A stretch of DNA of 61,676 bases, taken from the NCBI GenBank assembly GCA_035382085.1, contig DAOSZO010000005.1, positions 1 through 61,676 on the forward strand, written 5' to 3'. Below, in pieces: positions 1 through 61,676 of the stretch; within the stretch, counting starts at the first letter, position 1; the number at the start of each line of letters is the position of its first letter. The DNA is from Smithella sp. Lineage in GTDB: Bacteria > Desulfobacterota > Syntrophia > Syntrophales > Smithellaceae. The position numbers and the translations under genes were made by a program. The notes beneath the pieces were generated by a model. The model ran no database searches. It had not been told where the DNA came from and saw only the letters and a program-made list of their open reading frames with translations.

Positions 1-656
1 GCGGTTCCAGAACAATCGCCTACACCTATACCGAGCCCACCGTCTATTTTGAGCTGGCTTACGACACCGCAAAAATCGCTCAGGAACAGGGACTGAAGAA
101 TGTTTTCGTCACCAACGGCTTTATGACGCCGCGGGCCGTTGAGACCATATCGCCGTACCTGGCCGCCGCCAATGTCGATTTAAAATCATTTCGCGAAGAA
201 TTTTACAAAAAATATTGCGGAGCCAAACTTGAGCCGGTTTTAAACAGCCTGCGAATTCTGAAGGAAAAAGGCGTCTGGGTGGAGATTACCACCCTGTTGA
301 TTCCCACGTTGAATGACAGTGAGGAAGAGTTGAGAGACATTGCCCAATTTATTGCCGGACTGGGCGTTGAAACACCTTGGCACGTCAGTCGTTTTCACCC
401 CCAATACAAGATGCGCGACTTGCCGGTAACGCCCTTGGAGTCCCTGCGCAAAGCGGCGCGCATCGGCGGGGAGGCTGGCTTGAAATACGTCTACAGCGGG
501 AATGTTCCCGGCGACAAGGGCGAAAACACCTATTGTGCCCAGTGCAAAACCTTATTGATCGAACGTTACGGTTTCAGTGTGCTGGCCAACAACCTTGAAA
601 AAAACCGATGTCCGAAATGCAAAACGCCGCTGGACGGAGTTTTTGACACCGTCTAA
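1..656 (+). CDS. AmmeMemoRadiSam-type radical SAM enzyme (PFL-activase-like), 5' end outside the window
   Basis: Frame is open from nt 3 (GSRTIAYTYTEPTVYFELAYDTAK...NVFVTNGFMT) into ORF 123..656. It has the YTYTEP and TNG motifs, WHVSRFHP, YVYSGN and a C-terminal CxxC...CxxC (TYCAQC, CPKC). Confidence 0.85.
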   Translation, partial: GSRTIAYTYTEPTVYFELAYDTAKIAQEQGLKNVFVTNGFMTPRAVETISPYLAAANVDLKSFREEFYKKYCGAKLEPVLNSLRILKEKGVWVEITTLLIPTLNDSEEELRDIAQFIAGLGVETPWHVSRFHPQYKMRDLPVTPLESLRKAARIGGEAGLKYVYSGNVPGDKGENTYCAQCKTLLIERYGFSVLANNLEKNRCPKCKTPLDGVFDTV

Positions 657-746
657 TCGTTATTATATTTCGACCGGCACCCTACGCGAGAGTGAGATCC
701 CGAAAAAAACGCCCAACGGTACTGACAAAGCCCTTCAGAGGACACG

Positions 747-1370
747 ATGAAAAAAGCATTGAGGTTGATTCGTTCGAAAATTTGCCCGCTGTGCGTCATC
801 TTGTGTTTGCCATTGTTTCCCGCGACGATCAGTGCGGCAACTTTTTATCACTGCTTGGACGCCAACGGCAATGAAGCATTGGTGGATTTTCCCGTTGAGG
901 GTTTGAACTGCAAGACAATGGAAACTCACGACGAAGAGCGATCGGATGCCGGCACGCGCGGGGCCGACGCCACGCCGGGAGATAAAATCACTAAAATGAC
1001 GGTCAAGGGGAAGCAGGTTTTTGTGCCCGTGAAGCTTGCTTATGGAGGCAAAGAAATCGAAGTGAACCTGCTTTTGGATACCGGCGCCACCGCCACCACC
1101 ATTCATCCCCATATAGCCGATCGTTTTTACATTCATCTCTACAAAACGCAGAAAGTAAAAGCGCAGGTGGTTGGAGGCAATGTTCTTGAGGCAAGTGTCG
1201 TTCAAATGGATTATCTAAAGATCGGGCCGCACACCGTCAGTCCTTGCAACATTTACGTCGTTCCGAATGAGGGGAATACACTTCAGTTTGACGGACTGCT
1301 GGGCATGGATGTGTTGGGAGGCTTCAGTTACAGGATCGATTTGAAAAAGCAGGTCATCATTTGGGAATAG
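747..1370 (+). CDS. Exported retropepsin-like (clan AA) aspartyl protease with a short N-terminal DUF4124-like segment
   Basis: LLDTGAT catalytic motif and C-terminal GLLGMDVL. N-terminal signal-like hydrophobic stretch followed by FYHCLDANGN. Confidence 0.8.
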   Translation: MKKALRLIRSKICPLCVILCLPLFPATISAATFYHCLDANGNEALVDFPVEGLNCKTMETHDEERSDAGTRGADATPGDKITKMTVKGKQVFVPVKLAYGGKEIEVNLLLDTGATATTIHPHIADRFYIHLYKTQKVKAQVVGGNVLEASVVQMDYLKIGPHTVSPCNIYVVPNEGNTLQFDGLLGMDVLGGFSYRIDLKKQVIIWE

Positions 1371-1488
1371 TCATGCAGGATCATGAAAACGGTTTCCGAT
1401 CACCCCCAACTTCCTCGAAAATCAAAAATCGAAAAGAAGAGGGTTGCTGTTCGATGACAATGAACCATTCCTTGAAAAGGAGATGAAA

Positions 1489-2631
1489 ATGGATTTTGAA
1501 CTATCCAATGAAATGAAAATGTTGGCCGACATGGCTTACAAGTTTGCTCTTCAGGAAGTTGACCCTGTGGCCAGGAAGGCGGCCGAAGAAGAAAGGTACA
1601 CGCCGGAAATCCGGAAAAAGGCCGGAGCGCAGGGGTTGATCGGCTGCTGGATTCCCGAGGAATTCGGCGGCAGTGGCGCGGGTTTTCTGGGCAATACGAT
1701 TATCACGGAGCAGATTGGCCGTGTGTGCATCGGCATCGGCCTAAATATCACGGCGGCCACCTTCGGATGCGAAACCCTTTACTACTATGGGACACGGGAA
1801 CAAAAGCAAAAATATTTTCCCCCGATATGCGCCGGTGAAACGGTATGTGCCGGGGCATTCACGGAGCCGAACGCCGGTACGGATGTGGCCGGCTACAAGA
1901 CCAGAGCCGTCGAGGACGGCGGCGATTTTGTCATTACCGGCAATAAAATGTTTATTACCAATGGCACCGTTTGCGACTGGATGGTGGTGCAGGCTATTAC
2001 CGATCCGGATCAGAAAGCGCATAAAAGCTTCAGCCAGTTCATTGTTCCTTCTGACGCGAAGGGCGTCACCCGAACAAAAATCAAGGGCAAGATGGGCATT
2101 AGAGCCAGCGACACGGCGGAAATCGCCTTTGACGAAGTGAGAGTCCCCAAGGAAAACATCATCGGCAAGAGAGGTCATGGCTTTTACCAGTTGATGCACT
2201 TTTTCGACACCACGCGGGTGATGGTCGCGGCGCAGGGGTTGGGTCTCGCGCAGGCGTGTCTCGAAGAGTCGGTCAAATACTGCAAGGAGCGGACGGCTTT
2301 TGGCAAGCCTCTCGGTTCTTTTCAGATGACCATGCAGAAACTCACCGAGATGTGGATTAGGGTAGAAGCGCTGCGCAACATGACCTACAAGGCCGCGTGG
2401 TTGCTGGATTGCGGCAGGCCCGATTATCATCTTTCGGCTATGGCCAAGTATCTGGCCGGCCAAACGGCCGTTTTCTGCGCCAATCTGGCGGTGGAGCTCC
2501 ACGGCGGTTATGGATACCTTGATGAGTATAAGGTGCAGAAATATTACCGCGATGCCAAAATTCTTGAACTTTACGAGGGAACCAAGGAAGCGGAAATCAT
2601 GACGTTGGGGAGAATCCTCCTGTCTCGGTAG
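1489..2631 (+). CDS. Acyl-CoA dehydrogenase
   Basis: FTEPNAGTD, GNKMFITNG, KMGIRASDT and KILELYEGT motifs. Start chosen at the ATG downstream of the AAGGAG RBS (about 1477). Confidence 0.95.
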   Translation: MDFELSNEMKMLADMAYKFALQEVDPVARKAAEEERYTPEIRKKAGAQGLIGCWIPEEFGGSGAGFLGNTIITEQIGRVCIGIGLNITAATFGCETLYYYGTREQKQKYFPPICAGETVCAGAFTEPNAGTDVAGYKTRAVEDGGDFVITGNKMFITNGTVCDWMVVQAITDPDQKAHKSFSQFIVPSDAKGVTRTKIKGKMGIRASDTAEIAFDEVRVPKENIIGKRGHGFYQLMHFFDTTRVMVAAQGLGLAQACLEESVKYCKERTAFGKPLGSFQMTMQKLTEMWIRVEALRNMTYKAAWLLDCGRPDYHLSAMAKYLAGQTAVFCANLAVELHGGYGYLDEYKVQKYYRDAKILELYEGTKEAEIMTLGRILLSR

Positions 2632-2798
2632 CGCCAAGAAGAGACGCGTCATTATTTTCCTCGTAGGATTTTATGACATTGCGGAATACTTCTGACCAGA
2701 CGTGTCCAGGATGTTCCGCAATGAACGAACGTTTTTTATGATTCCGGGGTTCAGGGCATCTTGTTTTAAAATTATCATGATTGCTGAAGGAGGTCTAC

Positions 2799-4730
2799 AT
2801 GCAGTTTCCCCATCTTTTTTCCGAAATCGCCATCAATGGCATGACCTTGAAAAACAGGGCGGTCATGCCGCCGATGGGCACCGGCTACGGCAACGCCGAC
2901 GGCACGGTGACGGATCGGCTGGTGGCTTATCTCGCGCGGCGGGCGCAGGGCGGGACCGGCCTGATCATTACCGAAATTTGTGCGGTTGATCCGCGGGGCA
3001 GGGGGCTGCCCACGCAGATCGGCATCTGGAAGGATGATTTTATCGCGGGTCTGGCGTGCATCCCCCGGGAACTGCACCGCTACGGGGCGAAAGTCGCCCT
3101 GCAGCTGCATCACGCGGGGCGGGAGACTTTTGAAGCGGTGATCGGCATGAAACCGGAAGCTCCTTCGGCGATTCCCAGCGCCGTTTTGGGTCAGTCCTGC
3201 GAGGCCATGTCGCCGGAGCGCATCGCGGAAATGGTCGAACGTTTCGCTCAGGCCGCCCGGCGCGCCCGCGAGGCGGGGTTTGACGGAGTGGAGCTGCACG
3301 GCGCACACGGCTATTTGTTGAATCAGTTTCTCTCGCCTTTTTCCAATCACCGCGACGATGCCTATGGCGGAAGTGAGGAGAACCGCAAGCGCTTCGTTCT
3401 GGAAACGATTCGGGCGGTGCGCAAAAGTGTGGGCGGGGATTATCCGGTATGGATTCGCGTCTCGGCCGACGAGATGATCCGCGGCGGATATGACTTGTCT
3501 TTCATGCGGCGGTTCGCGCCCCAGATGGTGGAGGCGGGGGTGGATGCCATTCACTGCTCGGTGGGCGTTTATTCCACGCCCGGCAACCTGTCGGTGGCTT
3601 CCATGGACACCGAGTCGGGGTTCAATCTTTTCCGCGCCCGCGCCATCAAAGAAGTCGTGACGGTTCCGGTGATCGGCGTGGGAAGAATCCATCGCCCGCA
3701 GGTGGCGGACGAGGCGATCGCGCGGGGAGACGCGGATCTGATCAGCTTCGGCCGCCAGCATCTCACGGATCCTGATTTTATCAACAAGGCGCGTGAGGGG
3801 GCGCTGGAGGATATCCGGTGGTGCACGGCTTGCAATCAGGGCTGCATCGAACGGTTGAGCTTCGAGATGAAGTCCGCCACCTGCAGTTTCAATCCCGAAT
3901 GCGGCCGGGAATACACGCTGCCCCTATCGGGGGTTGATGCGCCCGGGCGCGTGTGGGTGATCGGCGCGGGACCGGCGGGGCTGTCCGCCGCCATGACCGC
4001 CGCCTCAAGAGGGCACAGGGTCGAGGTGTACGAAAGAGAAGCGCAGGCCGGCGGCCAGCTGATTCCGGCGAGCCGCCCGCCGCACAAGGCTGCTTTTGGT
4101 GATTGGGTGGGCTGGGCGTTGCGCCGGCTGGAAAAACTGTCCGTTCCCATCCACTTTCATTGCGACATCGGACTGGATGAAATCATCCGCCAAAAACCAG
4201 ACGCCGTGATTCTGGCTTGCGGCGCCTATCCGGCGACGCCGCCGATTCCCGGCCTGGATTCGGAAATAGTTGCCGACGCCCGCGAGGTGCTGATCGGCAA
4301 GGTTGAGCTCAAGAGCCCGGCCGTGATTCTGGGCGCCGGTTATGTGGGCATGGAAACGGCGGATTATCTTTTGAGCCAAGGTATCGAAGTGACCGTTTTG
4401 GAAATGCAGACCGCGCCGCCGGTGAACAGCCTGGCCGCCCATGGGTACTGGTTGCACAAACGGATCCGGAGAGGCGGCGGGAGGTTATTTTTCGGGGCGA
4501 AGGTCATCGGCGTGGAAAAGGGGCGGGTGATTTATTGCCTGCCGGAGGGTGAAAAAAAATCGGAACAGGCGTCCCTTGTGATTACGGCCATGGGGGCCAA
4601 ATCAGAAAACCAGATGGAAGAAGGCTTGAAAAAACTTCAGATTCCTTATCGGATCATCGGCGATGCCAGAAGTCCGCGGCGCATTCTTGAAGCGATTCAT
4701 GAAGGCTATAAAGCCGGAAGTGAAATTTAG
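2799..4730 (+). CDS. Old-yellow-enzyme-family NADH:flavin oxidoreductase with 4Fe-4S and FAD domains (2,4-dienoyl-CoA reductase/BaiCD-like)
   Basis: NRAVMPPM, QLHHAGR, ELHGAHGYLL, CTACNQGC cluster motif, GAGPAG and GAGYVG Rossmann motifs. RBS GAAGGAGG precedes ATG 2799. Confidence 0.9.
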   Translation: MQFPHLFSEIAINGMTLKNRAVMPPMGTGYGNADGTVTDRLVAYLARRAQGGTGLIITEICAVDPRGRGLPTQIGIWKDDFIAGLACIPRELHRYGAKVALQLHHAGRETFEAVIGMKPEAPSAIPSAVLGQSCEAMSPERIAEMVERFAQAARRAREAGFDGVELHGAHGYLLNQFLSPFSNHRDDAYGGSEENRKRFVLETIRAVRKSVGGDYPVWIRVSADEMIRGGYDLSFMRRFAPQMVEAGVDAIHCSVGVYSTPGNLSVASMDTESGFNLFRARAIKEVVTVPVIGVGRIHRPQVADEAIARGDADLISFGRQHLTDPDFINKAREGALEDIRWCTACNQGCIERLSFEMKSATCSFNPECGREYTLPLSGVDAPGRVWVIGAGPAGLSAAMTAASRGHRVEVYEREAQAGGQLIPASRPPHKAAFGDWVGWALRRLEKLSVPIHFHCDIGLDEIIRQKPDAVILACGAYPATPPIPGLDSEIVADAREVLIGKVELKSPAVILGAGYVGMETADYLLSQGIEVTVLEMQTAPPVNSLAAHGYWLHKRIRRGGGRLFFGAKVIGVEKGRVIYCLPEGEKKSEQASLVITAMGAKSENQMEEGLKKLQIPYRIIGDARSPRRILEAIHEGYKAGSEI

Positions 4731-4760
4731 GGGAGGATGCCTGCGCCGGGGAAAGCCGGA

Positions 4761-5657
4761 TCATGAATCACCCGCGAGGGATTCCTCCATCCATTTTTTG
4801 ATGCGGTTGGCATCTCCGTAACGCGTCATTTTGCCGTCGGCATCCAGAAGCACGATCAACACGGGACGTTGCGCCACTTTGGACTGCATGACCAGACATC
4901 GGCCCGCCTCATCAATGAAGCCGGTTTTTGACAGACCGATCTGCCATTGAGGATTCCTCACCAGATGATTGGTGTTGCAGAACTTAAGCGACCGCTTGCC
5001 GACGCGGATAAGATATTCTTTGCGGGTGGTGTAGTCTCGGATGAGTTCGTATTTATAGGCGGCATTCACCATGCGCGCCAGGTCGCGGGCGGAGGATACA
5101 TTTTCGCTGGAAAGACCGGTGGGATCAGCGAAACGGGTTTCATGAAGCCCCAGGGACTGCGCTTTGTCATTCATGGCACGGACAAAAGCCTTGAGGCCCT
5201 GCGGATACGTGCGCGCCAGGGCATGGGCGGCGCGGTTTTCGGAAGACATCAGGGCAAGCAACAGGGCGTCATTGCGGGACAGAGAAGTGTTGACCGGCAG
5301 CCGGGAGTGGCTGTGGCGGATTTTATCGACATCTTCCGCCGTGATGGTTATTTTTTCCTTCATATTCAGTCTGGCGTCCAGGATGATCATGGCGGTCATG
5401 AGTTTGGTGATGGACGCGATGGGCACAATCACGTCCGGATGTTTTTCAATCAGGTATTCTCCTGTTTGCTGATCTTCCACCAGAACCGAGGCGGAGCGCA
5501 ACGAGAGATTGGGGTAAGACGGTTCAATGCTCATCGTTGAAAAACGGTCGTCAAGGTTCTTGATGGAGGATGTGTCTGAATATTCGGCGATTCCCGGAAA
5601 AGCCAGGATAAATGACAAGAAAAGAATGGACAACGTTACGATATAGCGATGGTTCAT
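4761..5657 (-). CDS. pbpG: D-alanyl-D-alanine endopeptidase/carboxypeptidase (peptidase S11, PBP7-like)
   Basis: SITK (SxxK), SEN (SxN) and KTG motifs, plus a signal peptide. Confidence 0.88.
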   Translation of the reverse strand: MNHRYIVTLSILFLSFILAFPGIAEYSDTSSIKNLDDRFSTMSIEPSYPNLSLRSASVLVEDQQTGEYLIEKHPDVIVPIASITKLMTAMIILDARLNMKEKITITAEDVDKIRHSHSRLPVNTSLSRNDALLLALMSSENRAAHALARTYPQGLKAFVRAMNDKAQSLGLHETRFADPTGLSSENVSSARDLARMVNAAYKYELIRDYTTRKEYLIRVGKRSLKFCNTNHLVRNPQWQIGLSKTGFIDEAGRCLVMQSKVAQRPVLIVLLDADGKMTRYGDANRIKKWMEESLAGDS

Positions 5658-5835
5658 TTTCTCCCCGTTAATTTTTTACGGTTTTTCATATCATTTTTTA
5701 TTTTGCATTGCAATACCCTGAATCAAGAGAAGGGCCGGCCTTTGTAATAAAAAAGTTTTTTACATAAATGCTTGCCAACTTCATTTTTTTCTTTTAATAT
5801 AAAACCAAAAGAAAACGATAAGGAGGAATGGTCTT

Positions 5836-6279
5836 ATGGTGAGAATGAAAGATTTGTTGAACAGCAAATCCAAAGAGTTGTGGTCGATTCTGCCGGACGC
5901 CACGGTTTTTGAAGCCTTAAAGCTTATGGCGGAAAAGGAAATCGGGGCGTTGATGGTGATCGATAAAAAAGGGAAGGTATGGGGAATCATCACGGAGCGC
6001 GACTATGCGAGAAAAGTTATCCTGAAGGGAAAAACGTCACCCAAAACGCTTGTCAAAGAAATTATGACGCCTCTGGCGAAAATGTACAAGGTTAAACCCG
6101 ATACGACCCTGGAAGAATGTATGGTGCTGATGACGGGCAAGCATGTCCGTCACATCCCTGTTTTCGACCGCGCGAAGTTTGTCGGTCTGGTTTCCATTGG
6201 GGATGTTGTCAAGGCGACCATTTCTCAGAAGGACATGCTGATTAATCAATTGAGCAATTATATCGCGGGAAGGTATTAA
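5836..6279 (+). CDS. Tandem CBS-domain protein
   Basis: Two CBS repeats (GIITERD, VRHIPV, GLVSIGDVVK) and a strong AAGGAGG RBS. Confidence 0.9.
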   Translation: MVRMKDLLNSKSKELWSILPDATVFEALKLMAEKEIGALMVIDKKGKVWGIITERDYARKVILKGKTSPKTLVKEIMTPLAKMYKVKPDTTLEECMVLMTGKHVRHIPVFDRAKFVGLVSIGDVVKATISQKDMLINQLSNYIAGRY

Positions 6280-6309
6280 ACCGATTTTCTGATTTTAATA
6301 TACGTATTC

Positions 6310-6340
6310 GGCAGGGTCTTTCTGAGACCCTGCCTTTTTT
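6310..6340 (+). terminator. Intrinsic terminator after the CBS gene
   Basis: GGCAGGGTCT-ttctg-AGACCCTGCC perfect 10-bp stem followed by T6. Confidence 0.9.
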
Positions 6341-6426
6341 GATTTGTTCAAGGTATTTTCCGGCCGTTTTTTTCCGCAAATTTCATAAAAAAACGCAGGG
6401 ATTGGCAAAAAGCTATAAAAATCAAA

Positions 6427-6471
6427 ACACTACATATAGTGGTATGATTGGTAAAAAACCACATTTTGTTG
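6427..6471. promoter_or_regulatory. NrdR-box-like palindrome(s) in the smc promoter region
   Basis: ACACTACATATAGTGG (6427-6442) matches the acaCwAtATaTwGtg consensus. A weaker second copy AAACCACATTTTGTTG lies at 6456-6471, and an extended -10-like TGGTATGAT at 6440-6448. Confidence 0.5.
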
Positions 6472-6546
6472 TATTTTTTCTTTACAATGAAGAAATCTTT
6501 TGTTAGGATTTTTTCAAATCTTCCATTTATATAAAAAGCATTTTTT

Positions 6547-9500
6547 ATGAATTTAAAAAGATTAGAAATATCGGGTTTCAAGTCGTTTCGAGACAAGGTG
6601 ACCCTCGATTTTTCCAGAGGCATTACGGGAATCGTGGGCCCAAACGGTTGCGGAAAGTCCAACATCGTCGATGCCATTCGTTGGGTTATGGGGGAACAGA
6701 GGGTTAAGGCCTTGCGCGGGAAAAAAATGGATGATGTCGTCTTCAACGGCAGTCAGGATTCCGCGGCGGTCAGCATGGCGGAAGTGACCATGACGCTGGT
6801 GGCCAACGGCTACAAATTCCCCGGAAACTATTCTGACTTGAATGAGGTTTCTATTACGCGCCGCGTTGTGCTGGAAGGAGAGAGCGAATACTATATCAAC
6901 AAGGTGCCCTGCCGCCTGCTGGATGTTAAGGAATTTTTCATGGGCACGGGTGTCGGCGCCAGGACCTATTCTCTTATCGAGCAGGGACAGGTTGCCTCGC
7001 TTGTCGAAGCAAAACCGGAAGACCGGCGGCTATTTATCGAGGACGCGGCCGGTGTCTCCAAATATAAAAGCCGCAAGGAAGCCGCAGTGCGCAAAATGGA
7101 GGCGACCAAGCAGAATCTCTTAAGACTGAATGATATTGTCAAGGAAGTTAAGACGCAGCTCAACAACATTTCCCGACAGGCCAAGAGAGCCGAGCAGTTC
7201 AAGCAGATCAGTCAGCAAAGCAGAGAAGCGGAACTAACCCTCGCGCTGCAGAATTATGTTGATCTTTCCGAAAAGGAAATGGTGCTGGAAAAACAGCGCT
7301 TGGACTTGCAGGGCCAATCTTCCGTAATGCTGACGAATATCGAATCGAGAGAATCAATCGTCCAGGAAATGAAAACCAAACTCCTGGAACTTGAAGAGCA
7401 GATCGGTACCCGTCAGCATGAACTCTATGAGATCAAAAATGCCATCAGCCTTAAGGAAAAGAATATCGAGTTTGCCCATCATCAAATGGCGGCCGCCCAT
7501 GAACGCAAGCAGAAGAATTTTTCAGAAATTGAAATATGGCGCGTCAAGAAAAACGACCTCATGGCTGAAGTGGAAAATCTTGAAAAGATATTTGCCGAAA
7601 CGGAAAATAAAATTGCCGAGCTCCAAAAAGAGCGGGACGAACTTCAGCAACATCTTCAGAACCTCATTCGCGCAGACCAGGAAGTCGGCACTCAGCTGGA
7701 AGAAAAGAAGGTCGTTTTCATTGATTTGATGATGGAAAAAGCCAAGCTGAAGAATATGGTTGCCAGCCTGGAGAAAGATATTGAGGATTTGGACAAGCGC
7801 GAGGAGCGGGAAAACCGCGAACTGAACGAGGATAAACGACTCCTCTCTGATCTGCTGGCGAGGCAGGATTCGGTCAGCCAGCAGCTTCAACGGGACGACG
7901 AACAGATCAGAAGCCTTGAACAGCAGAAAGCGCAGGCGGAAGAGGACATCGAACGCTTTCAAGAGGAGTTGCGGATCAATGACGAACAGGTGTCCCAAAT
8001 CAAGGAAGCCATGCATGTTAAGTCTTCGCGTTTGGCGTCGTTGCGGGAATTCCAAGAGACGTATAAATGGTGCAACGAGAGCGTTCAGACGATTATTGCC
8101 AACGAAGAACACCGGGGAAAATTCTACGGTGTCGTGGCGGACCACATCAACGTTCCTCGTGAGTATGAGACAGCCGTGGAAGCTGTTTTGGGAGAAAAAC
8201 TTCAGTATGTGGTCGTCAAAAGCCAGGAAGACGGCGTGAGGGCCATTGATTATCTGAAGAGCAACCGGTTGGGCAGGAGCAGCTTCGTTTCCGTTGACTT
8301 GAGAAACTACTACGCCAAAACATACAGCGAGGAACACCTGATTGAGGCTGAGCCGCTGTTGGATAAGGTAAAAGTAAATGAAGATTACCGGCCGATCGTT
8401 GATTGCCTGCTGGGCGATGTTTTGCTGATCCCGAATATTGAAAACGGTATTTCGCTTTGGAAAAGAAACGGTTTCAGGGGAACTTTTGTGACGCCGGAGG
8501 GAGATATTATCAGTCCCAATGGGGTGCTGACCGGCGGCAGCAAAGCAGCGGCTGAAAAAAGTCTTTTGGCCATCAAAAGAGAAATCGGCGAATTGGAAGA
8601 AGAGGTTGCGCGGCTCAATGCGTCTTTGCGGGAAAGGACAAACCGGAGGTATGAACTGGTTCCGGCGATTGCCCGCGCGGAAGAGGAGGCGCAGAAATTG
8701 ACGGCGGATGTTCATTCCCTGGAAATTGCCGTAAGCATGAAGAAAAAAGATCTGGAAAGGTTTGCGGCGGAAATCGAAAGACTCCATCAGCGGATTTCTG
8801 TTCTGGAATATAACGGACAGAACCTCAAGCAAGAAAAATCGGAAGCCGAGGAAAAATTGCGGGTTTACAGTGCCGAAATTGTGCAGAAAGAAACGATGGA
8901 AGCGCTTATTAATGACAGCATCGCTGCTTTCAATGTCACGCGGGAACAGGCGCATGCGGACATTCTCAGGCAGGAGCATCTTTTGACGGATAAAAAGGTT
9001 ACGCTTGCCTCTCTGGAGGAGAAAAAAGAGGCGTATCGGCAGCGACTGGCAAGACTGGCGGATGATCTCGCATCCGCAGACCATGAAATGAAGGTCAAGG
9101 GAGAAGACATTATTTCCTGCGACCGGCAGATAGAGGAATTTCAAAGGTCCATTGAAAGCGAACAGTCCTCCTTGAAGGATCTTTACGAACATTTCGCAGT
9201 CCAGGAAAAATTGCTGCAGGATCATAAAGCGGAGCAAAATCGACAAGCGGTTCAGGTCCAATCCCAGGAAACGGAAATCAGGGAAGTGAAAAGCAAACTG
9301 GATGGGTTGCGGCAGCAGCTCAATGAAGTAGAGATGAGTTGCCGGGAGGTTGTTCTGAATAGAGAAAACCTCAAAAGAGCGATCGCCGAAAAATATCATG
9401 AGGTCGATCTCGCGGCCATGGTAACGGGCTTCGAGAGAATTGACGAAGAAAAACAAAGAGAACTGATTGAACGGCTGGAAAAGAACAAGCAAATTCTGGA

Positions 9501-10098
9501 GGCCTTCGGACAGGTGAATCTGCTCGCCCTGGATGAATACGAGGAACTGGAGAAACGTTACAATTTCCTGTCCGCGCAAATCACCGATCTCAACACTTCC
9601 CTGAATGTTCTGCAGAGGACCATTACCCGGATCAACAGAATTTCGCGCGCGCGCTTTGCGGAGACCTTCGAAGCCGTGAACCAGTGCTTCAAGGAAGTAT
9701 TTGCGCAGATTTTCCCGGGAGGCCGCGGAGAGTTGGTGCTCACCGATGAAAATGATCTGCTTGAAACCGGCGTGGATATTGACGTGCAGGTCCCGGGCAA
9801 GAGAAAACAGAATGTCAGCCTCTTGTCCGGGGGGGAGAAATCTCTGGTTGCGGTGGCGCTGATTTTTGCGATTTTGAAATATCGGCCGTCGCCTTTTCTG
9901 GTGCTCGATGAGGTGGATGCCGCGCTGGATGACGCCAACACCAATTTGTTCAACCGGCTCATTCGGGATGTGGCGCAGCAATCCCAGGTGGTGCTGATTA
10001 CCCATAACAAGAGCACCATGGAAGTAGCCGATACCCTCTTTGGCGTGACCATGCAGAAACAGGGCATTTCCACGCTTGTTTCCGTCAGTCTGAATTAA
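6547..10098 (+). CDS. smc: Chromosome segregation protein SMC
   Basis: Walker A GPNGCGKSN, long coiled coils, hinge, LSGGEK signature, LDEVDAALD Walker B/D-loop; 1183 aa. Confidence 0.98.
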   Translation: MNLKRLEISGFKSFRDKVTLDFSRGITGIVGPNGCGKSNIVDAIRWVMGEQRVKALRGKKMDDVVFNGSQDSAAVSMAEVTMTLVANGYKFPGNYSDLNEVSITRRVVLEGESEYYINKVPCRLLDVKEFFMGTGVGARTYSLIEQGQVASLVEAKPEDRRLFIEDAAGVSKYKSRKEAAVRKMEATKQNLLRLNDIVKEVKTQLNNISRQAKRAEQFKQISQQSREAELTLALQNYVDLSEKEMVLEKQRLDLQGQSSVMLTNIESRESIVQEMKTKLLELEEQIGTRQHELYEIKNAISLKEKNIEFAHHQMAAAHERKQKNFSEIEIWRVKKNDLMAEVENLEKIFAETENKIAELQKERDELQQHLQNLIRADQEVGTQLEEKKVVFIDLMMEKAKLKNMVASLEKDIEDLDKREERENRELNEDKRLLSDLLARQDSVSQQLQRDDEQIRSLEQQKAQAEEDIERFQEELRINDEQVSQIKEAMHVKSSRLASLREFQETYKWCNESVQTIIANEEHRGKFYGVVADHINVPREYETAVEAVLGEKLQYVVVKSQEDGVRAIDYLKSNRLGRSSFVSVDLRNYYAKTYSEEHLIEAEPLLDKVKVNEDYRPIVDCLLGDVLLIPNIENGISLWKRNGFRGTFVTPEGDIISPNGVLTGGSKAAAEKSLLAIKREIGELEEEVARLNASLRERTNRRYELVPAIARAEEEAQKLTADVHSLEIAVSMKKKDLERFAAEIERLHQRISVLEYNGQNLKQEKSEAEEKLRVYSAEIVQKETMEALINDSIAAFNVTREQAHADILRQEHLLTDKKVTLASLEEKKEAYRQRLARLADDLASADHEMKVKGEDIISCDRQIEEFQRSIESEQSSLKDLYEHFAVQEKLLQDHKAEQNRQAVQVQSQETEIREVKSKLDGLRQQLNEVEMSCREVVLNRENLKRAIAEKYHEVDLAAMVTGFERIDEEKQRELIERLEKNKQILEAFGQVNLLALDEYEELEKRYNFLSAQITDLNTSLNVLQRTITRINRISRARFAETFEAVNQCFKEVFAQIFPGGRGELVLTDENDLLETGVDIDVQVPGKRKQNVSLLSGGEKSLVAVALIFAILKYRPSPFLVLDEVDAALDDANTNLFNRLIRDVAQQSQVVLITHNKSTMEVADTLFGVTMQKQGISTLVSVSLN

Positions 10099-10162
10099 TC
10101 CATTTCTTTACTTCTTTTAGAAAAGCGGTTATGCATGATGGCAATGTTAAAAAGGTGTTCCC

Positions 10163-11083
10163 ATGGCTAAAATAGGTTTTTTCGAAAAGTTGAAAACGGG
10201 TTTGACCAAAACCCGGAATGTGCTGACCCGGAATCTGGACAGTCTCATTTTCGGCAAGAGAGTTTTGGATAAGGCGCTGTTTGAAGAGCTGGAGGAACTT
10301 TTGATTGCCGCCGACATGGGGCCGCAGTTTGCCTATGATCTCATTGAAGAGGTGAAACTGCGCGTCAGCCGCAACGAACTTGACGATGCCCAGCAGATCA
10401 AGAAGGTTCTGCAGGAACGAATGACGCAGATTCTGCAAAAAATGGAAAAGCCCCTCGTGGTTCCGCGGGGCAAACCCTTCGTTATGATGACCATTGGAGT
10501 CAACGGAAGCGGAAAAACAACCACCATCGGCAAAATGGCCAATATTCTAAAAAATGACGGTCATGACGTGCTGCTGGTGGCGGCGGATACGTTTCGGGCG
10601 GCGGCGGTGGAGCAGCTTGAAATTTGGGGACAGCGCGTTGGGGTTTCTGTAATGAAGCACCAAGCGAATGCCGATCCGGCGGCGGTCGTTTTTGATGCCA
10701 TGGCAAAAATCAAAGCGGGTTTTTCCGGCGTGGTGATCGTGGATACCGCCGGGCGTCTGCACACGCGCGTCAATCTGATGGAGGAACTCAAAAAAGTAAA
10801 AAGAATCATTCAGAGAGAAGCGCCGGATATTCCTTTGGAAGTGCTCCTCATCCTGGATGCGACGACAGGCCAAAATGCCGTTGTGCAGGCCAAGACTTTT
10901 AAAGAAGAAATCGGGGCGACGGGCATCGTTTTGACCAAGCTGGACGGCACGTCCAAGGGAGGCGTCGTCGTGCGCATTGCCAGCGAACTGGCCCTGCCCG
11001 TGCGCTATATCGGCGTGGGCGAAGGCACGGATGATTTGCGCGTGTTTAACAGCGCGGATTTCACCAGAGCGCTTCTGGAGTGA
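10163..11083 (+). CDS. ftsY: Signal recognition particle receptor FtsY (NG domain only)
   Basis: GVNGSGKTTT, DTFRAAA, DTAGR and TKLDGTSKGG motifs. Confidence 0.97.
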   Translation: MAKIGFFEKLKTGLTKTRNVLTRNLDSLIFGKRVLDKALFEELEELLIAADMGPQFAYDLIEEVKLRVSRNELDDAQQIKKVLQERMTQILQKMEKPLVVPRGKPFVMMTIGVNGSGKTTTIGKMANILKNDGHDVLLVAADTFRAAAVEQLEIWGQRVGVSVMKHQANADPAAVVFDAMAKIKAGFSGVVIVDTAGRLHTRVNLMEELKKVKRIIQREAPDIPLEVLLILDATTGQNAVVQAKTFKEEIGATGIVLTKLDGTSKGGVVVRIASELALPVRYIGVGEGTDDLRVFNSADFTRALLE

Positions 11084-11110
11084 ACCATCAAGGCTGTTCC
11101 TTTGAATCTT

Positions 11111-11755
11111 ATGAATAAAATTTTTGCCGTCGGTGACATTCACGGTTGTCTGGAGAAGCTCGAGGATCTGATGGCTAAAATTGCCGTCAATAAGCATCGG
11201 GACACCCTGGTTTTTATCGGCGATTACATTGATCGCGGATATTTCTCCCGAGAGGTGGTTGATTACCTGATCGGCCTGCAGGACATCCATGGAAAGATTG
11301 TGTACCTATGCGGAAATCACGAACAGATGTTCCTGAATTATCTCAACGGCGTGGACGAGGCGCTCTATTTGGGAAACGGAGGCATCGCAACGCTTCAATC
11401 CTACGGCATCCTGCTTTCCGATGACTTAGAAAGAAGAACGGATAAAATTCCCGAGCGGCATCTGGAATTTTTCCGATCGCTTCAGTTTCATTATGAAACC
11501 GAGCATTATATCTTTGTGCATGCGGGCCTCAGACCGGGGCGGCCGCTTCGTGAACAACTTGTGGATGACCTGTTGTGGATACGGCATGAATTCATTGAAG
11601 ATGACAGTGATTTCGGGAAAACCGTCGTGTTCGGCCATACGCCCATGAGACATCTTCTGATTGACAAGCACAAAATAGGAATCGATACCGGCGCTGTCTA
11701 CGGTGGCAAGCTAACCTGCGTTGAACTGCCCGCCGTCAAAATTTATCAGGCCTGA
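11111..11755 (+). CDS. PPP-family metallophosphoesterase (Ser/Thr protein phosphatase-like)
   Basis: GDIHG, GDYIDRG, GNHE, VHAG, GHTP and IDTG motifs. Start could alternatively be TTG 11102. Confidence 0.9.
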   Translation: MNKIFAVGDIHGCLEKLEDLMAKIAVNKHRDTLVFIGDYIDRGYFSREVVDYLIGLQDIHGKIVYLCGNHEQMFLNYLNGVDEALYLGNGGIATLQSYGILLSDDLERRTDKIPERHLEFFRSLQFHYETEHYIFVHAGLRPGRPLREQLVDDLLWIRHEFIEDDSDFGKTVVFGHTPMRHLLIDKHKIGIDTGAVYGGKLTCVELPAVKIYQA

Positions 11756-11757
11756 CC

Positions 11758-12666
11758 ATGAAAATTATCGAGTGCGTGCCCAATTTCAGTGAAGGCCGAG
11801 ACGCCAAAAAAATGGCCGCGATCGCGCGGGCTATAGAATCCGTTCCCGGCGTCCGGCTGGCGGATTACAGCGGCGATGCGGATCATCACCGAAGCGTGTT
11901 TACCTTTTTGGGAAAACCGGAGGATGTGCTCAAAGCGGCGCTGGCCGGTTCCGAAAAAGCCCTGAAATTGATTGACATGCGCAAACAGTCGGGCGTTCAT
12001 CCGAGGCTGGGGGCGGTTGACGTTGTACCGTTCGTTCCGTTGGGCAGGACCAAAATGGAGGAAGCCGTCGCCCTGGCGCATCTCTTCGGCAGGCAGTTTT
12101 CCGAACGTTTTTCAGTACCTGTCTATTTTTATGGTTTGGCCGCGCTCAAGCCGCATAGAAAGGAACTGGCCGATATCCGCCGCGGCGGATATGATGCGTT
12201 GAAACAGAAAATGGATGAGATGGAAAACCTGCCTGACACAGGGGGGGCCGTGTTCAATGAAAAATCCGGCGCGACGGTTGTCGGCGCGCGGCCGCCCCTG
12301 GTTGCCTACAACATCAATCTGGCTTCGGACGATCTGGTTCTGGCGCAACATATCGCGTCGCGCATTAGGGAAAAAAATGGCGGATTCAAAAACGTGCGGG
12401 CCATCGGCGTTCTGCTCAAAAGCAGCGGCTTGGCGCAGGTTTCCATGAATCTTACAAATTGCCGCGAAACACCGCTGAAAGTTGTCTTTGACCGGGTTCA
12501 GAACTTGGCGGCCGAAAGGGGTGTGGACATCCTGGAATCGGAACTCATTGGACTGATGCCGAAGTACGCGCTGGCCGGAACAACGCCCGAATACCTGAAA
12601 CTGAAAGATTTCAGCGAGCGTCGATTGCTGGAGACGCACATCAGGGCGCTGGAAGACGCCGGTTGA
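11758..12666 (+). CDS. ftcD: Glutamate formimidoyltransferase
   Basis: IIECVPNFSEGR, DADHHRSV, GVHPRLGAVDVVPFVP, GARPPLVAYNINL, VSMNL and SELIGL motifs. No cyclodeaminase domain. Confidence 0.93.
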   Translation: MKIIECVPNFSEGRDAKKMAAIARAIESVPGVRLADYSGDADHHRSVFTFLGKPEDVLKAALAGSEKALKLIDMRKQSGVHPRLGAVDVVPFVPLGRTKMEEAVALAHLFGRQFSERFSVPVYFYGLAALKPHRKELADIRRGGYDALKQKMDEMENLPDTGGAVFNEKSGATVVGARPPLVAYNINLASDDLVLAQHIASRIREKNGGFKNVRAIGVLLKSSGLAQVSMNLTNCRETPLKVVFDRVQNLAAERGVDILESELIGLMPKYALAGTTPEYLKLKDFSERRLLETHIRALEDAG

Positions 12667-12735
12667 GAAAATGCGTTGCTTTCGGCGTTCGACAATGGGC
12701 AACGGTTGTTTCGAAATAATTATCCGAAGAATAAT

Positions 12736-13014
12736 TTATTTCTTTTTCGCCTCTTTTTTCCTGGCTTTGGCCAGCGCTTTGAGGATTTTTTTATCGGGGC
12801 CGGCGCTGTCTGTTGAAACATTCAGAACGGTCGGCATGGATTTTTCTTGAGACGCCTCTCGCTGCGGAGCCTTTTTTTCACGCCCTGCGCGCGCCTTTGC
12901 GACAATCGCCTCCGCGGCCATCCTGCCGAAATGCCCGATAAATCCGGCCACCAGAACCAACAGGACCCACTTCAGGATGGACCACGTGCCGATATACGCC
13001 CAAAAATCCTTCAT
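12736..13014 (-). CDS. Small membrane-anchored hypothetical protein
   Basis: N-terminal TM helix and Lys-rich tail. Co-oriented 11 nt downstream of the HAD gene. Confidence 0.65.
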   Translation of the reverse strand: MKDFWAYIGTWSILKWVLLVLVAGFIGHFGRMAAEAIVAKARAGREKKAPQREASQEKSMPTVLNVSTDSAGPDKKILKALAKARKKEAKKK

Positions 13015-13025
13015 TCGGTCATCCG

Positions 13026-13640
13026 TTAAATCAGCTGCAGAAGCTCCCGCGGGTTCTCAAAAAGATAATCCGGTTCCACGGCGGCCAGTTTTTCCTTGTT
13101 GTGCCAGCCCCACGTGACGGCCACTGTTTTGATGCCCGCCTGTTTGCCTTCCTTGATGTCACCGGTGGTGTCTCCGACATAGTAGATGTTCTCCGGGCGC
13201 GTGTTGTACTTCCTGGCGGCGTGGAGAATCTTTTCCTTCTTGCTGAACATAAAATCGGAGCCCAGAATATCCTGAAAATAGTTGTCGAAAGTGAGATGTT
13301 CCAACGCCTCTTTAATGGAAGCATAATCATTGGAGGAAACCACAATCAGATAATGTTTTTGATGGAGTTCTCTGATCACCGGCTCAATATCCGGAAACGG
13401 TTTCATGTCCCGGATGTTTACCTTTGCCAGAATCTCTTCGGCGGATTTCATAAAAACGTCCAAGTCGATTCCTTTGTTTTTCAGCGATTCATAAAAATTA
13501 TCTTCAAAGAGTTCCAGAAATTCTTCTCGGGTTGTAACAATGGGTTGCTTGATCTTTTGGAGATTTTCCTTCACGGTTTTTTCATAAACTTCCAGGGAAT
13601 CCACCAGCACTCCGTCAAAATCAAAAAGGAACAATTTCAT
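13026..13640 (-). CDS. HAD-family hydrolase (phosphoglycolate phosphatase-like)
   Basis: FDFDGVL motif I, VVSSN motif II, YVGDTTGD motif IV. Overlaps the mtnA stop. Confidence 0.9.
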   Translation of the reverse strand: MKLFLFDFDGVLVDSLEVYEKTVKENLQKIKQPIVTTREEFLELFEDNFYESLKNKGIDLDVFMKSAEEILAKVNIRDMKPFPDIEPVIRELHQKHYLIVVSSNDYASIKEALEHLTFDNYFQDILGSDFMFSKKEKILHAARKYNTRPENIYYVGDTTGDIKEGKQAGIKTVAVTWGWHNKEKLAAVEPDYLFENPRELLQLI

Positions 13641-14689
13641 GAATGCTTTTCTCCTTGATGCAAACGGGCAATGGAGTTGCGAAAGGGTTTTCTGAGAATT
13701 CCTTTTTCCGTGATGATGGCCGTGATCAATTTCGCTGGCGTGACGTCGAAGGCCGGATTGTAGGCGGTGGTGCCTTTCGGCGCGCAGGGGGCGCCGTTGA
13801 AGCGGGTGACCTCCGTGCCGTTTCGCTCTTCGATGGGGATTTGCCGGCCGGTCCTTAAAGCGGTGTCCATGGTGGCCAGAGGGGCGGCGATGTAGAAAGG
13901 CACCCCATGAGCTTTAGCCAGAACAGCAAGCGTATAGGTGCCGATTTTGTTGGCGGCGTCGCCGTTGGCGGCGATTCGGTCCGCGCCTACGATGATTTTG
14001 TCGATTTTGCCCTGCTGCATCAGAAATCCGGCCATGTTGTCGGTGATCAGCGTGAAAGGAATCTTTTCTTTTTTCAGCTCCCAGGCGGTGAGCCGCGCTC
14101 CCTGCAAAACGGGTCGGGTCTCATCCACGAAAATGTGCAGTTTCTTCCCCTGTTGCGCCGCCGCCCGGATGACGCCCAGCGCCGTGCCGTATCCGGCGGT
14201 GGCCAGCGCGCCGGCGTTGCAATGGGTCAAAACGTTGTCGCCGTCCGCCAGCAGGACACTGCCGTGACTGCCCATCCGGCGGTTTGCGGAAATATCTTCT
14301 TCGCAGATCCGCCGGGCTTCGCGGATGAGATTCGCCACGCGCTTTGGTTGATCGGCCGAGGACGTCTTTCGGGCAACCCGCTTCATGCGATCCAGTGCCC
14401 AGAAAAGATTGCGCGCCGTGGGGCGGGCCTGTGATATCTCATCGCAGACGGCTTCAAATCTTTTGTCGAATTGTTCCGGCGGCAATGGAGGCAGCTCAAG
14501 GGCGCCCAACGCCGCGCCCAGCGCCGCGGCAACGCCGATGGCGGGTGCGCCGCGTATGGTCAGGTTTTTGATGGCGACAATCACGTCCCGGTATGATCGG
14601 CAGACGATGAGTTTTTCGACCAGCGGCAAGGCGTTCTGATCAATCATCACCACCGAGTTTTTTTTCCAGAAAATCGTTCTGATCATCAT
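13637..14689 (-). CDS. mtnA: S-methyl-5-thioribose-1-phosphate isomerase
   Basis: [44 protein letters not shown] and NPAFDVTP motifs. Confidence 0.95.
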
Positions 14690-16116
14690 CCGGCAAGCAG
14701 TTTTTTGAGAAGTTCATTGACCAGCCTGGGATTCGCTTTCCCCTGCGTTGCTTTCATGATCTGGCCGACGAAGAAGCCGAAAACCTTCTCTTTTCCTCCG
14801 CGGTATTCCGCAACCTGGGCCTGATTATTTTCCAGGATGGCCGTAATGGTCTTCGTCAGCTCGGCCTCGTCCGTAATCTGCACCAGTCCTTTTTCCCGGA
14901 TGATGGTCTGCGGTGGCTTTCCGGTCTGATACATTTCCTCGACGATGTCTTTGGCCATTTTCCCGCTGATCGTTCCTTCGTCGATGAGCTTGATCATCTC
15001 CGCGAGGTCCTCCGGTTTGATGGGACAGGCCCGGATGTCACGCTTGTCGTCGTTGAGGAAACGCATCACGTCGCCCATGATCCAGTTGCTGGCGGCTTTG
15101 GGCTTTCGGCAGCGTTTCGCCACGTCCTCGAAATAGTCGGCCAGCGCCCGGTCTGACGTCAGCACACCCGCGTCGTAGGCGGGGATCTCGTAATCCCTGA
15201 TGAATCGTTCCCTTTTCGCCGACGGCAGTTCGGGCAGGGAATTTCTGATAGCCTGGACCCAGGCGTCATCAATCACGATAGGCACCAGATCCGGATCGGG
15301 GAAATACCGGTAGTCGTGAGCCTCTTCCTTGCCGCGCATGGAGTTGGTCACGCCCTGCGCGTCGTCCCACAGGCGGGTTTCCTGAATCACCTCCCCGCCG
15401 TTTTCCACGATGTAGCGCTGCCGCTTGATTTCATACTCCAGCGCGCGCTGGACATTGCGGAAGGAATTCAGGTTCTTGAGTTCTGTCCGGGTGCCGTATT
15501 CTTTTTGACCGAGCGGACGGATTGAGACGTTGGCGTCGCAACGGAAGGAGCCTTCCTCCATGTTTCCGTCGCAGATTTCCAGGTAAACGAGAATTTCGTG
15601 GAGACTTTTGAGGTATTCCGCCGCTTCCTCCGGCGAGCGGATATCGGGCTCGCTGACGATTTCGATGAGCGGCACGCCGGTGCGGTTCAGATCCACGTAA
15701 CTGACCGGATTGTGTTCGTCATGTAGAAGTTTTCCGGCGTCTTCCTCCATGTGAATTCTGGTGATGCCGATTTTTTTTCGACCGCCGTCGGTCTCCACCA
15801 TGACATGGCCGTGTTCCGCGAGCGGACGGGCGTACTGCGAGATCTGATAGCCCTTGGGCAGATCGGGATAGAAATAATTCTTCCGGGCGAACTCGCACGA
15901 CGGATTGATGACGCAGTGGGTCGCCAGAGCCATTTTCATGGCGTATTCCACGACTTTTTTGTTCAGCACCGGCAGAACGCCCGGCATACCCAGACAGACG
16001 GGGCAGGTATGGCTGTTGGGCGTCGCGCCGAATTTGGCACAGCAGCCGCAGAAGATTTTTGTTTCGGTGAGCAGTTGGGCGTGAACTTCCAACCCGATAA
16101 TCGCTTCGAACTCCAT
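14686..16116 (-). CDS. gatB: Asp/Glu-tRNA amidotransferase subunit B
   Basis: [31 protein letters not shown] and YRYFPDPDL motifs. Confidence 0.98.
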
Positions 16117-17573
16117 TATAAAGCCGGCCTCCTCTTTTCAAGATTGGCATTTTTTTCAAAGGCAGAGGCGATTTGGATCAGTTTGCCTTCCTCGAAGGGG
16201 CCGCCGAGGAACTGAATGCCGATCGGCAGACCGCCTTGGGTGAATCCGCCGGGCACCGATATGCCGGGAATGCCCGCCAGATTGGCGGAGATCGTGAAGA
16301 TGTCGGAAAGATACATCTGCAGGGGATCGTCGGTCTTTTCGCCGATTTTGAAAGCCGGCGTCGGCGTGGTCGGCGTCATGAGAACGTCGCATTGCCTGAA
16401 CGCTTCTTCGAAATCTTTCCGGATCAGTGTGCGCACCTGCGACGCTTTTTTGTAATAGGCGTCGTAATAACCGGCGGACAGGGCGTACGTGCCGATCATG
16501 ATCCGTCGTTTTACCTCCGCGCCGAATCCCTGCATCCGCGTTTTCTGGTACATGTCAAGCAGTTCGCGGGTCTCCGGGGCGCGGAAACCGTATCGGACAC
16601 CGTCATAGCGCGCCAAGTTGGAGCTGGCTTCCGCCGGAGCGATGATATAATACGTGGCCACGCAATAGGGGGTGTGCGGCAGCGAAACATCCACGCATTT
16701 CGCCCCGGCGTTTTCCATGACCGCCATCGCGTTTTTCAGCGAAGCGCTGATTTCCGGATCGATGCCTTCCACGACGTATTCTCTGGGAATACCGATTTTC
16801 CAGCCCCGGATGTCACGGCCAAGAAACTGCCGGTAGTCGGGGACATCCGCGTTGACGGACGTCGATTCCCGGGGGTCATATCCGGCCAGAACATTCATCA
16901 TTACGGCACAGTCTTCCACGTCTTTGGTAAACGGGCCGATTTGATCCAGCGACGAGGCAAAGGCAATCAGCCCGAAGCGCGATACGCGCCCGTAGGTGGG
17001 TTTCATTCCGACCACGCCGCACAGCGCCGCGGGTTGGCGGATGGAGCCGCCGGTGTCGGAGCCGATGGAGGCAATGCATTCATCGGCGGCCACCGCCGCC
17101 GCGGAACCTCCGCTGGAGCCGCCGGGGATGCGCTCCAGATCCCAGGGGTTGCGCGTGGGGCCAAAATATGATGTTTCCGTGGAGGACCCCATGGCGAATT
17201 CGTCCATGTTGGCCTTGCCGACAAAGATCGCTCCGGCCTCGAGCAGTTTTTCCACGACAGTGGCGTTGTACGGCGGGACAAAATTGTGCAGAATATGCGA
17301 GCCGCACGTCGTGGCGACGCCACGGGTGCAGACGATGTCTTTTAACGCGATGGGGATTCCGCTCAACGGTTTGAGGCGGCCTTGTTTGATGTCCGCGTCC
17401 GCCCGGGCGGCGGCGGCGAAGGCATCGTCCTTCATCAGACGGATGTAGGCGTGAACCCTATCCTCCACGGCTTCGATTCTGGAGAAAACCGATGCGGTGA
17501 TCTGCGTCGCGGTGACGTCGCCATTTTTTATTTTGTCCTGCAGCTCATGAATGGTGAATTGATAAAGCTCCAT
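16116..17573 (-). CDS. gatA: Asp/Glu-tRNA amidotransferase subunit A
   Basis: [21 protein letters not shown] and [11 protein letters not shown] amidase signature. Confidence 0.98.
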
Positions 17574-17630
17574 AATTTCTTTCTCATATTTGACGGATTT
17601 TTTAATGACACAAGACTTCCGAAGGCGTCC

Positions 17631-17918
17631 TCAATCGATGACTTTCGGCACGCGGAAAAAATCCCCGCGCGCGTCCGGCGCGTTGGCCAGAGACGCCTGG
17701 GTGCCGATGGAATCCAGGATTTTATCTTCGCGGAAAGCATTGGTGACGGAAATCGCGTGGCTGGTCGGTTCTACGCCGTCCGTATTCAGCTCATTCAGCT
17801 GGTCTATGTAAAGCAGAATGTCATTGAGCTGGGCCGTGAATTTTTCCTTTTCCTCCTCGGTGATTGCCAGACGGGCCAGATGGGCGACGTACTCGACTTC
17901 CTTTGCACTGATTTTCAC
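17631..17918 (-). CDS. gatC: Asp/Glu-tRNA amidotransferase subunit C
   Basis: VAHLARL, TDGVEPT, FRED and FRVPKVI motifs; immediately upstream of gatA. Confidence 0.97.
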   Translation of the reverse strand: MKISAKEVEYVAHLARLAITEEEKEKFTAQLNDILLYIDQLNELNTDGVEPTSHAISVTNAFREDKILDSIGTQASLANAPDARGDFFRVPKVID

Positions 17919-17934
17919 TGCGCTTTCTCCTTTT

Positions 17935-18990
17935 CTAAAACACTTTCCAGTAGGGGCTGATTTTGGCGACGACTCTATCGATTAAGGGAATCGCCTCTTC
18001 GTTTGCTTCTTTTTCCAGCAGAGCCAGCCGTTCTTCGGAATAATAGGTTTCATCCAGCATCTCCTGCAGCACCGCCTTGACCGACCGCATCAATCCCGTC
18101 AGGTGATAGCCGCCTTCCAGCACGGCCACCAGGCGCCCGTGGCAGCAGGCATCGGCGATGTTGAGTAAAACGCGCGTCATGGCGGCGTATCCGTCAGGGG
18201 TGACCTGCATACCGCCCAGAGGATCCTGAAAATACGTGTCGAATCCCGCGGACAGCAGAACCAGTTCCGGATTGAACTCCAGCGCCAGCGGCTTGAGAAT
18301 TTTGCGGAATATTTTTATGTATGAACCGTCCCCGTGGCCGGTGCTCAACGGAATGTTCACCGTGTAATATTCTCCCTGTCCCCGGCCGATTTCCTGCAGG
18401 CTGCCCGTTCCGGGATAGTAGGGATACTGATGCGTGGAAAAATACAAAACACGCGGATCGCTGTAGAAACTATGCTGGGTTCCGTTGCCGTGATGCAGAT
18501 CCCAGTCCACAATGAGGATTCTTTTTAATTTGTATTTCGACATGGCGTGCATGGCGCCGATGGCGACATTATTGAAGATGCAAAACCCCGCCGCGGTGTC
18601 TTTCTCCGCGTGATGCCCCGGAGGGCGCACAAAGGCGAAGGCGTTGTCCACGTCGCCGTCCATCACGGCGTCAATGGCATTACACAGACCTCCTACGGCC
18701 AGTTTTGCCGTTTCATAACTGTCCGCGTTCGTGGAGGTGTCGGGGTCGAGGTAGACACTGCGTTTTCCCGCCGTGCCGGCGACGAACTCAACGTAAGCAG
18801 GAGTGTGAATCGCTTCGATTTCCTGATGGCTGGCTTCCCGCGGTTCTATTTCCGTGAATTTCCATGACATCAGGGGATTTTCCAGCATTTCGTAAATGAC
18901 CGCCAATCTTTCCGGGCTTTCGGGATGGGCAAAACCGCAGGAATGCCGTAAATACCTTCTATCCTTTACGATACCTGTTTTTCTGGACAC
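17935..18990 (-). CDS. Histone deacetylase-family (AcuC/HDAH-like) Zn-dependent deacylase
   Basis: HPESPER, RPPGHHA, GFCIFNN, DWDLHHGNGT, SAGFD and LEGGY motifs. Confidence 0.93.
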   Translation of the reverse strand: MSRKTGIVKDRRYLRHSCGFAHPESPERLAVIYEMLENPLMSWKFTEIEPREASHQEIEAIHTPAYVEFVAGTAGKRSVYLDPDTSTNADSYETAKLAVGGLCNAIDAVMDGDVDNAFAFVRPPGHHAEKDTAAGFCIFNNVAIGAMHAMSKYKLKRILIVDWDLHHGNGTQHSFYSDPRVLYFSTHQYPYYPGTGSLQEIGRGQGEYYTVNIPLSTGHGDGSYIKIFRKILKPLALEFNPELVLLSAGFDTYFQDPLGGMQVTPDGYAAMTRVLLNIADACCHGRLVAVLEGGYHLTGLMRSVKAVLQEMLDETYYSEERLALLEKEANEEAIPLIDRVVAKISPYWKVF

Positions 18991-19152
18991 CTAGACCTTC
19001 TTTCTTGACACATTTTTTTGTTCGCTTACCATAAATGATGGAAAAGAGCAAAAGATTTAACTTTCATGGCTGGTTTTTGTCCGGGAAAAGATATTGACAA
19101 AAGCACCAATCAATATATAGATGTTCAAGACGTAGAGAAGGGAGATTTGTCT

Positions 19153-19386
19153 GTGTTCGGCATAGGGATGCAGGAGCTTATCATCATTGTGATTATTGCA
19201 CTTTTGATTGTCGGTCCCAAGAAGCTACCCGATATGGCTAAATCCCTGGGCAAAGGCTTGAATGAATTTCGCAGGGCGGCCGAGGGGCTGACGGAAGACA
19301 TCAAAGAAACCATCAAGGTGGATGATGAAAAAAAGCCGGAGGATCCCTTGAATGGATCCCGGCAGGTGAAAAAAAACGATTCTTAA
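19153..19386 (+). CDS. tatA: Twin-arginine translocase TatA/TatB-family subunit
   Basis: GTG 19153 downstream of an AAGGGAG RBS gives MFGIGMQELIIIVIIALLIVGPKKLP, followed by the amphipathic helix; precedes tatC. Confidence 0.9.
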   Translation: MFGIGMQELIIIVIIALLIVGPKKLPDMAKSLGKGLNEFRRAAEGLTEDIKETIKVDDEKKPEDPLNGSRQVKKNDS

Positions 19387-19467
19387 AATTTCCCGTCAAA
19401 TTAACCCGATGATTTTCCCATCCGCTGTTTTTTGGTGATTTTGGGCAAAGCGCGAAATTATAGTGTT

Positions 19468-20253
19468 ATGGAAAGTAATGAAGCGATGGACGAAAAGGTC
19501 AGTTCTGATGAAACTGAGAATACGGAAGATGTGAAGATGTCTCTGACCGAACATCTGATGGAGTTGCGCAAAAGGCTTGTCCGCTCCCTGATGGCTCTTC
19601 TCCTCGGATTCGGCGTCTGTTATTACTTTAAGGATTATATTTTTGATGTCATCACCCGTCCGCTGACCCGGGTGTTGCCCAAAAGCAGTTATCTGATTTA
19701 CACCGGAATGACGGAAGCGTTTTTCACCTATATGAAAATAGCTTTCTTTGCGTCTTTGATCCTGACCAGCCCCTTTATTCTTTACCAGATCTGGAAATTT
19801 ATCGCACCGGGACTATTGCCCAAGGAAAGGCAACTGGTCGTTCCGTTCGTGGTTTCCTCGACGGCGCTGTTTGTCAGCGGCGTGTTGTTCGGCTATTTTA
19901 TCGTGTTGCCCCCGGCTTTCAAATTTTTTGTCAGTTTCAATAATCAGTACCTGCAGGCGCTTTTGTCCTTTAAGGATTACCTGTCCCTTTTTGTGACCTT
20001 TTTGCTCGGCTTCGGCATATCCTTTGAATTACCGATTTTTATTTTTTTTCTGACCAAGCTCGGCGTGGTCAATCCCCGGTTGCTTTCGCAACAGAGAAGA
20101 TACGCGATTTTGGTTATCTTCATCGTCGCCGCGGTTCTGACGCCGTCGCCGGATGCGTTAAGTCAGATTTTGATGGCCATTCCCTTGCTGTTTTTGTATG
20201 AAGTGAGCATTTTCGTGTCGAAGTTTGCCCAGAAGAAAGAAAAAGTTTCCTGA
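19468..20253 (+). CDS. tatC: Twin-arginine translocase subunit TatC
   Basis: MSLTEHLMELRKRL, EAFFTYMK, APGL, FELP and LTPSPD motifs. Exact start uncertain (19468 or 19486). Confidence 0.96.
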   Translation: MESNEAMDEKVSSDETENTEDVKMSLTEHLMELRKRLVRSLMALLLGFGVCYYFKDYIFDVITRPLTRVLPKSSYLIYTGMTEAFFTYMKIAFFASLILTSPFILYQIWKFIAPGLLPKERQLVVPFVVSSTALFVSGVLFGYFIVLPPAFKFFVSFNNQYLQALLSFKDYLSLFVTFLLGFGISFELPIFIFFLTKLGVVNPRLLSQQRRYAILVIFIVAAVLTPSPDALSQILMAIPLLFLYEVSIFVSKFAQKKEKVS

Positions 20254-20273
20254 TCCTGCCGTAGGTTTAGAAG

Positions 20274-22283
20274 ATGGTCGCCCGTTCAAGAAGAAAATTC
20301 AGCCGCACGCCAAAAAAACTCCCTGTTTTGCTGAAGATTTTTATCGGAGTGCTCTTTTTGGTTTTGGTCCTGGCTGTCGTCGGTGTGGCAGGATTCTACG
20401 CGTTGACATTGGATTTGCCGGGAATTGACACCCTGAAGGATTATCGTCCCAGTCTTTCTTCGCGCGTTTATGACAACAACAATGAACTGATCGATGAATT
20501 TTTTCTGGAGGACAGGAAGCTGATTCGCATCGGGGATGTTCCCAAAGTGGTTATTCAGGCTTTTGTCGCGGCGGAGGATTCTCGTTTTTTTGAACACAAG
20601 GGAGTGGATCTTTTAAGCATTTTCCGGGCGGCCGTCAAAAATATCGAGGCCGGCCGCGTCATCCAGGGCGGAAGCACCATCACGCAACAGGTCGCCAAAA
20701 TGATGTATCTTTCTCCGGAGAGAAAATACGCCCGCAAGTTCAAGGAAGCCATTTTGGCCTACAAGATAGACAGATATCTGACCAAGGATGAGATCCTCAA
20801 TTTGTATCTGAATCAAATTTACCTGGGGCACGGCACCTACGGCATAGAATCGGCGTCTTTGGGGTATTTCGGGAAAAGCGCCAAATATTTAAAATTGCAC
20901 GAGGCCGCCTTGCTGGCCGGCCTGCCCAAGGCCCCCACCAATTACTCGCCCTTTTTGCATTATGATAAGGCTAAGGAAAGGCAGCTTTATGTACTCGCCC
21001 GAATGGTGGAAGACGGCTATATCACTCCCGAAGAGATGGACAGGGCTTCCGCCGAGCCGTTAAAGCTGCGTCCGATCAGGCCCAAAGACAAAATGGCCGC
21101 CTACTTTGTGGAAAATGTGCGCCGTTACGTCCAGGAGAAATATGGCGCCGACGCGCTTTATAAAGAAGGCCTTTCCATCTATACGACGCTGGATTTAAAA
21201 GCGCAAAAATACGCCGGGGAAGCGATGGAAAGGGGCCTCAAGGAAATAGAGGAGCGAAATAAATATCAGCCTGGCCTGGTTCAGGGCGCGCTTTTGTGCA
21301 TGGATGTGAAGACCGGGGCCATCAGAGCCATGATCGGCGGGCGGGACTTCAACAAGAGTGAGTTCAACCGGGCGACTCAGTCCCGCAGGCAGGCGGGGTC
21401 GGCCTTTAAACCGCTCATCTACACGGCCGCTTTTGACAAGGGGCTGACGCCGGCGACGGTTTTTCTGGACGCGCCCATCGCGATTGAGGATGTTTCCCAG
21501 CCGGACGGTATCTGGCGGCCGCAGAATTTTGACGAGAAATTCATGGGGCCGATTACCATGCGCACCGCTCTGGTTCAGTCCCGCAATGTCGTCACCGTCA
21601 AGATCCTGCAGGAAATCGGCATCGATTACGCCGTCTCTTACGCGATAAACATGGGCATCTCCTCTCCGCTGGTCCGGACGCTGTCCCTGGCGCTGGGGGC
21701 GGCCGGTGTTACCTTGCAGGAACTTGTTGCTGCCTATGATGTTCTGGCCAACCAGGGACAGAAAGTGACGCCGTATTTCATCAAGAAAATCGTCGACCGC
21801 ACGGGAAACGTCTTTGAAGAAAACGAACCGAAGACCGAACAGGTCATTGATCCCCGGATTGCTTTCATCAGCACCTACGTCATGCAGGATGTGGTGACCC
21901 GGGGAACCGGCACGCGAGTGAAAAGCATCGGCCGTTCGGTCGCCGCCAAGACCGGAACGACCAACGACTGCCGGGACGCCTGGTTTATCGGATACACGCC
22001 CTCGCTCATTGCCGGCGTTTGGGTGGGATTCGACCAGGAGATGTCGCTGGGCAAGCAGGAAGTCGGCGGAAGGGCGGCGGCGCCCATCTGGCTGTACTTC
22101 ATGGAAAAGGCTCTGCAGAATATTCCCGTGGAGTCTTTTCCCGTGCCGGACGGCATCACGTTTGTGAAGGTTGATCCCCATACCGGAAAGCCGTCCGGCG
22201 CTCCGGGCGCGATAGCGGAAGCGTTTCTGGAAGGCGCTACGCCGGCAGATACGTTCGGCGGCCGCGGCAGTGAAATTCGATAG
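20274..22283 (+). CDS. mrcA: Class A penicillin-binding protein 1A
   Basis: TM anchor; transglycosylase motifs EDSRF, QGGSTITQQ, RKFKE and YLNQIYLG; transpeptidase motifs SAFK, SRN and KTGT. Confidence 0.92.
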   Translation: MVARSRRKFSRTPKKLPVLLKIFIGVLFLVLVLAVVGVAGFYALTLDLPGIDTLKDYRPSLSSRVYDNNNELIDEFFLEDRKLIRIGDVPKVVIQAFVAAEDSRFFEHKGVDLLSIFRAAVKNIEAGRVIQGGSTITQQVAKMMYLSPERKYARKFKEAILAYKIDRYLTKDEILNLYLNQIYLGHGTYGIESASLGYFGKSAKYLKLHEAALLAGLPKAPTNYSPFLHYDKAKERQLYVLARMVEDGYITPEEMDRASAEPLKLRPIRPKDKMAAYFVENVRRYVQEKYGADALYKEGLSIYTTLDLKAQKYAGEAMERGLKEIEERNKYQPGLVQGALLCMDVKTGAIRAMIGGRDFNKSEFNRATQSRRQAGSAFKPLIYTAAFDKGLTPATVFLDAPIAIEDVSQPDGIWRPQNFDEKFMGPITMRTALVQSRNVVTVKILQEIGIDYAVSYAINMGISSPLVRTLSLALGAAGVTLQELVAAYDVLANQGQKVTPYFIKKIVDRTGNVFEENEPKTEQVIDPRIAFISTYVMQDVVTRGTGTRVKSIGRSVAAKTGTTNDCRDAWFIGYTPSLIAGVWVGFDQEMSLGKQEVGGRAAAPIWLYFMEKALQNIPVESFPVPDGITFVKVDPHTGKPSGAPGAIAEAFLEGATPADTFGGRGSEIR

Positions 22284-22348
22284 GGTTTTTGCCGTGGTCT
22301 TTGGAGGCAATCGTTGAGAAGATTTCGGGGCTCAGGGGGTTTGTCTTC

Positions 22349-22705
22349 GTGTATGAGCACTACAGCCAGCCTTTAATATCGGTCGGGGCTTATCTGAAGC
22401 GGCAGGGGCTGCATGCCGCCGCGGCCGTTTTGATGATCACCGGCTCTCTGTTTCTGGGCATGGCGGGTTATCACTGGCTGGAGGGCCTTTCCTGGACGGA
22501 TGCGCTGGTCAACGCCGCCATGATTCTGGGCGGCATGGGCCCGGTCAACGCGCTTCAAACCCGGGCCGGGAAAGTCTTTGCGTCGTTTTACGCGCTTTAT
22601 TCCGGCATCGTTTTTCTGATTGCGGCGGGCGTCGTCTTCGCTCCGGCGTTTCACCGGTTTCTCCATAAGTTTCATCTGGAAGAAGAACCAAAAGATCCGT
22701 CGTGA
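22349..22705 (+). CDS. Small two-TM membrane protein with a channel pore-like segment
   Basis: GTG start giving MYEHYSQPL. Layout is TM - LSWTDALVNAAMILGGMGP - TM, resembling the Ion_trans_2 topology. Confidence 0.7.
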   Translation: MYEHYSQPLISVGAYLKRQGLHAAAAVLMITGSLFLGMAGYHWLEGLSWTDALVNAAMILGGMGPVNALQTRAGKVFASFYALYSGIVFLIAAGVVFAPAFHRFLHKFHLEEEPKDPS

Positions 22706-22725
22706 ACGGGTGGGGGTGAGACCTG

Positions 22726-23577
22726 ATGCAACAAGACTGCAGACGTACCGCGAGGGGGACCCTGTATCTCCGGGCCGTACATCAGCTGCTGGACGCGCGG
22801 CCGCTGATCCTGGATGATGCGCCCGCCGTCGCGTTGCTTGGGGAAGAACAGGCCCGGGAGATTCGGAAAAACCATAAACATCACCGGATGCCGGCGGCGC
22901 GGGCTTTGCGGGCGCACGTCGTCCTACGGTCGCGCTACGCGGAGGATCGCCTGGCCGAAGCGGTCGCGCGGGGAGCCTCCCAATACATTATTCTCGGCGC
23001 GGGGTTTGACACATTTGCCTTCCGCCAGCCGGCCTGGGCCGGTCGAATAAAAATCTTCGAAATCGATCATCCGGCGACGCAGGTCAGGAAGATTTCCAAG
23101 CTGAAGGATGCCGGAATGACCCTCCCGCCCAATCTTTTCTTCGGCGGGATGGATTTTGAACGGGAATCACTGCGGGATGGACTTATGCGCCATGGTGTCT
23201 CTCGGCAGGCGGTATCGTTTTTTTCCTGGCTGGGCGTCACTCCGTATCTCAGGGAGGAGGCGATAGATGCCGTCCTGCGCACGGTTGCGGAATTCCCATC
23301 GCAAAGCGAGATGGTTTTGACGTTTTCCCAGCCGCCGGATCGGCTTGCCGAAAAAGAAAAACAACGGCATTCGACGCTGTCCCGGATCGTGGAGGGGGCC
23401 GGCGAGCCCTTTGTCAGTTTCTACGCGCCGGAGGCGATGGAACAAAAATTACTAGGCGTCGGATTTAAGAAAATCGCGTGGCTCTCCGGCGAAGAGGCCC
23501 AAAACCGGTGTTTTCGGAACCGTCCCGCAGATCTTTATCTTTCAAATCGCTCTGTCATCGTATCCGCCATGCTTTAA
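22726..23577 (+). CDS. Class I SAM-dependent methyltransferase (LCM/Rv0726c-like)
   Basis: RTARGT, RSRYAED, QYIILGAGFDT, FEIDHP and WLGVTPYL motifs. Confidence 0.88.
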   Translation: MQQDCRRTARGTLYLRAVHQLLDARPLILDDAPAVALLGEEQAREIRKNHKHHRMPAARALRAHVVLRSRYAEDRLAEAVARGASQYIILGAGFDTFAFRQPAWAGRIKIFEIDHPATQVRKISKLKDAGMTLPPNLFFGGMDFERESLRDGLMRHGVSRQAVSFFSWLGVTPYLREEAIDAVLRTVAEFPSQSEMVLTFSQPPDRLAEKEKQRHSTLSRIVEGAGEPFVSFYAPEAMEQKLLGVGFKKIAWLSGEEAQNRCFRNRPADLYLSNRSVIVSAML

Positions 23578-23612
23578 AAAATGACGAGGGGAAAGTCCGG
23601 ACAAAAAGAGTA

Positions 23613-23641
23613 TTGACAAAAAATACGTTTTTCGTTATGCA
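23613..23641 (+). promoter_or_regulatory. sigma70-type promoter for the ilv leader/operon
   Basis: TTGACA (23613-23618), 17-nt spacer, TATGCA (23636-23641); about 30 nt upstream of the leader ATG. Confidence 0.55.
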
Positions 23642-23671
23642 AAAAACAAATTGTGGGTGAAATGGGGTTTT

Positions 23672-23767
23672 ATGTTTCTTAAAGATTTAACCGGCGGCAT
23701 CATCAGACTGCAAGAGCTGATCCTCGTAGTAGTCGTACTTACGGGGTCTGCCGCTTTGTATCTTTAG
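23672..23767 (+). CDS. ilvL: ilv operon leader peptide (31 aa, below the ORF-track cutoff)
   Basis: Reads MFLKDLTGGIIRLQELILVVVVLTGSAALYL*, with eight consecutive Leu/Ile/Val codons (23717-23740). It lies directly upstream of terminator hairpins and ilvB. Confidence 0.88.
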   Translation: MFLKDLTGGIIRLQELILVVVVLTGSAALYL

Positions 23768-23864
23768 GAAATAAAAACAAAAGATACAAGCCGCAGGCCC
23801 CTGAAGCCTGCGGCTTTGTTTTTGAAACAAGGCCGCTGATTCTCGGAGAGACAGGCGGCTTTTT
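23743..23864 (+). promoter_or_regulatory. Transcription attenuator: antiterminator plus two tandem terminators
   Basis: Antiterminator: 23743-23765 pairs with 23780-23801. Terminator 1: AAGCCGCAGGC-ccctgaa-GCCTGCGGCTT (23788-23816) followed by TGTTTTT. Terminator 2: 23831-23860 followed by TTTT. Confidence 0.85.
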
Positions 23865-23911
23865 AGTTTTTAGAAGTTGAAAATTGAAAATATTCCGGAG
23901 GGGAGAGAAGG

Positions 23912-25615
23912 ATGCAACTCAAAGGCACGCAAATCCTGCTGAAGGTTTTGGAGGAAGAGCATGTGGAGATGATTTTCGGGTATCCCGGCGGGGCGGTGCT
24001 CGATATTTATGATGAGCTTTTCAAAAGCAATATGAAACATATTCTGGTTCGGCATGAGCAAGGCGCGGTGCACGCCGCCGACGGTTACGCCCGCGCGACC
24101 GGCAAAGTGGGCGTTTGCCTGGTGACTTCGGGGCCCGGCGCCACCAACACCGTCACAGGGATCGCCACGGCCAACATGGATTCCATCCCTTTGGTGGTTT
24201 TCACCGGGCAGGTGCCGACGGGACTGATCGGCAACGACGCTTTTCAGGAATGCGACATCACGGGCATTACACGGCCCTGCACCAAGCATAACTTTCTGGT
24301 GCGCAATATAGAAGATCTGGCTCCGACCATCAAGGAGGCCTTTCACATCGCCCGCTCGGGCAGGCCGGGACCGGTTTTGGTTGATTTGCCCAAGAACGTG
24401 ATGGCGGCGACGACGGAGTACGATCCCGCCGGTATCCGGATTCGTAATCACGAAAAATCCTACAAGCCTTCTCCGAAAAAGATAGCCGCTTTCCTGGAAA
24501 TGTTGAAAAATGCCAAACAGCCTCTGATCATGACGGGCGGGGGCGTCCTTCTCGGGAAAGCTTCCGCGCAGTTGACGGAATTCGCCCGGAAATATCGGAT
24601 TCCCGTAACCGGAACATTGATGGGGCTGGGGTCTTTTCCGGGGAGCGATCCGCTCTGGCTGGGGATGCTGGGCATGCACGGCACGTATTACGCGAATATG
24701 GCCGTCAGCCACTGCGACCTGCTGTTTGCCGTCGGCGTGCGGTTTGATGACCGGGTGACCGGCAATATTGAGACATTTGCCGCCAACGCGAAAATCGTTC
24801 AGGTGGATATCGATCCTTCGTCCATCAACCGGAACGTCGCGGTGGATTTGCCGATCCTCGGCGATACCAAAGCCGTGTTGAACGATATTCTGAAATATTT
24901 TGAAGAGCATCATTACGCCTGCCCGGAGGAAGAACGAAATCAGTGGCTCGGGCAGATCGCCGAATGGAGACAGGCCGTTCCGCTTCAATATTGCCAGAAC
25001 GGCCAGGTCATCAAGCCCCAGTTTGTCATCGAAACGCTTTATAAACTGACACGGGGCGATGCGATTATCACGACGGAAGTGGGGCAGAACCAGATGTGGA
25101 CGGCGCAGTTTTTCCACTTCGACAACCCCAACACCTTTGTTTCCTCCGGCGGGCTTGGAACGATGGGTTATGGTTTGCCCGCCGCCATCGGCGTCAAGTG
25201 CGCCTTTCCGGACAAGCACGTCGTGGACATCGCCGGAGACGGAAGCATTCAGATGAACATTCAAGAACTGGCCACGGCGGCGCAATACAACATCAACGTT
25301 AAAATCGTTCTGCTGAACAACGGCTATTTGGGAATGGTGCGCCAGTGGCAGGAGCTGTTCTACGAGAAGCGCTACTCCTACACCGACATGACCTACGCGC
25401 CGGACTTCGTCAAGCTGGCCGAAGCCTTCGGCATTGTCGGGCTGCGCGCCACGAAACCGGAGGAAGTCGAACCCACGCTCAAGCAGGGCCTGTCTCTGGA
25501 GAGGCCGGTTTTGATGGATTTCCGGGTGTCGCGGGAGGAATGCGTCTATCCGATGGTTCATCCGGGCGATTCCATCAGCAACATGGCGCTGGGCAGCCGG
25601 GAAATGATTAATTAA
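23912..25615 (+). CDS. ilvB: Acetolactate synthase large subunit
   Basis: FGYPGG, RHEQ, TSGPGATN, GMHG, RFDDRVT, GDGS...NN and MVRQWQ motifs. Confidence 0.97.
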   Translation: MQLKGTQILLKVLEEEHVEMIFGYPGGAVLDIYDELFKSNMKHILVRHEQGAVHAADGYARATGKVGVCLVTSGPGATNTVTGIATANMDSIPLVVFTGQVPTGLIGNDAFQECDITGITRPCTKHNFLVRNIEDLAPTIKEAFHIARSGRPGPVLVDLPKNVMAATTEYDPAGIRIRNHEKSYKPSPKKIAAFLEMLKNAKQPLIMTGGGVLLGKASAQLTEFARKYRIPVTGTLMGLGSFPGSDPLWLGMLGMHGTYYANMAVSHCDLLFAVGVRFDDRVTGNIETFAANAKIVQVDIDPSSINRNVAVDLPILGDTKAVLNDILKYFEEHHYACPEEERNQWLGQIAEWRQAVPLQYCQNGQVIKPQFVIETLYKLTRGDAIITTEVGQNQMWTAQFFHFDNPNTFVSSGGLGTMGYGLPAAIGVKCAFPDKHVVDIAGDGSIQMNIQELATAAQYNINVKIVLLNNGYLGMVRQWQELFYEKRYSYTDMTYAPDFVKLAEAFGIVGLRATKPEEVEPTLKQGLSLERPVLMDFRVSREECVYPMVHPGDSISNMALGSREMIN

Positions 25616-25635
25616 AGAGGTTTGAAAAAATAAAA

Positions 25636-26136
25636 ATGGCGAGGGAGAAAATGGAAAAAAAGGAACACATCATTTCGATTCTGGTTTACAACAAGCCGGA
25701 CGTGCTGGCGAGAATCGCCGGCACGCTGGGCGGAAAGGGCTACAACATTGAGAGCCTTTGCGTGAATTCAACGACCCAGTACGATATTTCCAAGATCGTC
25801 ATGACCACGGTGGGCACGCAGGAAATCATTACGCGCATCGAGAACCAGCTCCGAAGACTGGTGGATGTCATTGAAGTCGACGATTTGACCAACGTGGAAT
25901 CGATTCACCGCGAGATGATGCTCGTCCGTCTGAATCTGACGCCTGAAAAAAAAGAGCAGATCAAGAAAGCGGTTGACACCAATAAATGGAAGGTAATAAT
26001 ATCCGCCGACAGCTATTTGATTTTGGAAATCACCGGCGACAAATCCCAGATTGATTTTGCGCTGGCGCGCCTGGAGCCGCTGGGGATCGCCGATATCACG
26101 AGAACGGGTCTGGTGGCTCTGAATTTGGAGAGTTAA
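25636..26136 (+). CDS. ilvN: Acetolactate synthase small (regulatory) subunit
   Basis: ACT domain (NKPDVLARI...GYNIESL) plus C-terminal domain ending RTGLVAL; follows ilvB. Alternative start 25651. Confidence 0.9.
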   Translation: MAREKMEKKEHIISILVYNKPDVLARIAGTLGGKGYNIESLCVNSTTQYDISKIVMTTVGTQEIITRIENQLRRLVDVIEVDDLTNVESIHREMMLVRLNLTPEKKEQIKKAVDTNKWKVIISADSYLILEITGDKSQIDFALARLEPLGIADITRTGLVALNLES

Positions 26137-26180
26137 TGCCATTTTAATAAAGTGTTTAAATTATATTTTGGGGGGATTTT

Positions 26181-27239
26181 ATGGCAAAGATTAATTTCGG
26201 TGGTGTAATCGAAGATGTTGTGACGAGCAAAGAATTTCCGTTGAAGAAAGCTCAGAAAGTTTTGAAAGATGAAATCGTGGCGGTTATCGGTTACGGGGTG
26301 CAGGGTCCGGCTCAAGCGATGAACATGAAGGACAACGGCATCAACGTTATTGTCGGCCAGGCCAAAGAAGATGTGCGGTATTGGAAAAAGGCCGTGGCGG
26401 ACGGCTGGAAACCCGGCAAAACGCTGTTTCCGATTGAAGAGGCGGTCAAACGCGGCACCATCATTCAGTATCTCGTTTCCGATGCTGCGCAGAAACTTCT
26501 CTGGCCCCAAGTCAAGGCCAATTTGAAAAAAGGCGACGCGCTTTATTTCTCGCATGGTTTTTCCATCGTTTATAAAAAACAAACTGGCGTCATTCCGCCG
26601 AAATTCGTCGATGTGATCATGGTGGCTCCCAAGGGGTCGGGAACCAGCGTGCGCCGGAACTTCCTCGACGGCAGCGGCATCAATTCCAGCTTTGCTGTCT
26701 ATCAGGATTACACGGGCCGCGCTATGGAAAGAACCTTGGCACTGGGCATCGCCATCGGGTCGGGATTTTTGTTCCCGACGACGTTTGAAAAGGAGGTTTA
26801 CAGCGACTTGACCGGCGAACGCGGCGTGCTCATGGGCGCGCTGGCGGGGATCATGGAGGCCCAGTACAATGAACTGCGAAAGCACGGACACACGCCCAGC
26901 GAAGCCTTTAATGAAACCGTGGAGGAGCTCACGCAGAGCCTGATTCGCCTGGTGGCGGAAAACGGCATGGACTGGATGTACGCCAACTGCAGCGCGACCG
27001 CCCAGCGCGGGGCGCTGGATTGGCGTCACAAATTCCGCAAAGCCGTGGAACCGGTGTTCGCCAAACTCTATAAATCCGTTGCGACCGGCAAAGAAACAGC
27101 CATCGTGCTGAAAGCCAATAGCGCTCCCGATTACCGAGAAAAATTGGAGGCCGAACTCAAGGAAATGCGCGAATCCGAAATGTGGAAGGCGGGAGCCGCC
27201 GTGCGCGAATTGAGACCGGAGCGGCGCAAGAAGAAATAG
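26181..27239 (+). CDS. ilvC: Ketol-acid reductoisomerase
   Basis: IGYGVQG, SHGF, VAPKG and SDLTGERGVLMG motifs. The N-terminus (INFGGVIEDVVT...EFP) resembles the Bacteroidetes/fungal Ilv5-like type. Confidence 0.96.
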   Translation: MAKINFGGVIEDVVTSKEFPLKKAQKVLKDEIVAVIGYGVQGPAQAMNMKDNGINVIVGQAKEDVRYWKKAVADGWKPGKTLFPIEEAVKRGTIIQYLVSDAAQKLLWPQVKANLKKGDALYFSHGFSIVYKKQTGVIPPKFVDVIMVAPKGSGTSVRRNFLDGSGINSSFAVYQDYTGRAMERTLALGIAIGSGFLFPTTFEKEVYSDLTGERGVLMGALAGIMEAQYNELRKHGHTPSEAFNETVEELTQSLIRLVAENGMDWMYANCSATAQRGALDWRHKFRKAVEPVFAKLYKSVATGKETAIVLKANSAPDYREKLEAELKEMRESEMWKAGAAVRELRPERRKKK

Positions 27240-27261
27240 CGGATTGGCAAGAAACTCCGTT

Positions 27262-27350
27262 TTGCCCCCTCTCACCTGATGAGAGGGGGCAAGGGGGAAG
27301 GTGATAACAATAAAACCTTCCCCGTAATTTCTCCCGCAAGAGGCGGGAGA
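27262..27350. repeat. Composite REP-like palindromic element (three hairpins) between ilvC and ilvD
   Basis: TTGCCCCCTCTCA/TGAGAGGGGGCAA (13 bp), GGGGAAGGT/ACCTTCCCC (9 bp) and TCTCCCGC/GCGGGAGA (8 bp). Confidence 0.75.
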
Positions 27351-27393
27351 GGTTTCTATTACTGACTGATTCCAATTAAAGGGAGAGAGAACG

Positions 27394-29055
27394 ATGAGAA
27401 GCGATCTTATGAAAAAAGGTGTCGAGCGGGCGCCGCATCGCTCGCTGTTCAAGGCGATGGGCTACACGGACGAGGAAATCGCCCGGCCGTTGATCGGCGT
27501 GGTCAATTCGGCCAATGAAATCATTCCCGGACACATCCATCTGGATTTAATCACGCAGGATGTGAAGGCGGGCATCCGGATGGCCGGAGGAACGCCGGTG
27601 GAATTTCCGGTTATCGGCGTCTGCGACGGCATTGCGATGGGACATGAAGGCATGAAATTTTCATTGGCCAGCCGTGAGCTGATCGCCGATTCCATCGAGA
27701 TCATGGCCATGGCCCATCCGTTTGACGCTCTGGTTTTCATCCCCAATTGCGACAAGATTATTCCCGGCATGCTCATGGCCGCCCTGCGACTGAACATTCC
27801 ATCCATTTTCATCAGCGGCGGTCCGATGCTGGCGGGGAAGATTCAGGACAGAACCATTGATCTGATCAGCGTTTTTGAGGGCGTCGGCGCCGTCAAAGCG
27901 AAAAAAATAAGCGTGGCGCAGCTCAAGGAGCTGGAAGACCGAGCCTGTCCGGGATGCGGTTCGTGCTCCGGTATGTACACCGCCAATTCCATGAACTGCG
28001 TCACCGAAGCGCTGGGGCTGGGTCTGCCCGGCAACGGAACCATTCCCGCCGTACAGGCGGCGCGCCGCCGTCTGGCCAAGCGCGCCGGAATGAAAATCAT
28101 GGAGCTGCTTAAAAAGAACATCCGGCCTCGCGATATCTGCACGCTAGCCGCCTTTAAAAACGCCATCGCCGTGGATATGGCGCTGGGTTGCTCAACCAAC
28201 ACGGTTCTGCACATCCCCGCCATCGCCCACGAAGCGGGCATCCAACTGGATCTGGATCTCTTCAATACCATCAGCGAGAAAACACCCAATCTCTGCAAAT
28301 TGAGTCCCGCCGGACACCATCACATCGAGGACCTGGACGCCGCGGGCGGCATTCAGGCTGTGATGAAAATCATCAGCAAAATCGGGGTCATTGATGAAAA
28401 GGTCATCACCGTATCCGGCAAAACAGTCGGCGGGAATTTGAAAGACGTACGGGTCTTGAACCCGGAAGTCATCCGGCCGCTGAACAACCCTTATCTGAAA
28501 CAGGGCGGCATCGCGATTTTGCGCGGCAATCTCGCGCCGGACGGCGCCGTGGTCAAACAGTCCGCCGTCGCTCCGGCCATGCAGAAAAACGAAGGGCGGG
28601 CGCGCGTGTTTGATTCTGAAGACGACGCCATCAAGGCAATTCTCGGCGGCAAAATCAAAGACGGCGACATTGTGGTCATCCGCTATGAAGGTCCCAAGGG
28701 CGGCCCCGGCATGAGGGAGATGCTTTCTCCCACGTCGGCCATTGTCGGCATGGGTCTGGACAAAACCGTCGCGCTTTTGACGGACGGCCGATTCAGCGGC
28801 GGCACGCAGGGCGCGGCCATCGGGCATATTTCACCGGAAGCCGCGGAAGGCGGTCCCATCGCGCTGGTCAAGGAAGGCGACATCATCTCCATTGACATTC
28901 CGGCCAAGAAACTGAATTTGAAAGTCAGCGACGAGGAACTGGCGAAACGCAGAAAAGCTCTGAAGCCTTTCCAACCGAGAATCACCAGTGGTTATCTGGC
29001 CCGGTATGCGAAGATGGTGACATCCGCTTCAACGGGGGCCGTGTTCAAGGATTAA
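27394..29055 (+). CDS. ilvD: Dihydroxy-acid dehydratase
   Basis: [40 protein letters not shown] and TDGRFSG motifs. Confidence 0.97.
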
Positions 29056-29084
29056 GAACAACCTCATTTTGCGAATTTTTAAGC

Positions 29085-29787
29085 ATGAAACGGTTCGAGA
29101 TAACGCTGGAGCTTGTTGCCTTTTTTTCTTGTTTGGCTTTACCTTATGTCACCTAGTTTTTGGTTGGCAATTTTTATGCCGCGAAGATGGTTTTGTCGAA
29201 AATCTCAGCGTAATTTTTTGGGCCGCGGGAACTGTCTTTGCTTTTTTAATCACGTGTCAAATGCCGTTGGAGAAAAAAGTCATTGCATAGATTTGTTTGG
29301 TTGTGTGTATCGTCGCTGCGGGTGAAGAAATGAGCTGGGGGCAACGGATCTTTAACTTTCAGACTCCTGATTTTATCGCCAGGGCAAATAGACAGTCTGA
29401 ATTTAATCTTCATAATTTATTTGTCTTATCGGGAGGGAGTTCTTGGCGATATTTTTTTAAGACCGGTCAATTTGACTGGCGTCAAATCTTTGACGCCCAG
29501 AATCTTTTCAGAATCGGATTTCTCACTTTCTTTTTTCTCTGTGTCAGACGAAATCGGGCAGAAAAATCTTATCTCGATGGAGATATTATGAACCGAATCC
29601 GTCCTTCAGTTTCTTGGCAGCTATGTTCATTTTATTTTCTTTCTTGATTCTTATCGGACAAAAAGCTTCTTTTTCACGTTCGATTCAGGAAATTCGGGAA
29701 ATGAGTTACGCGCTGATCATGGCCCTTTATCTGGGGAGATTTTATCTTCACGTCAAGACAAAAAGAGCCGCGACGCTGCCTTGCTGA
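29085..29787 (+). pseudogene. Disrupted multi-TM membrane protein gene (EDG..E / EExSWGQR / NxQxExNLHN family)
   Basis: ORFs 29069..29290 and 29297..29647 are in the same frame, separated by TAG 29288-29290. A frameshift at T6 29531-29536 leads into a hydrophobic C-terminal frame (...QEIREMSYAL...) ending TGA 29787. A further probable frameshift lies at a T run near 29121. Confidence 0.7.
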
Positions 29788-29878
29788 CATTTGTTTGAAA
29801 TGGATGATTTGGATAGCTGCGCGACCTTGGACTGCGAATGGGAAGAGAAAGCAGGTAAAAAGTCGTTTTGCAGGAAGA

Positions 29879-30268
29879 TCAATCCTCGACAATACCCAAC
29901 CATTTGAGAGCTTTTTTCTTGTCATTGAAAAATTCGATGGTCGCGCCCCGGTTGTAGGCGACGTTTTTAAAGAAACGTGTGGTTTCATCCGGCGTGTATT
30001 CATAGATGCAGACGGCCATTTTGAGCCCGGGCATCTTGCTGGCGACTGTGTCGCCCGATTGATAGGCGTCGAGGGACGTCATGCGCCTCGTTTGTTTGGG
30101 GCCTTCAGCGAGAACCTTCAGGCATTGAAATTCTTTGCAGGCCTTGGCCAGGGCCGTAAAAAGCCGCTCATTGCTTTCCGGAGAAATTTCATAGTCCGGT
30201 GCGTGAATGACATGGATGTATTGACCATTGAATTGAAGTGAAAAGTCGGAGCTCATCGCTTGTTTCAA
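29879..30268 (-). CDS. STAS/SpoIIAA-like hypothetical protein
   Basis: KVLAE, KMAVC and FFNDKKKALKWL pattern typical of SpoIIAA-like small proteins. Confidence 0.65.
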   Translation of the reverse strand: MKQAMSSDFSLQFNGQYIHVIHAPDYEISPESNERLFTALAKACKEFQCLKVLAEGPKQTRRMTSLDAYQSGDTVASKMPGLKMAVCIYEYTPDETTRFFKNVAYNRGATIEFFNDKKKALKWLGIVED

Positions 30269-30359
30269 CCCGTTTTGTAAAAAAGTTCTTATGTGTTTTT
30301 TTTAGAGATATTTTTGACTGAATATTACACGAATCGGCGGATTTCTTCAACCTTAAACT

Positions 30360-31526
30360 TCACAGCCAGTCGGCCAGCATCAATCCCACGCTTATCCGGT
30401 TGGTGCTTTTGTTGTAATCGAGAAGGCTTTCCCCATAGCCGTTGAAATACTGAACATAGAGGCTGATATTCCTGGCCAGTTTTTGATGAATGGTCGCCAA
30501 TGGCATGCTCCATTCCAGTTGAACCGCGCCCACGTTGTCCGAGCGCAGGTTGTTCCGCAGCATGACCGCGAAACGCTGTTTCTTCCAGTAGAGCGTTCCC
30601 CACAGTTCGCCGTAGCCGGTGTAGTCGGTCAGGTCGGGATTGTCGTCGGTTTCGTCTTTTTCCGGCACTCTGACCCATGTTTTTAAAAGAAGGCCGAACG
30701 TTTCCTGATTTTCCGGACCGAAACTTTTTTCCAGACCGACGCTGGCGACAATTCTGTTCCAGCTTCGGGACAGCGGTTCGGAGCGTCCGTTGGACTGGTG
30801 GTTGAAGCCGACATTGATAAACTGCAGTTTGGTTCCCATCAGATAAGGGATGTCCTGCTGAAAGCGGAAATTGAGCAGAAGCTCCGGTTCGTAATTGGTT
30901 TCCCTAAACGGCGCGGAATAATCGGAATTGTAGAGCTGCCAGAACGATTGTTGCGTATAGGCCACCCACAGGTCGACGCCCCGAATACCCGTGGTTTTCG
31001 TGATCATGTTTTGTATGGCGGCGCTTCGGATAATATCGCGCCAGAGTTTGAATTTGAAACTGATCTGAAACTTGACTTCATTGTGCAGGGCTTTGGCTTT
31101 GGGGTCAAAATCAAGGTCCGCATCTTTATTGGGAGATGAATTATAGGCAATCGGTAGAAAATAACAGGGTCGATAAGGCCACAGGACAAAAGTATTCCTT
31201 TCTTTTTTCGCTTCGCGGTTCATGTCCCAGTGCCTTTCCATCACAGAAAGGGCTTTGGGTTGTCCGGCCGCGTCTTTCGAAGGAGTCTGAATGTCCAAAA
31301 CGCCTGTTTGCTGATCCGGCAGGATGCCGCTCGTTTCCTTCGGGGTAAATTCCCGGCCGGACAGCTCATCATAACATTTCAGCCGGGCCGCGTTATCTGT
31401 CATGGCCGCGCACCGGGCGAGCGCTTCCTCAACGCCTGTTGCCGTCGCCGGTGACGCGGTGATGATGACGATCAGAAAACACGCAAGGCCCGCAGAGAAT
31501 GTTGTAGCGTATTTCAAGCGTTTCAT
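30360..31526 (-). CDS. pldA: Outer-membrane phospholipase A
   Basis: EVKFQISFK, AYTQQSFWQ, PFRETNYEPE, HQSNGRS catalytic motif, SRSWNR and YFNGYGESL. Confidence 0.95.
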   Translation of the reverse strand: MKRLKYATTFSAGLACFLIVIITASPATATGVEEALARCAAMTDNAARLKCYDELSGREFTPKETSGILPDQQTGVLDIQTPSKDAAGQPKALSVMERHWDMNREAKKERNTFVLWPYRPCYFLPIAYNSSPNKDADLDFDPKAKALHNEVKFQISFKFKLWRDIIRSAAIQNMITKTTGIRGVDLWVAYTQQSFWQLYNSDYSAPFRETNYEPELLLNFRFQQDIPYLMGTKLQFINVGFNHQSNGRSEPLSRSWNRIVASVGLEKSFGPENQETFGLLLKTWVRVPEKDETDDNPDLTDYTGYGELWGTLYWKKQRFAVMLRNNLRSDNVGAVQLEWSMPLATIHQKLARNISLYVQYFNGYGESLLDYNKSTNRISVGLMLADWL

Positions 31527-32269
31527 TTTTCAGCCGTTAGGATTTGACGGACTCTTTCGAGTTCCTGCTGGTTGTCCACTTCGACCGAATCGTATCGGGA
31601 AATCACGACTTTAATTTTATAGCCGAATTCCAGCGCGCGCAGCTGCTCGAGGGCTTCGAGTTTCTCCAGCTTCCCTTCGGGAAGATGGGTGAAGACATCG
31701 AGAAAATCGCGGCGGTAAGCGTAAATGCCGTGATGTTTGTAGTAGTCGGCCTTCAGGCGTTTGTCCCGCACGTAAGGGATGGTCGCCCGCGAAAAGTAAA
31801 GGGCGAAATTCTGATGGTCGAGAACAACCTTGACCGCGTGCGGGTGGGTTATCTCCTCATCCCGGACAATCTTGTAAATCAGCGTGGACATGTTGACCGA
31901 CGCATCCTCCAGCAGGGGTTGGATCACTTCATCCACCTGCGCCGGCTCGAATATCGGCTGGTCGCCCTGAATGTTGACGACAATCGCGTCGGGAGAGAGA
32001 TGAAGCGATTTGACCGCCTCGGCGATCCGGTCCGTGCCCGAACGGTGCGCAGCGGATGTCATGATGGCGTTGCCGCCGAAACGTTTCACTGCGTCGAATA
32101 TCCTCTGATCATCGGTGGCCACGGCCACGCAGGGAACTGCCCCGGCGCGCGCCACGCGTTCGTAAACATGCTGAATCATCGGCTTGCCGCAGAGGTCGGC
32201 CAGCGGCTTGCCGGGGAAGCGGCTGGATTCATAACGCGAGGGAATGATGCATACAATTTCTCTTTTCAT
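31523..32269 (-). CDS. kdsB: 3-deoxy-manno-octulosonate cytidylyltransferase
   Basis: IPSRYESSRFPGKPL, SGTDR, VNIQGDQP, HHGIYAY and EALEQLR motifs. Start set at MKREIV (32269). Confidence 0.96.
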   Translation of the reverse strand: MKREIVCIIPSRYESSRFPGKPLADLCGKPMIQHVYERVARAGAVPCVAVATDDQRIFDAVKRFGGNAIMTSAAHRSGTDRIAEAVKSLHLSPDAIVVNIQGDQPIFEPAQVDEVIQPLLEDASVNMSTLIYKIVRDEEITHPHAVKVVLDHQNFALYFSRATIPYVRDKRLKADYYKHHGIYAYRRDFLDVFTHLPEGKLEKLEALEQLRALEFGYKIKVVISRYDSVEVDNQQELERVRQILTAEK

Positions 32270-32454
32270 TGATGACTCCGAAAAACATTTATGCTTTGAA
32301 AGATCGTCTTTTTGCCAAAGGGGTGGCTGAATTTTTATGTCTATCAATCGCTGTCGTTCAAACCTTTAGGTTCAATGGCTGAACCGATCTCAAGATTCCA
32401 CGCGGCTTTGGGCCTGTATAGAATTTCCCACCTGGGCCGAAGCGACGAAAAATA

Positions 32455-33429
32455 TTACCCCAAATGCGGATCGGATGCCTGCAGGTAATTCACGACATAG
32501 TCCCGGGCGGCGTCTTCCAGCGTGGAGAATTTGACCGGACATCCCGCTTTTTTCAGCTTAGTCATTTCGGCTTCCGTAAAATACTGGTATTGGCCGCGAA
32601 GCGCCTCCGGCATGGCGATATATTCGATATTCGTTTTTTTCTTCATCGCCGCGAAAACCGCTTTGATCAGATCATTCCAGGTTCTGGCCTTGCCGGTTCC
32701 CAGATTGAAAATGCCGTTGATCCTTGGATTTTTAAAAAGCCACCACATGACGTCGACGCAGTCCTTGACGTATACAAAGTCGCGCATCTGACCGCCGTCT
32801 TTGTATTGGGGTTTGTAGGATTTGAAGAGCCTGACCTTTCCGGTTTCCTGAATCTGGTGGAAGGCCTTGAACACCACGCTGGACATGTCTCCTTTGTGAT
32901 ATTCGTTGGGACCGAAGACATTGAAAAATTTGATGCCCGCCATCTTGTTTTCCAGCTTCTGGCGCAGGACCCAGAGGTCAAAAATCTGTTTGGAGTAGCC
33001 GTACATGTTGATGGGTTTCAGCCGGGGAATCATTTTGTGGTTGTCCGAAAACCCCAGCGTCCCGTCCCCGTACGTTGCGGCCGAACTGGCGTAGATGAAG
33101 CGGATGTCATGTTCCAGTGCCCATTCCGCAAGCTGTTTGGTGTATATGAAGTTGTTGTGCCACAGATAATCGGCGTCGCGTTCCGTCGTGGAAGAGCAGG
33201 CGCCCATGTGAATGATGGCGTCGATGTTGAACGGCGTCGTGTCGTTGTAAATCATTTCCAGGAAGTCGTCCTTGTGGATGTAATTGACAAAACGCAGATT
33301 GACGAGATTTTTCCACTTGGTGGACGTTCCCAGGCGATCAACGATAATGATGTTGTCAATGCCTTCCTGATTCAGCTTCCAGATAAACGCGCTGCCGATA
33401 AATCCGGCCCCGCCCGTAACGATGATCAT
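32455..33429 (-). CDS. hldD: ADP-L-glycero-D-manno-heptose 6-epimerase
   Basis: TGGAGFIGS, HMGACSSTT, YASSAATYG, YGYSK, FFNVFGPNEYHKG and YQYFTEA motifs. Confidence 0.96.
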   Translation of the reverse strand: MIIVTGGAGFIGSAFIWKLNQEGIDNIIIVDRLGTSTKWKNLVNLRFVNYIHKDDFLEMIYNDTTPFNIDAIIHMGACSSTTERDADYLWHNNFIYTKQLAEWALEHDIRFIYASSAATYGDGTLGFSDNHKMIPRLKPINMYGYSKQIFDLWVLRQKLENKMAGIKFFNVFGPNEYHKGDMSSVVFKAFHQIQETGKVRLFKSYKPQYKDGGQMRDFVYVKDCVDVMWWLFKNPRINGIFNLGTGKARTWNDLIKAVFAAMKKKTNIEYIAMPEALRGQYQYFTEAEMTKLKKAGCPVKFSTLEDAARDYVVNYLQASDPHLG

Positions 33430-33491
33430 GGCTTTCTCCTTTTTCTGTTCTTTTTAAGTAATACCGAAAAAAGATGCTGTCAACAGGGAAT

Positions 33492-34346
33492 TTACTGAAT
33501 TCGCGTATACTCATTGCCGATGGTCAACACGCGGCAGGGCGCTTCCCCCCGGATCATGATGAAGTTAAGCTGCCGTCCCGTGACGCCGCCCGATCCCCGG
33601 TGTGAAAAAAACAAATCTTGGCGACAGCAGGTGCACAGGCGCGAGAGGTCAATGTTCTCGTCCGGAATGCCGCAGTTCACCATTTGTCTTCGGTTGGCTT
33701 CGGGAAGATCCACAATCCATTTCGGCGGGTGGTTCCCGGGGAATAAAAATTCTTCATGGTCCTGCTGGGAACGGAAGCGTTCCGCGGCTTCTTCATCAAT
33801 CTCGAAACAGCAGAGGCCGATGGCGGGACCGATCGCCGCTAAAATATCTCGCTCAGAGGAACGGTATTTCTCCAGCAGGAGGCGAATCACCTTGGCGGTG
33901 ATTTCCAGCGCCGTGCCCTTCCATCCGGCGTGAACCGCGGCGATGATTTTTTTCGCCCGATCCGCGATGAGGATCGGCACGCAGTCGGCGGTCTTGACGC
34001 AGATGGCCAGATTCTCGCGTGTGGTCACGATCGCGTCGTAATTGAGGACGCCCTCCGCGGGATAATAATCGCCGAAAGATTTGATGATGAAAATATCATC
34101 GCCGTGCACCTGATTGAGCGTCAAAAACTGGTCTATCGGAATGGCGAAAGCCATGGCCAGACGGTGCCAGTTCTGCAGAACGCTGCCTTCGAGGTCGCCT
34201 TCCCGGAAGCTGATATTGAGCGAGGCATAGTCGCCTTCCGAAACGCCGCCGCGCCTCGTGCAGAACGCGTGCGTCAGAAAATTGCATCCGCTCAGGTAGG
34301 AAGATTCAAAATATTCAATGGAATGCCTTTTGTTCAAGCTAAACAT
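33492..34346 (-). CDS. pgeF: Peptidoglycan editing factor / purine nucleoside phosphorylase YfiH
   Basis: QVHG, TADCVP, HAGWKG, GPAIGLCCFE, CTCC and FFSHR motifs. Start set at MFSLNK (34346). Confidence 0.93.
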   Translation of the reverse strand: MFSLNKRHSIEYFESSYLSGCNFLTHAFCTRRGGVSEGDYASLNISFREGDLEGSVLQNWHRLAMAFAIPIDQFLTLNQVHGDDIFIIKSFGDYYPAEGVLNYDAIVTTRENLAICVKTADCVPILIADRAKKIIAAVHAGWKGTALEITAKVIRLLLEKYRSSERDILAAIGPAIGLCCFEIDEEAAERFRSQQDHEEFLFPGNHPPKWIVDLPEANRRQMVNCGIPDENIDLSRLCTCCRQDLFFSHRGSGGVTGRQLNFIMIRGEAPCRVLTIGNEYTRIQ

Positions 34347-35364
34347 TTTTCCCTTTGATTTTCTCCTTCCAGTTTTGATTATTTTCCGGGGCGCCCGGAT
34401 GGCTCTTTGCGCGCAATGCATTGCACAAATCGGCCATATCTGGCGGCAGATCTGCGGTAAAAACCATCCGTTCATTCCGCATGGGATGAATAAAGGAGAG
34501 CTGTGCCGCGTGCAGCGCCTGCCGTCTGAACGCCCTGAGTTTCGCTTTCAGCTCGGCGTCGGCAACCGTTTTGATTCGGGAGGCGTTGCCGTAAACGGCG
34601 TCGCCCACCACCGGATAGCCGATGGAGGATAAATGCACGCGGATCTGGTGTGTCCGGCCGGTTTTGATTTCCACCTCCAGCAGCGTGACCGCGCCGTAAC
34701 GCTCGCGCACTTTCCAGAGGGTGAGCGCGCCGCGGCCGTGTCTGCTTTTGGTGGACATCTTTTTGCGGTGGACCGGGTGCCTGCCCACGGCCGCCACGAT
34801 TTCTCCGTGGCTGCCTTTGACATCTCCCCAGACCAGCGCCAGATATTTCTTGTGAACATCGTGTATTTCAAACTGCGACGAAAGACTCCGGTGCGCGTCG
34901 TCGGATTTTGCCGCCACAATCAGGCCGGATGTGTCTTTATCCAACCGGTGCACGATGCCCGGCCGCAAAACGCCGCCGATGCCCGATAAATCGCGGCAAT
35001 GAAAGAGCAGGGCGTTCACGAGCGTTTTGTCCGGATTGCCCGGAGCCGGATGGACGACCATGCCTGCCGGTTTGTTGACGACGATGAGGGCCTCATCCTC
35101 GTAAACGATATCCAGCGGCATTGCCTGCGGCACGGCTCTGGCTTCCGCCGGTGGCTTTTTGATGAACACCACGACATCGCCTTCTTTGAGTTTCTGACTG
35201 ACCTTAGGGGGGGTGCCGTTGACCAGCACATCGCCTTCTTCGATGGCGTATTTTACCTGCGAACGCGAAAGGGCTTCATCGCTTTGAGCAAGATACACAT
35301 CCAGCCTCTGCCCGCAGTGGCTTTTGTCAATCGTAAAGATTATTTTTTCAGATTGACCGCTCAA
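34339..35364 (-). CDS. rluD: 23S rRNA pseudouridine synthase RluD family
   Basis: S4 domain, NKPAGMVVHP, VHRLDKDTSG, TGRTHQIRVH and RQALHA motifs; adjacent to pgeF. Confidence 0.95.
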   Translation of the reverse strand: MSGQSEKIIFTIDKSHCGQRLDVYLAQSDEALSRSQVKYAIEEGDVLVNGTPPKVSQKLKEGDVVVFIKKPPAEARAVPQAMPLDIVYEDEALIVVNKPAGMVVHPAPGNPDKTLVNALLFHCRDLSGIGGVLRPGIVHRLDKDTSGLIVAAKSDDAHRSLSSQFEIHDVHKKYLALVWGDVKGSHGEIVAAVGRHPVHRKKMSTKSRHGRGALTLWKVRERYGAVTLLEVEIKTGRTHQIRVHLSSIGYPVVGDAVYGNASRIKTVADAELKAKLRAFRRQALHAAQLSFIHPMRNERMVFTADLPPDMADLCNALRAKSHPGAPENNQNWKEKIKGKNV

Positions 35365-35460
35365 CTCATTCCCCCGGCAATTCTTTCAAAACTGTCATTG
35401 AGCAACTGGCTTGGTTAATCCGGTTTTTCCCGGATGCCGTTTTTCAACGGCATGACGGCA

Positions 35461-36873
35461 TCAGGTGGTTGTTTGTTTCAATCCTTCAATGATAAAGACA
35501 AATTCATCCTCCGCCACGGTGCGCAAATCGAAGAGAATCTCATCCTTGTCCACGCGGACAATGATGGGCATATCCAGCGCGCGCAGTTTTTCTTCCATTT
35601 TGGTCGCCGGCATCTTTTTGTTTTTGACGGTGACCAAAACCGTGGGAATCTGCTGGGTGGGCAGGGACCCGCCGCCGGCCGCCGAAAAATCTTCACGCAG
35701 AGAAAATTTCAGCGAATCGAAATTTTCGTTTTGCAATCTCGCGATGAGTTTTTCGGCGCGTTTTTTGACCGCGGCAACGGGTTCGGTCAGCGCTTTCAAG
35801 GCGCGCAATTTTTTCGGCGCGGCGTCGGGATTGAGATAGTGCATCAGAGTAGCTTCCAGCGCGGCCAGGGTGAATTTGTCGATGCGCAGGGCGCGGTTGA
35901 GAGGATTCTTTTTGATTTTTGCAATCACTTCTTTTTTGCCGACGATGATGCCCGCCTGCGGGCCGCCCAGCAGTTTGTCGCCGCTGAAAGTGACGACGTC
36001 CACGCCGGTGGCCACAATCTCGCGGACGGTGGGTTCATGCTGCAAGCCGTATTTGTCCAGATCCGTCAGACAGCCGCTTCCCAGATCGTGCATCACCGGA
36101 ATGCCTCTGTTTTTCCCCAGCGTGACCAGCGAGATGATGTCAGCTTCTTCGGTGAAGCCGACGATGCGGTAATTGCTGGTGTGCACTTTCATGATCAGGC
36201 CGGTGTTTTCATGGATGGCCTTTTCGTAGTCGCTCAATCGCGTTCGGTTGGTTGTGCCCACTTCGCGGAGCCTGGAGGCGCTTTTCTGCATGATTTCGGG
36301 AATACGAAATTCGCCGCCGATTTCGATGAGCTCGCCGCGCGACACGATGGCCTCTTTCCCTTCGGCCAGCGTGTTGAGGACCAGCAGAACCGCCGCCGCG
36401 TTGTTGTTGACGATCAGGGCGTCTTCGGCGCCGGTGAGCGCACACAAAAGAGAACGGACATGATCGTAACGCTGGCCGCGCTCTCCCCGGATTAAATCAA
36501 ACTCCAGATTGGAGTAGCCTTTGCCCACCTCCACAATTCTTTGCAGGGCTTCGGGACAAAGCGGCGCGCGTCCCAGGTTGGTGTGCAGAATCACGCCGGT
36601 GGCGTTTGCGACGCGGCGCAGACTGTGGCGGTATAACCCCTTAATGGATTTTTCCACCTCTTTGGCGACCGCCGCCGTGTCCGTCGAGAGGTTGTCCAGT
36701 TCTTTTTTGGAGGCGTTGATGACCCTGTCCCTCAAGTGCTGGACGACGCGCCTGCAGGTTTCCTTGACGATGTCGCGCGGCGCCAGATCATAGATATTTT
36801 GTTTTTCCAGAATCAAGATGATTTCGTCAATCTTCGGCAGTTTTTTCAGCATCTCTTTTTTTTGTTCGTCCAT
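35461..36873 (-). CDS. selA: L-seryl-tRNA(Sec) selenium transferase
   Basis: NATGVILHTNLGRA, SRGELIEIGG, KVHTSNY and FSGDKLLGGPQAG (PLP Lys). The ORF-track extension to 36939 runs through a REP-like element, so the start is set at MDEQ. Confidence 0.96.
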   Translation of the reverse strand: MDEQKKEMLKKLPKIDEIILILEKQNIYDLAPRDIVKETCRRVVQHLRDRVINASKKELDNLSTDTAAVAKEVEKSIKGLYRHSLRRVANATGVILHTNLGRAPLCPEALQRIVEVGKGYSNLEFDLIRGERGQRYDHVRSLLCALTGAEDALIVNNNAAAVLLVLNTLAEGKEAIVSRGELIEIGGEFRIPEIMQKSASRLREVGTTNRTRLSDYEKAIHENTGLIMKVHTSNYRIVGFTEEADIISLVTLGKNRGIPVMHDLGSGCLTDLDKYGLQHEPTVREIVATGVDVVTFSGDKLLGGPQAGIIVGKKEVIAKIKKNPLNRALRIDKFTLAALEATLMHYLNPDAAPKKLRALKALTEPVAAVKKRAEKLIARLQNENFDSLKFSLREDFSAAGGGSLPTQQIPTVLVTVKNKKMPATKMEEKLRALDMPIIVRVDKDEILFDLRTVAEDEFVFIIEGLKQTTT

Positions 36874-36892
36874 AGATTCCTCGTTGCGATTT

Positions 36893-36977
36893 TCCCTCCC
36901 TTGAGGGGAGGGATTGCAAGGAGGGTGAATCATTTGCACGCTTCACCCCCTTGGGGCCCCTCTCCCGTCGAGGGAGA
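36893..36977. repeat. Composite REP-like palindromic element, same architecture as 27262..27350
   Basis: TCCCTCCC/GGGAGGGA hairpin, CAAGGAGGGTGAA/TTCACCCCCTTG hairpin and TCTCCC-gtcga-GGGAGA hairpin. Confidence 0.7.
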
Positions 36978-37038
36978 ATTTTTACAATTCATTTATCCCA
37001 AGGCACATCGTATTTGCCAGAGGGCAAACATAATGAAA

Positions 37039-38307
37039 CTATTCCATCTTCGCCTGCCGGCGGCAATAGTCCCGGAAATTGTTCACGGCGATGAAAAATT
37101 CCCGCATCATGATCACCCACAGATAGCGTCCGTAAGGCGTCAGGTGCAGATAAGGCGGAAAATAGCGGAACGCCCGAACGATCTCAAAGGCGGCGATTTC
37201 TTTCCACAGGGTTTTCAGAAATTTCCCGTCGTATTTTTTCTGCATGGCGGTGAGATCAAGTTTGGTGCTGAACAGTTTCATCAAAAAATCGTAGCGCATC
37301 CGGTCGTGAAGATCAAATCTGCGGGCGGCCTGCAGCGGCAGTTTGCCCTTTTCCAGCGCATCCATGTATGCTTCGATATTAAACGTGTTGGAGTAGCAGG
37401 TGCCGTAAAGATACCCGATGGCGCCGCTCCCGAGGCCTGCGTATTCTTCGTAGTCCACGACATATTCGTCGATCAGAGATTCCTTGCGCGAAAAGCACCA
37501 CGCCGAGGAAAAGTCGTACTTGCTCTCCAGGCGCCTCACGATCAGTTTATAGAACTTTTCTTCGCCGCTGAAATCCATTGCCCCCATGGTTTGCTCCATG
37601 ATGTCCTGCGTGAGTGAGGAAATCATCAGGGGATAGAAGGTGATTTGCTCCATATTCAGGCCCAGCAGAACCCGGAGATCTTCTTCGAGCATCTGAGGCG
37701 TCTGTCCGGGGAAATTGAAAATCATGTCCGCGTTGAACGTGTGGAGACTGCCCTGAACATCTTTGAGCCGCGCGGCGATGACTTCGCCGGAGCCGTATTT
37801 CTCATAACGGCCGATTTTTTTCAGCAGTTCATCGTTGAAGGTCTGAACGCCCACGGAAAGCCGCTTGACGCCGCAATCCCGCAGGATGGAGATATTTTCG
37901 GAAGTCAGATGGTTGGGATTGGTTTCCACGGAAATATCCATGACCGGGAAGATCCGGCATGACAGGGCGAGCGTTTCGGCAAGTTCGTCCATCAGCACGG
38001 TCGGTGTGCCGCCGCCGACGTAAATGCCTTCGAATTGATAACCCCTGTCGCGGTAGATTTCGATTTCCCGCCGCAGAGCTCGGAAATACTTGCGGGCCGT
38101 CGGCGCGTCAAAACGGATGCGGTGAAAGGAGCAGTAAGGACAGAGCTCCTCGCAAAAAGGAACGTGAAGGTAGAGCAGGCGCTTTTCGTTGTCTCGGCAG
38201 GACGGAAGTTCCGGCGCCGGTCCCGGCGAAAAACACAGCGCCCGCTCAAATTCCTTCCGGGCCGTTCTGGTGACAATTTGATTAATCATATTGATGCGTT
38301 TTTTCAT
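37039..38307 (-). CDS. menK: HemN-like class C radical SAM protein, probable menaquinone C8-methyltransferase (MenK/MqnK)
   Basis: YLHVPFCEELCPYC, YVGGGTP, RLSVGVQTF, QITFYPLM (37624-37647) and C-terminal GRYLWVIMMREFF...NNFR. HemN family assignment is secure; the MenK assignment rests on recalled motifs. Confidence 0.72.
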   Translation of the reverse strand: MKKRINMINQIVTRTARKEFERALCFSPGPAPELPSCRDNEKRLLYLHVPFCEELCPYCSFHRIRFDAPTARKYFRALRREIEIYRDRGYQFEGIYVGGGTPTVLMDELAETLALSCRIFPVMDISVETNPNHLTSENISILRDCGVKRLSVGVQTFNDELLKKIGRYEKYGSGEVIAARLKDVQGSLHTFNADMIFNFPGQTPQMLEEDLRVLLGLNMEQITFYPLMISSLTQDIMEQTMGAMDFSGEEKFYKLIVRRLESKYDFSSAWCFSRKESLIDEYVVDYEEYAGLGSGAIGYLYGTCYSNTFNIEAYMDALEKGKLPLQAARRFDLHDRMRYDFLMKLFSTKLDLTAMQKKYDGKFLKTLWKEIAAFEIVRAFRYFPPYLHLTPYGRYLWVIMMREFFIAVNNFRDYCRRQAKME

Positions 38308-38420
38308 TCATGTTCTTTGTTTTGTTTAGCAAAATATGCACGTTTATTGCAAGCGACAATTCCTTGAAATACGGATGAAGAGGTGGTAAATGAAATCAAA
38401 TTATTGGGCGGTGAAGGTTT

Positions 38421-38981
38421 ATGTCCAAAAGTAAAATCCTGACGCTCTGGACTCCGGAGGGTCGAAATGATGATGATATTCCGGTCTTGAGGAAAAAATC
38501 CACGGAAGTCAAAGTGCCCTATGACAAGGAAACGATTGAAATTATTAAAACCCTGGTGGAATCCTTTCTGGAAAGAGACGACGCGGTGGGACTTTCCGCC
38601 CCGCAGATCGGCATCAATAGACGGGTGATTGTCTTTCGCAATAAAGGGTTTGACCAGGAACCGAAGAAAAGGAATAAAAATGACTTTGAGGTTTTGGTGA
38701 ATCCGCGCATCACGCAATCGCGCGGCGAACTGGTGACCATGGCGGAAGGCTGTCTCTCCTGCCCCGACATTCAGGTGGATGTCGCCCGTTTCCCTGAAAT
38801 CAAAGTGCGGGCTTTTGACGCCACGCAAGAAAAGGTGAACAAACGGTATTTGGATTTTGTCGCCCGCATCATTCAGCATGAAATTGACCATCTGGACGGC
38901 AAGCTGATTGTTGATTATGAGGGCAGTATGTATTATCCTAAAGAAAAGCAGCAATTTTTTGAAAAACTTTTCAAGGCTTAA
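38421..38981 (+). CDS. def: Peptide deformylase
   Basis: GLSAPQIG, EGCLS and QHEIDHLDG motifs. Confidence 0.95.
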   Translation: MSKSKILTLWTPEGRNDDDIPVLRKKSTEVKVPYDKETIEIIKTLVESFLERDDAVGLSAPQIGINRRVIVFRNKGFDQEPKKRNKNDFEVLVNPRITQSRGELVTMAEGCLSCPDIQVDVARFPEIKVRAFDATQEKVNKRYLDFVARIIQHEIDHLDGKLIVDYEGSMYYPKEKQQFFEKLFKA

Positions 38982-39099
38982 TCAACAAAAAAAGATTTCG
39001 TCTTGAAATCCAGAATGAGTTGTAGTAGTTGTGGCCCGTAATTGCGCCCGGACTGACGAAGGTTTCCGCTGATTCATTTTCCCCCGGAGAAGAATTTTC

Positions 39100-39433
39100 A
39101 TGCTGAAGATCCGATGTTCCCGGTGCGACAAATCATTTTTCTGGACGGATGATACGGCTCCGGAGGGCAAATGCCCGACCGCGGATTGTTCGTGGTGCTA
39201 CAATGTTCATGTCGCGTTCCATGAAAATATCGCTCAAAGGGAGGAAAGTTAACGGCCGCAGCGCCTGCGTTGCCCTTTTTGTGAGACGATAATATCCTGC
39301 AGACCGACCGTCTGTTCGGGTTGCGGACGCGTCGTTTTCTGGAACAGATCCATCCGCGAGGTTCATTTTTTTTGCGGCTGTCTGCATGATGCTTTTGTTT
39401 TTATCGGTGATCATTAAACATCAGGTTGAATGA
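39100..39433 (+). pseudogene. Disrupted zinc-ribbon/TM protein gene translationally coupled to gcvT
   Basis: ATG 39100 after GGAG gives MLKIRCSRC...KCPTADC...*(TAA 39250-39252). It continues in frame with CPFC...CSGC, then a T8 run (39366-39373) whose one-base shortening restores a TM tail (FFAAVCMMLLFLSVII) ending at TGA 39431-39433, which overlaps the gcvT ATG. Confidence 0.65.
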
Positions 39434-40527
39434 AGTTGAAACGCACCCCCTTGTACGAAAAGCACGTCGGTCTCAAAGCCAAAATCATTGATTTCGGCGG
39501 TTGGGCGATGCCCGTTCAATACACCAATGTCATGGATGAACACCGGACGACCAGGAGCGCGGCGGGTCTTTTTGATATCTGCCACATGGGGGAAATTGAG
39601 GTCAAGGGGCCGCAGGCGCTGAATCTTCTGCAGCTGGTTTTGACCAGAAATCTGGCCGAGCAGACAACCGGACAGGTGAAACTGTCCGCCCTGCTCAATG
39701 AAGAAGGCGGGATCATTGATGATTTGACCGTTTACAAAATGGAGGAAGACTCCTACATGCTGGTGACCAACGCCACTCCCAAGGACAGGGACTGGGGCTG
39801 GATAAAATCGATTCAGGAACAGCGGGAATTCAACTGTGTTCTTCAGGATGTCAGCGAACAAACGGGAAAACTGGATTTGCAGGGGCCGCGCTCCGAGGAA
39901 ATTCTGCAGAAGTTTGCTGCGGCCGACTTGAAAAACTTGAAATTTTATCACTTCTGCAAAACGCATGTCGCGGGATTTGAGGCGATAGTTTCCCGCAGTG
40001 GTTACACCGGCGAAGACGGTTTTGAAATTTATGTTCGCTGCAACGTTGTCGGTCTTTTGTGGGACAAGCTGTTGTCCGCCGGCGCGGCTTTCGGTCTGAA
40101 ACCCTGCGGTTTGGGCGCACGCGATACCTTGCGCCTCGAGGCGGGCATGATGCTCAACGGCCAGGACATGGACGAGACCGTGAGCCCCCTGGAAGTGCCG
40201 TACGGATGGATTGTGGATGAACAAAAGGAGTTTATCGGAAAGGCCGCGCTGATGGCGAAGAAGAAATCGGGCATTACGAGAAAACTGGTGGGCATCGAGG
40301 TGACCGGACGCGGCATTGCCCGCCACGGCTACAAGATTTTTAAGAACGAAAGAGAAGTCGGCGTCATCACCTCCGGCACATTTTCCCCGACGCTCAACAA
40401 GGCCATCGCCATGGGCTTTGTGGATATCGTCTGCAGCGCCCCCGGTACGCCGCTGGAAATTGCCATACGAGAAAGCATGGCCGAGGCAAAAGTCGTTGAA
40501 CTGCCTTTTTATAAAAGATTAAAATGA
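39430..40527 (+). CDS. gcvT: Glycine cleavage aminomethyltransferase T
   Basis: LKRTPL, FGGWAMPVQY, GLFDICHMG, SRSGYTGEDGFE, GLGARDTLRLEAG and TSGTFSP motifs. Confidence 0.97.
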   Translation: MKLKRTPLYEKHVGLKAKIIDFGGWAMPVQYTNVMDEHRTTRSAAGLFDICHMGEIEVKGPQALNLLQLVLTRNLAEQTTGQVKLSALLNEEGGIIDDLTVYKMEEDSYMLVTNATPKDRDWGWIKSIQEQREFNCVLQDVSEQTGKLDLQGPRSEEILQKFAAADLKNLKFYHFCKTHVAGFEAIVSRSGYTGEDGFEIYVRCNVVGLLWDKLLSAGAAFGLKPCGLGARDTLRLEAGMMLNGQDMDETVSPLEVPYGWIVDEQKEFIGKAALMAKKKSGITRKLVGIEVTGRGIARHGYKIFKNEREVGVITSGTFSPTLNKAIAMGFVDIVCSAPGTPLEIAIRESMAEAKVVELPFYKRLK

Positions 40528-40544
40528 CATAAAAGGAGGGCTCT

Positions 40545-40943
40545 ATGGCCAAACCAAATCCGCAGGACAGGTATTATTCCCGTGACCATGAATGGCTGAT
40601 TTACTACAGCGACGGCACCGCCTTGATCGGCATCACCGATTACGCGCAGGAAATGCTGACGGATATCGTGTTTGTCGACCTGCCGGAAATTGGCCGAAGA
40701 GTTGTTCAGCATGCCACCGTGGCCGTCATCGAATCGGTCAAATCCGTTTCCGATGTTTTTGCTCCGGTCAGCGGCGAAGTCATTGAGGTGAATTCGCGTC
40801 TGGAAGATTCTCCGGAGTTGATCAATCAGGATGCCTTTGGCGAAGGCTGGATTGTAAAAATGATCGTGGAAGATCCCGAAGAACTCAACATGCTGCTTAC
40901 CGCCGCGGATTACGAAGAAATGCTCAATGAGGAAAAAGAGTAA
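40545..40943 (+). CDS. gcvH: Glycine cleavage H protein
   Basis: HEW, GITDYAQ, ESVK (lipoyl Lys) and INQDAFGEGW motifs. Confidence 0.96.
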   Translation: MAKPNPQDRYYSRDHEWLIYYSDGTALIGITDYAQEMLTDIVFVDLPEIGRRVVQHATVAVIESVKSVSDVFAPVSGEVIEVNSRLEDSPELINQDAFGEGWIVKMIVEDPEELNMLLTAADYEEMLNEEKE

Positions 40944-40959
40944 AGAAAGAAAATAAACC

Positions 40960-42285
40960 ATGGATTACTGCCCGCACACGCCTGATGAGATTCAACAAAT
41001 GAAAGCGGCCGTCGGCATCAGGGATTTGGAAGAACTTTTTGCCGACATTCCCGAAAAATTCAAATTAAAAAAAATGCTCGACCTGCCGCACGCCTTGTCG
41101 GAACAGCAGACGCTTTCTCTGATGCGGGAGATCGCCGGGAAAAACCAATTGCCGCGGATGACCCTGACCGGCGCGGGCGCTTATCATCATTACATTCCCG
41201 CGGTGGTCGGCCACATCGTGGGCCGCGCGGAATTTTATACGGCCTACACGCCGTATCAGGCCGAAATGAGCCAGGGCATTCTGCAGGCAATCTATGAGTA
41301 TCAGACCATGATTGCCCGTCTCACCGGCACGGAAATCGCCAACGCTTCCATGTATGACGGCGCTTCCGCGATGGCCGAGGCCGCGATGCTTTGCGCGAAA
41401 ATGTCCAACAAGACCGAAATGATCGTCGCCCGTTCTGTGCATCCCGAATACAGACAGGTATTAAAAACATATTCGTGGGCGAACGGCTATGCCGTTGTTG
41501 AAATTCCCTATTCGCCGTCAGGGAGGGTTGATCTGAAAACTTTGGAAACCGAGCTGGATCGGCAGGTGGCTGCCGTTGTGGTTCAGAGCCCCAATTTTTT
41601 CGGCGTCATCGAGGATATTGCGTCCATCGCCGATATGGTCCATCAGAAGGGGGCGCTGCTTGTCGCCGGTTTTACGGAAGGCACAAGTCTGGGTATTTTG
41701 AAGCCTGCAGGTGCCCAGGGTGCGGATTTTGTCGTGGGAGAGGGGCAGAGTTTCGGCAATCCCCTGAATTACGGAGGCCCCTATCTGGGCATTTTTGCCG
41801 CCAAGGAAAAATTCATGCGCCGGATACCGGGAAGGCTCGTCGGCGCGACGGTGGATAAAAATGGCCGGCGCGGATTCGTGCTGACCCTGCAAACGCGCGA
41901 GCAGCACATCCGCCGGGAAAAAGCCACATCAAACATTTGTTCCAACGAAGCGCTTTGCGCGCTGGCGGCGGGCGTTTACCTGGCCGCGCTGGGCAAGAAT
42001 CTTAGAAAACTTGCCGAGCTCAATATCCTGAAAGCGCGGTATTTAAAGAAACAGCTGCTGGGAATTCCGGGGTGGAAAGAAGTTTTTTCCGCGCCGGTCT
42101 ATAATGAATTTGTTTTGCGTTGTCCCGATTCCCAAAAGGTGAATGAAAAACTCAAAAGTGAAGGCATCATCGGCGGTTACGAACTGCGGAAAGATTATCC
42201 CGAACTGGAAAACACATTGCTCTTATGTGCTACGGAAATGATGTCCAGGGAAGACATCGATAACGTAGCGGCAATGTTGAAGTAG
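40960..42285 (+). CDS. gcvPA: Glycine dehydrogenase subunit 1
   Basis: GAGAYHH, YTPYQAEMSQG, NASMYDG, GGPYLG and REQHIRREKATSNIC motifs. Confidence 0.97.
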   Translation: MDYCPHTPDEIQQMKAAVGIRDLEELFADIPEKFKLKKMLDLPHALSEQQTLSLMREIAGKNQLPRMTLTGAGAYHHYIPAVVGHIVGRAEFYTAYTPYQAEMSQGILQAIYEYQTMIARLTGTEIANASMYDGASAMAEAAMLCAKMSNKTEMIVARSVHPEYRQVLKTYSWANGYAVVEIPYSPSGRVDLKTLETELDRQVAAVVVQSPNFFGVIEDIASIADMVHQKGALLVAGFTEGTSLGILKPAGAQGADFVVGEGQSFGNPLNYGGPYLGIFAAKEKFMRRIPGRLVGATVDKNGRRGFVLTLQTREQHIRREKATSNICSNEALCALAAGVYLAALGKNLRKLAELNILKARYLKKQLLGIPGWKEVFSAPVYNEFVLRCPDSQKVNEKLKSEGIIGGYELRKDYPELENTLLLCATEMMSREDIDNVAAMLK

Positions 42286-42300
42286 AAAAAATTTAAATCC

Positions 42301-42377
42301 TCATGCCGGTGAAGGCTGGTATCCAGGCCGATAACATTCATGGATTGTCTTGCGGAGTTCCGCCTGTGCGGGAATGA
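42301..42377. repeat. Inverted pair of degenerate GTCATTCCCGCGAAGGCGGGAATCCA-type (dRS3/REP-like) repeats
   Basis: TCATGCCGGTGAAGGCTGGTATCCAG (42301-42326) and GGAGTTCCGCCTGTGCGGGAATGA (42354-42377), in opposite orientation. Confidence 0.6.
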
Positions 42378-42390
42378 AAAAGAGGTTGAC

Positions 42391-43833
42391 ATGAAATTGA
42401 TATTTGAAATCAGCAGGCCCGGACGCGCCGCCGCGGATGTTCCCGCCAGCGATGTTCCGGAGGAGAATATTGAAACCCTGATCGGCGGCGAGTATCTACG
42501 CGACGATTTGGATTTGCCCGAGGTTGCCGAAATTGATCTGGTGCGCCACTACACCAATCTGTCGCGGCGCAATTTCGGCGTGGACCTGGGTTTTTATCCT
42601 CTTGGCTCCTGCACGATGAAATACAATCCCAAGGTCAACGAAAACGTCGCCGCGATGTCCGGTTTCACCGGCTTGCATCCGTATGCCGGCGCGGAATTTT
42701 CCCGGGGCAATCTGCAGCTGATTTATGAAATGCAGCGATATCTGTGCGTGATTTTCGGCATGGCCGAGTTCACGCTTCAGCCCGCCGCGGGCGCGCACGG
42801 CGAACTGACCGGCGTCATGATGATCAAGAAATATTTTGAAAAGAAAAGCGAAAAACGCAGGATCATCCTGATTCCGGATGCCGCTCACGGCACCAATCCG
42901 GCTTCCAGCGCGCTTTGCGGATTTGAAGTCCGGGAACTGAAGTCCAACGGGGAAGGCGGCGTGGATATCGCGCATCTCAAGGAACTGATGACGGAAGATG
43001 TCGCGGCCCTGATGCTGACCAATCCCAACACCCTGGGACTTTTTGAACGCAACATCGAAAAGGTGGCGGCGATCGTTCACGGCAGGGGCGGTCTGCTTTA
43101 CGGCGACGGCGCCAATGCCAATGCTTTTTTGGGCAAGGTCAGACCCGGAGATCTGGGATTTGATGTGATTCAGCTCAATCTGCACAAAACCTTTTCCACG
43201 CCGCACGGCGGCGGCGGTCCGGGCAGCGGGCCGGTAGGCGTGAGTAAGGCGCTGATTGATTTTCTGCCCGTGCCCCGTCTTGTCCGGGCGGGCGAACAAT
43301 ATCAGTGGTCAGAAGATTTTCCCGACAGCATCGGGCGCGTCCGCGCTTTTTACGGGAATTTCAACGTGATTGTGAAGGCCTATACCTACATCCGTTCGCT
43401 GGGTGCCGAGGGCTTGAAGCGGGCGACGGAAATGGCAGTGCTCAACGCCAATTACATCAAGGAAAAACTCAAGCCTTACTTTGAACTGCCCTACAACCGC
43501 ATCTGCATGCACGAGTGCGTGTTTTCCGGGAAGAAGCAGGTGGCCGAAAGCGGCGTGCACACGACGGACATCGCCAAGAAACTGATTGATTACGGCTATC
43601 ATCCGCCGACGATTTATTTTCCGCTGATTGTGCCGGAGGCCATCATGATTGAACCGACGGAAACGGAGAGCAAGGAAACGCTGGATGCATTTTGCGATGC
43701 CATGATTGCCATCGCCAAGGAAGCCAAGGAAAATCCAGAGGGTGTGAAGAAGGCGCCGGTGACAACACCGGTGGGCCGCCTCGATGAAGTGCTGGCGGCC
43801 CGCAAACCGGATGTTTGCTGGAAGAAATCATAA
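42391..43833 (+). CDS. gcvPB: Glycine dehydrogenase subunit 2
   Basis: [46 protein letters not shown] (PLP Lys) and EPTETE. Start set at MKLIFE after GAGG. Confidence 0.97.
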
Positions 43834-43840
43834 CGATGTT

Positions 43841-43865
43841 TCATTTCCGCGAAGGCGGTAATCCA
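43841..43865. repeat. Single copy of the same dRS3/REP-like repeat after gcvPB
   Basis: TCATTTCCGCGAAGGCGGTAATCCA. Confidence 0.6.
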
Positions 43866-43884
43866 AGTTTTCCCCAATGCGTTT

Positions 43885-44775
43885 ATGAATTCAAGCGTGT
43901 ATAAACATGAAAAATTGCAACTCCTCCGCAAGCCCGATTGGTTAAAAGTCCGGCCTCCCTTTTCCCCGGAGTGCCGCAGGATAAAATCGACCCTTTCTCG
44001 TTTTCAACTGCACACCGTTTGTCAGGAAGCGGCCTGTCCCAATATGGCCGAGTGTTTCACCTCCGGGACGGCGACCTTTCTGATTCTGGGCAACATCTGC
44101 ACGAGGAACTGCCTTTACTGCAATGTCGCGCACGGCAAGCCGGATCCGGTTGACAAAAATGAAATCAGTCGCTTGATGGAAGCTGTGCGCAGAATGAAAC
44201 TGGAATACGTGGTCATTACCTCGGTCACCCGCGACGATTTGCCCGACGGCGGCGCGCGGGTCTTTTCGGATTGCATCCAAAGGTTGCGCCAAGAAAATCC
44301 TTTCTGCAAGGTGGAAGTTTTGATTCCCGATTTTCAGGGCAATCCGGCGGCGCTGGAGAAGGTCATTTCGGCGCGGCCTGATGTCATCAATCACAACATG
44401 GAAGTGGTCAAACCGATGTTCGCCAGATTGCGCCCGCGGGGCAGTTATGATGTTTCCCTCCATCTTCTCAAAAAAGTCAGCTCATCTTCCGTGGTTTCCA
44501 AAAGCGGGTTTATGATCGGTTTCGGAGAGAGCCGCGACGATATTCTGCAACTGATAGATGATCTGGCAGCGGTTTCCTGCGCGCGCCTAACCATCGGGCA
44601 GTATCAACAGCCGACACTGAAGCACTGGCCGGTGGCGAAGTATTATCACCCGGAAGAGTTTGCCGAGTTCAGGGAAATCGCCTATCAGAAAGGCTTTCAA
44701 TATGTGGAAGCCGGACCGCTCGTGCGCAGTTCGTATCACGCGGCAGAGGCCGGGAAGAGAAAATGCTTTGGGTGA
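43885..44775 (+). CDS. lipA: Lipoyl synthase
   Basis: CQEAACPNMAEC, CTRNCLYC and RSSYHA motifs. Confidence 0.97.
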   Translation: MNSSVYKHEKLQLLRKPDWLKVRPPFSPECRRIKSTLSRFQLHTVCQEAACPNMAECFTSGTATFLILGNICTRNCLYCNVAHGKPDPVDKNEISRLMEAVRRMKLEYVVITSVTRDDLPDGGARVFSDCIQRLRQENPFCKVEVLIPDFQGNPAALEKVISARPDVINHNMEVVKPMFARLRPRGSYDVSLHLLKKVSSSSVVSKSGFMIGFGESRDDILQLIDDLAAVSCARLTIGQYQQPTLKHWPVAKYYHPEEFAEFREIAYQKGFQYVEAGPLVRSSYHAAEAGKRKCFG

Positions 44776-44919
44776 CAGATCAAGAATTGAGAAAACAAAT
44801 CTACCATCTGTTATTCTTAAAGTGTCGTTTAAAAAAGTGGCAACGGGAAAGAAGAACGCCGATATCTCAAGACCTAAACAGGGTTGCTCTGTATTTGTTT
44901 CTATGGAGAAAAAATCGAT

Positions 44920-45945
44920 ATGCATACAAACCATAATCCATCGGTCAGTGTGGTAATACCGGCTTATCAAGCGGAAAAATGGCTTCCCACGCTCCTCGAA
45001 GGACTTGATCGGCAGACCTTTAAGGATTTTGAGGTCATCTTCGTCAATGACGGTTCTACCGATAATACCGGAGTTATTCTTGAAAATTATGCTGCATCGC
45101 GGCGAAGGGTGCGCGTCATCCATCAAGTTAACAAAGGGGTAGGAGCTGCGCGAAATACGGGAATTGAAGCGGCAAAGGGCGAATATGTCGTCTTTATCGA
45201 CGCCGATGATGCCATATCGGAGTCTCATCTCGATGATTTGTTTTCTCTGGCGACCTCTTTGAATCTGGAAGTGGCGATGTGCAATGGCTGGCGTTTCCGT
45301 GAAGTACCGGGAGACGATCCAGATGCAAGGTGGATTACCAAACCGTTTCCGGAAAAAAAAGCAATGTCCGGTGTGGAGTGGTTTGAATTGACGTTGAATA
45401 TGCAAGAATGGTGGGGGTGTCCTTGGATGGCAATGATCCGAATGGATTTTCTTCGCCGGCATTCAATCGGGTTTGCGGAAAAGATGGCCTACGAAGATAA
45501 TTTGTGGAATGTCATGGTACAGACAAAAGCCAAACGAGTCGCTTATACGTCCAAGCAAAGTTATTATTACCGCTGGACGCCCAATTCTATCTTAAACGAC
45601 CCATCCATGTCCCAAAAGCTATGGAGGATCGAATCCTGTATGGCTTTGATTGAAAAAATTTGGCAGCTGGCTGATTCTGAAACATCGCCCACGGCGGTTC
45701 TCTTGAAGAGGCTGGCGGCGAATAAGGGGCGGACGCTTCTGGCGTATGTGGCCGAACTCGGTTCTTTCGACAAGCGAATTGCTGTATCCTGCGAGCTTCA
45801 GAAAAGGGGTTTTCTTGCCCGCATGTCTCGCGATGTAGAGACGGTTTGGTACAGAAAACGCATTTTAAGGGCTTATGGGTTCGCGTTTCTTGGGATGTTG
45901 CGCGATTTCCTGACAGTTAGGGAAATAAAAGAGGATTCCACTTAA
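44920..45945 (+). CDS. Family 2 glycosyltransferase
   Basis: SVVIPAY, VNDGSTD, NKGVGAARN, FIDADD, YEDNLW and YYYRW motifs. Confidence 0.92.
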   Translation: MHTNHNPSVSVVIPAYQAEKWLPTLLEGLDRQTFKDFEVIFVNDGSTDNTGVILENYAASRRRVRVIHQVNKGVGAARNTGIEAAKGEYVVFIDADDAISESHLDDLFSLATSLNLEVAMCNGWRFREVPGDDPDARWITKPFPEKKAMSGVEWFELTLNMQEWWGCPWMAMIRMDFLRRHSIGFAEKMAYEDNLWNVMVQTKAKRVAYTSKQSYYYRWTPNSILNDPSMSQKLWRIESCMALIEKIWQLADSETSPTAVLLKRLAANKGRTLLAYVAELGSFDKRIAVSCELQKRGFLARMSRDVETVWYRKRILRAYGFAFLGMLRDFLTVREIKEDST

Positions 45946-45998
45946 TGAAAAAAATGGGGATTTCGTTTATATGACGGCGCGAAAAAAGAGGTTTCTTG

Positions 45999-47357
45999 AT
46001 GTCCGAAAAATATGATTTGATTATCATCGGCGGCGGGCCGGGGGGGCTGGCGACGGGCGAGTTTGCCGCAACCCGGGGGAAAAGGGTTCTGGTTATCGAA
46101 AAAGATGGCTGGGGCGGAACATGCACGCACAAGGGTTGTATCCCGACCAAGGCCCTGCTAACGTGTAGCAAGTATTACACGGATTTGAAAAAGCTCAAAA
46201 GGATGGGAATCCAGATTGCTGATGCATCCGTTGATTTTGCCGCCATCAAAAAACATCAACAGCAGATCGTAAAAGTATCCGCTCTTGGCGCGCAGAAGAT
46301 GCTCACCGATGCCGGAGCGGAAATCAAACAGGGCATCGGCGAAATCCTTTCGCCATCTGAAGTCCGTTTCACCGATGCATCAGGAAAAAGCGAAACACTA
46401 TCTGCTGAAAATATCATGATTGCCTGGGGCTCGGTGCCGCAGGTCCTTCCGGGAATTAATCTATCGGAACGTGTTTTAACATCTGACGGCATTTTGAATT
46501 TAAATACGCTTCCTGAAAGCATCATCATCGTTGGAGGAAGCGTCATCGGTGTGGAATTCGCCACCTTCTTCGCAGAGCTGGGCGCGAAAACCACCATCGT
46601 GGAAATCCTGGACAGGATTATTCCGCTGGAAGATCAGGAATGCGCTGATTTGGTCAAGCAGGAATTGGCCCGTCTGGGTGTTGCCATTCACACCTCGACA
46701 CAGTTGGAGAACCTGAAAGATACGGGAAGTTCGGTTCAGGTGACCGCGCGTAAAGACGGAAAGCCGCTGGAGATGAACGCCGATTACGTTCTTCTCTGCA
46801 CGGGCAGAAAACCTTTGCTCCATACAGAAGAGTTGGACGGGCTGGGAATTGAATATGCCCCGTCGGGAATCGCTGTGGATGTCAATATGATGACGAATGT
46901 CGCGGGCCTTTACGCGGTGGGCGATGTGACCGGCGGCATGATGCTGGCGCATCGGGCAATGTATCAGGCAAGGTTCGCCGCCGGACGAATCTGCGGCGTA
47001 GATGATTTGACATACAATGAAAACTTCATTCCTTCCGTTGTTTACAGCCATCCGCAGATCGCACGCGTGGGTTATACGCAGAAACGAGCGGAAGAAGAGA
47101 ATCTGGCAGTCGAAGTGGTCAAATCGCTCTACAGCGCCAACATCATTGCGAGAGCGGAGTTGATGGGGCAGGGTTTCGTCAAGGCCGTCTTTCATCAGGA
47201 TAAACTTATCGGCGCGACGATTATCGGAGAAGATGCCGCGGAACTGATTGCGCCGCTGACTTTGGCCGTATCCAATGAATTGACCAAAAAGCAATTGCGT
47301 TCATGGGTGCTTCCGCATCCGACGCTCAGCGAAGTCTTTGCTCCGCTTACGGTTTGA
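45999..47357 (+). CDS. lpdA: Dihydrolipoamide dehydrogenase
   Basis: GGGPGG, GGTCTHKGCIPTK redox disulfide, GGSVIGVEF, YAVGDV and HPTLSE motifs. Confidence 0.95.
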   Translation: MSEKYDLIIIGGGPGGLATGEFAATRGKRVLVIEKDGWGGTCTHKGCIPTKALLTCSKYYTDLKKLKRMGIQIADASVDFAAIKKHQQQIVKVSALGAQKMLTDAGAEIKQGIGEILSPSEVRFTDASGKSETLSAENIMIAWGSVPQVLPGINLSERVLTSDGILNLNTLPESIIIVGGSVIGVEFATFFAELGAKTTIVEILDRIIPLEDQECADLVKQELARLGVAIHTSTQLENLKDTGSSVQVTARKDGKPLEMNADYVLLCTGRKPLLHTEELDGLGIEYAPSGIAVDVNMMTNVAGLYAVGDVTGGMMLAHRAMYQARFAAGRICGVDDLTYNENFIPSVVYSHPQIARVGYTQKRAEEENLAVEVVKSLYSANIIARAELMGQGFVKAVFHQDKLIGATIIGEDAAELIAPLTLAVSNELTKKQLRSWVLPHPTLSEVFAPLTV

Positions 47358-47371
47358 GAAAGGGGTATTTT

Positions 47372-47722
47372 ATGAAATTGATGAATTATCAATCCGTTTT
47401 GCCGACGCATTTTGACAATGAAACGGCCAGAGGTGTTGCCGGCCGGGTTGTTGTCGGAAAGACTGATGGAGCGAATAACTTTTGCATGCGGATTTTTGAG
47501 ATTGATCCGGGAGGTTATACGCCGAAGCACGCTCATCCCTGGGAACATGAAATGTTTGTTCATTCAGGAACGGGGGAAATTTACGGCAATGGTCAGTGGA
47601 ATCCTGTCGGACCTGGAAGCGTCATTTTTATGCCGCCCGACGAAGAACATCAGGTGAGAAATACCGGAAAAGCGCTTTTGGTTCTGGCCTGTCTTGTGCC
47701 TGCCGTCGCTCCGGAATTGTGA
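47372..47722 (+). CDS. Cupin-domain protein
   Basis: GGYTPKHAHPWEHEMFV and PPDEEHQVRN cupin metal motifs. Confidence 0.88.
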   Translation: MKLMNYQSVLPTHFDNETARGVAGRVVVGKTDGANNFCMRIFEIDPGGYTPKHAHPWEHEMFVHSGTGEIYGNGQWNPVGPGSVIFMPPDEEHQVRNTGKALLVLACLVPAVAPEL

Positions 47723-47744
47723 CGGCGCGGCAAAAGGGAAGGCT

Positions 47745-49085
47745 TCAAAGGGATTTTGCATAATCGGCGGCTTTTTCGCCGGCCAGATGGCCGGTGGAAA
47801 AGGCGGCCTGCAGATTATAGCCGCCGGTGTCGGCGTCAATGTCCATCACCTCACCGCAGAAAAACAATCCCCTGATCCGTTTGGAGGCCATGGTGCGCTG
47901 GTCGATTTCCTCCAGAGAAACGCCCCCGGCGGTGACCATGGCTTTTTCCAGCGGCAAAGGCGCTTTGACGTTGAACCGCAGCGCTTTGAGCAACTCAACG
48001 AATTTTTCTCTTTCGGCGGCATTGATCTGATGCGCGGGTTTTTCCCGGTCGATTCCGGCAAGATCAATCAGCGGTTCGATCATCTTGGAGGGCAGATACG
48101 CCTTCAAGAGGCCGGCAAGTTTTCTTTTGCCGTGTTTTTCCATATCGTTTTGCAGGCGTTTGCGCAACTGTTCCCGAGACAGCGCCGGTTTCAAATCAAT
48201 CAAAATGGAAACCGGACCGGCCTCCAGCGCGTCGACGACGGCCAGGCTCATCAGCAGAATGATCGGTCCGCCCAGACCGAAATGCGTAAAGAGCATTTCC
48301 CCGAAGCGGCTCTCGATGACCGGCGGGCGCGCTTTTTTCGTTTCGCCGCGTCCGTAAACGCGGGCGGGCGTGAGCGTCGCATCAACGGAATCCGCCCGGC
48401 CCTGAAACGCCGTCGCGCGGACATGGCGCAGACTCACGCCCTGCATGGCTCGGGCAAGTTTCTCCTCCTTGACAATCAGCGGGACCAGGGCGGGTCGCAG
48501 CTTTACGATGTGGTGTCCGAGCGTGGCGCTGATTTTGTATCCGTCGCCGGTGGAACCGGTGGATGGCCAGGTGGCGCCGCCGGTTGCCAGGATCACCGCC
48601 TTACAGGGAAAGGTTGTATAGGCGGTTTTAACGCCGCGGACAACCTGGTCCTCAATAATGATCTCCGTGACTTTCGCGTTGAGTTTCACCGAAACGTTAT
48701 TTTTAACGAGATAATTTTTAAAAGCGCGGACGACATCCCGCGCGTCATCGGAAACCGGAAAGATTCTCCCGCCGCGTTCGATCTTGACGTCCAGGCCGTG
48801 ACGATGCAGAAAGTCAATGAGTTCCGGCCGGAAAAAATGATGAAAAGCGCTGAAAAGAAAACGGCCGTTGGGGCCGTACTTGGAAATGAAATGATTCAAT
48901 TCGGCCGCATTGGTCATGTTGCAGCGGGTTTTTCCGCTCACCAGAATTTTCTTGCCGAGCCCGTCCGTCTTTTCCAGAAGCAGCACCTGCGCTCCTGATT
49001 CGGCCGCGCGGCCCGCGGCCATCAGCCCTGCTGCTCCCCCGCCCACAACGACAATGTCTGCTAATCTTTGTTTTTCCATCATCAT
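47745..49085 (-). CDS. HI0933/YhiN-family flavoprotein
   Basis: GGGAAG, KILVSGKTRCNMTN, GRIFP, GSTGDG, FTHFGLGGP, VTAGGV and TGGYNLQAA motifs. Confidence 0.93.
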   Translation of the reverse strand: MMMEKQRLADIVVVGGGAAGLMAAGRAAESGAQVLLLEKTDGLGKKILVSGKTRCNMTNAAELNHFISKYGPNGRFLFSAFHHFFRPELIDFLHRHGLDVKIERGGRIFPVSDDARDVVRAFKNYLVKNNVSVKLNAKVTEIIIEDQVVRGVKTAYTTFPCKAVILATGGATWPSTGSTGDGYKISATLGHHIVKLRPALVPLIVKEEKLARAMQGVSLRHVRATAFQGRADSVDATLTPARVYGRGETKKARPPVIESRFGEMLFTHFGLGGPIILLMSLAVVDALEAGPVSILIDLKPALSREQLRKRLQNDMEKHGKRKLAGLLKAYLPSKMIEPLIDLAGIDREKPAHQINAAEREKFVELLKALRFNVKAPLPLEKAMVTAGGVSLEEIDQRTMASKRIRGLFFCGEVMDIDADTGGYNLQAAFSTGHLAGEKAADYAKSL

Positions 49086-49185
49086 TTGACCTCTGGACTC
49101 TGCCGATATGGCTTCCCGGTATCATGAAAATGTGAAAGCGGTCAACAATGCGTCCGATCCATACGCAAAAAAATGCTGGTGAATT

Positions 49186-49205
49186 ATTCTCCAGGGTTGG
49201 GGAAT
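49186..49205. promoter_or_regulatory. Candidate upstream activator site for the sigma54 promoter
   Basis: ATTCTCCA-gggt-TGGGGAAT inverted repeat about 100-120 nt upstream of the -24 element. A similar TTCCCCA-ttt-TAGGGAA lies at 53251-53267. Confidence 0.4.
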
Positions 49206-49306
49206 GAATGCTCACCGGGGGAAAATAAAAGAATCAAACAAAATTGTTTATAAAGAAAATATTAAATTATTTCAAAAGGATATAATTTTTCTGTTTGTTG
49301 GAATAT

Positions 49307-49321
49307 TGGCACATATATTGC
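49307..49321 (+). promoter_or_regulatory. sigma54 (-24/-12) promoter
   Basis: TGGCAC-ATATA-TTGC is an exact TGGCAC-N5-TTGC consensus, about 40 nt upstream of ORF 49363. A sigma54 activator gene is nearby. Confidence 0.82.
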
Positions 49322-49362
49322 CATTACCTGATGCAGTGAGTTTTGACGACGGGCTATAATGA

Positions 49363-49737
49363 ATGCGAAAAAATATTTTCTGCTTCGTTTTTTTCTTTTT
49401 TTCTTTTGTTGCTTTTGCGACGGAGAAACATGCTTCGGCAATTGAAGCCGGACTTGTCAAAACAAGGTCCGTGAAAACCGCGACAATGCATGCAACGGGT
49501 AAAGTGATTGAAATTTCCGGTTCAACCGTCAAAATTGAAAGGACCGTCAAGGGCGAAGCGGAGGCAATGACATTCGCTTTGGAGAAACCTTTCGGCGATG
49601 TCGCCGTTAATGATTTTGTAAAAATAGATTATGTTGAAAAAGAAGGCGTGTTGACAGCTTTAAAAATGAATAAAATCAGGCTGAAGGAAAGGTCGGTCCA
49701 TGCCGATTCGGTGCAATCAGCGCCTGTGAAAAAATGA
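49363..49737 (+). CDS. Small exported protein, probable OB-fold beta barrel
   Basis: Signal peptide (..VAFA), then TGKVIEISGSTVKIE...VNDFVKIDY beta-strand pattern seen in periplasmic OB-fold proteins. Confidence 0.65.
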   Translation: MRKNIFCFVFFFFSFVAFATEKHASAIEAGLVKTRSVKTATMHATGKVIEISGSTVKIERTVKGEAEAMTFALEKPFGDVAVNDFVKIDYVEKEGVLTALKMNKIRLKERSVHADSVQSAPVKK

Positions 49738-49806
49738 GATTTGTTTTGATCCCTTATCGATAAGGGCGGTATTAAAAAAAAGTAAAGGAAAAAGGAGGTT
49801 TTTAAA

Positions 49807-50157
49807 ATGAAGCGTTTAGTATTGTTTGTGGTTGCGTTTGTTTTCGTTTTTTGCACGTCCGCAATGGCCGTCGACCCCGCTGTGGCAGCAAAGGCTGACG
49901 CCAAGGCGACCAAAGAGGCCGTAAAAGCCGATGCCAAGGCAACAAAAGAAGCGGTCAAGGCTGACGTAAAAGCAGTCAAAGAAGAGGCAAAAGGCGATGT
50001 TAAGGCAGCCACCGATGAAAAAGTGAAAGAAGGAAAAGCCAAAGCCAAAGGTAAAGTCAAGGGCGCCAAAGGCAAAGCAAAAGAAAAAGTCAAAGGTGAA
50101 GTGGAAAAAGCGGTTCCGGCCACTCCGGCGACGCCTGCTTCTCCGGCAGTCAAGTAA
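49807..50157 (+). CDS. Exported Lys/Ala-rich protein with 11-aa tandem repeats
   Basis: AAGGAGG RBS, signal peptide (SAMA), then KADAKATKEAV x2 plus two diverged copies. Confidence 0.85.
   Translation: MKRLVLFVVAFVFVFCTSAMAVDPAVAAKADAKATKEAVKADAKATKEAVKADVKAVKEEAKGDVKAATDEKVKEGKAKAKGKVKGAKGKAKEKVKGEVEKAVPATPATPASPAVK
49891..50022 (+). repeat. Four in-frame 33-bp tandem repeats
   Basis: Units start at 49891, 49924, 49957 and 49990. The first two encode identical peptides with synonymous differences. Confidence 0.85.
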
Positions 50158-50181
50158 GTCGTCCTTAGCTTTGCGCGGATC

Positions 50182-50210
50182 AAGGGGAAGGCCATGCCTT
50201 CCCCTTTTTT
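50182..50210 (+). terminator. Intrinsic terminator ending the sigma54 transcript
   Basis: AAGGGGAAGGC-cat-GCCTTCCCCTT followed by TTTT. Confidence 0.9.
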
Positions 50211-50248
50211 CTTTGTGAAGGATCGGTATTTTTTGATATATCAATGCC

Positions 50249-51799
50249 ATGTTTTCAAAACTTTCTAAGAAAATATCAACTTTCAATGACAACATCACCG
50301 TTCGTTTTCGGTTGCTTTTCCTGGCGATTATCGGATTGGGTCTGACCATGGCTTTCTGGGGCGTGATTCAGCTGAAGGCCCTCGATAGAATCCTTGATGA
50401 GCAACAGGCGAAGAGACTGGAAGATGTTGCTGAAACGGTTAGCACCTTTTATCAGTTCTTTCCGTCAGGACGAGGTATCCGCGCCTTGGACATGGCGCTT
50501 CAGGATCACATCCAGTCGGATGTGCGTTTGGCCAGAATCGACATTTTTGATATCGGCCGCAAAAATGTCGATTATGTCGCCGGGGCGAGCCGCATCCAAT
50601 ACGAATGGCCGGAAAAAATCGTTTCTTCCGTCGGCAATAAGAATAAAGCGGTTTCCTTAAAGATCAAAACGGAAGCCGGGCCGGCGCTTGGCCTGCTCTA
50701 TCCTGTATTCGAAAACAAGAAGAAATCCAATATTGTCATCGGGGTTATCGGCTTTTCACGCGCCAACGCCGAGATTCTAAAAAGAGCCCAGTTACTGTTT
50801 GGCTTCAGCAGTATGGCGCTTTTGTTGTTCATCCTTCTGGTGTCGGGACTGAGTTACCGCTGGATCATAGAAAAGCCTTTAAGAATAATGATCGAGACGA
50901 TTGATGAGTTTCAGGGGGGAAATTACGCGAAAAGAATTCCGGTGATGCACAATGATGAATGGGGGCAGATTTCAAGGCACTTCAACGTGATGGCGGATGA
51001 AATTCAGGAAGTGATGAACCGGAACGCGGAGCTCAATAGAAATCTGGAAGAACGGGTTCGCGAGGAAACGCAGAAGGTGGTTCAGCTGCAAAAAGAATTG
51101 GGCGATTTGAAACAGCTGACAGCGTTGGGTCAATTGACGGCGAATCTGGCCCATGATCTGGGGACGCCGATTCATTCCATCAGCGGCCTGGCGAGTCTGC
51201 TTCTGGAAAGAGGCGACTTATCGCCCGACGTGGCCCACAAACTGAATTTGATTGTTCAGCAAACCCAGCGGCTGGATCATGTCATTCAGAACGTGCGCCG
51301 GGCGACGCGCCTGCCGGATCCTCACTTTGAGACATTGACCGTGGAGCAGATTTTCCATGAAACCCTTTCCTTGATGGAGCCGTTTTTGCGCAAAAAAGGA
51401 GTGGAAACCGTCGTCAGCATAGAAGGGCCTGTGCCGTTTTTGTATGTTGACCGTTACCGCGTGCAAACGGCACTGATGAACCTGATTCAAAATTCGTTGG
51501 AGGCGATGCCGCGGGGAGGCCGGATCATCCTGTCGGCCCAGACGGTTTCGCCCGGCGTTTTTGTGACGACGACCGTCAGCGACACGGGATCGGGCATCGC
51601 CCCGGAGGTGGCGGAAAAGGTATGCGAGCCCTTCTTCAGCACCCACTCCTCAGAGGGATTGCGCGGACTTGGACTGGCGATTGTGCGGGAGATCGTCAGG
51701 ACTCACCGCGGCAGGATGGAAATCAAAAGCACCCCCGGTGAGGGAACCTCCGTTATCCTCCATTGGCCGGTTTTCGGGGAGGGGACGCGGTCCTTTTGA
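50249..51799 (+). CDS. HAMP-domain sensor histidine kinase
   Basis: Two TMs around a periplasmic domain, HAMP, H-box AHDLGTP, N-box MNLIQNS, DTGSGI, EPFFST and GLGL. Confidence 0.93.
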   Translation: MFSKLSKKISTFNDNITVRFRLLFLAIIGLGLTMAFWGVIQLKALDRILDEQQAKRLEDVAETVSTFYQFFPSGRGIRALDMALQDHIQSDVRLARIDIFDIGRKNVDYVAGASRIQYEWPEKIVSSVGNKNKAVSLKIKTEAGPALGLLYPVFENKKKSNIVIGVIGFSRANAEILKRAQLLFGFSSMALLLFILLVSGLSYRWIIEKPLRIMIETIDEFQGGNYAKRIPVMHNDEWGQISRHFNVMADEIQEVMNRNAELNRNLEERVREETQKVVQLQKELGDLKQLTALGQLTANLAHDLGTPIHSISGLASLLLERGDLSPDVAHKLNLIVQQTQRLDHVIQNVRRATRLPDPHFETLTVEQIFHETLSLMEPFLRKKGVETVVSIEGPVPFLYVDRYRVQTALMNLIQNSLEAMPRGGRIILSAQTVSPGVFVTTTVSDTGSGIAPEVAEKVCEPFFSTHSSEGLRGLGLAIVREIVRTHRGRMEIKSTPGEGTSVILHWPVFGEGTRSF

Positions 51800-51810
51800 G
51801 AGAGGTCTTT

Positions 51811-53172
51811 TTAGCGCCTGAAAAAAGACTTCTTGCTTTCGGATGCCTTTTCCGAAAGGCCGTAGCGGCGGATTTTCAGCCGTAGGGTCTTCCGGTCAAT
51901 TTCCAGGAGCCTGGCGGTTTTGGACTGATTCCACGAAGTTTCCCGCAGGGTCTGCAATATTTTTTCTTTTTCCGCTTGCTCCAGAGGGGATAAATTGGAA
52001 GGTTCTTTCTTTTTGTAGATTGTCTTCTGAAAACGGTCCGGAAGGTTTTCCGGAAGGATGACCTCAAAGGGGGAAAGCAGCAGGGTCTGTTGCAGTACGT
52101 TCTGCAGTTCGCGCACGTTTCCCGGCCAGTCATACGCCATGAATAATTCCATCGCTTCGTCGGAGACGCGCGCGTCGGGGTGTCCCAATGCGCTGAGAAA
52201 GTAAGCACTCAACAGAGGGATGTCATCTTTGCGGTCTCTCAGGGGCGGGATGCGCAGGCGCACAATAAATCGGTAGAGGAGATCCAGCCGGAAGCGGCCC
52301 GCGCTGATTTCCTCATCGATATTTTTATTGGCGGCCGCGACCACTCGCACAGTCACGTGACGAACCTCGTGACTGCCGATTCTCCGAACCTCCCCGTTTT
52401 GCATGAAACGCAGAAATTTGCCCTGCAGAACTGCGGACATTTCGGTGATTTCGTCAAGAAACACCGTGCCGCCCTCGGCCGATTCCAGAAGCCCCGTGTG
52501 CTGACGGTCGGCGCCGGTGAATGATCCTTTTTCGTATCCGAACAACTCCGATTCCAGCAGATTGTCGGGAATTGCGCCGCAATGAACGACGACAAACGGT
52601 TTGTCCTTGCGGGAAGACATATTATGCAGGGCTCTGGCGGTCAGTTCCTTGCCGGTTCCGCTTTCGCCTTCGATCAGAACGCTGGCCGGAGCGTCCGCGA
52701 TGCGCGCTATCTGCTTGTAGAAATCCACCATGACGGCCGACGATCCAATCAGCTTGGGCTCTTGGGGTTCTCCCTGCGGCAGGCTTATGCGTTTTTCTTC
52801 CAGCTCCCGCATTTGAAGAACTTTCCTGACCATGGCGCGGCAGTCTTCCGGAGAAAAGGGTTTGCAGATGTAATCCCAGGCGCCTAGATTCAAGGCTTCC
52901 ATCGTAGTTTCCAGCGAACCGTAGGCTGTCATCAGGATCACCGGCAAATCAGGCCACTGTTTGCGAACCTTTTCGAGAAACTGCAGGCCGTCCATTCCGG
53001 GCATGCGGATATCCGACATCAGGAGATCAAATGACGATAAATCCTCCTTTAGCGCTTCTTTGGCCGAGGTGAACGTCGTGACATCATAGCCGTCCCTGTT
53101 CAAGGCTTCCTGCAGAAACTCGCAGGCGACGGCGTCATCGTCCAGAACCAGAATTTTCTTTTTCATATCCAC
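51811..53172 (-). CDS. sigma54-dependent response regulator (NtrC/AtoC/ZraR family)
   Basis: Receiver (LDDD, SDIRMP), [35 protein letters not shown] and a Fis-type HTH. Confidence 0.95.
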
Positions 53173-53298
53173 TCCAATGTTTTCTATTATTCCAAAAAGA
53201 GGAAAAAATCAAATTATCGGCAAGGGAAGCCGTCGGCCGCTGCCGGACGTTTTCCCCATTTTAGGGAATGTTTGTTTCACGATAAGCAAAGGATAAAA

Positions 53299-53329
53299 AT
53301 ATGCCCGCATTGGGACAATGCGGGCATAT
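53299..53329 (-). terminator. Terminator of the SCP2-ACAD-ACAD transcript
   Basis: ATATGCCCGCATTG-gga-CAATGCGGGCATAT perfect 14-bp stem; on the minus strand it is followed by a T run. Confidence 0.85.
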
Positions 53330-53353
53330 CAGGGTACAACAGGAGGAGTCTTT

Positions 53354-54550
53354 TTATTTGAGCTGCTTGCTGGAGTACCCCAGCACGTTGCGGGCCACAA
53401 TCAGGTGCTGAATCTGTCCGGTTCCTTCGAAGATGTCCGTGATCTTGACGTCGCGCATCCATTTTTCCGCGAGATATTCGCAGGAGAAGCCCAGCGGACC
53501 GAGCAGTTCGCAGCACTTTTGGCATATCAGCGTTCCGTAGCGCCCGGCCTTGGCTTTGGACATGGATGCTTCCAGGTTGTTGAACTCGCCGTTGTCCATC
53601 ATCCAGGCCGCGCGCCACGTCAGCAGCCTCATCGCTTCCAGATGAGCCTCCATCATGTAAAATTCCTTTTCCATGGCGCTTAAGTTGTTGGGATTTTTTT
53701 CATAATCCAGCTTGATGCCGCTTTCTTCAAGTTTTTCCCGAGTAAAATCCAGGGCGGCGCGGGTGACACCAAGAGCCATCGCGGCCACCAAGGGGCGCGT
53801 GTTGTCAAAGGTTTTCATGACCCCCTTGAAGCCTTCCGTGGATTGTTTGACTTCGGCGCTGCCCAGAATATTGTCTTTGGGGATGCGGCAATCATCCAGA
53901 ACGTAGGTTCCGGTGTCGGAAGCGCGCACGCCGAGCTTGTGTTCAAGCTTTTCCAGTTTGAATCCCGGCGTTCCTTTTTCCACGACAAAGGATTTTATGC
54001 CGGCCTTGCCGGCGCTCCGGTCCACTGTCGCCCAGATGACAGCCACCTCGGCGCGTTCCGCGCAGGTGACAAAGATCTTTTCGCCGTTGAGCACCCATTC
54101 ATTCCCGTCCAAGGTGGCTCTGGCGGTGATCGAGCCGGAATCTGAGCCTGATCCCGGTTCTGTGATGGCCATCGAAGCCCACTTGTCGCCGAAACGGGCC
54201 ATCTGTTCGTCGGTGGCCACGGCGGCAATGGCGGCGTTGCCCAGACCGGCGTTCGGAAATGACAACAGCAATCCCAAATCTCCCCAGCACATTTCTTCAA
54301 TCACCAGAACCGTGGAGAGATTTTGTCCCAGCTTTTTGGGATCCGGCGTGTCGGGCTTTGCTTCGTCGCTGGCTTTTTTCTTTTTCGGCCGGCTCATGAT
54401 CTTGATGGAACGGAACATATCCAGTTCCTGCGGATATTTGTGTTCATTCTCATCATAGTAGCGCGATATGGGTCTCAGCATGCTGTTGGCCATGTTGTTC
54501 ATGCTGCTTTTCATGTCGATCATTCTTTGGGTCATTTCAAGATTAATCAT
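53354..54550 (-). CDS. Acyl-CoA dehydrogenase, FadE23-like
   Basis: ITEPGSGSD, GEKIFVT, KLGVRASDT, KITDIFEGTGQIQ and C-terminal ARNVLGYSSKQLK. Confidence 0.92.
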   Translation of the reverse strand: MINLEMTQRMIDMKSSMNNMANSMLRPISRYYDENEHKYPQELDMFRSIKIMSRPKKKKASDEAKPDTPDPKKLGQNLSTVLVIEEMCWGDLGLLLSFPNAGLGNAAIAAVATDEQMARFGDKWASMAITEPGSGSDSGSITARATLDGNEWVLNGEKIFVTCAERAEVAVIWATVDRSAGKAGIKSFVVEKGTPGFKLEKLEHKLGVRASDTGTYVLDDCRIPKDNILGSAEVKQSTEGFKGVMKTFDNTRPLVAAMALGVTRAALDFTREKLEESGIKLDYEKNPNNLSAMEKEFYMMEAHLEAMRLLTWRAAWMMDNGEFNNLEASMSKAKAGRYGTLICQKCCELLGPLGFSCEYLAEKWMRDVKITDIFEGTGQIQHLIVARNVLGYSSKQLK

Positions 54551-54562
54551 CGTTCTTTCCTC

Positions 54563-55672
54563 CTATACCATTGCCATGCCTTCGAGAATGGCGATTCCCC
54601 GGCCGTTGCGATAGTAGCGCTCAACCGGATTTTCCCTGATGTATCCGTGACCTCCCAGGATCTGCACCCCGTAATCCGTGATCTTCATCGCCATTTCACC
54701 GGCATAGAGTTTTGCCAGATACGCTTCCCGTTTGGCATCCCGGCCGGCTTCCAGGGCGGAGGCCGCCTTCCAGGTCATCAGTCTCATCGCGTCGACTTCA
54801 TAGGCCATCTCGGCGATCATGAAAGCAATGGACTGGCGGTAAGCGATGGGTTCTCCGAACTGAACCCTTTCCTTGGCATAGTCCCGGGCGTATTCGTAGG
54901 AGGCTCGCGCAACGCCCGTGGCAATAGCGGAAAGCGCCGTTCGGCTTTTCTGCAGAAACTTGCCGTAATCACAGCCGGATTCCCCGCCGACACGATCTTC
55001 TTCGGGCACCTCACAATTTTCCATGGTCACCGGATAAGTTTCCAAAGCGTATAGCCCAAGATTCTTTTCTCTTTCGCCGATTTTCAAGCCGGGATTTTTT
55101 CCATCAATGATAAACAGATTGGCTTTGCCGTCCACGTCCGCCGCGACGAGAAAGTGACCGGCGTTTTTTGCCATGGGAACGAAACATTTCTTGCCGTAAA
55201 GAAGATACTTCGCGCCATTTTTCCGAGCTTTGGTTTCCAGCGAAACCGCGTCGAATTGAAACCGCAGTTCGTTGACGGCTGCCGCGCAGGGCTTATACGC
55301 GGCATCACAGTATAAGGGCAGGTACTTCTTTTTTTGTTCTTCCGTGCCCAGTTCCAAGAGCGTAAAAATAAAAAGGGAAGGGAGATTGGCGGCGATGGCC
55401 AATGCCATATCCCCGTAGGCCAATTCTTCTAAAACGATAGTGTTCATAATCGGCGAATATTCCATGCCGTACCCGCCGTAGACTTCCGGGACCATCGAAA
55501 CCGTCGCCCCCAGTTCCCAGATCTTGTCAATGATTTCTCTGGGAAGGGTCCTGGACTCATCCATGTCGTGGGCGGGGTTTCCGATAACCGCGCTCTTCAT
55601 CAGGCGGGCAATGGTCTCCTTCATGCTGCTTTGTTCTTCAGACATTCCGAAGCCAAAAGGTCTGTCGTCCAT
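54563..55672 (-). CDS. Acyl-CoA dehydrogenase-like partner subunit, FadE24-like
   Basis: ACAD fold (GKKCFVP, RVQFGEPIA, VQILGGHGY), but the FAD motif is degenerate (NELRFQFD) and the protein stops shortly after LEG. Confidence 0.88.
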   Translation of the reverse strand: MDDRPFGFGMSEEQSSMKETIARLMKSAVIGNPAHDMDESRTLPREIIDKIWELGATVSMVPEVYGGYGMEYSPIMNTIVLEELAYGDMALAIAANLPSLFIFTLLELGTEEQKKKYLPLYCDAAYKPCAAAVNELRFQFDAVSLETKARKNGAKYLLYGKKCFVPMAKNAGHFLVAADVDGKANLFIIDGKNPGLKIGEREKNLGLYALETYPVTMENCEVPEEDRVGGESGCDYGKFLQKSRTALSAIATGVARASYEYARDYAKERVQFGEPIAYRQSIAFMIAEMAYEVDAMRLMTWKAASALEAGRDAKREAYLAKLYAGEMAMKITDYGVQILGGHGYIRENPVERYYRNGRGIAILEGMAMV

Positions 55673-55818
55673 AATTTTTCTCCTTGAAAAAGCGTTGTTT
55701 TTCTATCGCGCGCGACGCGCTGGTGTTTGTTCTCTGATGCATGAAATTGCCGGGAGAAAAAACGCTTTCCTCCTAGGGGAAGCGCTTCTCCCAGCGTTTC
55801 GGCTTAAGGCTCCGAGGT

Positions 55819-56388
55819 CTAAATTAAACTCTGCAGTTTCATCAGCAGAACCATGTCGCCCGTGAACTTCAATTTGCCGTTCATGAAGAGAGCCTGACCG
55901 GTGACCTGTTTGTTTTGCATGGCGATCCAGTCGCTCAAATCCAGGCTGATGTCGACGCTGGGTTTTTCCTCGCCGTTGAAAATCATTTTGACGGGAATCG
56001 TATTGCCATCCTGTTTCAGCGTCAAATTCAACGAGCCTTTCGTCTCCATGAGATTTTTCAGCCGCGCCGGATCGGAGATTTCCACGGGATCCGTAAAGCG
56101 GTCAATCAGGCCTTCCATCTTGCCCGTCACCGCGTCCAGAAAAACTTGTTCTGACAAAGAAAGCGCAAGCAGAGGTTTTTCCACGGCGCCTTTGATAACC
56201 TCCAGATTGGTTCCGTCCTTGATTTTCAGGCAGTAGCTCTGGTCATTGACGAGAAACTGAAGATGGATTTCCTTGCCGGCCAGGGAAGAAAGGTTGGCGC
56301 CCGCCGTAATTTCCTTAAACTGAGAAGGAACATGCTTGATGAAGAAATCCTCCACACTCACGCCGCTGGGAACTGTGAATTTTGCCAT
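55819..56388 (-). CDS. SCP2 sterol-carrier/lipid-transfer domain protein (two SCP2-like halves)
   Basis: SCP2 hallmarks LQFLV, LALSLSEQVF and GQALFMNGKLKFTGDMVLLMKL. Confidence 0.85.
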   Translation of the reverse strand: MAKFTVPSGVSVEDFFIKHVPSQFKEITAGANLSSLAGKEIHLQFLVNDQSYCLKIKDGTNLEVIKGAVEKPLLALSLSEQVFLDAVTGKMEGLIDRFTDPVEISDPARLKNLMETKGSLNLTLKQDGNTIPVKMIFNGEEKPSVDISLDLSDWIAMQNKQVTGQALFMNGKLKFTGDMVLLMKLQSLI

Positions 56389-56438
56389 AATGTCTCTACC
56401 TCCAATTGATTTTTTTTGGGATAATAAAATACTCGTGA

Positions 56439-56462
56439 AGTATTTACCGGTTGGTAAATACT
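56439..56462. promoter_or_regulatory. Palindromic operator, probably for the adjacent TetR
   Basis: AGTATTTACC-ggtt-GGTAAATACT with perfect 10-bp arms. It overlaps the -10 position of a minus-strand promoter with TTGACA at 56478-56483. Confidence 0.78.
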
Positions 56463-56665
56463 AAAAAACAGAAAACCTGTCAACTCTTTTTTGGAGAGAT
56501 GTCCTTCATTTGTGGTATTGTTGAAATGATAATAAATACAATAAATTGTATTTATTTATTCTGTTGATTCTGGTTTTGGATACGAGGGAAAATATAAACT
56601 TTAAAAAAAGTATAGATTTTACCATGTGGTTTAAGATATAATGCTTCCAATAGGAGAATCAAAGG

Positions 56666-57334
56666 ATGCGATTACAGCGAAAAACAAAGAGAAATTATTC
56701 CAGCACGCGGATCAATCCTGCAGAGGGGAATGTCCGCGAAAGAATTTTGAAGGCGGCCAGGGATGTTTTTACTGAATATTCATTCAAAACCGCCAGCACA
56801 AGAATGATTGCGAAACGGGCGGGCGTTGAACATCCGATGATCCATTATTATTTCGGCTCCAAGGAAAATCTCTTTTATGCGATGGCTGAAGCAATGTATC
56901 GGGAAACCGTCGTCATTCAGGAATCATGGTTTGACGGACTGGACAAAAAGTCTCTTCGGGAAGGTTTTGAACTTTTTGTTGACCGGATGCTCGATTTCAC
57001 CATGACGAAACCTGATCCGCTCAAAATCGCGGCGCTGAACATGGTCAATATCGGCAATATCGAAGAGATCCCCGGTTACCGTTTTATCATCATGAGCATG
57101 GCGGCCATGCGGCGTATCATGGAGGAAAAGCTTCGATTGCACGGTTCCAACCGCGAGGTTGAAATGTTTATTTATTGCTTCTACGGTTTGATGATTAATC
57201 TAATCGGCTGCCGGAGCTGTCAGGCTCAGATTCTGAACATGAATCCGCTGGAAGAAAAATACCGTACCTGGGTGAGGGATGCCAGCATTACTTTGTTTTA
57301 TCCCTGGTTCAAGAAAATACTTCTTCTTCAGTGA
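56666..57334 (+). CDS. TetR/AcrR-family transcriptional regulator
   Basis: RERILKAA...ASTRMIAKRAGVEHPMIHYYFGSKENL HTH; divergent from SCP2. Confidence 0.93.
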   Translation: MRLQRKTKRNYSSTRINPAEGNVRERILKAARDVFTEYSFKTASTRMIAKRAGVEHPMIHYYFGSKENLFYAMAEAMYRETVVIQESWFDGLDKKSLREGFELFVDRMLDFTMTKPDPLKIAALNMVNIGNIEEIPGYRFIIMSMAAMRRIMEEKLRLHGSNREVEMFIYCFYGLMINLIGCRSCQAQILNMNPLEEKYRTWVRDASITLFYPWFKKILLLQ

Positions 57335-57385
57335 CGTTTTCCTCAATCAAAATATTGTCGGCGAAACGCCTGAAGGGAAATTGTC

Positions 57386-57414
57386 TTGACACGCTCCAGA
57401 GGGCTTGATATAAA
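57386..57414 (+). promoter_or_regulatory. sigma70-type promoter of the ABC transporter operon
   Basis: TTGACA, 17-nt spacer, TATAAA. Confidence 0.6.
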
Positions 57415-57485
57415 TATAATCAATCAAAACAGAAGTCGCATAGGCGTTATTTAACCTTCAGCCGAAGTAGTAGCGTGGTCGTTCC

Positions 57486-58556
57486 ATGGACATGAAACGC
57501 GATTACTATGAGGATGTCGAGTTGTTTCAGAGCGGAACGATTCTGTTTTGGTCCGTTGTCCTTCTGATTGTTCTTTTTGCTCTGCCGTTTTTTTTGCCGT
57601 CCTATAATATTTATCTCTTGAATGTCATTCTGGTGAACGTGATTCTTGCGGTGGGCCTGAACATTCTGGTGGGTTACACGGGACAGATTTCACTGGGGCA
57701 CGCCGGATTCTTCGCCATCGGTGCTTACGGAACCTCGCTCATCATGATGCATTTGCATCTGCCGTTTTTTGTCGCGCTGATCATCGCTGCGCTGATTGCC
57801 GCGTTCTTCGGTTTCATCATCGGTCTTCCAGCGCTGCGGTTGGAAGGGCCCTATCTGGCGATTGCCACGCTGGGTTTCGGCTTGACCATCATGCATATCA
57901 TCGGACGCTGGGAAATTTTTGGCGGCCGGATGGGCATCACGGCGCCGCCCCTTGATCTGGGCATTCCCGGTTCGTCTTTGAGCTGGGTCATAGAAGGCGA
58001 TATAAAGATCTATTATCTTATCCTTGTCATGACATTTCTTCTGGTGATTGGTGCGAAGAACCTGATGAAAACACGAGTGGGCCGTGCGTTCATGTCGATC
58101 CGCGATGATGATATTGCGGCTGAGGTGATGGGCGTGAATCTGACGATTTACAAGACCATGTCCTTTGCCGTGAGCGCTTTTTACGCGGGGATTGCCGGTG
58201 GACTTTACGGCTTTGTGGTCGGGTTCTTTGATCCTTTTTCCTTTAATTTGATTCTTTCCATCATTTTTCTGGTCATGATTGTCGTCGGTGGCCTCGGTTC
58301 CATCATGGGCGCCGTCACGGGCGCCGCCTTAATCACTTATCTGCAGTATGACCTGCTGAAGAACGTGGAGAATCTGCCTTATCTGGGAACGCTTCTGGTC
58401 AATATTTCCAGAAAATGGTTCACCGTCATCGGACTGGCCAATTTCTCCAACATAGCTTTGGGGCTGATTATGATCGCCATCGTTATTTTTGAGCCCCTGG
58501 GGATGTTCGGTATTTGGATCAGAATCAAAAAATATTGGAAAACCTGGCCTTTCTAA
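57486..58556 (+). CDS. Branched-chain amino acid-type ABC permease, LivM-like
   Basis: GYTGQISLGHAGF, LRLEGPYLAIATL, GRAFMSIRDD and GGLGS motifs. Confidence 0.93.
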   Translation: MDMKRDYYEDVELFQSGTILFWSVVLLIVLFALPFFLPSYNIYLLNVILVNVILAVGLNILVGYTGQISLGHAGFFAIGAYGTSLIMMHLHLPFFVALIIAALIAAFFGFIIGLPALRLEGPYLAIATLGFGLTIMHIIGRWEIFGGRMGITAPPLDLGIPGSSLSWVIEGDIKIYYLILVMTFLLVIGAKNLMKTRVGRAFMSIRDDDIAAEVMGVNLTIYKTMSFAVSAFYAGIAGGLYGFVVGFFDPFSFNLILSIIFLVMIVVGGLGSIMGAVTGAALITYLQYDLLKNVENLPYLGTLLVNISRKWFTVIGLANFSNIALGLIMIAIVIFEPLGMFGIWIRIKKYWKTWPF

Positions 58557-58577
58557 AAAGGCGGAGGGAATCAATCC

Positions 58578-59447
58578 ATGTTTGAACAGCTGTTGATTGA
58601 AGGAGTGGCCATCGGCGCCTGCTATGGGCTGTTCGGCGTTGCGGTGGCGATCATTTACAAGACGTCGGATGTGATCAATTTTGCGCAGGGCGAGATGGGC
58701 ATGGTGGCGACTTTTGTCGCTTACCATATTCTGACGGTCTACGGTCTACCTTTCTGGATCGCCTTTCCGGCCACGATGGTTTTTGCGATTTTGCTCGGCA
58801 TGGCGATTGAATTTTGTTTCCTGCGGCCCGCCAAAGATCCGAATGTTCTGGGCTTGCTGATCATCACGCTCGGGGCCGAGATGCTGCTGATGGGCTTGGC
58901 CGGGTGGAAATGGGGCTCGGAACAGAAAGACTTTCCGTTTTTGCTTTCCGTTCACAAAAACGTGGAGATCCTGGGCTTGTCCGTGAATGAATGGACTGTC
59001 GGCGTCTTTACGTTGTCCATTGCGATTATGATTTTCCTCTTTTTGTTTTTCCGTTATTCAAGATTGGGAATCGCGATGCGTGCCACGCAACAGAACGTGA
59101 ATGCGGCCAAGATCATGGGAATCAAGGTGGAGCGCGTGTTTTCCATTACCTGGGCCATGAGTTCGTTTATCGGCGCGATTGCCGCGATGTTTTTCGCCGC
59201 CCGTTCCGTATTGGATCCGAATTTCATGATGGAACCGTTTATGCGGGCCTTTGCCGCCGCAGTTTTGGGCGGTCTGACCAGCATTCCCGGAGTCGTGGTC
59301 GGCGGACTTCTCATGGGAATCATCGAAAATATCTTTGGATACGCTTGGCCGGAATGGAAACCGATTGTGGCGTTCGTGGTCATCATCATCATCATTACAG
59401 TGAGGCCGAGCGGTTTGTTTTCAAAACACTTCGTCAAGAAAGTGTAA
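58578..59447 (+). CDS. Branched-chain amino acid-type ABC permease, LivH-like
   Basis: INFAQGE, GIAMRAT, AAVLGG and RPSGLF motifs. Confidence 0.93.
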   Translation: MFEQLLIEGVAIGACYGLFGVAVAIIYKTSDVINFAQGEMGMVATFVAYHILTVYGLPFWIAFPATMVFAILLGMAIEFCFLRPAKDPNVLGLLIITLGAEMLLMGLAGWKWGSEQKDFPFLLSVHKNVEILGLSVNEWTVGVFTLSIAIMIFLFLFFRYSRLGIAMRATQQNVNAAKIMGIKVERVFSITWAMSSFIGAIAAMFFAARSVLDPNFMMEPFMRAFAAAVLGGLTSIPGVVVGGLLMGIIENIFGYAWPEWKPIVAFVVIIIIITVRPSGLFSKHFVKKV

Positions 59448-59483
59448 AAGGGAACTTGGTATTTTATGCAACCGGAGCATCCG

Positions 59484-59933
59484 ATGAAAAAAGCGGGCAA
59501 AATCGTCATGATGATTTCAGCAGTCCTGATTTTGTCGGGGTTCGCGCTCTGGGATGTTCCCCGCAATCAGCTGCGGCTTTTCCTGGAAAGGAATGCCATT
59601 GAAAAAACGGCGCATGATTATCTGCGAGCCGAAATGAAAAAAGATTTCCGCCAGGTTTATGATCTTCTGGCGCCATCATCCGATTACCGAAAAGCTCACT
59701 CCTATGAGGCTTTTTTAAAAGACACGGGGAGTTATCCTCCCATGACAATGGATTCCTACAAGATTGTTCGAATCTGTCACTTAAGAGACAATGACGTGAA
59801 GCAGCGCTACCCGGAAGTCGAAAAATTTGTTCAGGTGGAGGTGGATGTCACGTTTGCCGAGTCCGGTCCCGACAGCATTTTTAATTACAGTTTCACTTTT
59901 CTCAAAGAAAAGGGGAGATGGTATAAAGGGTAG
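59484..59933 (+). CDS. Membrane-anchored periplasmic hypothetical protein, NTF2-like/DUF4878-like
   Basis: N-terminal TM, DFRQVYDLLAP helix and terminal FLKEKGRWY strand. Alternative start 59466. Confidence 0.65.
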   Translation: MKKAGKIVMMISAVLILSGFALWDVPRNQLRLFLERNAIEKTAHDYLRAEMKKDFRQVYDLLAPSSDYRKAHSYEAFLKDTGSYPPMTMDSYKIVRICHLRDNDVKQRYPEVEKFVQVEVDVTFAESGPDSIFNYSFTFLKEKGRWYKG

Positions 59934-59990
59934 TTTTTAAACATTAAATTTCAGTGAAGACTTGAAGGATTCAACCATAAGGAGGAGATT

Positions 59991-61181
59991 ATGAAAAAAC
60001 TGATTGTTTCCATTTTTGTTGTATGTGCTGTCTTGACGGTGGTCATTTTTGCCTATGCCGCCGCCCGCCCAGGATTTGACAATAAGGAGATCCGCATCGC
60101 CCAGTGGGGACCGCAGACCGGACCGGCGGCTCCTTGGGGATCCGTGGCTCGCGGAAGCGGCCTGCTGTTCCAGATTGTCAATGAAGAAGGCGGGATTCAT
60201 GGAAGAAAAATAAAATATTTCATCCGTGATGATCAGTACAATCCTGCCCAGACCAAAGCCGTGGTGAAAGAACTGGTCGAACGCGAGGGGATTTTCGCCT
60301 TTGTAGGCGGCGTGGGTGCGGCCTGCGGCATGGCCGTCAAAGACTATCTGACGGAAAACAAAATTATTTGGGTCGGCCCTTCAACGGCGCTGCAGGAATA
60401 TGTTTTCCCCGTGAATCCGTATCTCTTTGCCATTTATCCCCTTTACGAGGATGAAGCGAGCATTTTGACGAAGTATGCCGTGGAGAAATTAAAAGCCAAG
60501 AAAATCGCGTTTCTGTATCAAAACGATTCTTATGGCAAAGCCGGTTTGGCCGGTTGCAAAATGAGAATGAACGCGATGAAAAAGAAACTGGCGGAAGAGG
60601 TTTCCGTGGAGCCGGGAGAGAAAGATCTTTCTTCCCAGATATTGCGCCTGAAGAATTCCGGCGCCGATGTGGTCTTCCTGTGGGTGAATCCGACCAGCGC
60701 CGTCATTGCCCTCAAGACCGCCGCAACCATCGGGTTCAAACCGCAGTGGATTTCTTCCGACACCTTGATGGATTTTCCGCTGATGAATAAAATTACCGGC
60801 GGCTTGTGGGAAGGTGTCATTACCGGCGGGTTTGGTTTGCCGACGGATGTTGATCATCCCTTGATGAACAAATACAGGGCTGCCGCCAAGAAATACGCAC
60901 CCGAGGAACGATTTGGCGTTTTTTACACCGCTGGCATCATGTTTGCGGAACCGCTGGTGGAAGCTCTCAAACGGGTCGGTCCCAATTTGAGCCGGGAAGC
61001 GCTTTTGAAGGAACTCAATTCCATCAGGAATTTCCAGGGTATCGGGCCGGTCATCAATTGGTCTCCGCAGGTTCATCAGGGAGTCGATTCCATTCAGATT
61101 CTTAAGTGCGGTCCCAATTCCAGTTACATTTTGCTGCAGGATTGGACGAAAAACGAACTGGCCACTTGGAAGAAAAAATAA
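59991..61181 (+). CDS. ABC substrate-binding protein (LivK/PBP1 family)
   Basis: Signal peptide, GPQTGPAA, GGIHGRKI, DDQYNP and YQNDSYG motifs. Confidence 0.93.
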   Translation: MKKLIVSIFVVCAVLTVVIFAYAAARPGFDNKEIRIAQWGPQTGPAAPWGSVARGSGLLFQIVNEEGGIHGRKIKYFIRDDQYNPAQTKAVVKELVEREGIFAFVGGVGAACGMAVKDYLTENKIIWVGPSTALQEYVFPVNPYLFAIYPLYEDEASILTKYAVEKLKAKKIAFLYQNDSYGKAGLAGCKMRMNAMKKKLAEEVSVEPGEKDLSSQILRLKNSGADVVFLWVNPTSAVIALKTAATIGFKPQWISSDTLMDFPLMNKITGGLWEGVITGGFGLPTDVDHPLMNKYRAAAKKYAPEERFGVFYTAGIMFAEPLVEALKRVGPNLSREALLKELNSIRNFQGIGPVINWSPQVHQGVDSIQILKCGPNSSYILLQDWTKNELATWKKK

Positions 61182-61190
61182 TTGCATGGT

Positions 61191-61211
61191 CGGCGGGGCG
61201 ATGCCCCGCCG
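61191..61211. other. GC-rich hairpin after the SBP gene (mRNA stabiliser/partial terminator)
   Basis: CGGCGGGGC-gat-GCCCCGCCG with no U tract. Confidence 0.55.
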
Positions 61212-61246
61212 TCACCTTCGGATAAGAAGATAGGGGTTTTTCCGCA

Positions 61247-61676
61247 ATGGCGCACTTTAAAGTGGAAAATTTGAGTATTTCGTTTGGCGGCATCAAAGCG
61301 GTCAATAATATCAGCTTTGAAGTTGAGCCCAATACAATATTTTCCATCATCGGACCCAACGGCAGCGGGAAAACCACCATCTTCAACATGATCAGCGGAA
61401 TTTACAAACCGAATGAAGGCGGGATTTTTCTCGAGGGCGAAAATCTTGTGGGGAAGCGACCGGACAAGATCGCCCGTAAGGGCATCGCGCGCACCTTTCA
61501 GAACATCCAATTGTTCGGCAACGCCACCGTCATGGACAATCTGATGCTGGGAAGACACATTCACATGAACACGGGAATCCTCAGCGGCGCTTTTATGTGG
61601 GGAAGGCGTTCCCGCGCCGCGCAGGAGGAGATCCGACACCGCGAAATCATCGAGCACATCATTGATTTTCTGGACC
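61247..61676 (+). CDS. ABC ATP-binding protein, LivG-like; runs off the window end
   Basis: MAHFKVENLSISFGGIKAV, GPNGSGKTT Walker A and GIARTFQN motifs. Confidence 0.93.
   Translation, partial: MAHFKVENLSISFGGIKAVNNISFEVEPNTIFSIIGPNGSGKTTIFNMISGIYKPNEGGIFLEGENLVGKRPDKIARKGIARTFQNIQLFGNATVMDNLMLGRHIHMNTGILSGAFMWGRRSRAAQEEIRHREIIEHIIDFLD

Follow-up and report, generated by a model that had tools for sequence, protein, structure and literature searches.

A putative ilv leader-peptide attenuator with two interlocked terminators in Smithella and other Syntrophales

Sequence anatomy and operon context of the ilvBNCD leader

The stretch of DNA analysed here (the window) comprises 61,676 nucleotides from a Smithella species (contig DAOSZO010000005.1 of assembly GCA_035382085.1), and all features described for it lie on the + strand. 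NCBIfam matches define a putatively regulated operon ilvB-ilvN-ilvC-ilvD at 23912-29055, which consists of ilvB (23912-25615; TIGR00118, 1e-251), ilvN (25636-26136; NF008864, 3.5e-44), ilvC (26181-27239; TIGR00465, 8.5e-95) and ilvD (27394-29055; NF002068, 3e-258). The RBS of the operon, GGAGGGGAG, is located at 23897-23905. The interval 23578-23911 separates ilvB from a SAM-dependent methyltransferase gene (22726-23577), which is encoded on the same strand.

Within this interval a promoter-like region (23614-23642) can be read from the sequence, in which TTGACA (23614-23619) is followed after a 17-nt spacer by TATGCA (23637-23642). This pair was not called by a consensus promoter scan. A TTGACA box with a TAT-rich box 17 nt downstream is kept in about 35 leaders of the same genus, and transcription presumably starts at this region.

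The leader-peptide ORF of 31 codons extends from the ATG at 23672 to the TAG at 23765-23767 (23672-23767; translation MFLKDLTGGIIRLQELILVVVVLTGSAALYL) and is preceded by an SD-like TGGGG at 23663-23667. Ile, Leu and Val account for 15 of the 31 codons. The putative regulatory codons Ile10, Ile11, Leu13, Leu16, Ile17, Leu18, Val19-22 and Leu23 are found at 23699-23740, and the stretch LILVVVVL, which includes the four consecutive valines, is encoded by 23717-23740. Translation of 23672-23767 confirms the original prediction, which had noticed an unannotated ORF of 31 amino acids with LILVVVVL at this site.

The element matches no Rfam family. An Rfam scan of positions 23000-24500 with E-values up to 10 returned noise only, and no leader family reached its gathering score. 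Thr_leader was the best match to a leader family (15.9 bits, E = 6.8; its gathering score is 55), and the rest was miRNA noise. Neither a T-box nor a riboswitch was matched in 23000-24500, even at E-values up to 10, and no second ORF is present in the leader.

Six segments with alternative partners

The leader can be divided into six segments. Segment 1 (23673-23699), which includes the start-codon region of the leader ORF, is the 5' strand of a 1:2 hairpin in the MFE fold of 23672-23875. Segment 2 (23743-23773) contains the last leader codons and the stop codon; either its part 23749-23773 pairs with segment 1, or its part 23743-23765 pairs with segment 3. The possible partners of segment 3 (23780-23801) are segment 2, which gives antiterminator 1, and segment 4, which gives terminator 1. 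Segment 4 (23806-23821) comprises the 3' arm and the U-tract of terminator 1 and has segment 5 as its alternative partner.

Terminator 1 (T1 = 3:4; 23788-23824) is an 11-bp stem (23788-23816) followed by the U-rich TGTTTTTG. The 4:5 hairpin (antiterminator 2; 23810-23836) has 12 bp and a 3-nt loop. In terminator 2 (T2 = 5:6; 23829-23872) a stem of 23829-23837 with 23854-23862 encloses an inner 4-bp helix and is followed by TTTTTAGTTTTT.

In the 2:3 helix, GGGGTCTGCCGCTTTGTATCTTT (23743-23765) and AAAGATACAAGCCGCAGGCCCC (23780-23801) form 21 bp with two bulges and a duplex energy of -32.0 kcal/mol. T1, which was also called by a consensus terminator scan, has -22.9 kcal/mol (11 bp, then UGUUUUUG). 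The 12 bp of 4:5, one of them a G-U pair, join GCGGCTTTGTTT (23810-23821) to AAACAAGGCCGC (23825-23836) with -17.5 kcal/mol, and T2 (23829-23862; 9 bp and the inner 4-bp helix, then UUUUUAGUUUUU) has -16.9 kcal/mol. The 1:2 hairpin (approximately 23673-23699 with 23749-23773) buries the SD and the start codon of the leader itself and dominates the fold of the untranslated leader. The helices 2:3, T1, 4:5 and T2 were all found where the original prediction had placed them; the long 1:2 hairpin was missing from its list of pairings.

As a whole the leader folds into 1:2, T1 and T2 with -84.9 kcal/mol, compared to -54.2 +/- 4.5 kcal/mol for 200 dinucleotide shuffles (z = -6.9), none of which was as good. 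If folding begins only at segment 2, 2:3 and 4:5 together make up the minimum-energy structure (-57.6 kcal/mol). All five alternative helices 1:2, 2:3, 3:4, 4:5 and 5:6, the least number for a relay of the his type, are present.

Among the 196 candidates in the window which consist of a hairpin and a T-run, the best partner for segment 4 is the 5' flank of T2 (-18.8), and the next unrelated candidate follows at -14.2. Hairpins of the type GCCGC...GCGGCTT occur within the 61.7-kb window at this locus only, which indicates that the stem shared by T1 and T2 is not the general terminator consensus of this genome.

The thermodynamic switch

Folding was modelled at two decision points, with the RNA out to 23816 (polymerase on the T1 U-tract) and out to 23859 (polymerase on the T2 U-tract). 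The main stall model excludes from pairing all RNA as far as the ribosome's front edge. With the A-site at Leu13 to Val21, the probability of 2:3 is 0.92-1.0 and that of 4:5 is 0.89-1.0, while T1 does not exceed 0.06 and T2 does not exceed 0.11. From Thr24 to the stop codon the outcome is reversed: T1 reaches 0.98-1.0 and T2 0.97-1.0, 4:5 stays at or below 0.02, and the upper, decisive part of 2:3 has a probability of 0, its lower part being paired until Ala27. A-site positions at Val22 and Leu23 give an intermediate outcome. If no ribosome is present, 1:2, T1 and T2 form, the probability of 1:2 being 1.0.

The modelled ribosome positions support the two states that had been proposed for this leader, 3:4 with 5:6 or 2:3 with 4:5. 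Likewise, the leader changes between T1 plus T2 and 2:3 plus 4:5 depending on whether its upstream part is blocked during folding.

Two properties of the model define how these values are to be read. When the block is limited to the 27-nt footprint of a ribosome stalled at Val19-Leu23, the lower part of 1:2 can re-form around this ribosome, and T1 and T2 are then the outcome, so the antitermination result depends on the RNA behind the stalled ribosome being unavailable. Furthermore, the T2 U-tract is still inside the polymerase at the second decision point, and the contest is therefore one of the full 4:5 helix against T2 without its A:U extension. After the U-tract has emerged completely, the energies of 4:5 and T2 are approximately equal, which means that the relay must work kinetically.

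Three features of the trp/his/leu/ilv-type attenuators can be recognised: an ORF with cognate codons, an intrinsic terminator and a mutually exclusive antiterminator, with a dependence on ribosome position in the modelled folds. The element is very probably an ilv leader-peptide attenuator.

Under plentiful charged Ile-, Leu- and Val-tRNAs the ribosome would run to the leader stop codon and cover segment 2, and T1 (3:4) would form. A polymerase that escapes T1 would meet T2 (5:6), because segment 4 would be locked in T1. An untranslated leader would also be terminated, since 1:2 would then form. A ribosome stalled in the Ile/Leu/Val run, on the other hand, would keep segment 1 off segment 2 and 2:3 would form; segment 4 would be left free and would snap onto segment 5, i.e. 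the A-tract and the 5' arm of T2, once this is made. With 4:5 formed, T2 would be blocked and the polymerase would read into ilvB.

We infer that T1 and T2 are actual sites of termination, that their use depends on BCAA, and that T2 is relieved by 4:5 in vivo. It seems rather probable that one stall would disarm both T1 and T2 of the ilvBNCD leader through the full six-segment chain. The leak of the repressed state would then amount to about (1 - e1)(1 - e2), if T1 terminates with the efficiency e1 and T2 with e2, and in the induced state T1 and T2 would be pre-empted by 2:3 and 4:5. The likely benefit would be a multiplicative repression which does not lower induced expression.

Order-wide conservation of the leader

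A DNA search detected the leader in 35 genomes of the same genus, where identity is about 80%, and gave weaker matches in other families. A covariance model (R1) was built from 37 leaders, with the terminated form (T1 and T2) as the only structure supplied, so that the fit owes nothing to 4:5, the helix tested later. Matches to R1 with E <= 0.01 were obtained in 316 of the 339 Syntrophales genomes, in 63 of the 72 genera and in 194 of the 204 high-quality genomes, and all matches among those listed span the full length of the model. The N-terminus of ilvB was identified downstream of the leader by tblastn in 36 of 40 loci; the remaining four are contig-end cuts or weak matches that are not leaders.

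Many genomes, including the window, give a second R1 match which looks like a second leader. This match is the reverse strand of the palindromic T1. The exception is genome G060, which has two true copies of the leader.

Alignment A3 contains 87 leader sequences from Syntrophales. An ORF starting with ATG and encoding MFLK..., with a Val/Ile/Leu run, is kept in most of them. The run is located in the last third of the orthologous ORFs and is followed by (T/R/K)G(S/T)AA and the stop codon, and SD-like purines precede the ATG. The leader peptides recovered from the order are rich in Val, Ile and Leu throughout. In most of the 87 leaders the stop codon lies 13 or 22 nt past the GGGG of segment 2. 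The automatic frame picker missed about six of the 87: one was left without an ORF and four to five were assigned another frame.

Across the 87 sequences the T1 helix is paired to 93.9%, with four pairs changed on both sides, and the T2 helix to 95.7%. The 2:3 helix is paired to 81% and has seven pairs changed on both sides. In A3, segments 3 and 4 show partners on both sides. Column 97, which belongs to segment 3, covaries with its partner in segment 2 as well as with its partner in segment 4, as is expected of a true alternative pairing.

Is the second terminator linked to the first?

The main alternative to a relay is a classical four-segment ilv attenuator followed by T2 as an independent, unregulated back-up terminator, which scales expression down and for which 4:5 is a by-product. 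T2 may be a tandem duplicate of T1, and successive terminators built from an A-tract, a GC-stem and a U-tract may pair with each other anyway. T1 and T2 share GCCGC/GCGGC as well as the A- and U-tracts, and this likeness is by itself enough to produce 4:5. Complementarity of the same kind is also found outside of leaders, between tandem terminators at the 3' ends of genes (e.g. L165 and L167). A strong constitutive terminator ahead of the operon, however, would cap induced expression, and nothing would keep an independent hairpin from drifting through compensatory changes. What is observed in T2 is an invariant outer stem of 8 bp, which in 24 families is the same as the 3' arm of T1, around an interior that turns over (about 60% conserved, with 78 distinct interiors among the 87 sequences).

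The conservation of 4:5 itself was examined in A3. Although this alignment is fitted to T1 and T2 only, the 4:5 helix is paired to 91%, and its pairs 1-8 are intact in practically every one of the 87 orthologues. Conservation reaches 97-99% for the 8-mers GCGGCUUU, AAAGCCGC and GCGGCUUU of segments 4, 5 and 6, and 99% for the core of segment 4, GCGGCTTT. Such a pattern is to be expected of a segment 5 that has to fit segment 4 as well as segment 6. Segment 4 would in turn be constrained by segment 3, which itself would depend on segment 2 and, through this, on the coding sequence.

At the ninth position (column 165 of segment 5) a partner in segment 4 is available in 69 of 81 sequences (U-A in 39, G-C in 16, a wobble pair in 13 and A-U in one), and a partner in segment 6 in only 49 of 81.

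At the 4:5 pair 130/167, 81 sequences have U-A and six have C-G. These six sequences form one clade of Syntrophus sp. loci, in which column 214 of segment 6 has likewise changed from U to C and a G-C pair has been gained at G89 of segment 3. The sole change in the outer stem of T2 is in this way matched by the same change in segment 4, which argues against an independent hairpin. In 35 other sequences U130-to-C would improve a G-U pair of T1; wherever this change is seen, segments 5 and 6 have changed as well. On the tree, the changes in segments 4, 5 and 6 of the Syntrophus sp. clade each map as one event.

As 4:5 is nearly invariant it offers little true covariation, and the evidence for it consists mostly of conservation. 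A sign test on phylogenetically independent pairs for the ninth 4:5 pair gave p ~1 and is underpowered, with only two supported pairs. The absence of phylogenetically independent covariation in this test is in favour of a back-up terminator. We do not claim a statistically established covariation for 4:5. The sole clear compensatory change is a single evolutionary event. From the comparison of orthologues that had been suggested for this leader, the order-wide maintenance of the peptide, of both terminators and of the 4:5 complementarity was obtained along with this one concerted change.

The energies of the orthologues bear on the same question. For 74 orthologues the median energy of 4:5 is -13.9 kcal/mol compared to -12.2 kcal/mol for T2 without its U-tract, i.e. 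4:5 is the more stable helix at the time when the polymerase reaches the T2 U-tract, which speaks against a plain back-up terminator. When segment 3 is sequestered, 4:5 beats T2 in 61 of the 74; when it is free, T1 and T2 both form in 69. In the other 13 orthologues 4:5 is not favoured at equilibrium (probability <= 0.5) despite the sequestered segment 3. T2 is the predicted winner in about nine of them, among others L074, L075 and L013, and in four neither 4:5 nor T2 reaches 0.5, all of which would fit an independent T2. Taken together, we consider the back-up terminator rather unlikely, and the relay is preferred as the reading of this leader.

A different role for the distal hairpins is improbable. 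The 4:5 or 5:6 hairpin could stabilise or process the transcript, as the 3' hairpin of a leader sRNA or the 5' hairpin of the ilv mRNA, or T2 could answer a second signal acting in trans, such as a protein or an sRNA. Attenuator-derived sRNAs with functions in trans are known, with rnTrpL as a precedent (PMC6614838), and the very high conservation of segments 4-6 could mark a binding site. The conserved letters are, however, exactly those needed by the three alternative helices, and the same layout recurs behind unrelated leaders that have the pairing logic alone in common. The lack of a second ORF, of a T-box or riboswitch signal and of an Rfam match at the leader also speaks against a second input.

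That the ORF instead encodes a functional small hydrophobic membrane peptide with its own double terminator and no sensor, ilvBNCD being transcribed from a downstream promoter, is most improbable: the peptide is indeed hydrophobic and its MFLKD... and LTGSAALYL are well kept within the genus, but outside the Val/Ile/Leu run it varies freely across families, its C-terminal codons double as segment 2, which accounts for their conservation at the nucleotide level, the element is always found upstream of ilvB in the loci recovered by tblastn, and a scan of the window revealed no promoter-like site between T2 and ilvB.

Relationship to known attenuators

In Enterobacteria leader-peptide attenuators precede ilvGMEDA (ilvL), ilvBN (ivbL) and the leucine genes (leuL). 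To our knowledge the described ilv leaders are single-terminator designs. For ilvBNC of C. glutamicum a leader-peptide attenuator with three hairpins has been reported (PMC11857589). The Smithella leader shares with the enterobacterial and corynebacterial ilv leaders the Ile/Leu/Val-rich ORF between the promoter and the first ilv gene, the mutually exclusive protector, antiterminator and terminator hairpins and the intrinsic terminator. It differs from them by two serial terminators and the 4:5 helix that links them, and no relationship by sequence or Rfam family was found.

The preferred reading of the Smithella leader, a relay, has a parallel in the his leader of Salmonella and E. coli. Johnston et al. 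reportedly described it in 1980 as six segments which form either A:B, C:D and E:F or B:C and D:E. Both leaders would follow the same domino logic, in which the first hairpin is disrupted by a stall and five alternative helices relay the effect to the last hairpin. In the his leader only E:F terminates and C:D is without a U-tract, whereas the middle hairpin 3:4 of Smithella is itself a terminator, so that one stall would control two stop signals.

Two adjacent rho-independent terminators are mentioned for the ermK leader of Bacillus licheniformis in a brief remark (PMC4335068, citing Kwak et al. 1991). ermK resembles the Smithella leader in having a leader peptide and, as far as this remark goes, two adjacent terminators, and it is controlled by ribosome stalling, as is predicted for the Smithella leader. 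It differs in that the stall is induced by a drug and not by a shortage of charged tRNA, that a resistance gene is controlled and that the leader is much longer and without sequence similarity. Two adjacent terminators are likewise present and conserved in Syntrophales, and their joint relief by one stall is predicted from the thermodynamic model.

Tandem attenuators and tandem riboswitches also place two terminators in one 5' leader and exert multiplicative control. There each terminator has its own sensor; the Smithella leader has one leader peptide and neither a second ORF nor an aptamer, and T2 would be slaved to T1 via their common sequence. The original prediction did not recognise the relay from the textbook attenuators; that a relay is absent from these would not be quite right, given the six-segment his relay and, within the limits of the remark on it, the two terminators of ermK.

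In our literature searches we did not find a two-terminator relay described for an amino-acid attenuator, the short ermK remark being the sole precedent met with, and we did not find a study of attenuation in Syntrophus or Smithella. What appears to be new here, on the basis of the modelled folds, is the combination of a classical ribosome-sensing attenuator with one more alternative helix that would slave T2 to T1.

Wider occurrence and significance

Genomes were scanned for the pattern GCGGCTYT...ARRGCCGC...GCGGYTYTTT. Among the 80 loci obtained, about 30 are not leaders (tandem terminators at 3' ends, tRNA flanks and coding sequence) and were set aside. Leaders with a double terminator were found beyond the ilv family of Syntrophales, at least two of them in other phyla. 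In an Acidobacteria MAG the leader MMSEIRKNGGQFYFWFYFYFN, which holds FYFWFYFYF, precedes a DAHP synthase gene (aroF), and in a Melioribacter MAG the leader MKFEKRNNVNVTWWWWNNFIPLS, which holds WWWW, precedes a TrpB-like gene. Two more leaders lie upstream of leuA: MKRTKEIMACRLALLLGLGEVVSAGL in the MAG of an uncultured bacterium (L171) and MKTNTARIAVVGSLALAGLPGGRSTAA, which is not Leu-rich, in a Deltaproteobacteria MAG (L169). In all four non-ilv leaders the stretch from segment 4 to T2 folds as 4:5. The pattern itself forces the 4:5 complementarity, and the scan indicates that the design recurs and not how frequent it is.

There is about an even chance that interlocked double-terminator relay attenuators constitute a general and so far undescribed design class, in which one ribosome stall would disarm two serial intrinsic terminators owing to exact complementarity between T1 (3' arm and U-tract) and T2 (A-tract and 5' arm). 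Such a design would be fixed across Syntrophales for ilvBNCD and would recur, perhaps independently, for aromatic, tryptophan and leucine genes. The repression ratio would be expected to be squared, with induced expression left unimpaired. The covariance model, together with the rule GCGGCUUU...AAAGCCGC...GCGGCUUU after an amino-acid-rich mini-ORF, may help to find further leaders.

If T2 were a plain back-up terminator, the element would be an ordinary, previously unannotated ilv leader. If the relay works, one sensing event would be multiplied through serial terminators without a second sensor, a compact route to very tight off-states that could be reused in synthetic attenuators. Leaky expression is costly for Syntrophales, which as syntrophs grow slowly and are limited in energy. 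For these organisms the leader described here would provide the first regulatory model of branched-chain amino acid synthesis.

Double-terminator leaders in other lineages

A pattern search revealed the GCGGCUUU/AAAGCCGC interlock (helix 4:5, which joins terminator 1 to terminator 2) together with a double terminator also in leaders of other lineages, of which at least two belong to other phyla. These loci, for which the interlock is imposed by the search pattern itself, are an FYFWFYFYF leader 5' of a DAHP synthase gene in an Acidobacteria MAG (L147 4017-4150, minus strand), a WWWW leader 5' of a TrpB-like gene in a Melioribacter MAG (L162 2674-2822, minus strand), and two leaders 5' of leuA, one Leu-rich (L171 2034-2187, minus strand) and one not (L169 1573-1625, plus strand).

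Two genomes of Lederbergia (Bacillaceae) carry three near-identical GCCGCAGG...CCTGCGGCTTTTT hairpins in tandem (L146 1897-2064 and L207 2196-2351, both plus strand). They lie 3' of a short ORF, which has no obvious amino-acid bias in either genome.

Variation of the ilv leader region

The loop of 4:5 is flexible in length, ranging from 7 to 26 nt across Syntrophales. About 12 additional A-rich nt are found in this loop, the spacer between segments 4 and 5, in two genomes of one genus (L076, L077), where 4:5 is predicted to form despite the longer loop (P = 0.86-0.88).

In many Smithella genomes (L002, L004, L011, L012, L018, L020, L022, L025, L030-L033), the start of ilvB is separated from terminator 2 by insertions of 100-250 nt, consisting of the repeated palindromic elements GAGACTCAACTTTCAGAAGCG...ACTGAAAGTTG... 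and GAATTATCCCCGAAGCG...GTGGGATC. No insertion was observed between the two terminators, and the window has no such insertion.

Leader translation and a second leader copy

The SD-like TGGGG and the ATG of the leader itself (window 23663-23700) are sequestered in the 1:2 hairpin. Leader translation probably must start before segment 2 is transcribed; transcripts without leader translation are predicted to undergo double termination as the default.

A genome of another family (G060) encodes a second full-length Val-rich leader with both terminators (L110 451-599, minus strand, corresponding to C1:830686-830834). Downstream of this copy, at a distance of about 200 nt, lies an ORF with similarity to the N-terminus of pyruvate/2-oxoacid:ferredoxin oxidoreductase. 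This ORF may be a second gene controlled by branched-chain amino acids.

Follow-up and report, generated by a model that had tools for sequence, protein, structure and literature searches.

The MqnK protein of Wolinella succinogenes is an 8-methylmenaquinone-6 synthase (Hein et al. 2017, as cited in PMC10114718), and the MenK and MenK2 proteins of Coriobacteriia (Adlercreutzia equolifaciens, Collinsella tanakaei) account for C-8 and C-7 methylation (PMC10114718). For the MqnK/MenK/MenK2 enzymes, Table 2 of PMC10320005, drawn up after Wilkens et al. 2021, gives six signature motifs (LYxHxPFCxxxCxxCxF, YFxxxRxE, GxxFxxxYxGGGT, RxSxGxQxFxxxxL, QxTxYPLx, and NxFxxxxY) with their frequencies in 828 methyltransferases and 7747 HemW proteins. 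According to this table, YFxxxRxE occurs in 0.1%, GxxFxxxYxGGGT in 2.2%, and QxTxYPLx in 0.0% of the HemW sequences. What methylmenaquinone does physiologically was established in the lineage of the enzyme described here. Syntrophus aciditrophicus holds 8-methylmenaquinone as the substrate of ETF:(methyl)menaquinone oxidoreductase (EMO) (PMC8805022; bioRxiv 10.64898/2026.08.18.745454), and a low-potential quinone of this kind lets syntrophs push electrons from fatty acids uphill to formate.

The stretch of DNA analysed here (61,676 nt, hereafter the window) is contig C5 of a Smithella-like MAG of 2.45 Mb and 94% completeness, whose order we call Syntrophales from the names of related records. 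Judged from sequence, one of its genes probably codes for a class C radical SAM methyltransferase of the MenK type. The original prediction had likewise placed this gene with MenK/MqnK and not with HemN, a proposal borne out by matches to all six signature motifs, by the profile NF006385, and by tree placement. The re-annotation is correct; the family is already known and the member is new.

Gene, protein, and signature motifs

The gene and the motifs of its product are located as follows.

37039 to 38307, minus strand: gene for the probable menaquinone methyltransferase (MenK type, class C radical SAM), 422 aa when read from the first ATG
38125 to 38175, minus strand: motif 1, LYLHVPFCEELCPYCSF, residues 45-61, containing CxxxCxxC, whose cysteines bind the radical SAM [4Fe-4S] cluster (regular expression)
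38005 to 38088, minus strand: motif 2, YFRALRRE, residues 74-81, and motif 3, GYQFEGIYVGGGT, residues 89-101 (regular expression)
37822 to 37863, minus strand: motif 4, RLSVGVQTFNDELL, residues 149-162 (regular expression)
37624 to 37647, minus strand: motif 5, QITFYPLM, residues 221-228 (regular expression)
37363 to 37386, minus strand: motif 6, NTFNIEAY, residues 307-314 (regular expression)
37072 to 37131, minus strand: C-terminal helix motif, GRYLWVIMMREFFIAVNNFR, residues 393-412 (family alignment)

The open reading frame has no internal stops and ends in a TAG at 37039-37041. In public gene calls, the identical protein starts at M7 (the ATG at window position 38289) and is 416 aa long; no strong ribosome-binding site was found at either of these two candidate starts. 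Pfam reports Radical_SAM alone on the protein (residues 47-212, E-value 7e-23). The AlphaFold2 model has a mean pLDDT of 92.3, and its top match in the PDB, where HemN and NocN are present and a MenK structure is not, is full-length Escherichia coli HemN (1OLT; TM-score 0.71, 419 columns, 22% identity). As this resemblance extends over the whole length, the protein has the full class C (HemN-like) scaffold.

All six signature motifs were matched by regular expressions, and the HemW motif HNxxYW was not found in the protein by the same means. The cluster motif CEELCPYC occupies residues 52-59, and motif 3 holds the GGGT loop for SAM binding. In a family alignment of 25 sequences with 30%-54% identity to the window protein, L45, Y46, H48, P50, C52, C56, C59, and F61 of motif 1 are invariant, as are Q221, T223, Y225, P226, and R412, and at least 90% conservation is found at M228, G393, M401, and F404. 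The family consensus of the C-terminal helix motif reads GxYxxxxxMREFFxxxxxxR. Since QITFYPLM and the C-terminal motif are conserved in this alignment, they are family features and not chance resemblances. A class C radical SAM scaffold with QITFYPLM and a C-terminal GRYLWVIMMREFF..NNFR had been noticed in the original prediction, and all of these features were found.

Family assignment by profiles and phylogeny

NF006385 is the sole NCBIfam model that the window protein passes (489 bits, cut-off 355). It falls below the cut-offs for ChuW/HutW (TIGR04107, 157 vs. 400 bits), HemW (TIGR00539, 145 vs. 205 bits), and HemN (TIGR00538, 116 vs. 325 bits). The NF006385 model bears the generic name 'coproporphyrinogen III oxidase family protein', yet it is in effect a menaquinone methyltransferase model. 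Proteins of Campylobacter concisus and Ferrimonas sediminum score 677 and 623, respectively, and none of 14 control genomes encodes a protein above the cut-off. Two paralogues above the cut-off are present in each of Adlercreutzia sp., Collinsella tanakaei, and Rubneribacter, Coriobacteriia that make dimethylmenaquinone. Among the 26 genomes of the order, the window genome included, the family is above the cut-off in 23, in which it is single-copy, and it is represented in all 11 genera sampled.

A maximum likelihood tree of 72 sequences, including E. coli HemN, HemW, and O157 ChuW, was calculated with IQ-TREE (LG+C20 PMSF). In this tree, congeners or conspecifics take the place of the characterised enzymes, among them W. 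succinogenes MqnK and A. equolifaciens MenK/MenK2; these sequences are from Campylobacter, Ferrimonas sediminum, Collinsella tanakaei, and Adlercreutzia sp. With these stand-ins, the window protein lies apart from HemW, ChuW, and HemN and inside the methyltransferase clade (support 99/93; core 100/99), as the original prediction had anticipated. HemN, ChuW, and HemW of E. coli all fall outside this clade, O157 ChuW on a long branch and HemN as the most distant branch of the tree. The window protein belongs to a Smithella clade (100/99) within a Syntrophales clade of 13 rows (100/99), which takes in a MAG labelled S. aciditrophicus with 54% identity to the window protein; the closest homologues are from Smithella MAGs (74%-82% identity). 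The Syntrophales clade does not nest within the clade of Campylobacterota, Ferrimonas, and Coriobacteriia enzymes but is its sister. On the combined evidence of motifs, profile, tree, and fold, the protein is a member of the menaquinone methyltransferase family and very probably a MenK-type enzyme.

At NCBI, the window protein and close homologues carry the name 'coproporphyrinogen III oxidase family protein', and JGI mostly calls the homologues 'coproporphyrinogen III oxidase-like Fe-S oxidoreductase'. The expectation that automated pipelines would mislabel the gene as a coproporphyrinogen oxidase is thus correct for NCBI-style annotation, in which a heme-biosynthesis name conceals menK, but the mislabelling is not universal, since some JGI records read 'menaquinone C8-methyltransferase'.

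Heme-related functions and methylation position

A HemN function (oxygen-independent coproporphyrinogen III dehydrogenase), to which the database names and the overall HemN fold would point, is extremely improbable: the protein's TIGR00538 score is far below the cut-off, E. coli HemN is the most remote sequence in the tree, the signature motifs are missing from HemN, and the lineage makes heme via the siroheme (Ahb) route (PMC13685792). A role in heme handling has a precedent in C. jejuni CgdH2, which belongs to the menaquinone methyltransferase clade, carries all six motifs, binds heme, and receives heme from ferrochelatase (PMC10320005). However, the authors of that study themselves suggest a possible role of CgdH2 in methylation (PMC10320005), and the window genome encodes a bona fide HemW (contig C34, 3975-5144; TIGR00539, 274 bits vs. 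a cut-off of 205), which makes a chaperone role of the window protein less needed. Order-wide co-conservation with UbiE/MenG and EMO also fits a role in quinone metabolism, and we regard a heme chaperone devoid of methyltransferase function as very unlikely.

For the MenK-type methyltransferase, several observations bear on the position that is methylated. The window protein shares QxTxYPLM with all Syntrophales, Ferrimonas, and one of the two Coriobacteriia paralogue sets, and Campylobacter has QITFYPLM in identical form. The other Coriobacteriia set lacks this motif and presumably represents the C-7-specific MenK2. As the Syntrophales clade is sister to the characterised taxa, regiospecificity has to be read from the motif and from the quinone of S. 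aciditrophicus. Taken together, the retention of QxTxYPLM, the single gene copy, and the 8-methylmenaquinone in S. aciditrophicus make C-8 the probable site of methylation. An enzyme specific for C-7 (MenK2-like), or one with dual specificity, would instead yield 7-methyl- or 7,8-dimethylmenaquinone. Such an enzyme would agree with the position of the Syntrophales clade outside the clade with both Coriobacteriia paralogues, and NF006385, which both paralogues pass, does not separate MenK from MenK2. But a MenK2 would be expected as a second paralogue and, by the criterion that we derive from the Coriobacteriia, without QxTxYPLM; the window gene is the only copy in its genome and has this motif, in common with the single-copy Campylobacter and Ferrimonas enzymes. 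Together with the report of 8-methylmenaquinone in S. aciditrophicus (PMC8805022), this renders methylation at C-7 or at both positions unlikely.

By analogy with related enzymes, the catalytic cycle of a MenK-type protein would begin with the cleavage of one SAM on the [4Fe-4S] cluster (C52/C56/C59) to a 5'-deoxyadenosyl radical, which would activate the methyl group of a second SAM. The activated methyl group would then add to an sp2 carbon in the naphthoquinone ring of membrane menaquinone. This carbon is most likely C-8, and the product would be 8-methylmenaquinone with a potential of about -150 mV.

Genes for a proposed reverse redox loop

The methylated quinone may serve as an electron shuttle between a cytoplasm-facing EMO, which would be supplied by acyl-CoA dehydrogenases via ETF, and a periplasm-facing selenocysteine formate dehydrogenase of the FdnGHI type. 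This proposal follows the reverse redox loop that was described in S. aciditrophicus. Its possible entry points in the window are three acyl-CoA dehydrogenase genes.

1444 to 2631, plus strand: acyl-CoA dehydrogenase family gene, on the proposed electron donor side
53354 to 55672, minus strand: a pair of neighbouring acyl-CoA dehydrogenase family genes, at 53354-54550 and at 54563-55672

A further acyl-CoA dehydrogenase gene adjoins the genes for EtfAB on contig C20. A search for EMO, which the original prediction had expected in this genome, found a homologue of 723 aa that has a membrane domain at its N-terminus as well as two CCG domains and scores 401 bits to PDB 9OJN, the ETF:menaquinone oxidoreductase (EMO) of M. 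smegmatis according to the 2026 EMO preprint. The end of an etfA gene (the EtfA C-terminus) lies directly upstream of the EMO homologue. On contig C11, an FdnG homologue with 44.6% identity to the E. coli protein carries a twin-arginine (Tat) signal, and its reading frame contains a TGA at the position of Sec196 in the alignment with E. coli. This homologue is followed by FdnH and then by a multi-TM membrane protein of 228 aa, which from its sequence and position we take as an FdnI-type cytochrome b. With an EMO homologue, ETF, acyl-CoA dehydrogenases, and an FdnGHI-type formate dehydrogenase found, every part of the S. aciditrophicus reverse redox loop is encoded. The selenocysteine formate dehydrogenase is also an obvious client in this loop for SelA, the product of the gene next to menK. 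The idea that menK supplies the carrier for reverse electron transfer from the acyl-CoA dehydrogenases is thus supported as far as the EMO, ETF, acyl-CoA dehydrogenase, and FdnGHI genes are concerned, but every known route to the quinone ring is absent from the genome (see below).

Gene neighbourhood

The immediate surroundings of menK comprise the following features.

35461 to 36873, minus strand: selA, L-seryl-tRNA(Sec) selenium transferase, directly downstream of menK
38421 to 38981, plus strand: def, peptide deformylase, the divergent neighbour of menK, conserved order-wide
38400 to 38427, minus strand: promoter-like TGGACA-16-AATAAT in the divergent def/menK intergenic region, a consensus match only (10 of 12 positions)

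The promoter-like site is located about 95 nt upstream of the first ATG of menK. The spacer between menK and selA measures roughly 165 nt and contains two hairpins, and a terminator scan of this interval gave wrong-strand matches only. Essentially all Syntrophales loci examined keep the order def / menK-selA-rluD, and among the loci from outside the Syntrophales it was found in none, bar one unclassified MAG. One Smithella has an IS481 element between menK and selA. The adjacency of menK and selA, which had been read as fitting a link to formate dehydrogenase, is real; the block would fit a functional connection with selenoprotein formate dehydrogenases, but a gene order that was simply inherited would explain it just as well.

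Origin of the menaquinone head group

The original prediction presupposed menaquinone biosynthesis in the genome, and this was found in part: UbiE/MenG and MenA-like proteins are encoded, but MenD, MenB, and MenC as well as MqnA, MqnC, and MqnD are absent. Neither MenD nor MenC was found in the 94%-complete genome, and a profile search with PF02621 found no MqnA/D. Weak TIGR03699 matches that might have been MqnC/E proved to be HydE and HydG, and the tblastn matches to E. coli MenB, MenE, and MenF were crotonase, acyl-CoA ligase, and TrpE-like paralogues only. The positive controls were detected, namely MenD in Ferrimonas and PF02621 in both C. concisus and Sulfuricurvum. The 26 genomes of the order (the window genome and near-closed ones among them) show the same tendency, with MenD above the cut-off in four and MqnA/D in none. 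UbiE/MenG passes its cut-off in 23 of the 26, with a score of 224 (cut-off 158) in the window genome. Two divergent MenA-like UbiA prenyltransferases (contigs C35 and C79) score below every curated MenA cut-off. Given the absence of futalosine genes from the lineage, MenK is a more fitting name than MqnK.

A comparison at a fixed syntenic site bears on whether the men genes are missing from the organism or from the assembly. The congener G010 has a six-gene cassette, menF-D-B-A-C-E, on the same contig as its menK, consisting of menF-menD-menB-menA and open reading frames with best matches to MenC and MenE. The flanks of this cassette align to contig C2 of the window genome at 46937-41022 and 40737-28882, and the 7.5-kb cassette corresponds there to about 285 bp of intergenic DNA. 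As both flanks lie on the intact C2, the absence of the men cassette is real and not an assembly gap. At the corresponding site of the near-closed congener G002, the left flank matches and the right flank was not found within 17 kb. A comparative study of the Smithellaceae from 2026 found menB in about a quarter of the genomes as well as in the Syntrophus outgroup (PMC13685792). It left menaquinone 'unresolved', since loss and incompleteness were inseparable (PMC13685792); for the genome studied here, the fixed-site comparison turns this open point into a demonstrable absence. The supplements of the quinone-distribution paper contain no Syntrophus or Smithella entries.

We do not think that the missing head-group genes overturn the family assignment, because EMO is accompanied by this pattern of late steps only throughout the order, and because the substrate of the enzyme is finished menaquinone. 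With both known head-group pathways absent, the substrate would have to be scavenged, as 1,4-dihydroxy-2-naphthoate (DHNA) or as menaquinone, or be made by an undescribed route. One possible reading, which we offer tentatively, is that MenK acts on a scavenged quinone: DHNA or menaquinone from the community would be finished by the MenA-like proteins and UbiE and then retuned to low potential. This reading refines the MenK assignment and does not exclude it. It agrees with the clean absence of the men cassette at the syntenic site, with the scarcity of MenD and MqnA/D even in near-closed genomes, with the occurrence of MenK and UbiE/MenG in 23 of 26 genomes each, and with the low proportion of Smithellaceae genomes that have menB (PMC13685792). 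On the other hand, no uptake system is known or was identified, the MenA-like proteins fall below the curated cut-offs, and an undescribed head-group pathway would leave an identical gene pattern. We therefore consider it a real possibility, though short of probable, that most Smithella, including the one studied here, are head-group auxotrophs that have retained MenK, UbiE/MenG, MenA-like prenyltransferases, and EMO, import the DHNA or menaquinone of their neighbours, and methylate it to the low potential required for reverse electron transport; otherwise, a third, so far undescribed head-group pathway would exist in the Syntrophales.

Correct naming of menK marks those syntrophs that may make low-potential methylmenaquinone for a reverse redox loop of EMO and formate dehydrogenase. 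The absence of the men cassette in turn raises the hypothesis of cross-feeding for a key cofactor of methanogenic consortia. If this is true, the cofactor at the centre of energy coupling in syntrophic fatty-acid oxidation would be a community good, cross-fed and remodelled.

Comparison with known systems

With HemN (1OLT), HemW, ChuW/HutW, and NocN, the window protein shares the HemN fold and the two-SAM class C architecture. It differs from HemN, HemW, and ChuW/HutW in scoring below their curated cut-offs, in its distance from them in the tree, and in lacking the HemW motif HNxxYW. C. jejuni CgdH2 resembles it in its six motifs and its place in the menaquinone methyltransferase clade, but the role reported for CgdH2 is heme transfer, and the window genome has a separate HemW. 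MqnK and its Campylobacterota homologues are likewise class C radical SAM proteins that have the six motifs and match NF006385, with an identical QITFYPLM in Campylobacter. They differ from the window protein in sequence (36%-38% identity) and in belonging to the sister clade. Their host organisms also rely on the futalosine pathway, for which C. concisus and Sulfuricurvum both have PF02621 and which is absent from the window genome. The MenK/MenK2 proteins of Coriobacteriia have 37%-42% identity to the window protein and match NF006385, and the paralogue set with QxTxYPLM resembles it. In contrast to the one copy in the window genome, Coriobacteriia have two paralogues, and their putative MenK2 set lacks motif 5, which the window protein keeps.

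The MenK of S. aciditrophicus, which has reportedly been produced functionally in E. coli (Wilkens and Simon 2023), comes from a different family and genus than the Smithella protein of the window. Another difference is that the Syntrophus outgroup has menB (PMC13685792), while the men genes for the head group are missing from the window genome. In other respects the two are alike: they share a well-supported Syntrophales clade (100/99) with 54% identity to the homologue in the MAG labelled S. aciditrophicus, the six motifs, the gene order def / menK-selA, and a genomic context of EMO, ETF, and formate dehydrogenase.

Quinone head-group and prenyltransferase genes

The classical menaquinone pathway is a true presence/absence polymorphism inside the genus. 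A congener genome carries a 7.5-kb menF-menD-menB-menA-menC-menE cassette (loci L140/L141, G010:C1:158600-166100), and in the genome to which the window belongs, ~285 bp of intergenic DNA stand in its place outside the window (C2:40737-41022), with syntenic flanks. This genome also encodes a divergent prenyltransferase on another contig:

C35:9534-11672 (-), MenA-like UbiA prenyltransferase, divergent, and AhbD/NirJ2-like radical SAM/SPASM protein

The prenyltransferase reached at best ~99 bits against the MenA models, every score being below its cut-off, and lies directly upstream of the radical SAM/SPASM protein, whose score of 303 bits falls short of the cut-off of 500. Many relatives, though not all, have an orthologue of the prenyltransferase (55-74% identity), and two genomes encode both such an orthologue and a canonical MenA.

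Formate dehydrogenase and the menK-selA spacer

A formate dehydrogenase gene set is located on a third contig:

C11:8300-12877 (-), FdnG, then FdnH, then a putative FdnI-like multi-TM membrane protein of 228 aa

FdnG is Tat-exported, and its in-frame TGA at residue 186 aligns with Sec196 of the Escherichia coli enzyme; the set encodes a periplasmic selenocysteine formate dehydrogenase.

In the window, a spacer of ~165 nt separates the stop codon of menK, the probable methyltransferase gene, from the start of selA. It contains two GC-rich hairpins (36893-36977; ctccctcgacgggagag and ccctcccctcaagggaggg); on the coding strand, no T-run comes after them. In one Smithella genome (L019, ERZ25039480 contig_20108), an IS481-family transposase (9635-10786) splits menK from selA, and a further copy is found close by in the gcv region.

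Methyltransferase homologues in other genomes

A well-supported subclade from Gammaproteobacteria, Steroidobacteraceae, and Myxococcaceae MAGs (L053-L058, L063, L064, L102, and L106) shares 45-47% identity with the window protein, has QxSxYPLM (T replaced by S), and lacks the motif NxFxxxxY. The 3714-aa representative protein P0130 contains a full MenK-like domain (residues 2465-2880, 43% identity), and represents an unusual giant fusion or, alternatively, an artefact of gene calling. Finally, Collinsella tanakaei An791 (G028) encodes two menaquinone methyltransferase paralogues above the NF006385 cut-off (L116 and L121), and neither MenD (E<=1e-30) nor PF02621 was found in its genome; as in Syntrophales, the pattern is one of the methyltransferase without a known head-group pathway.
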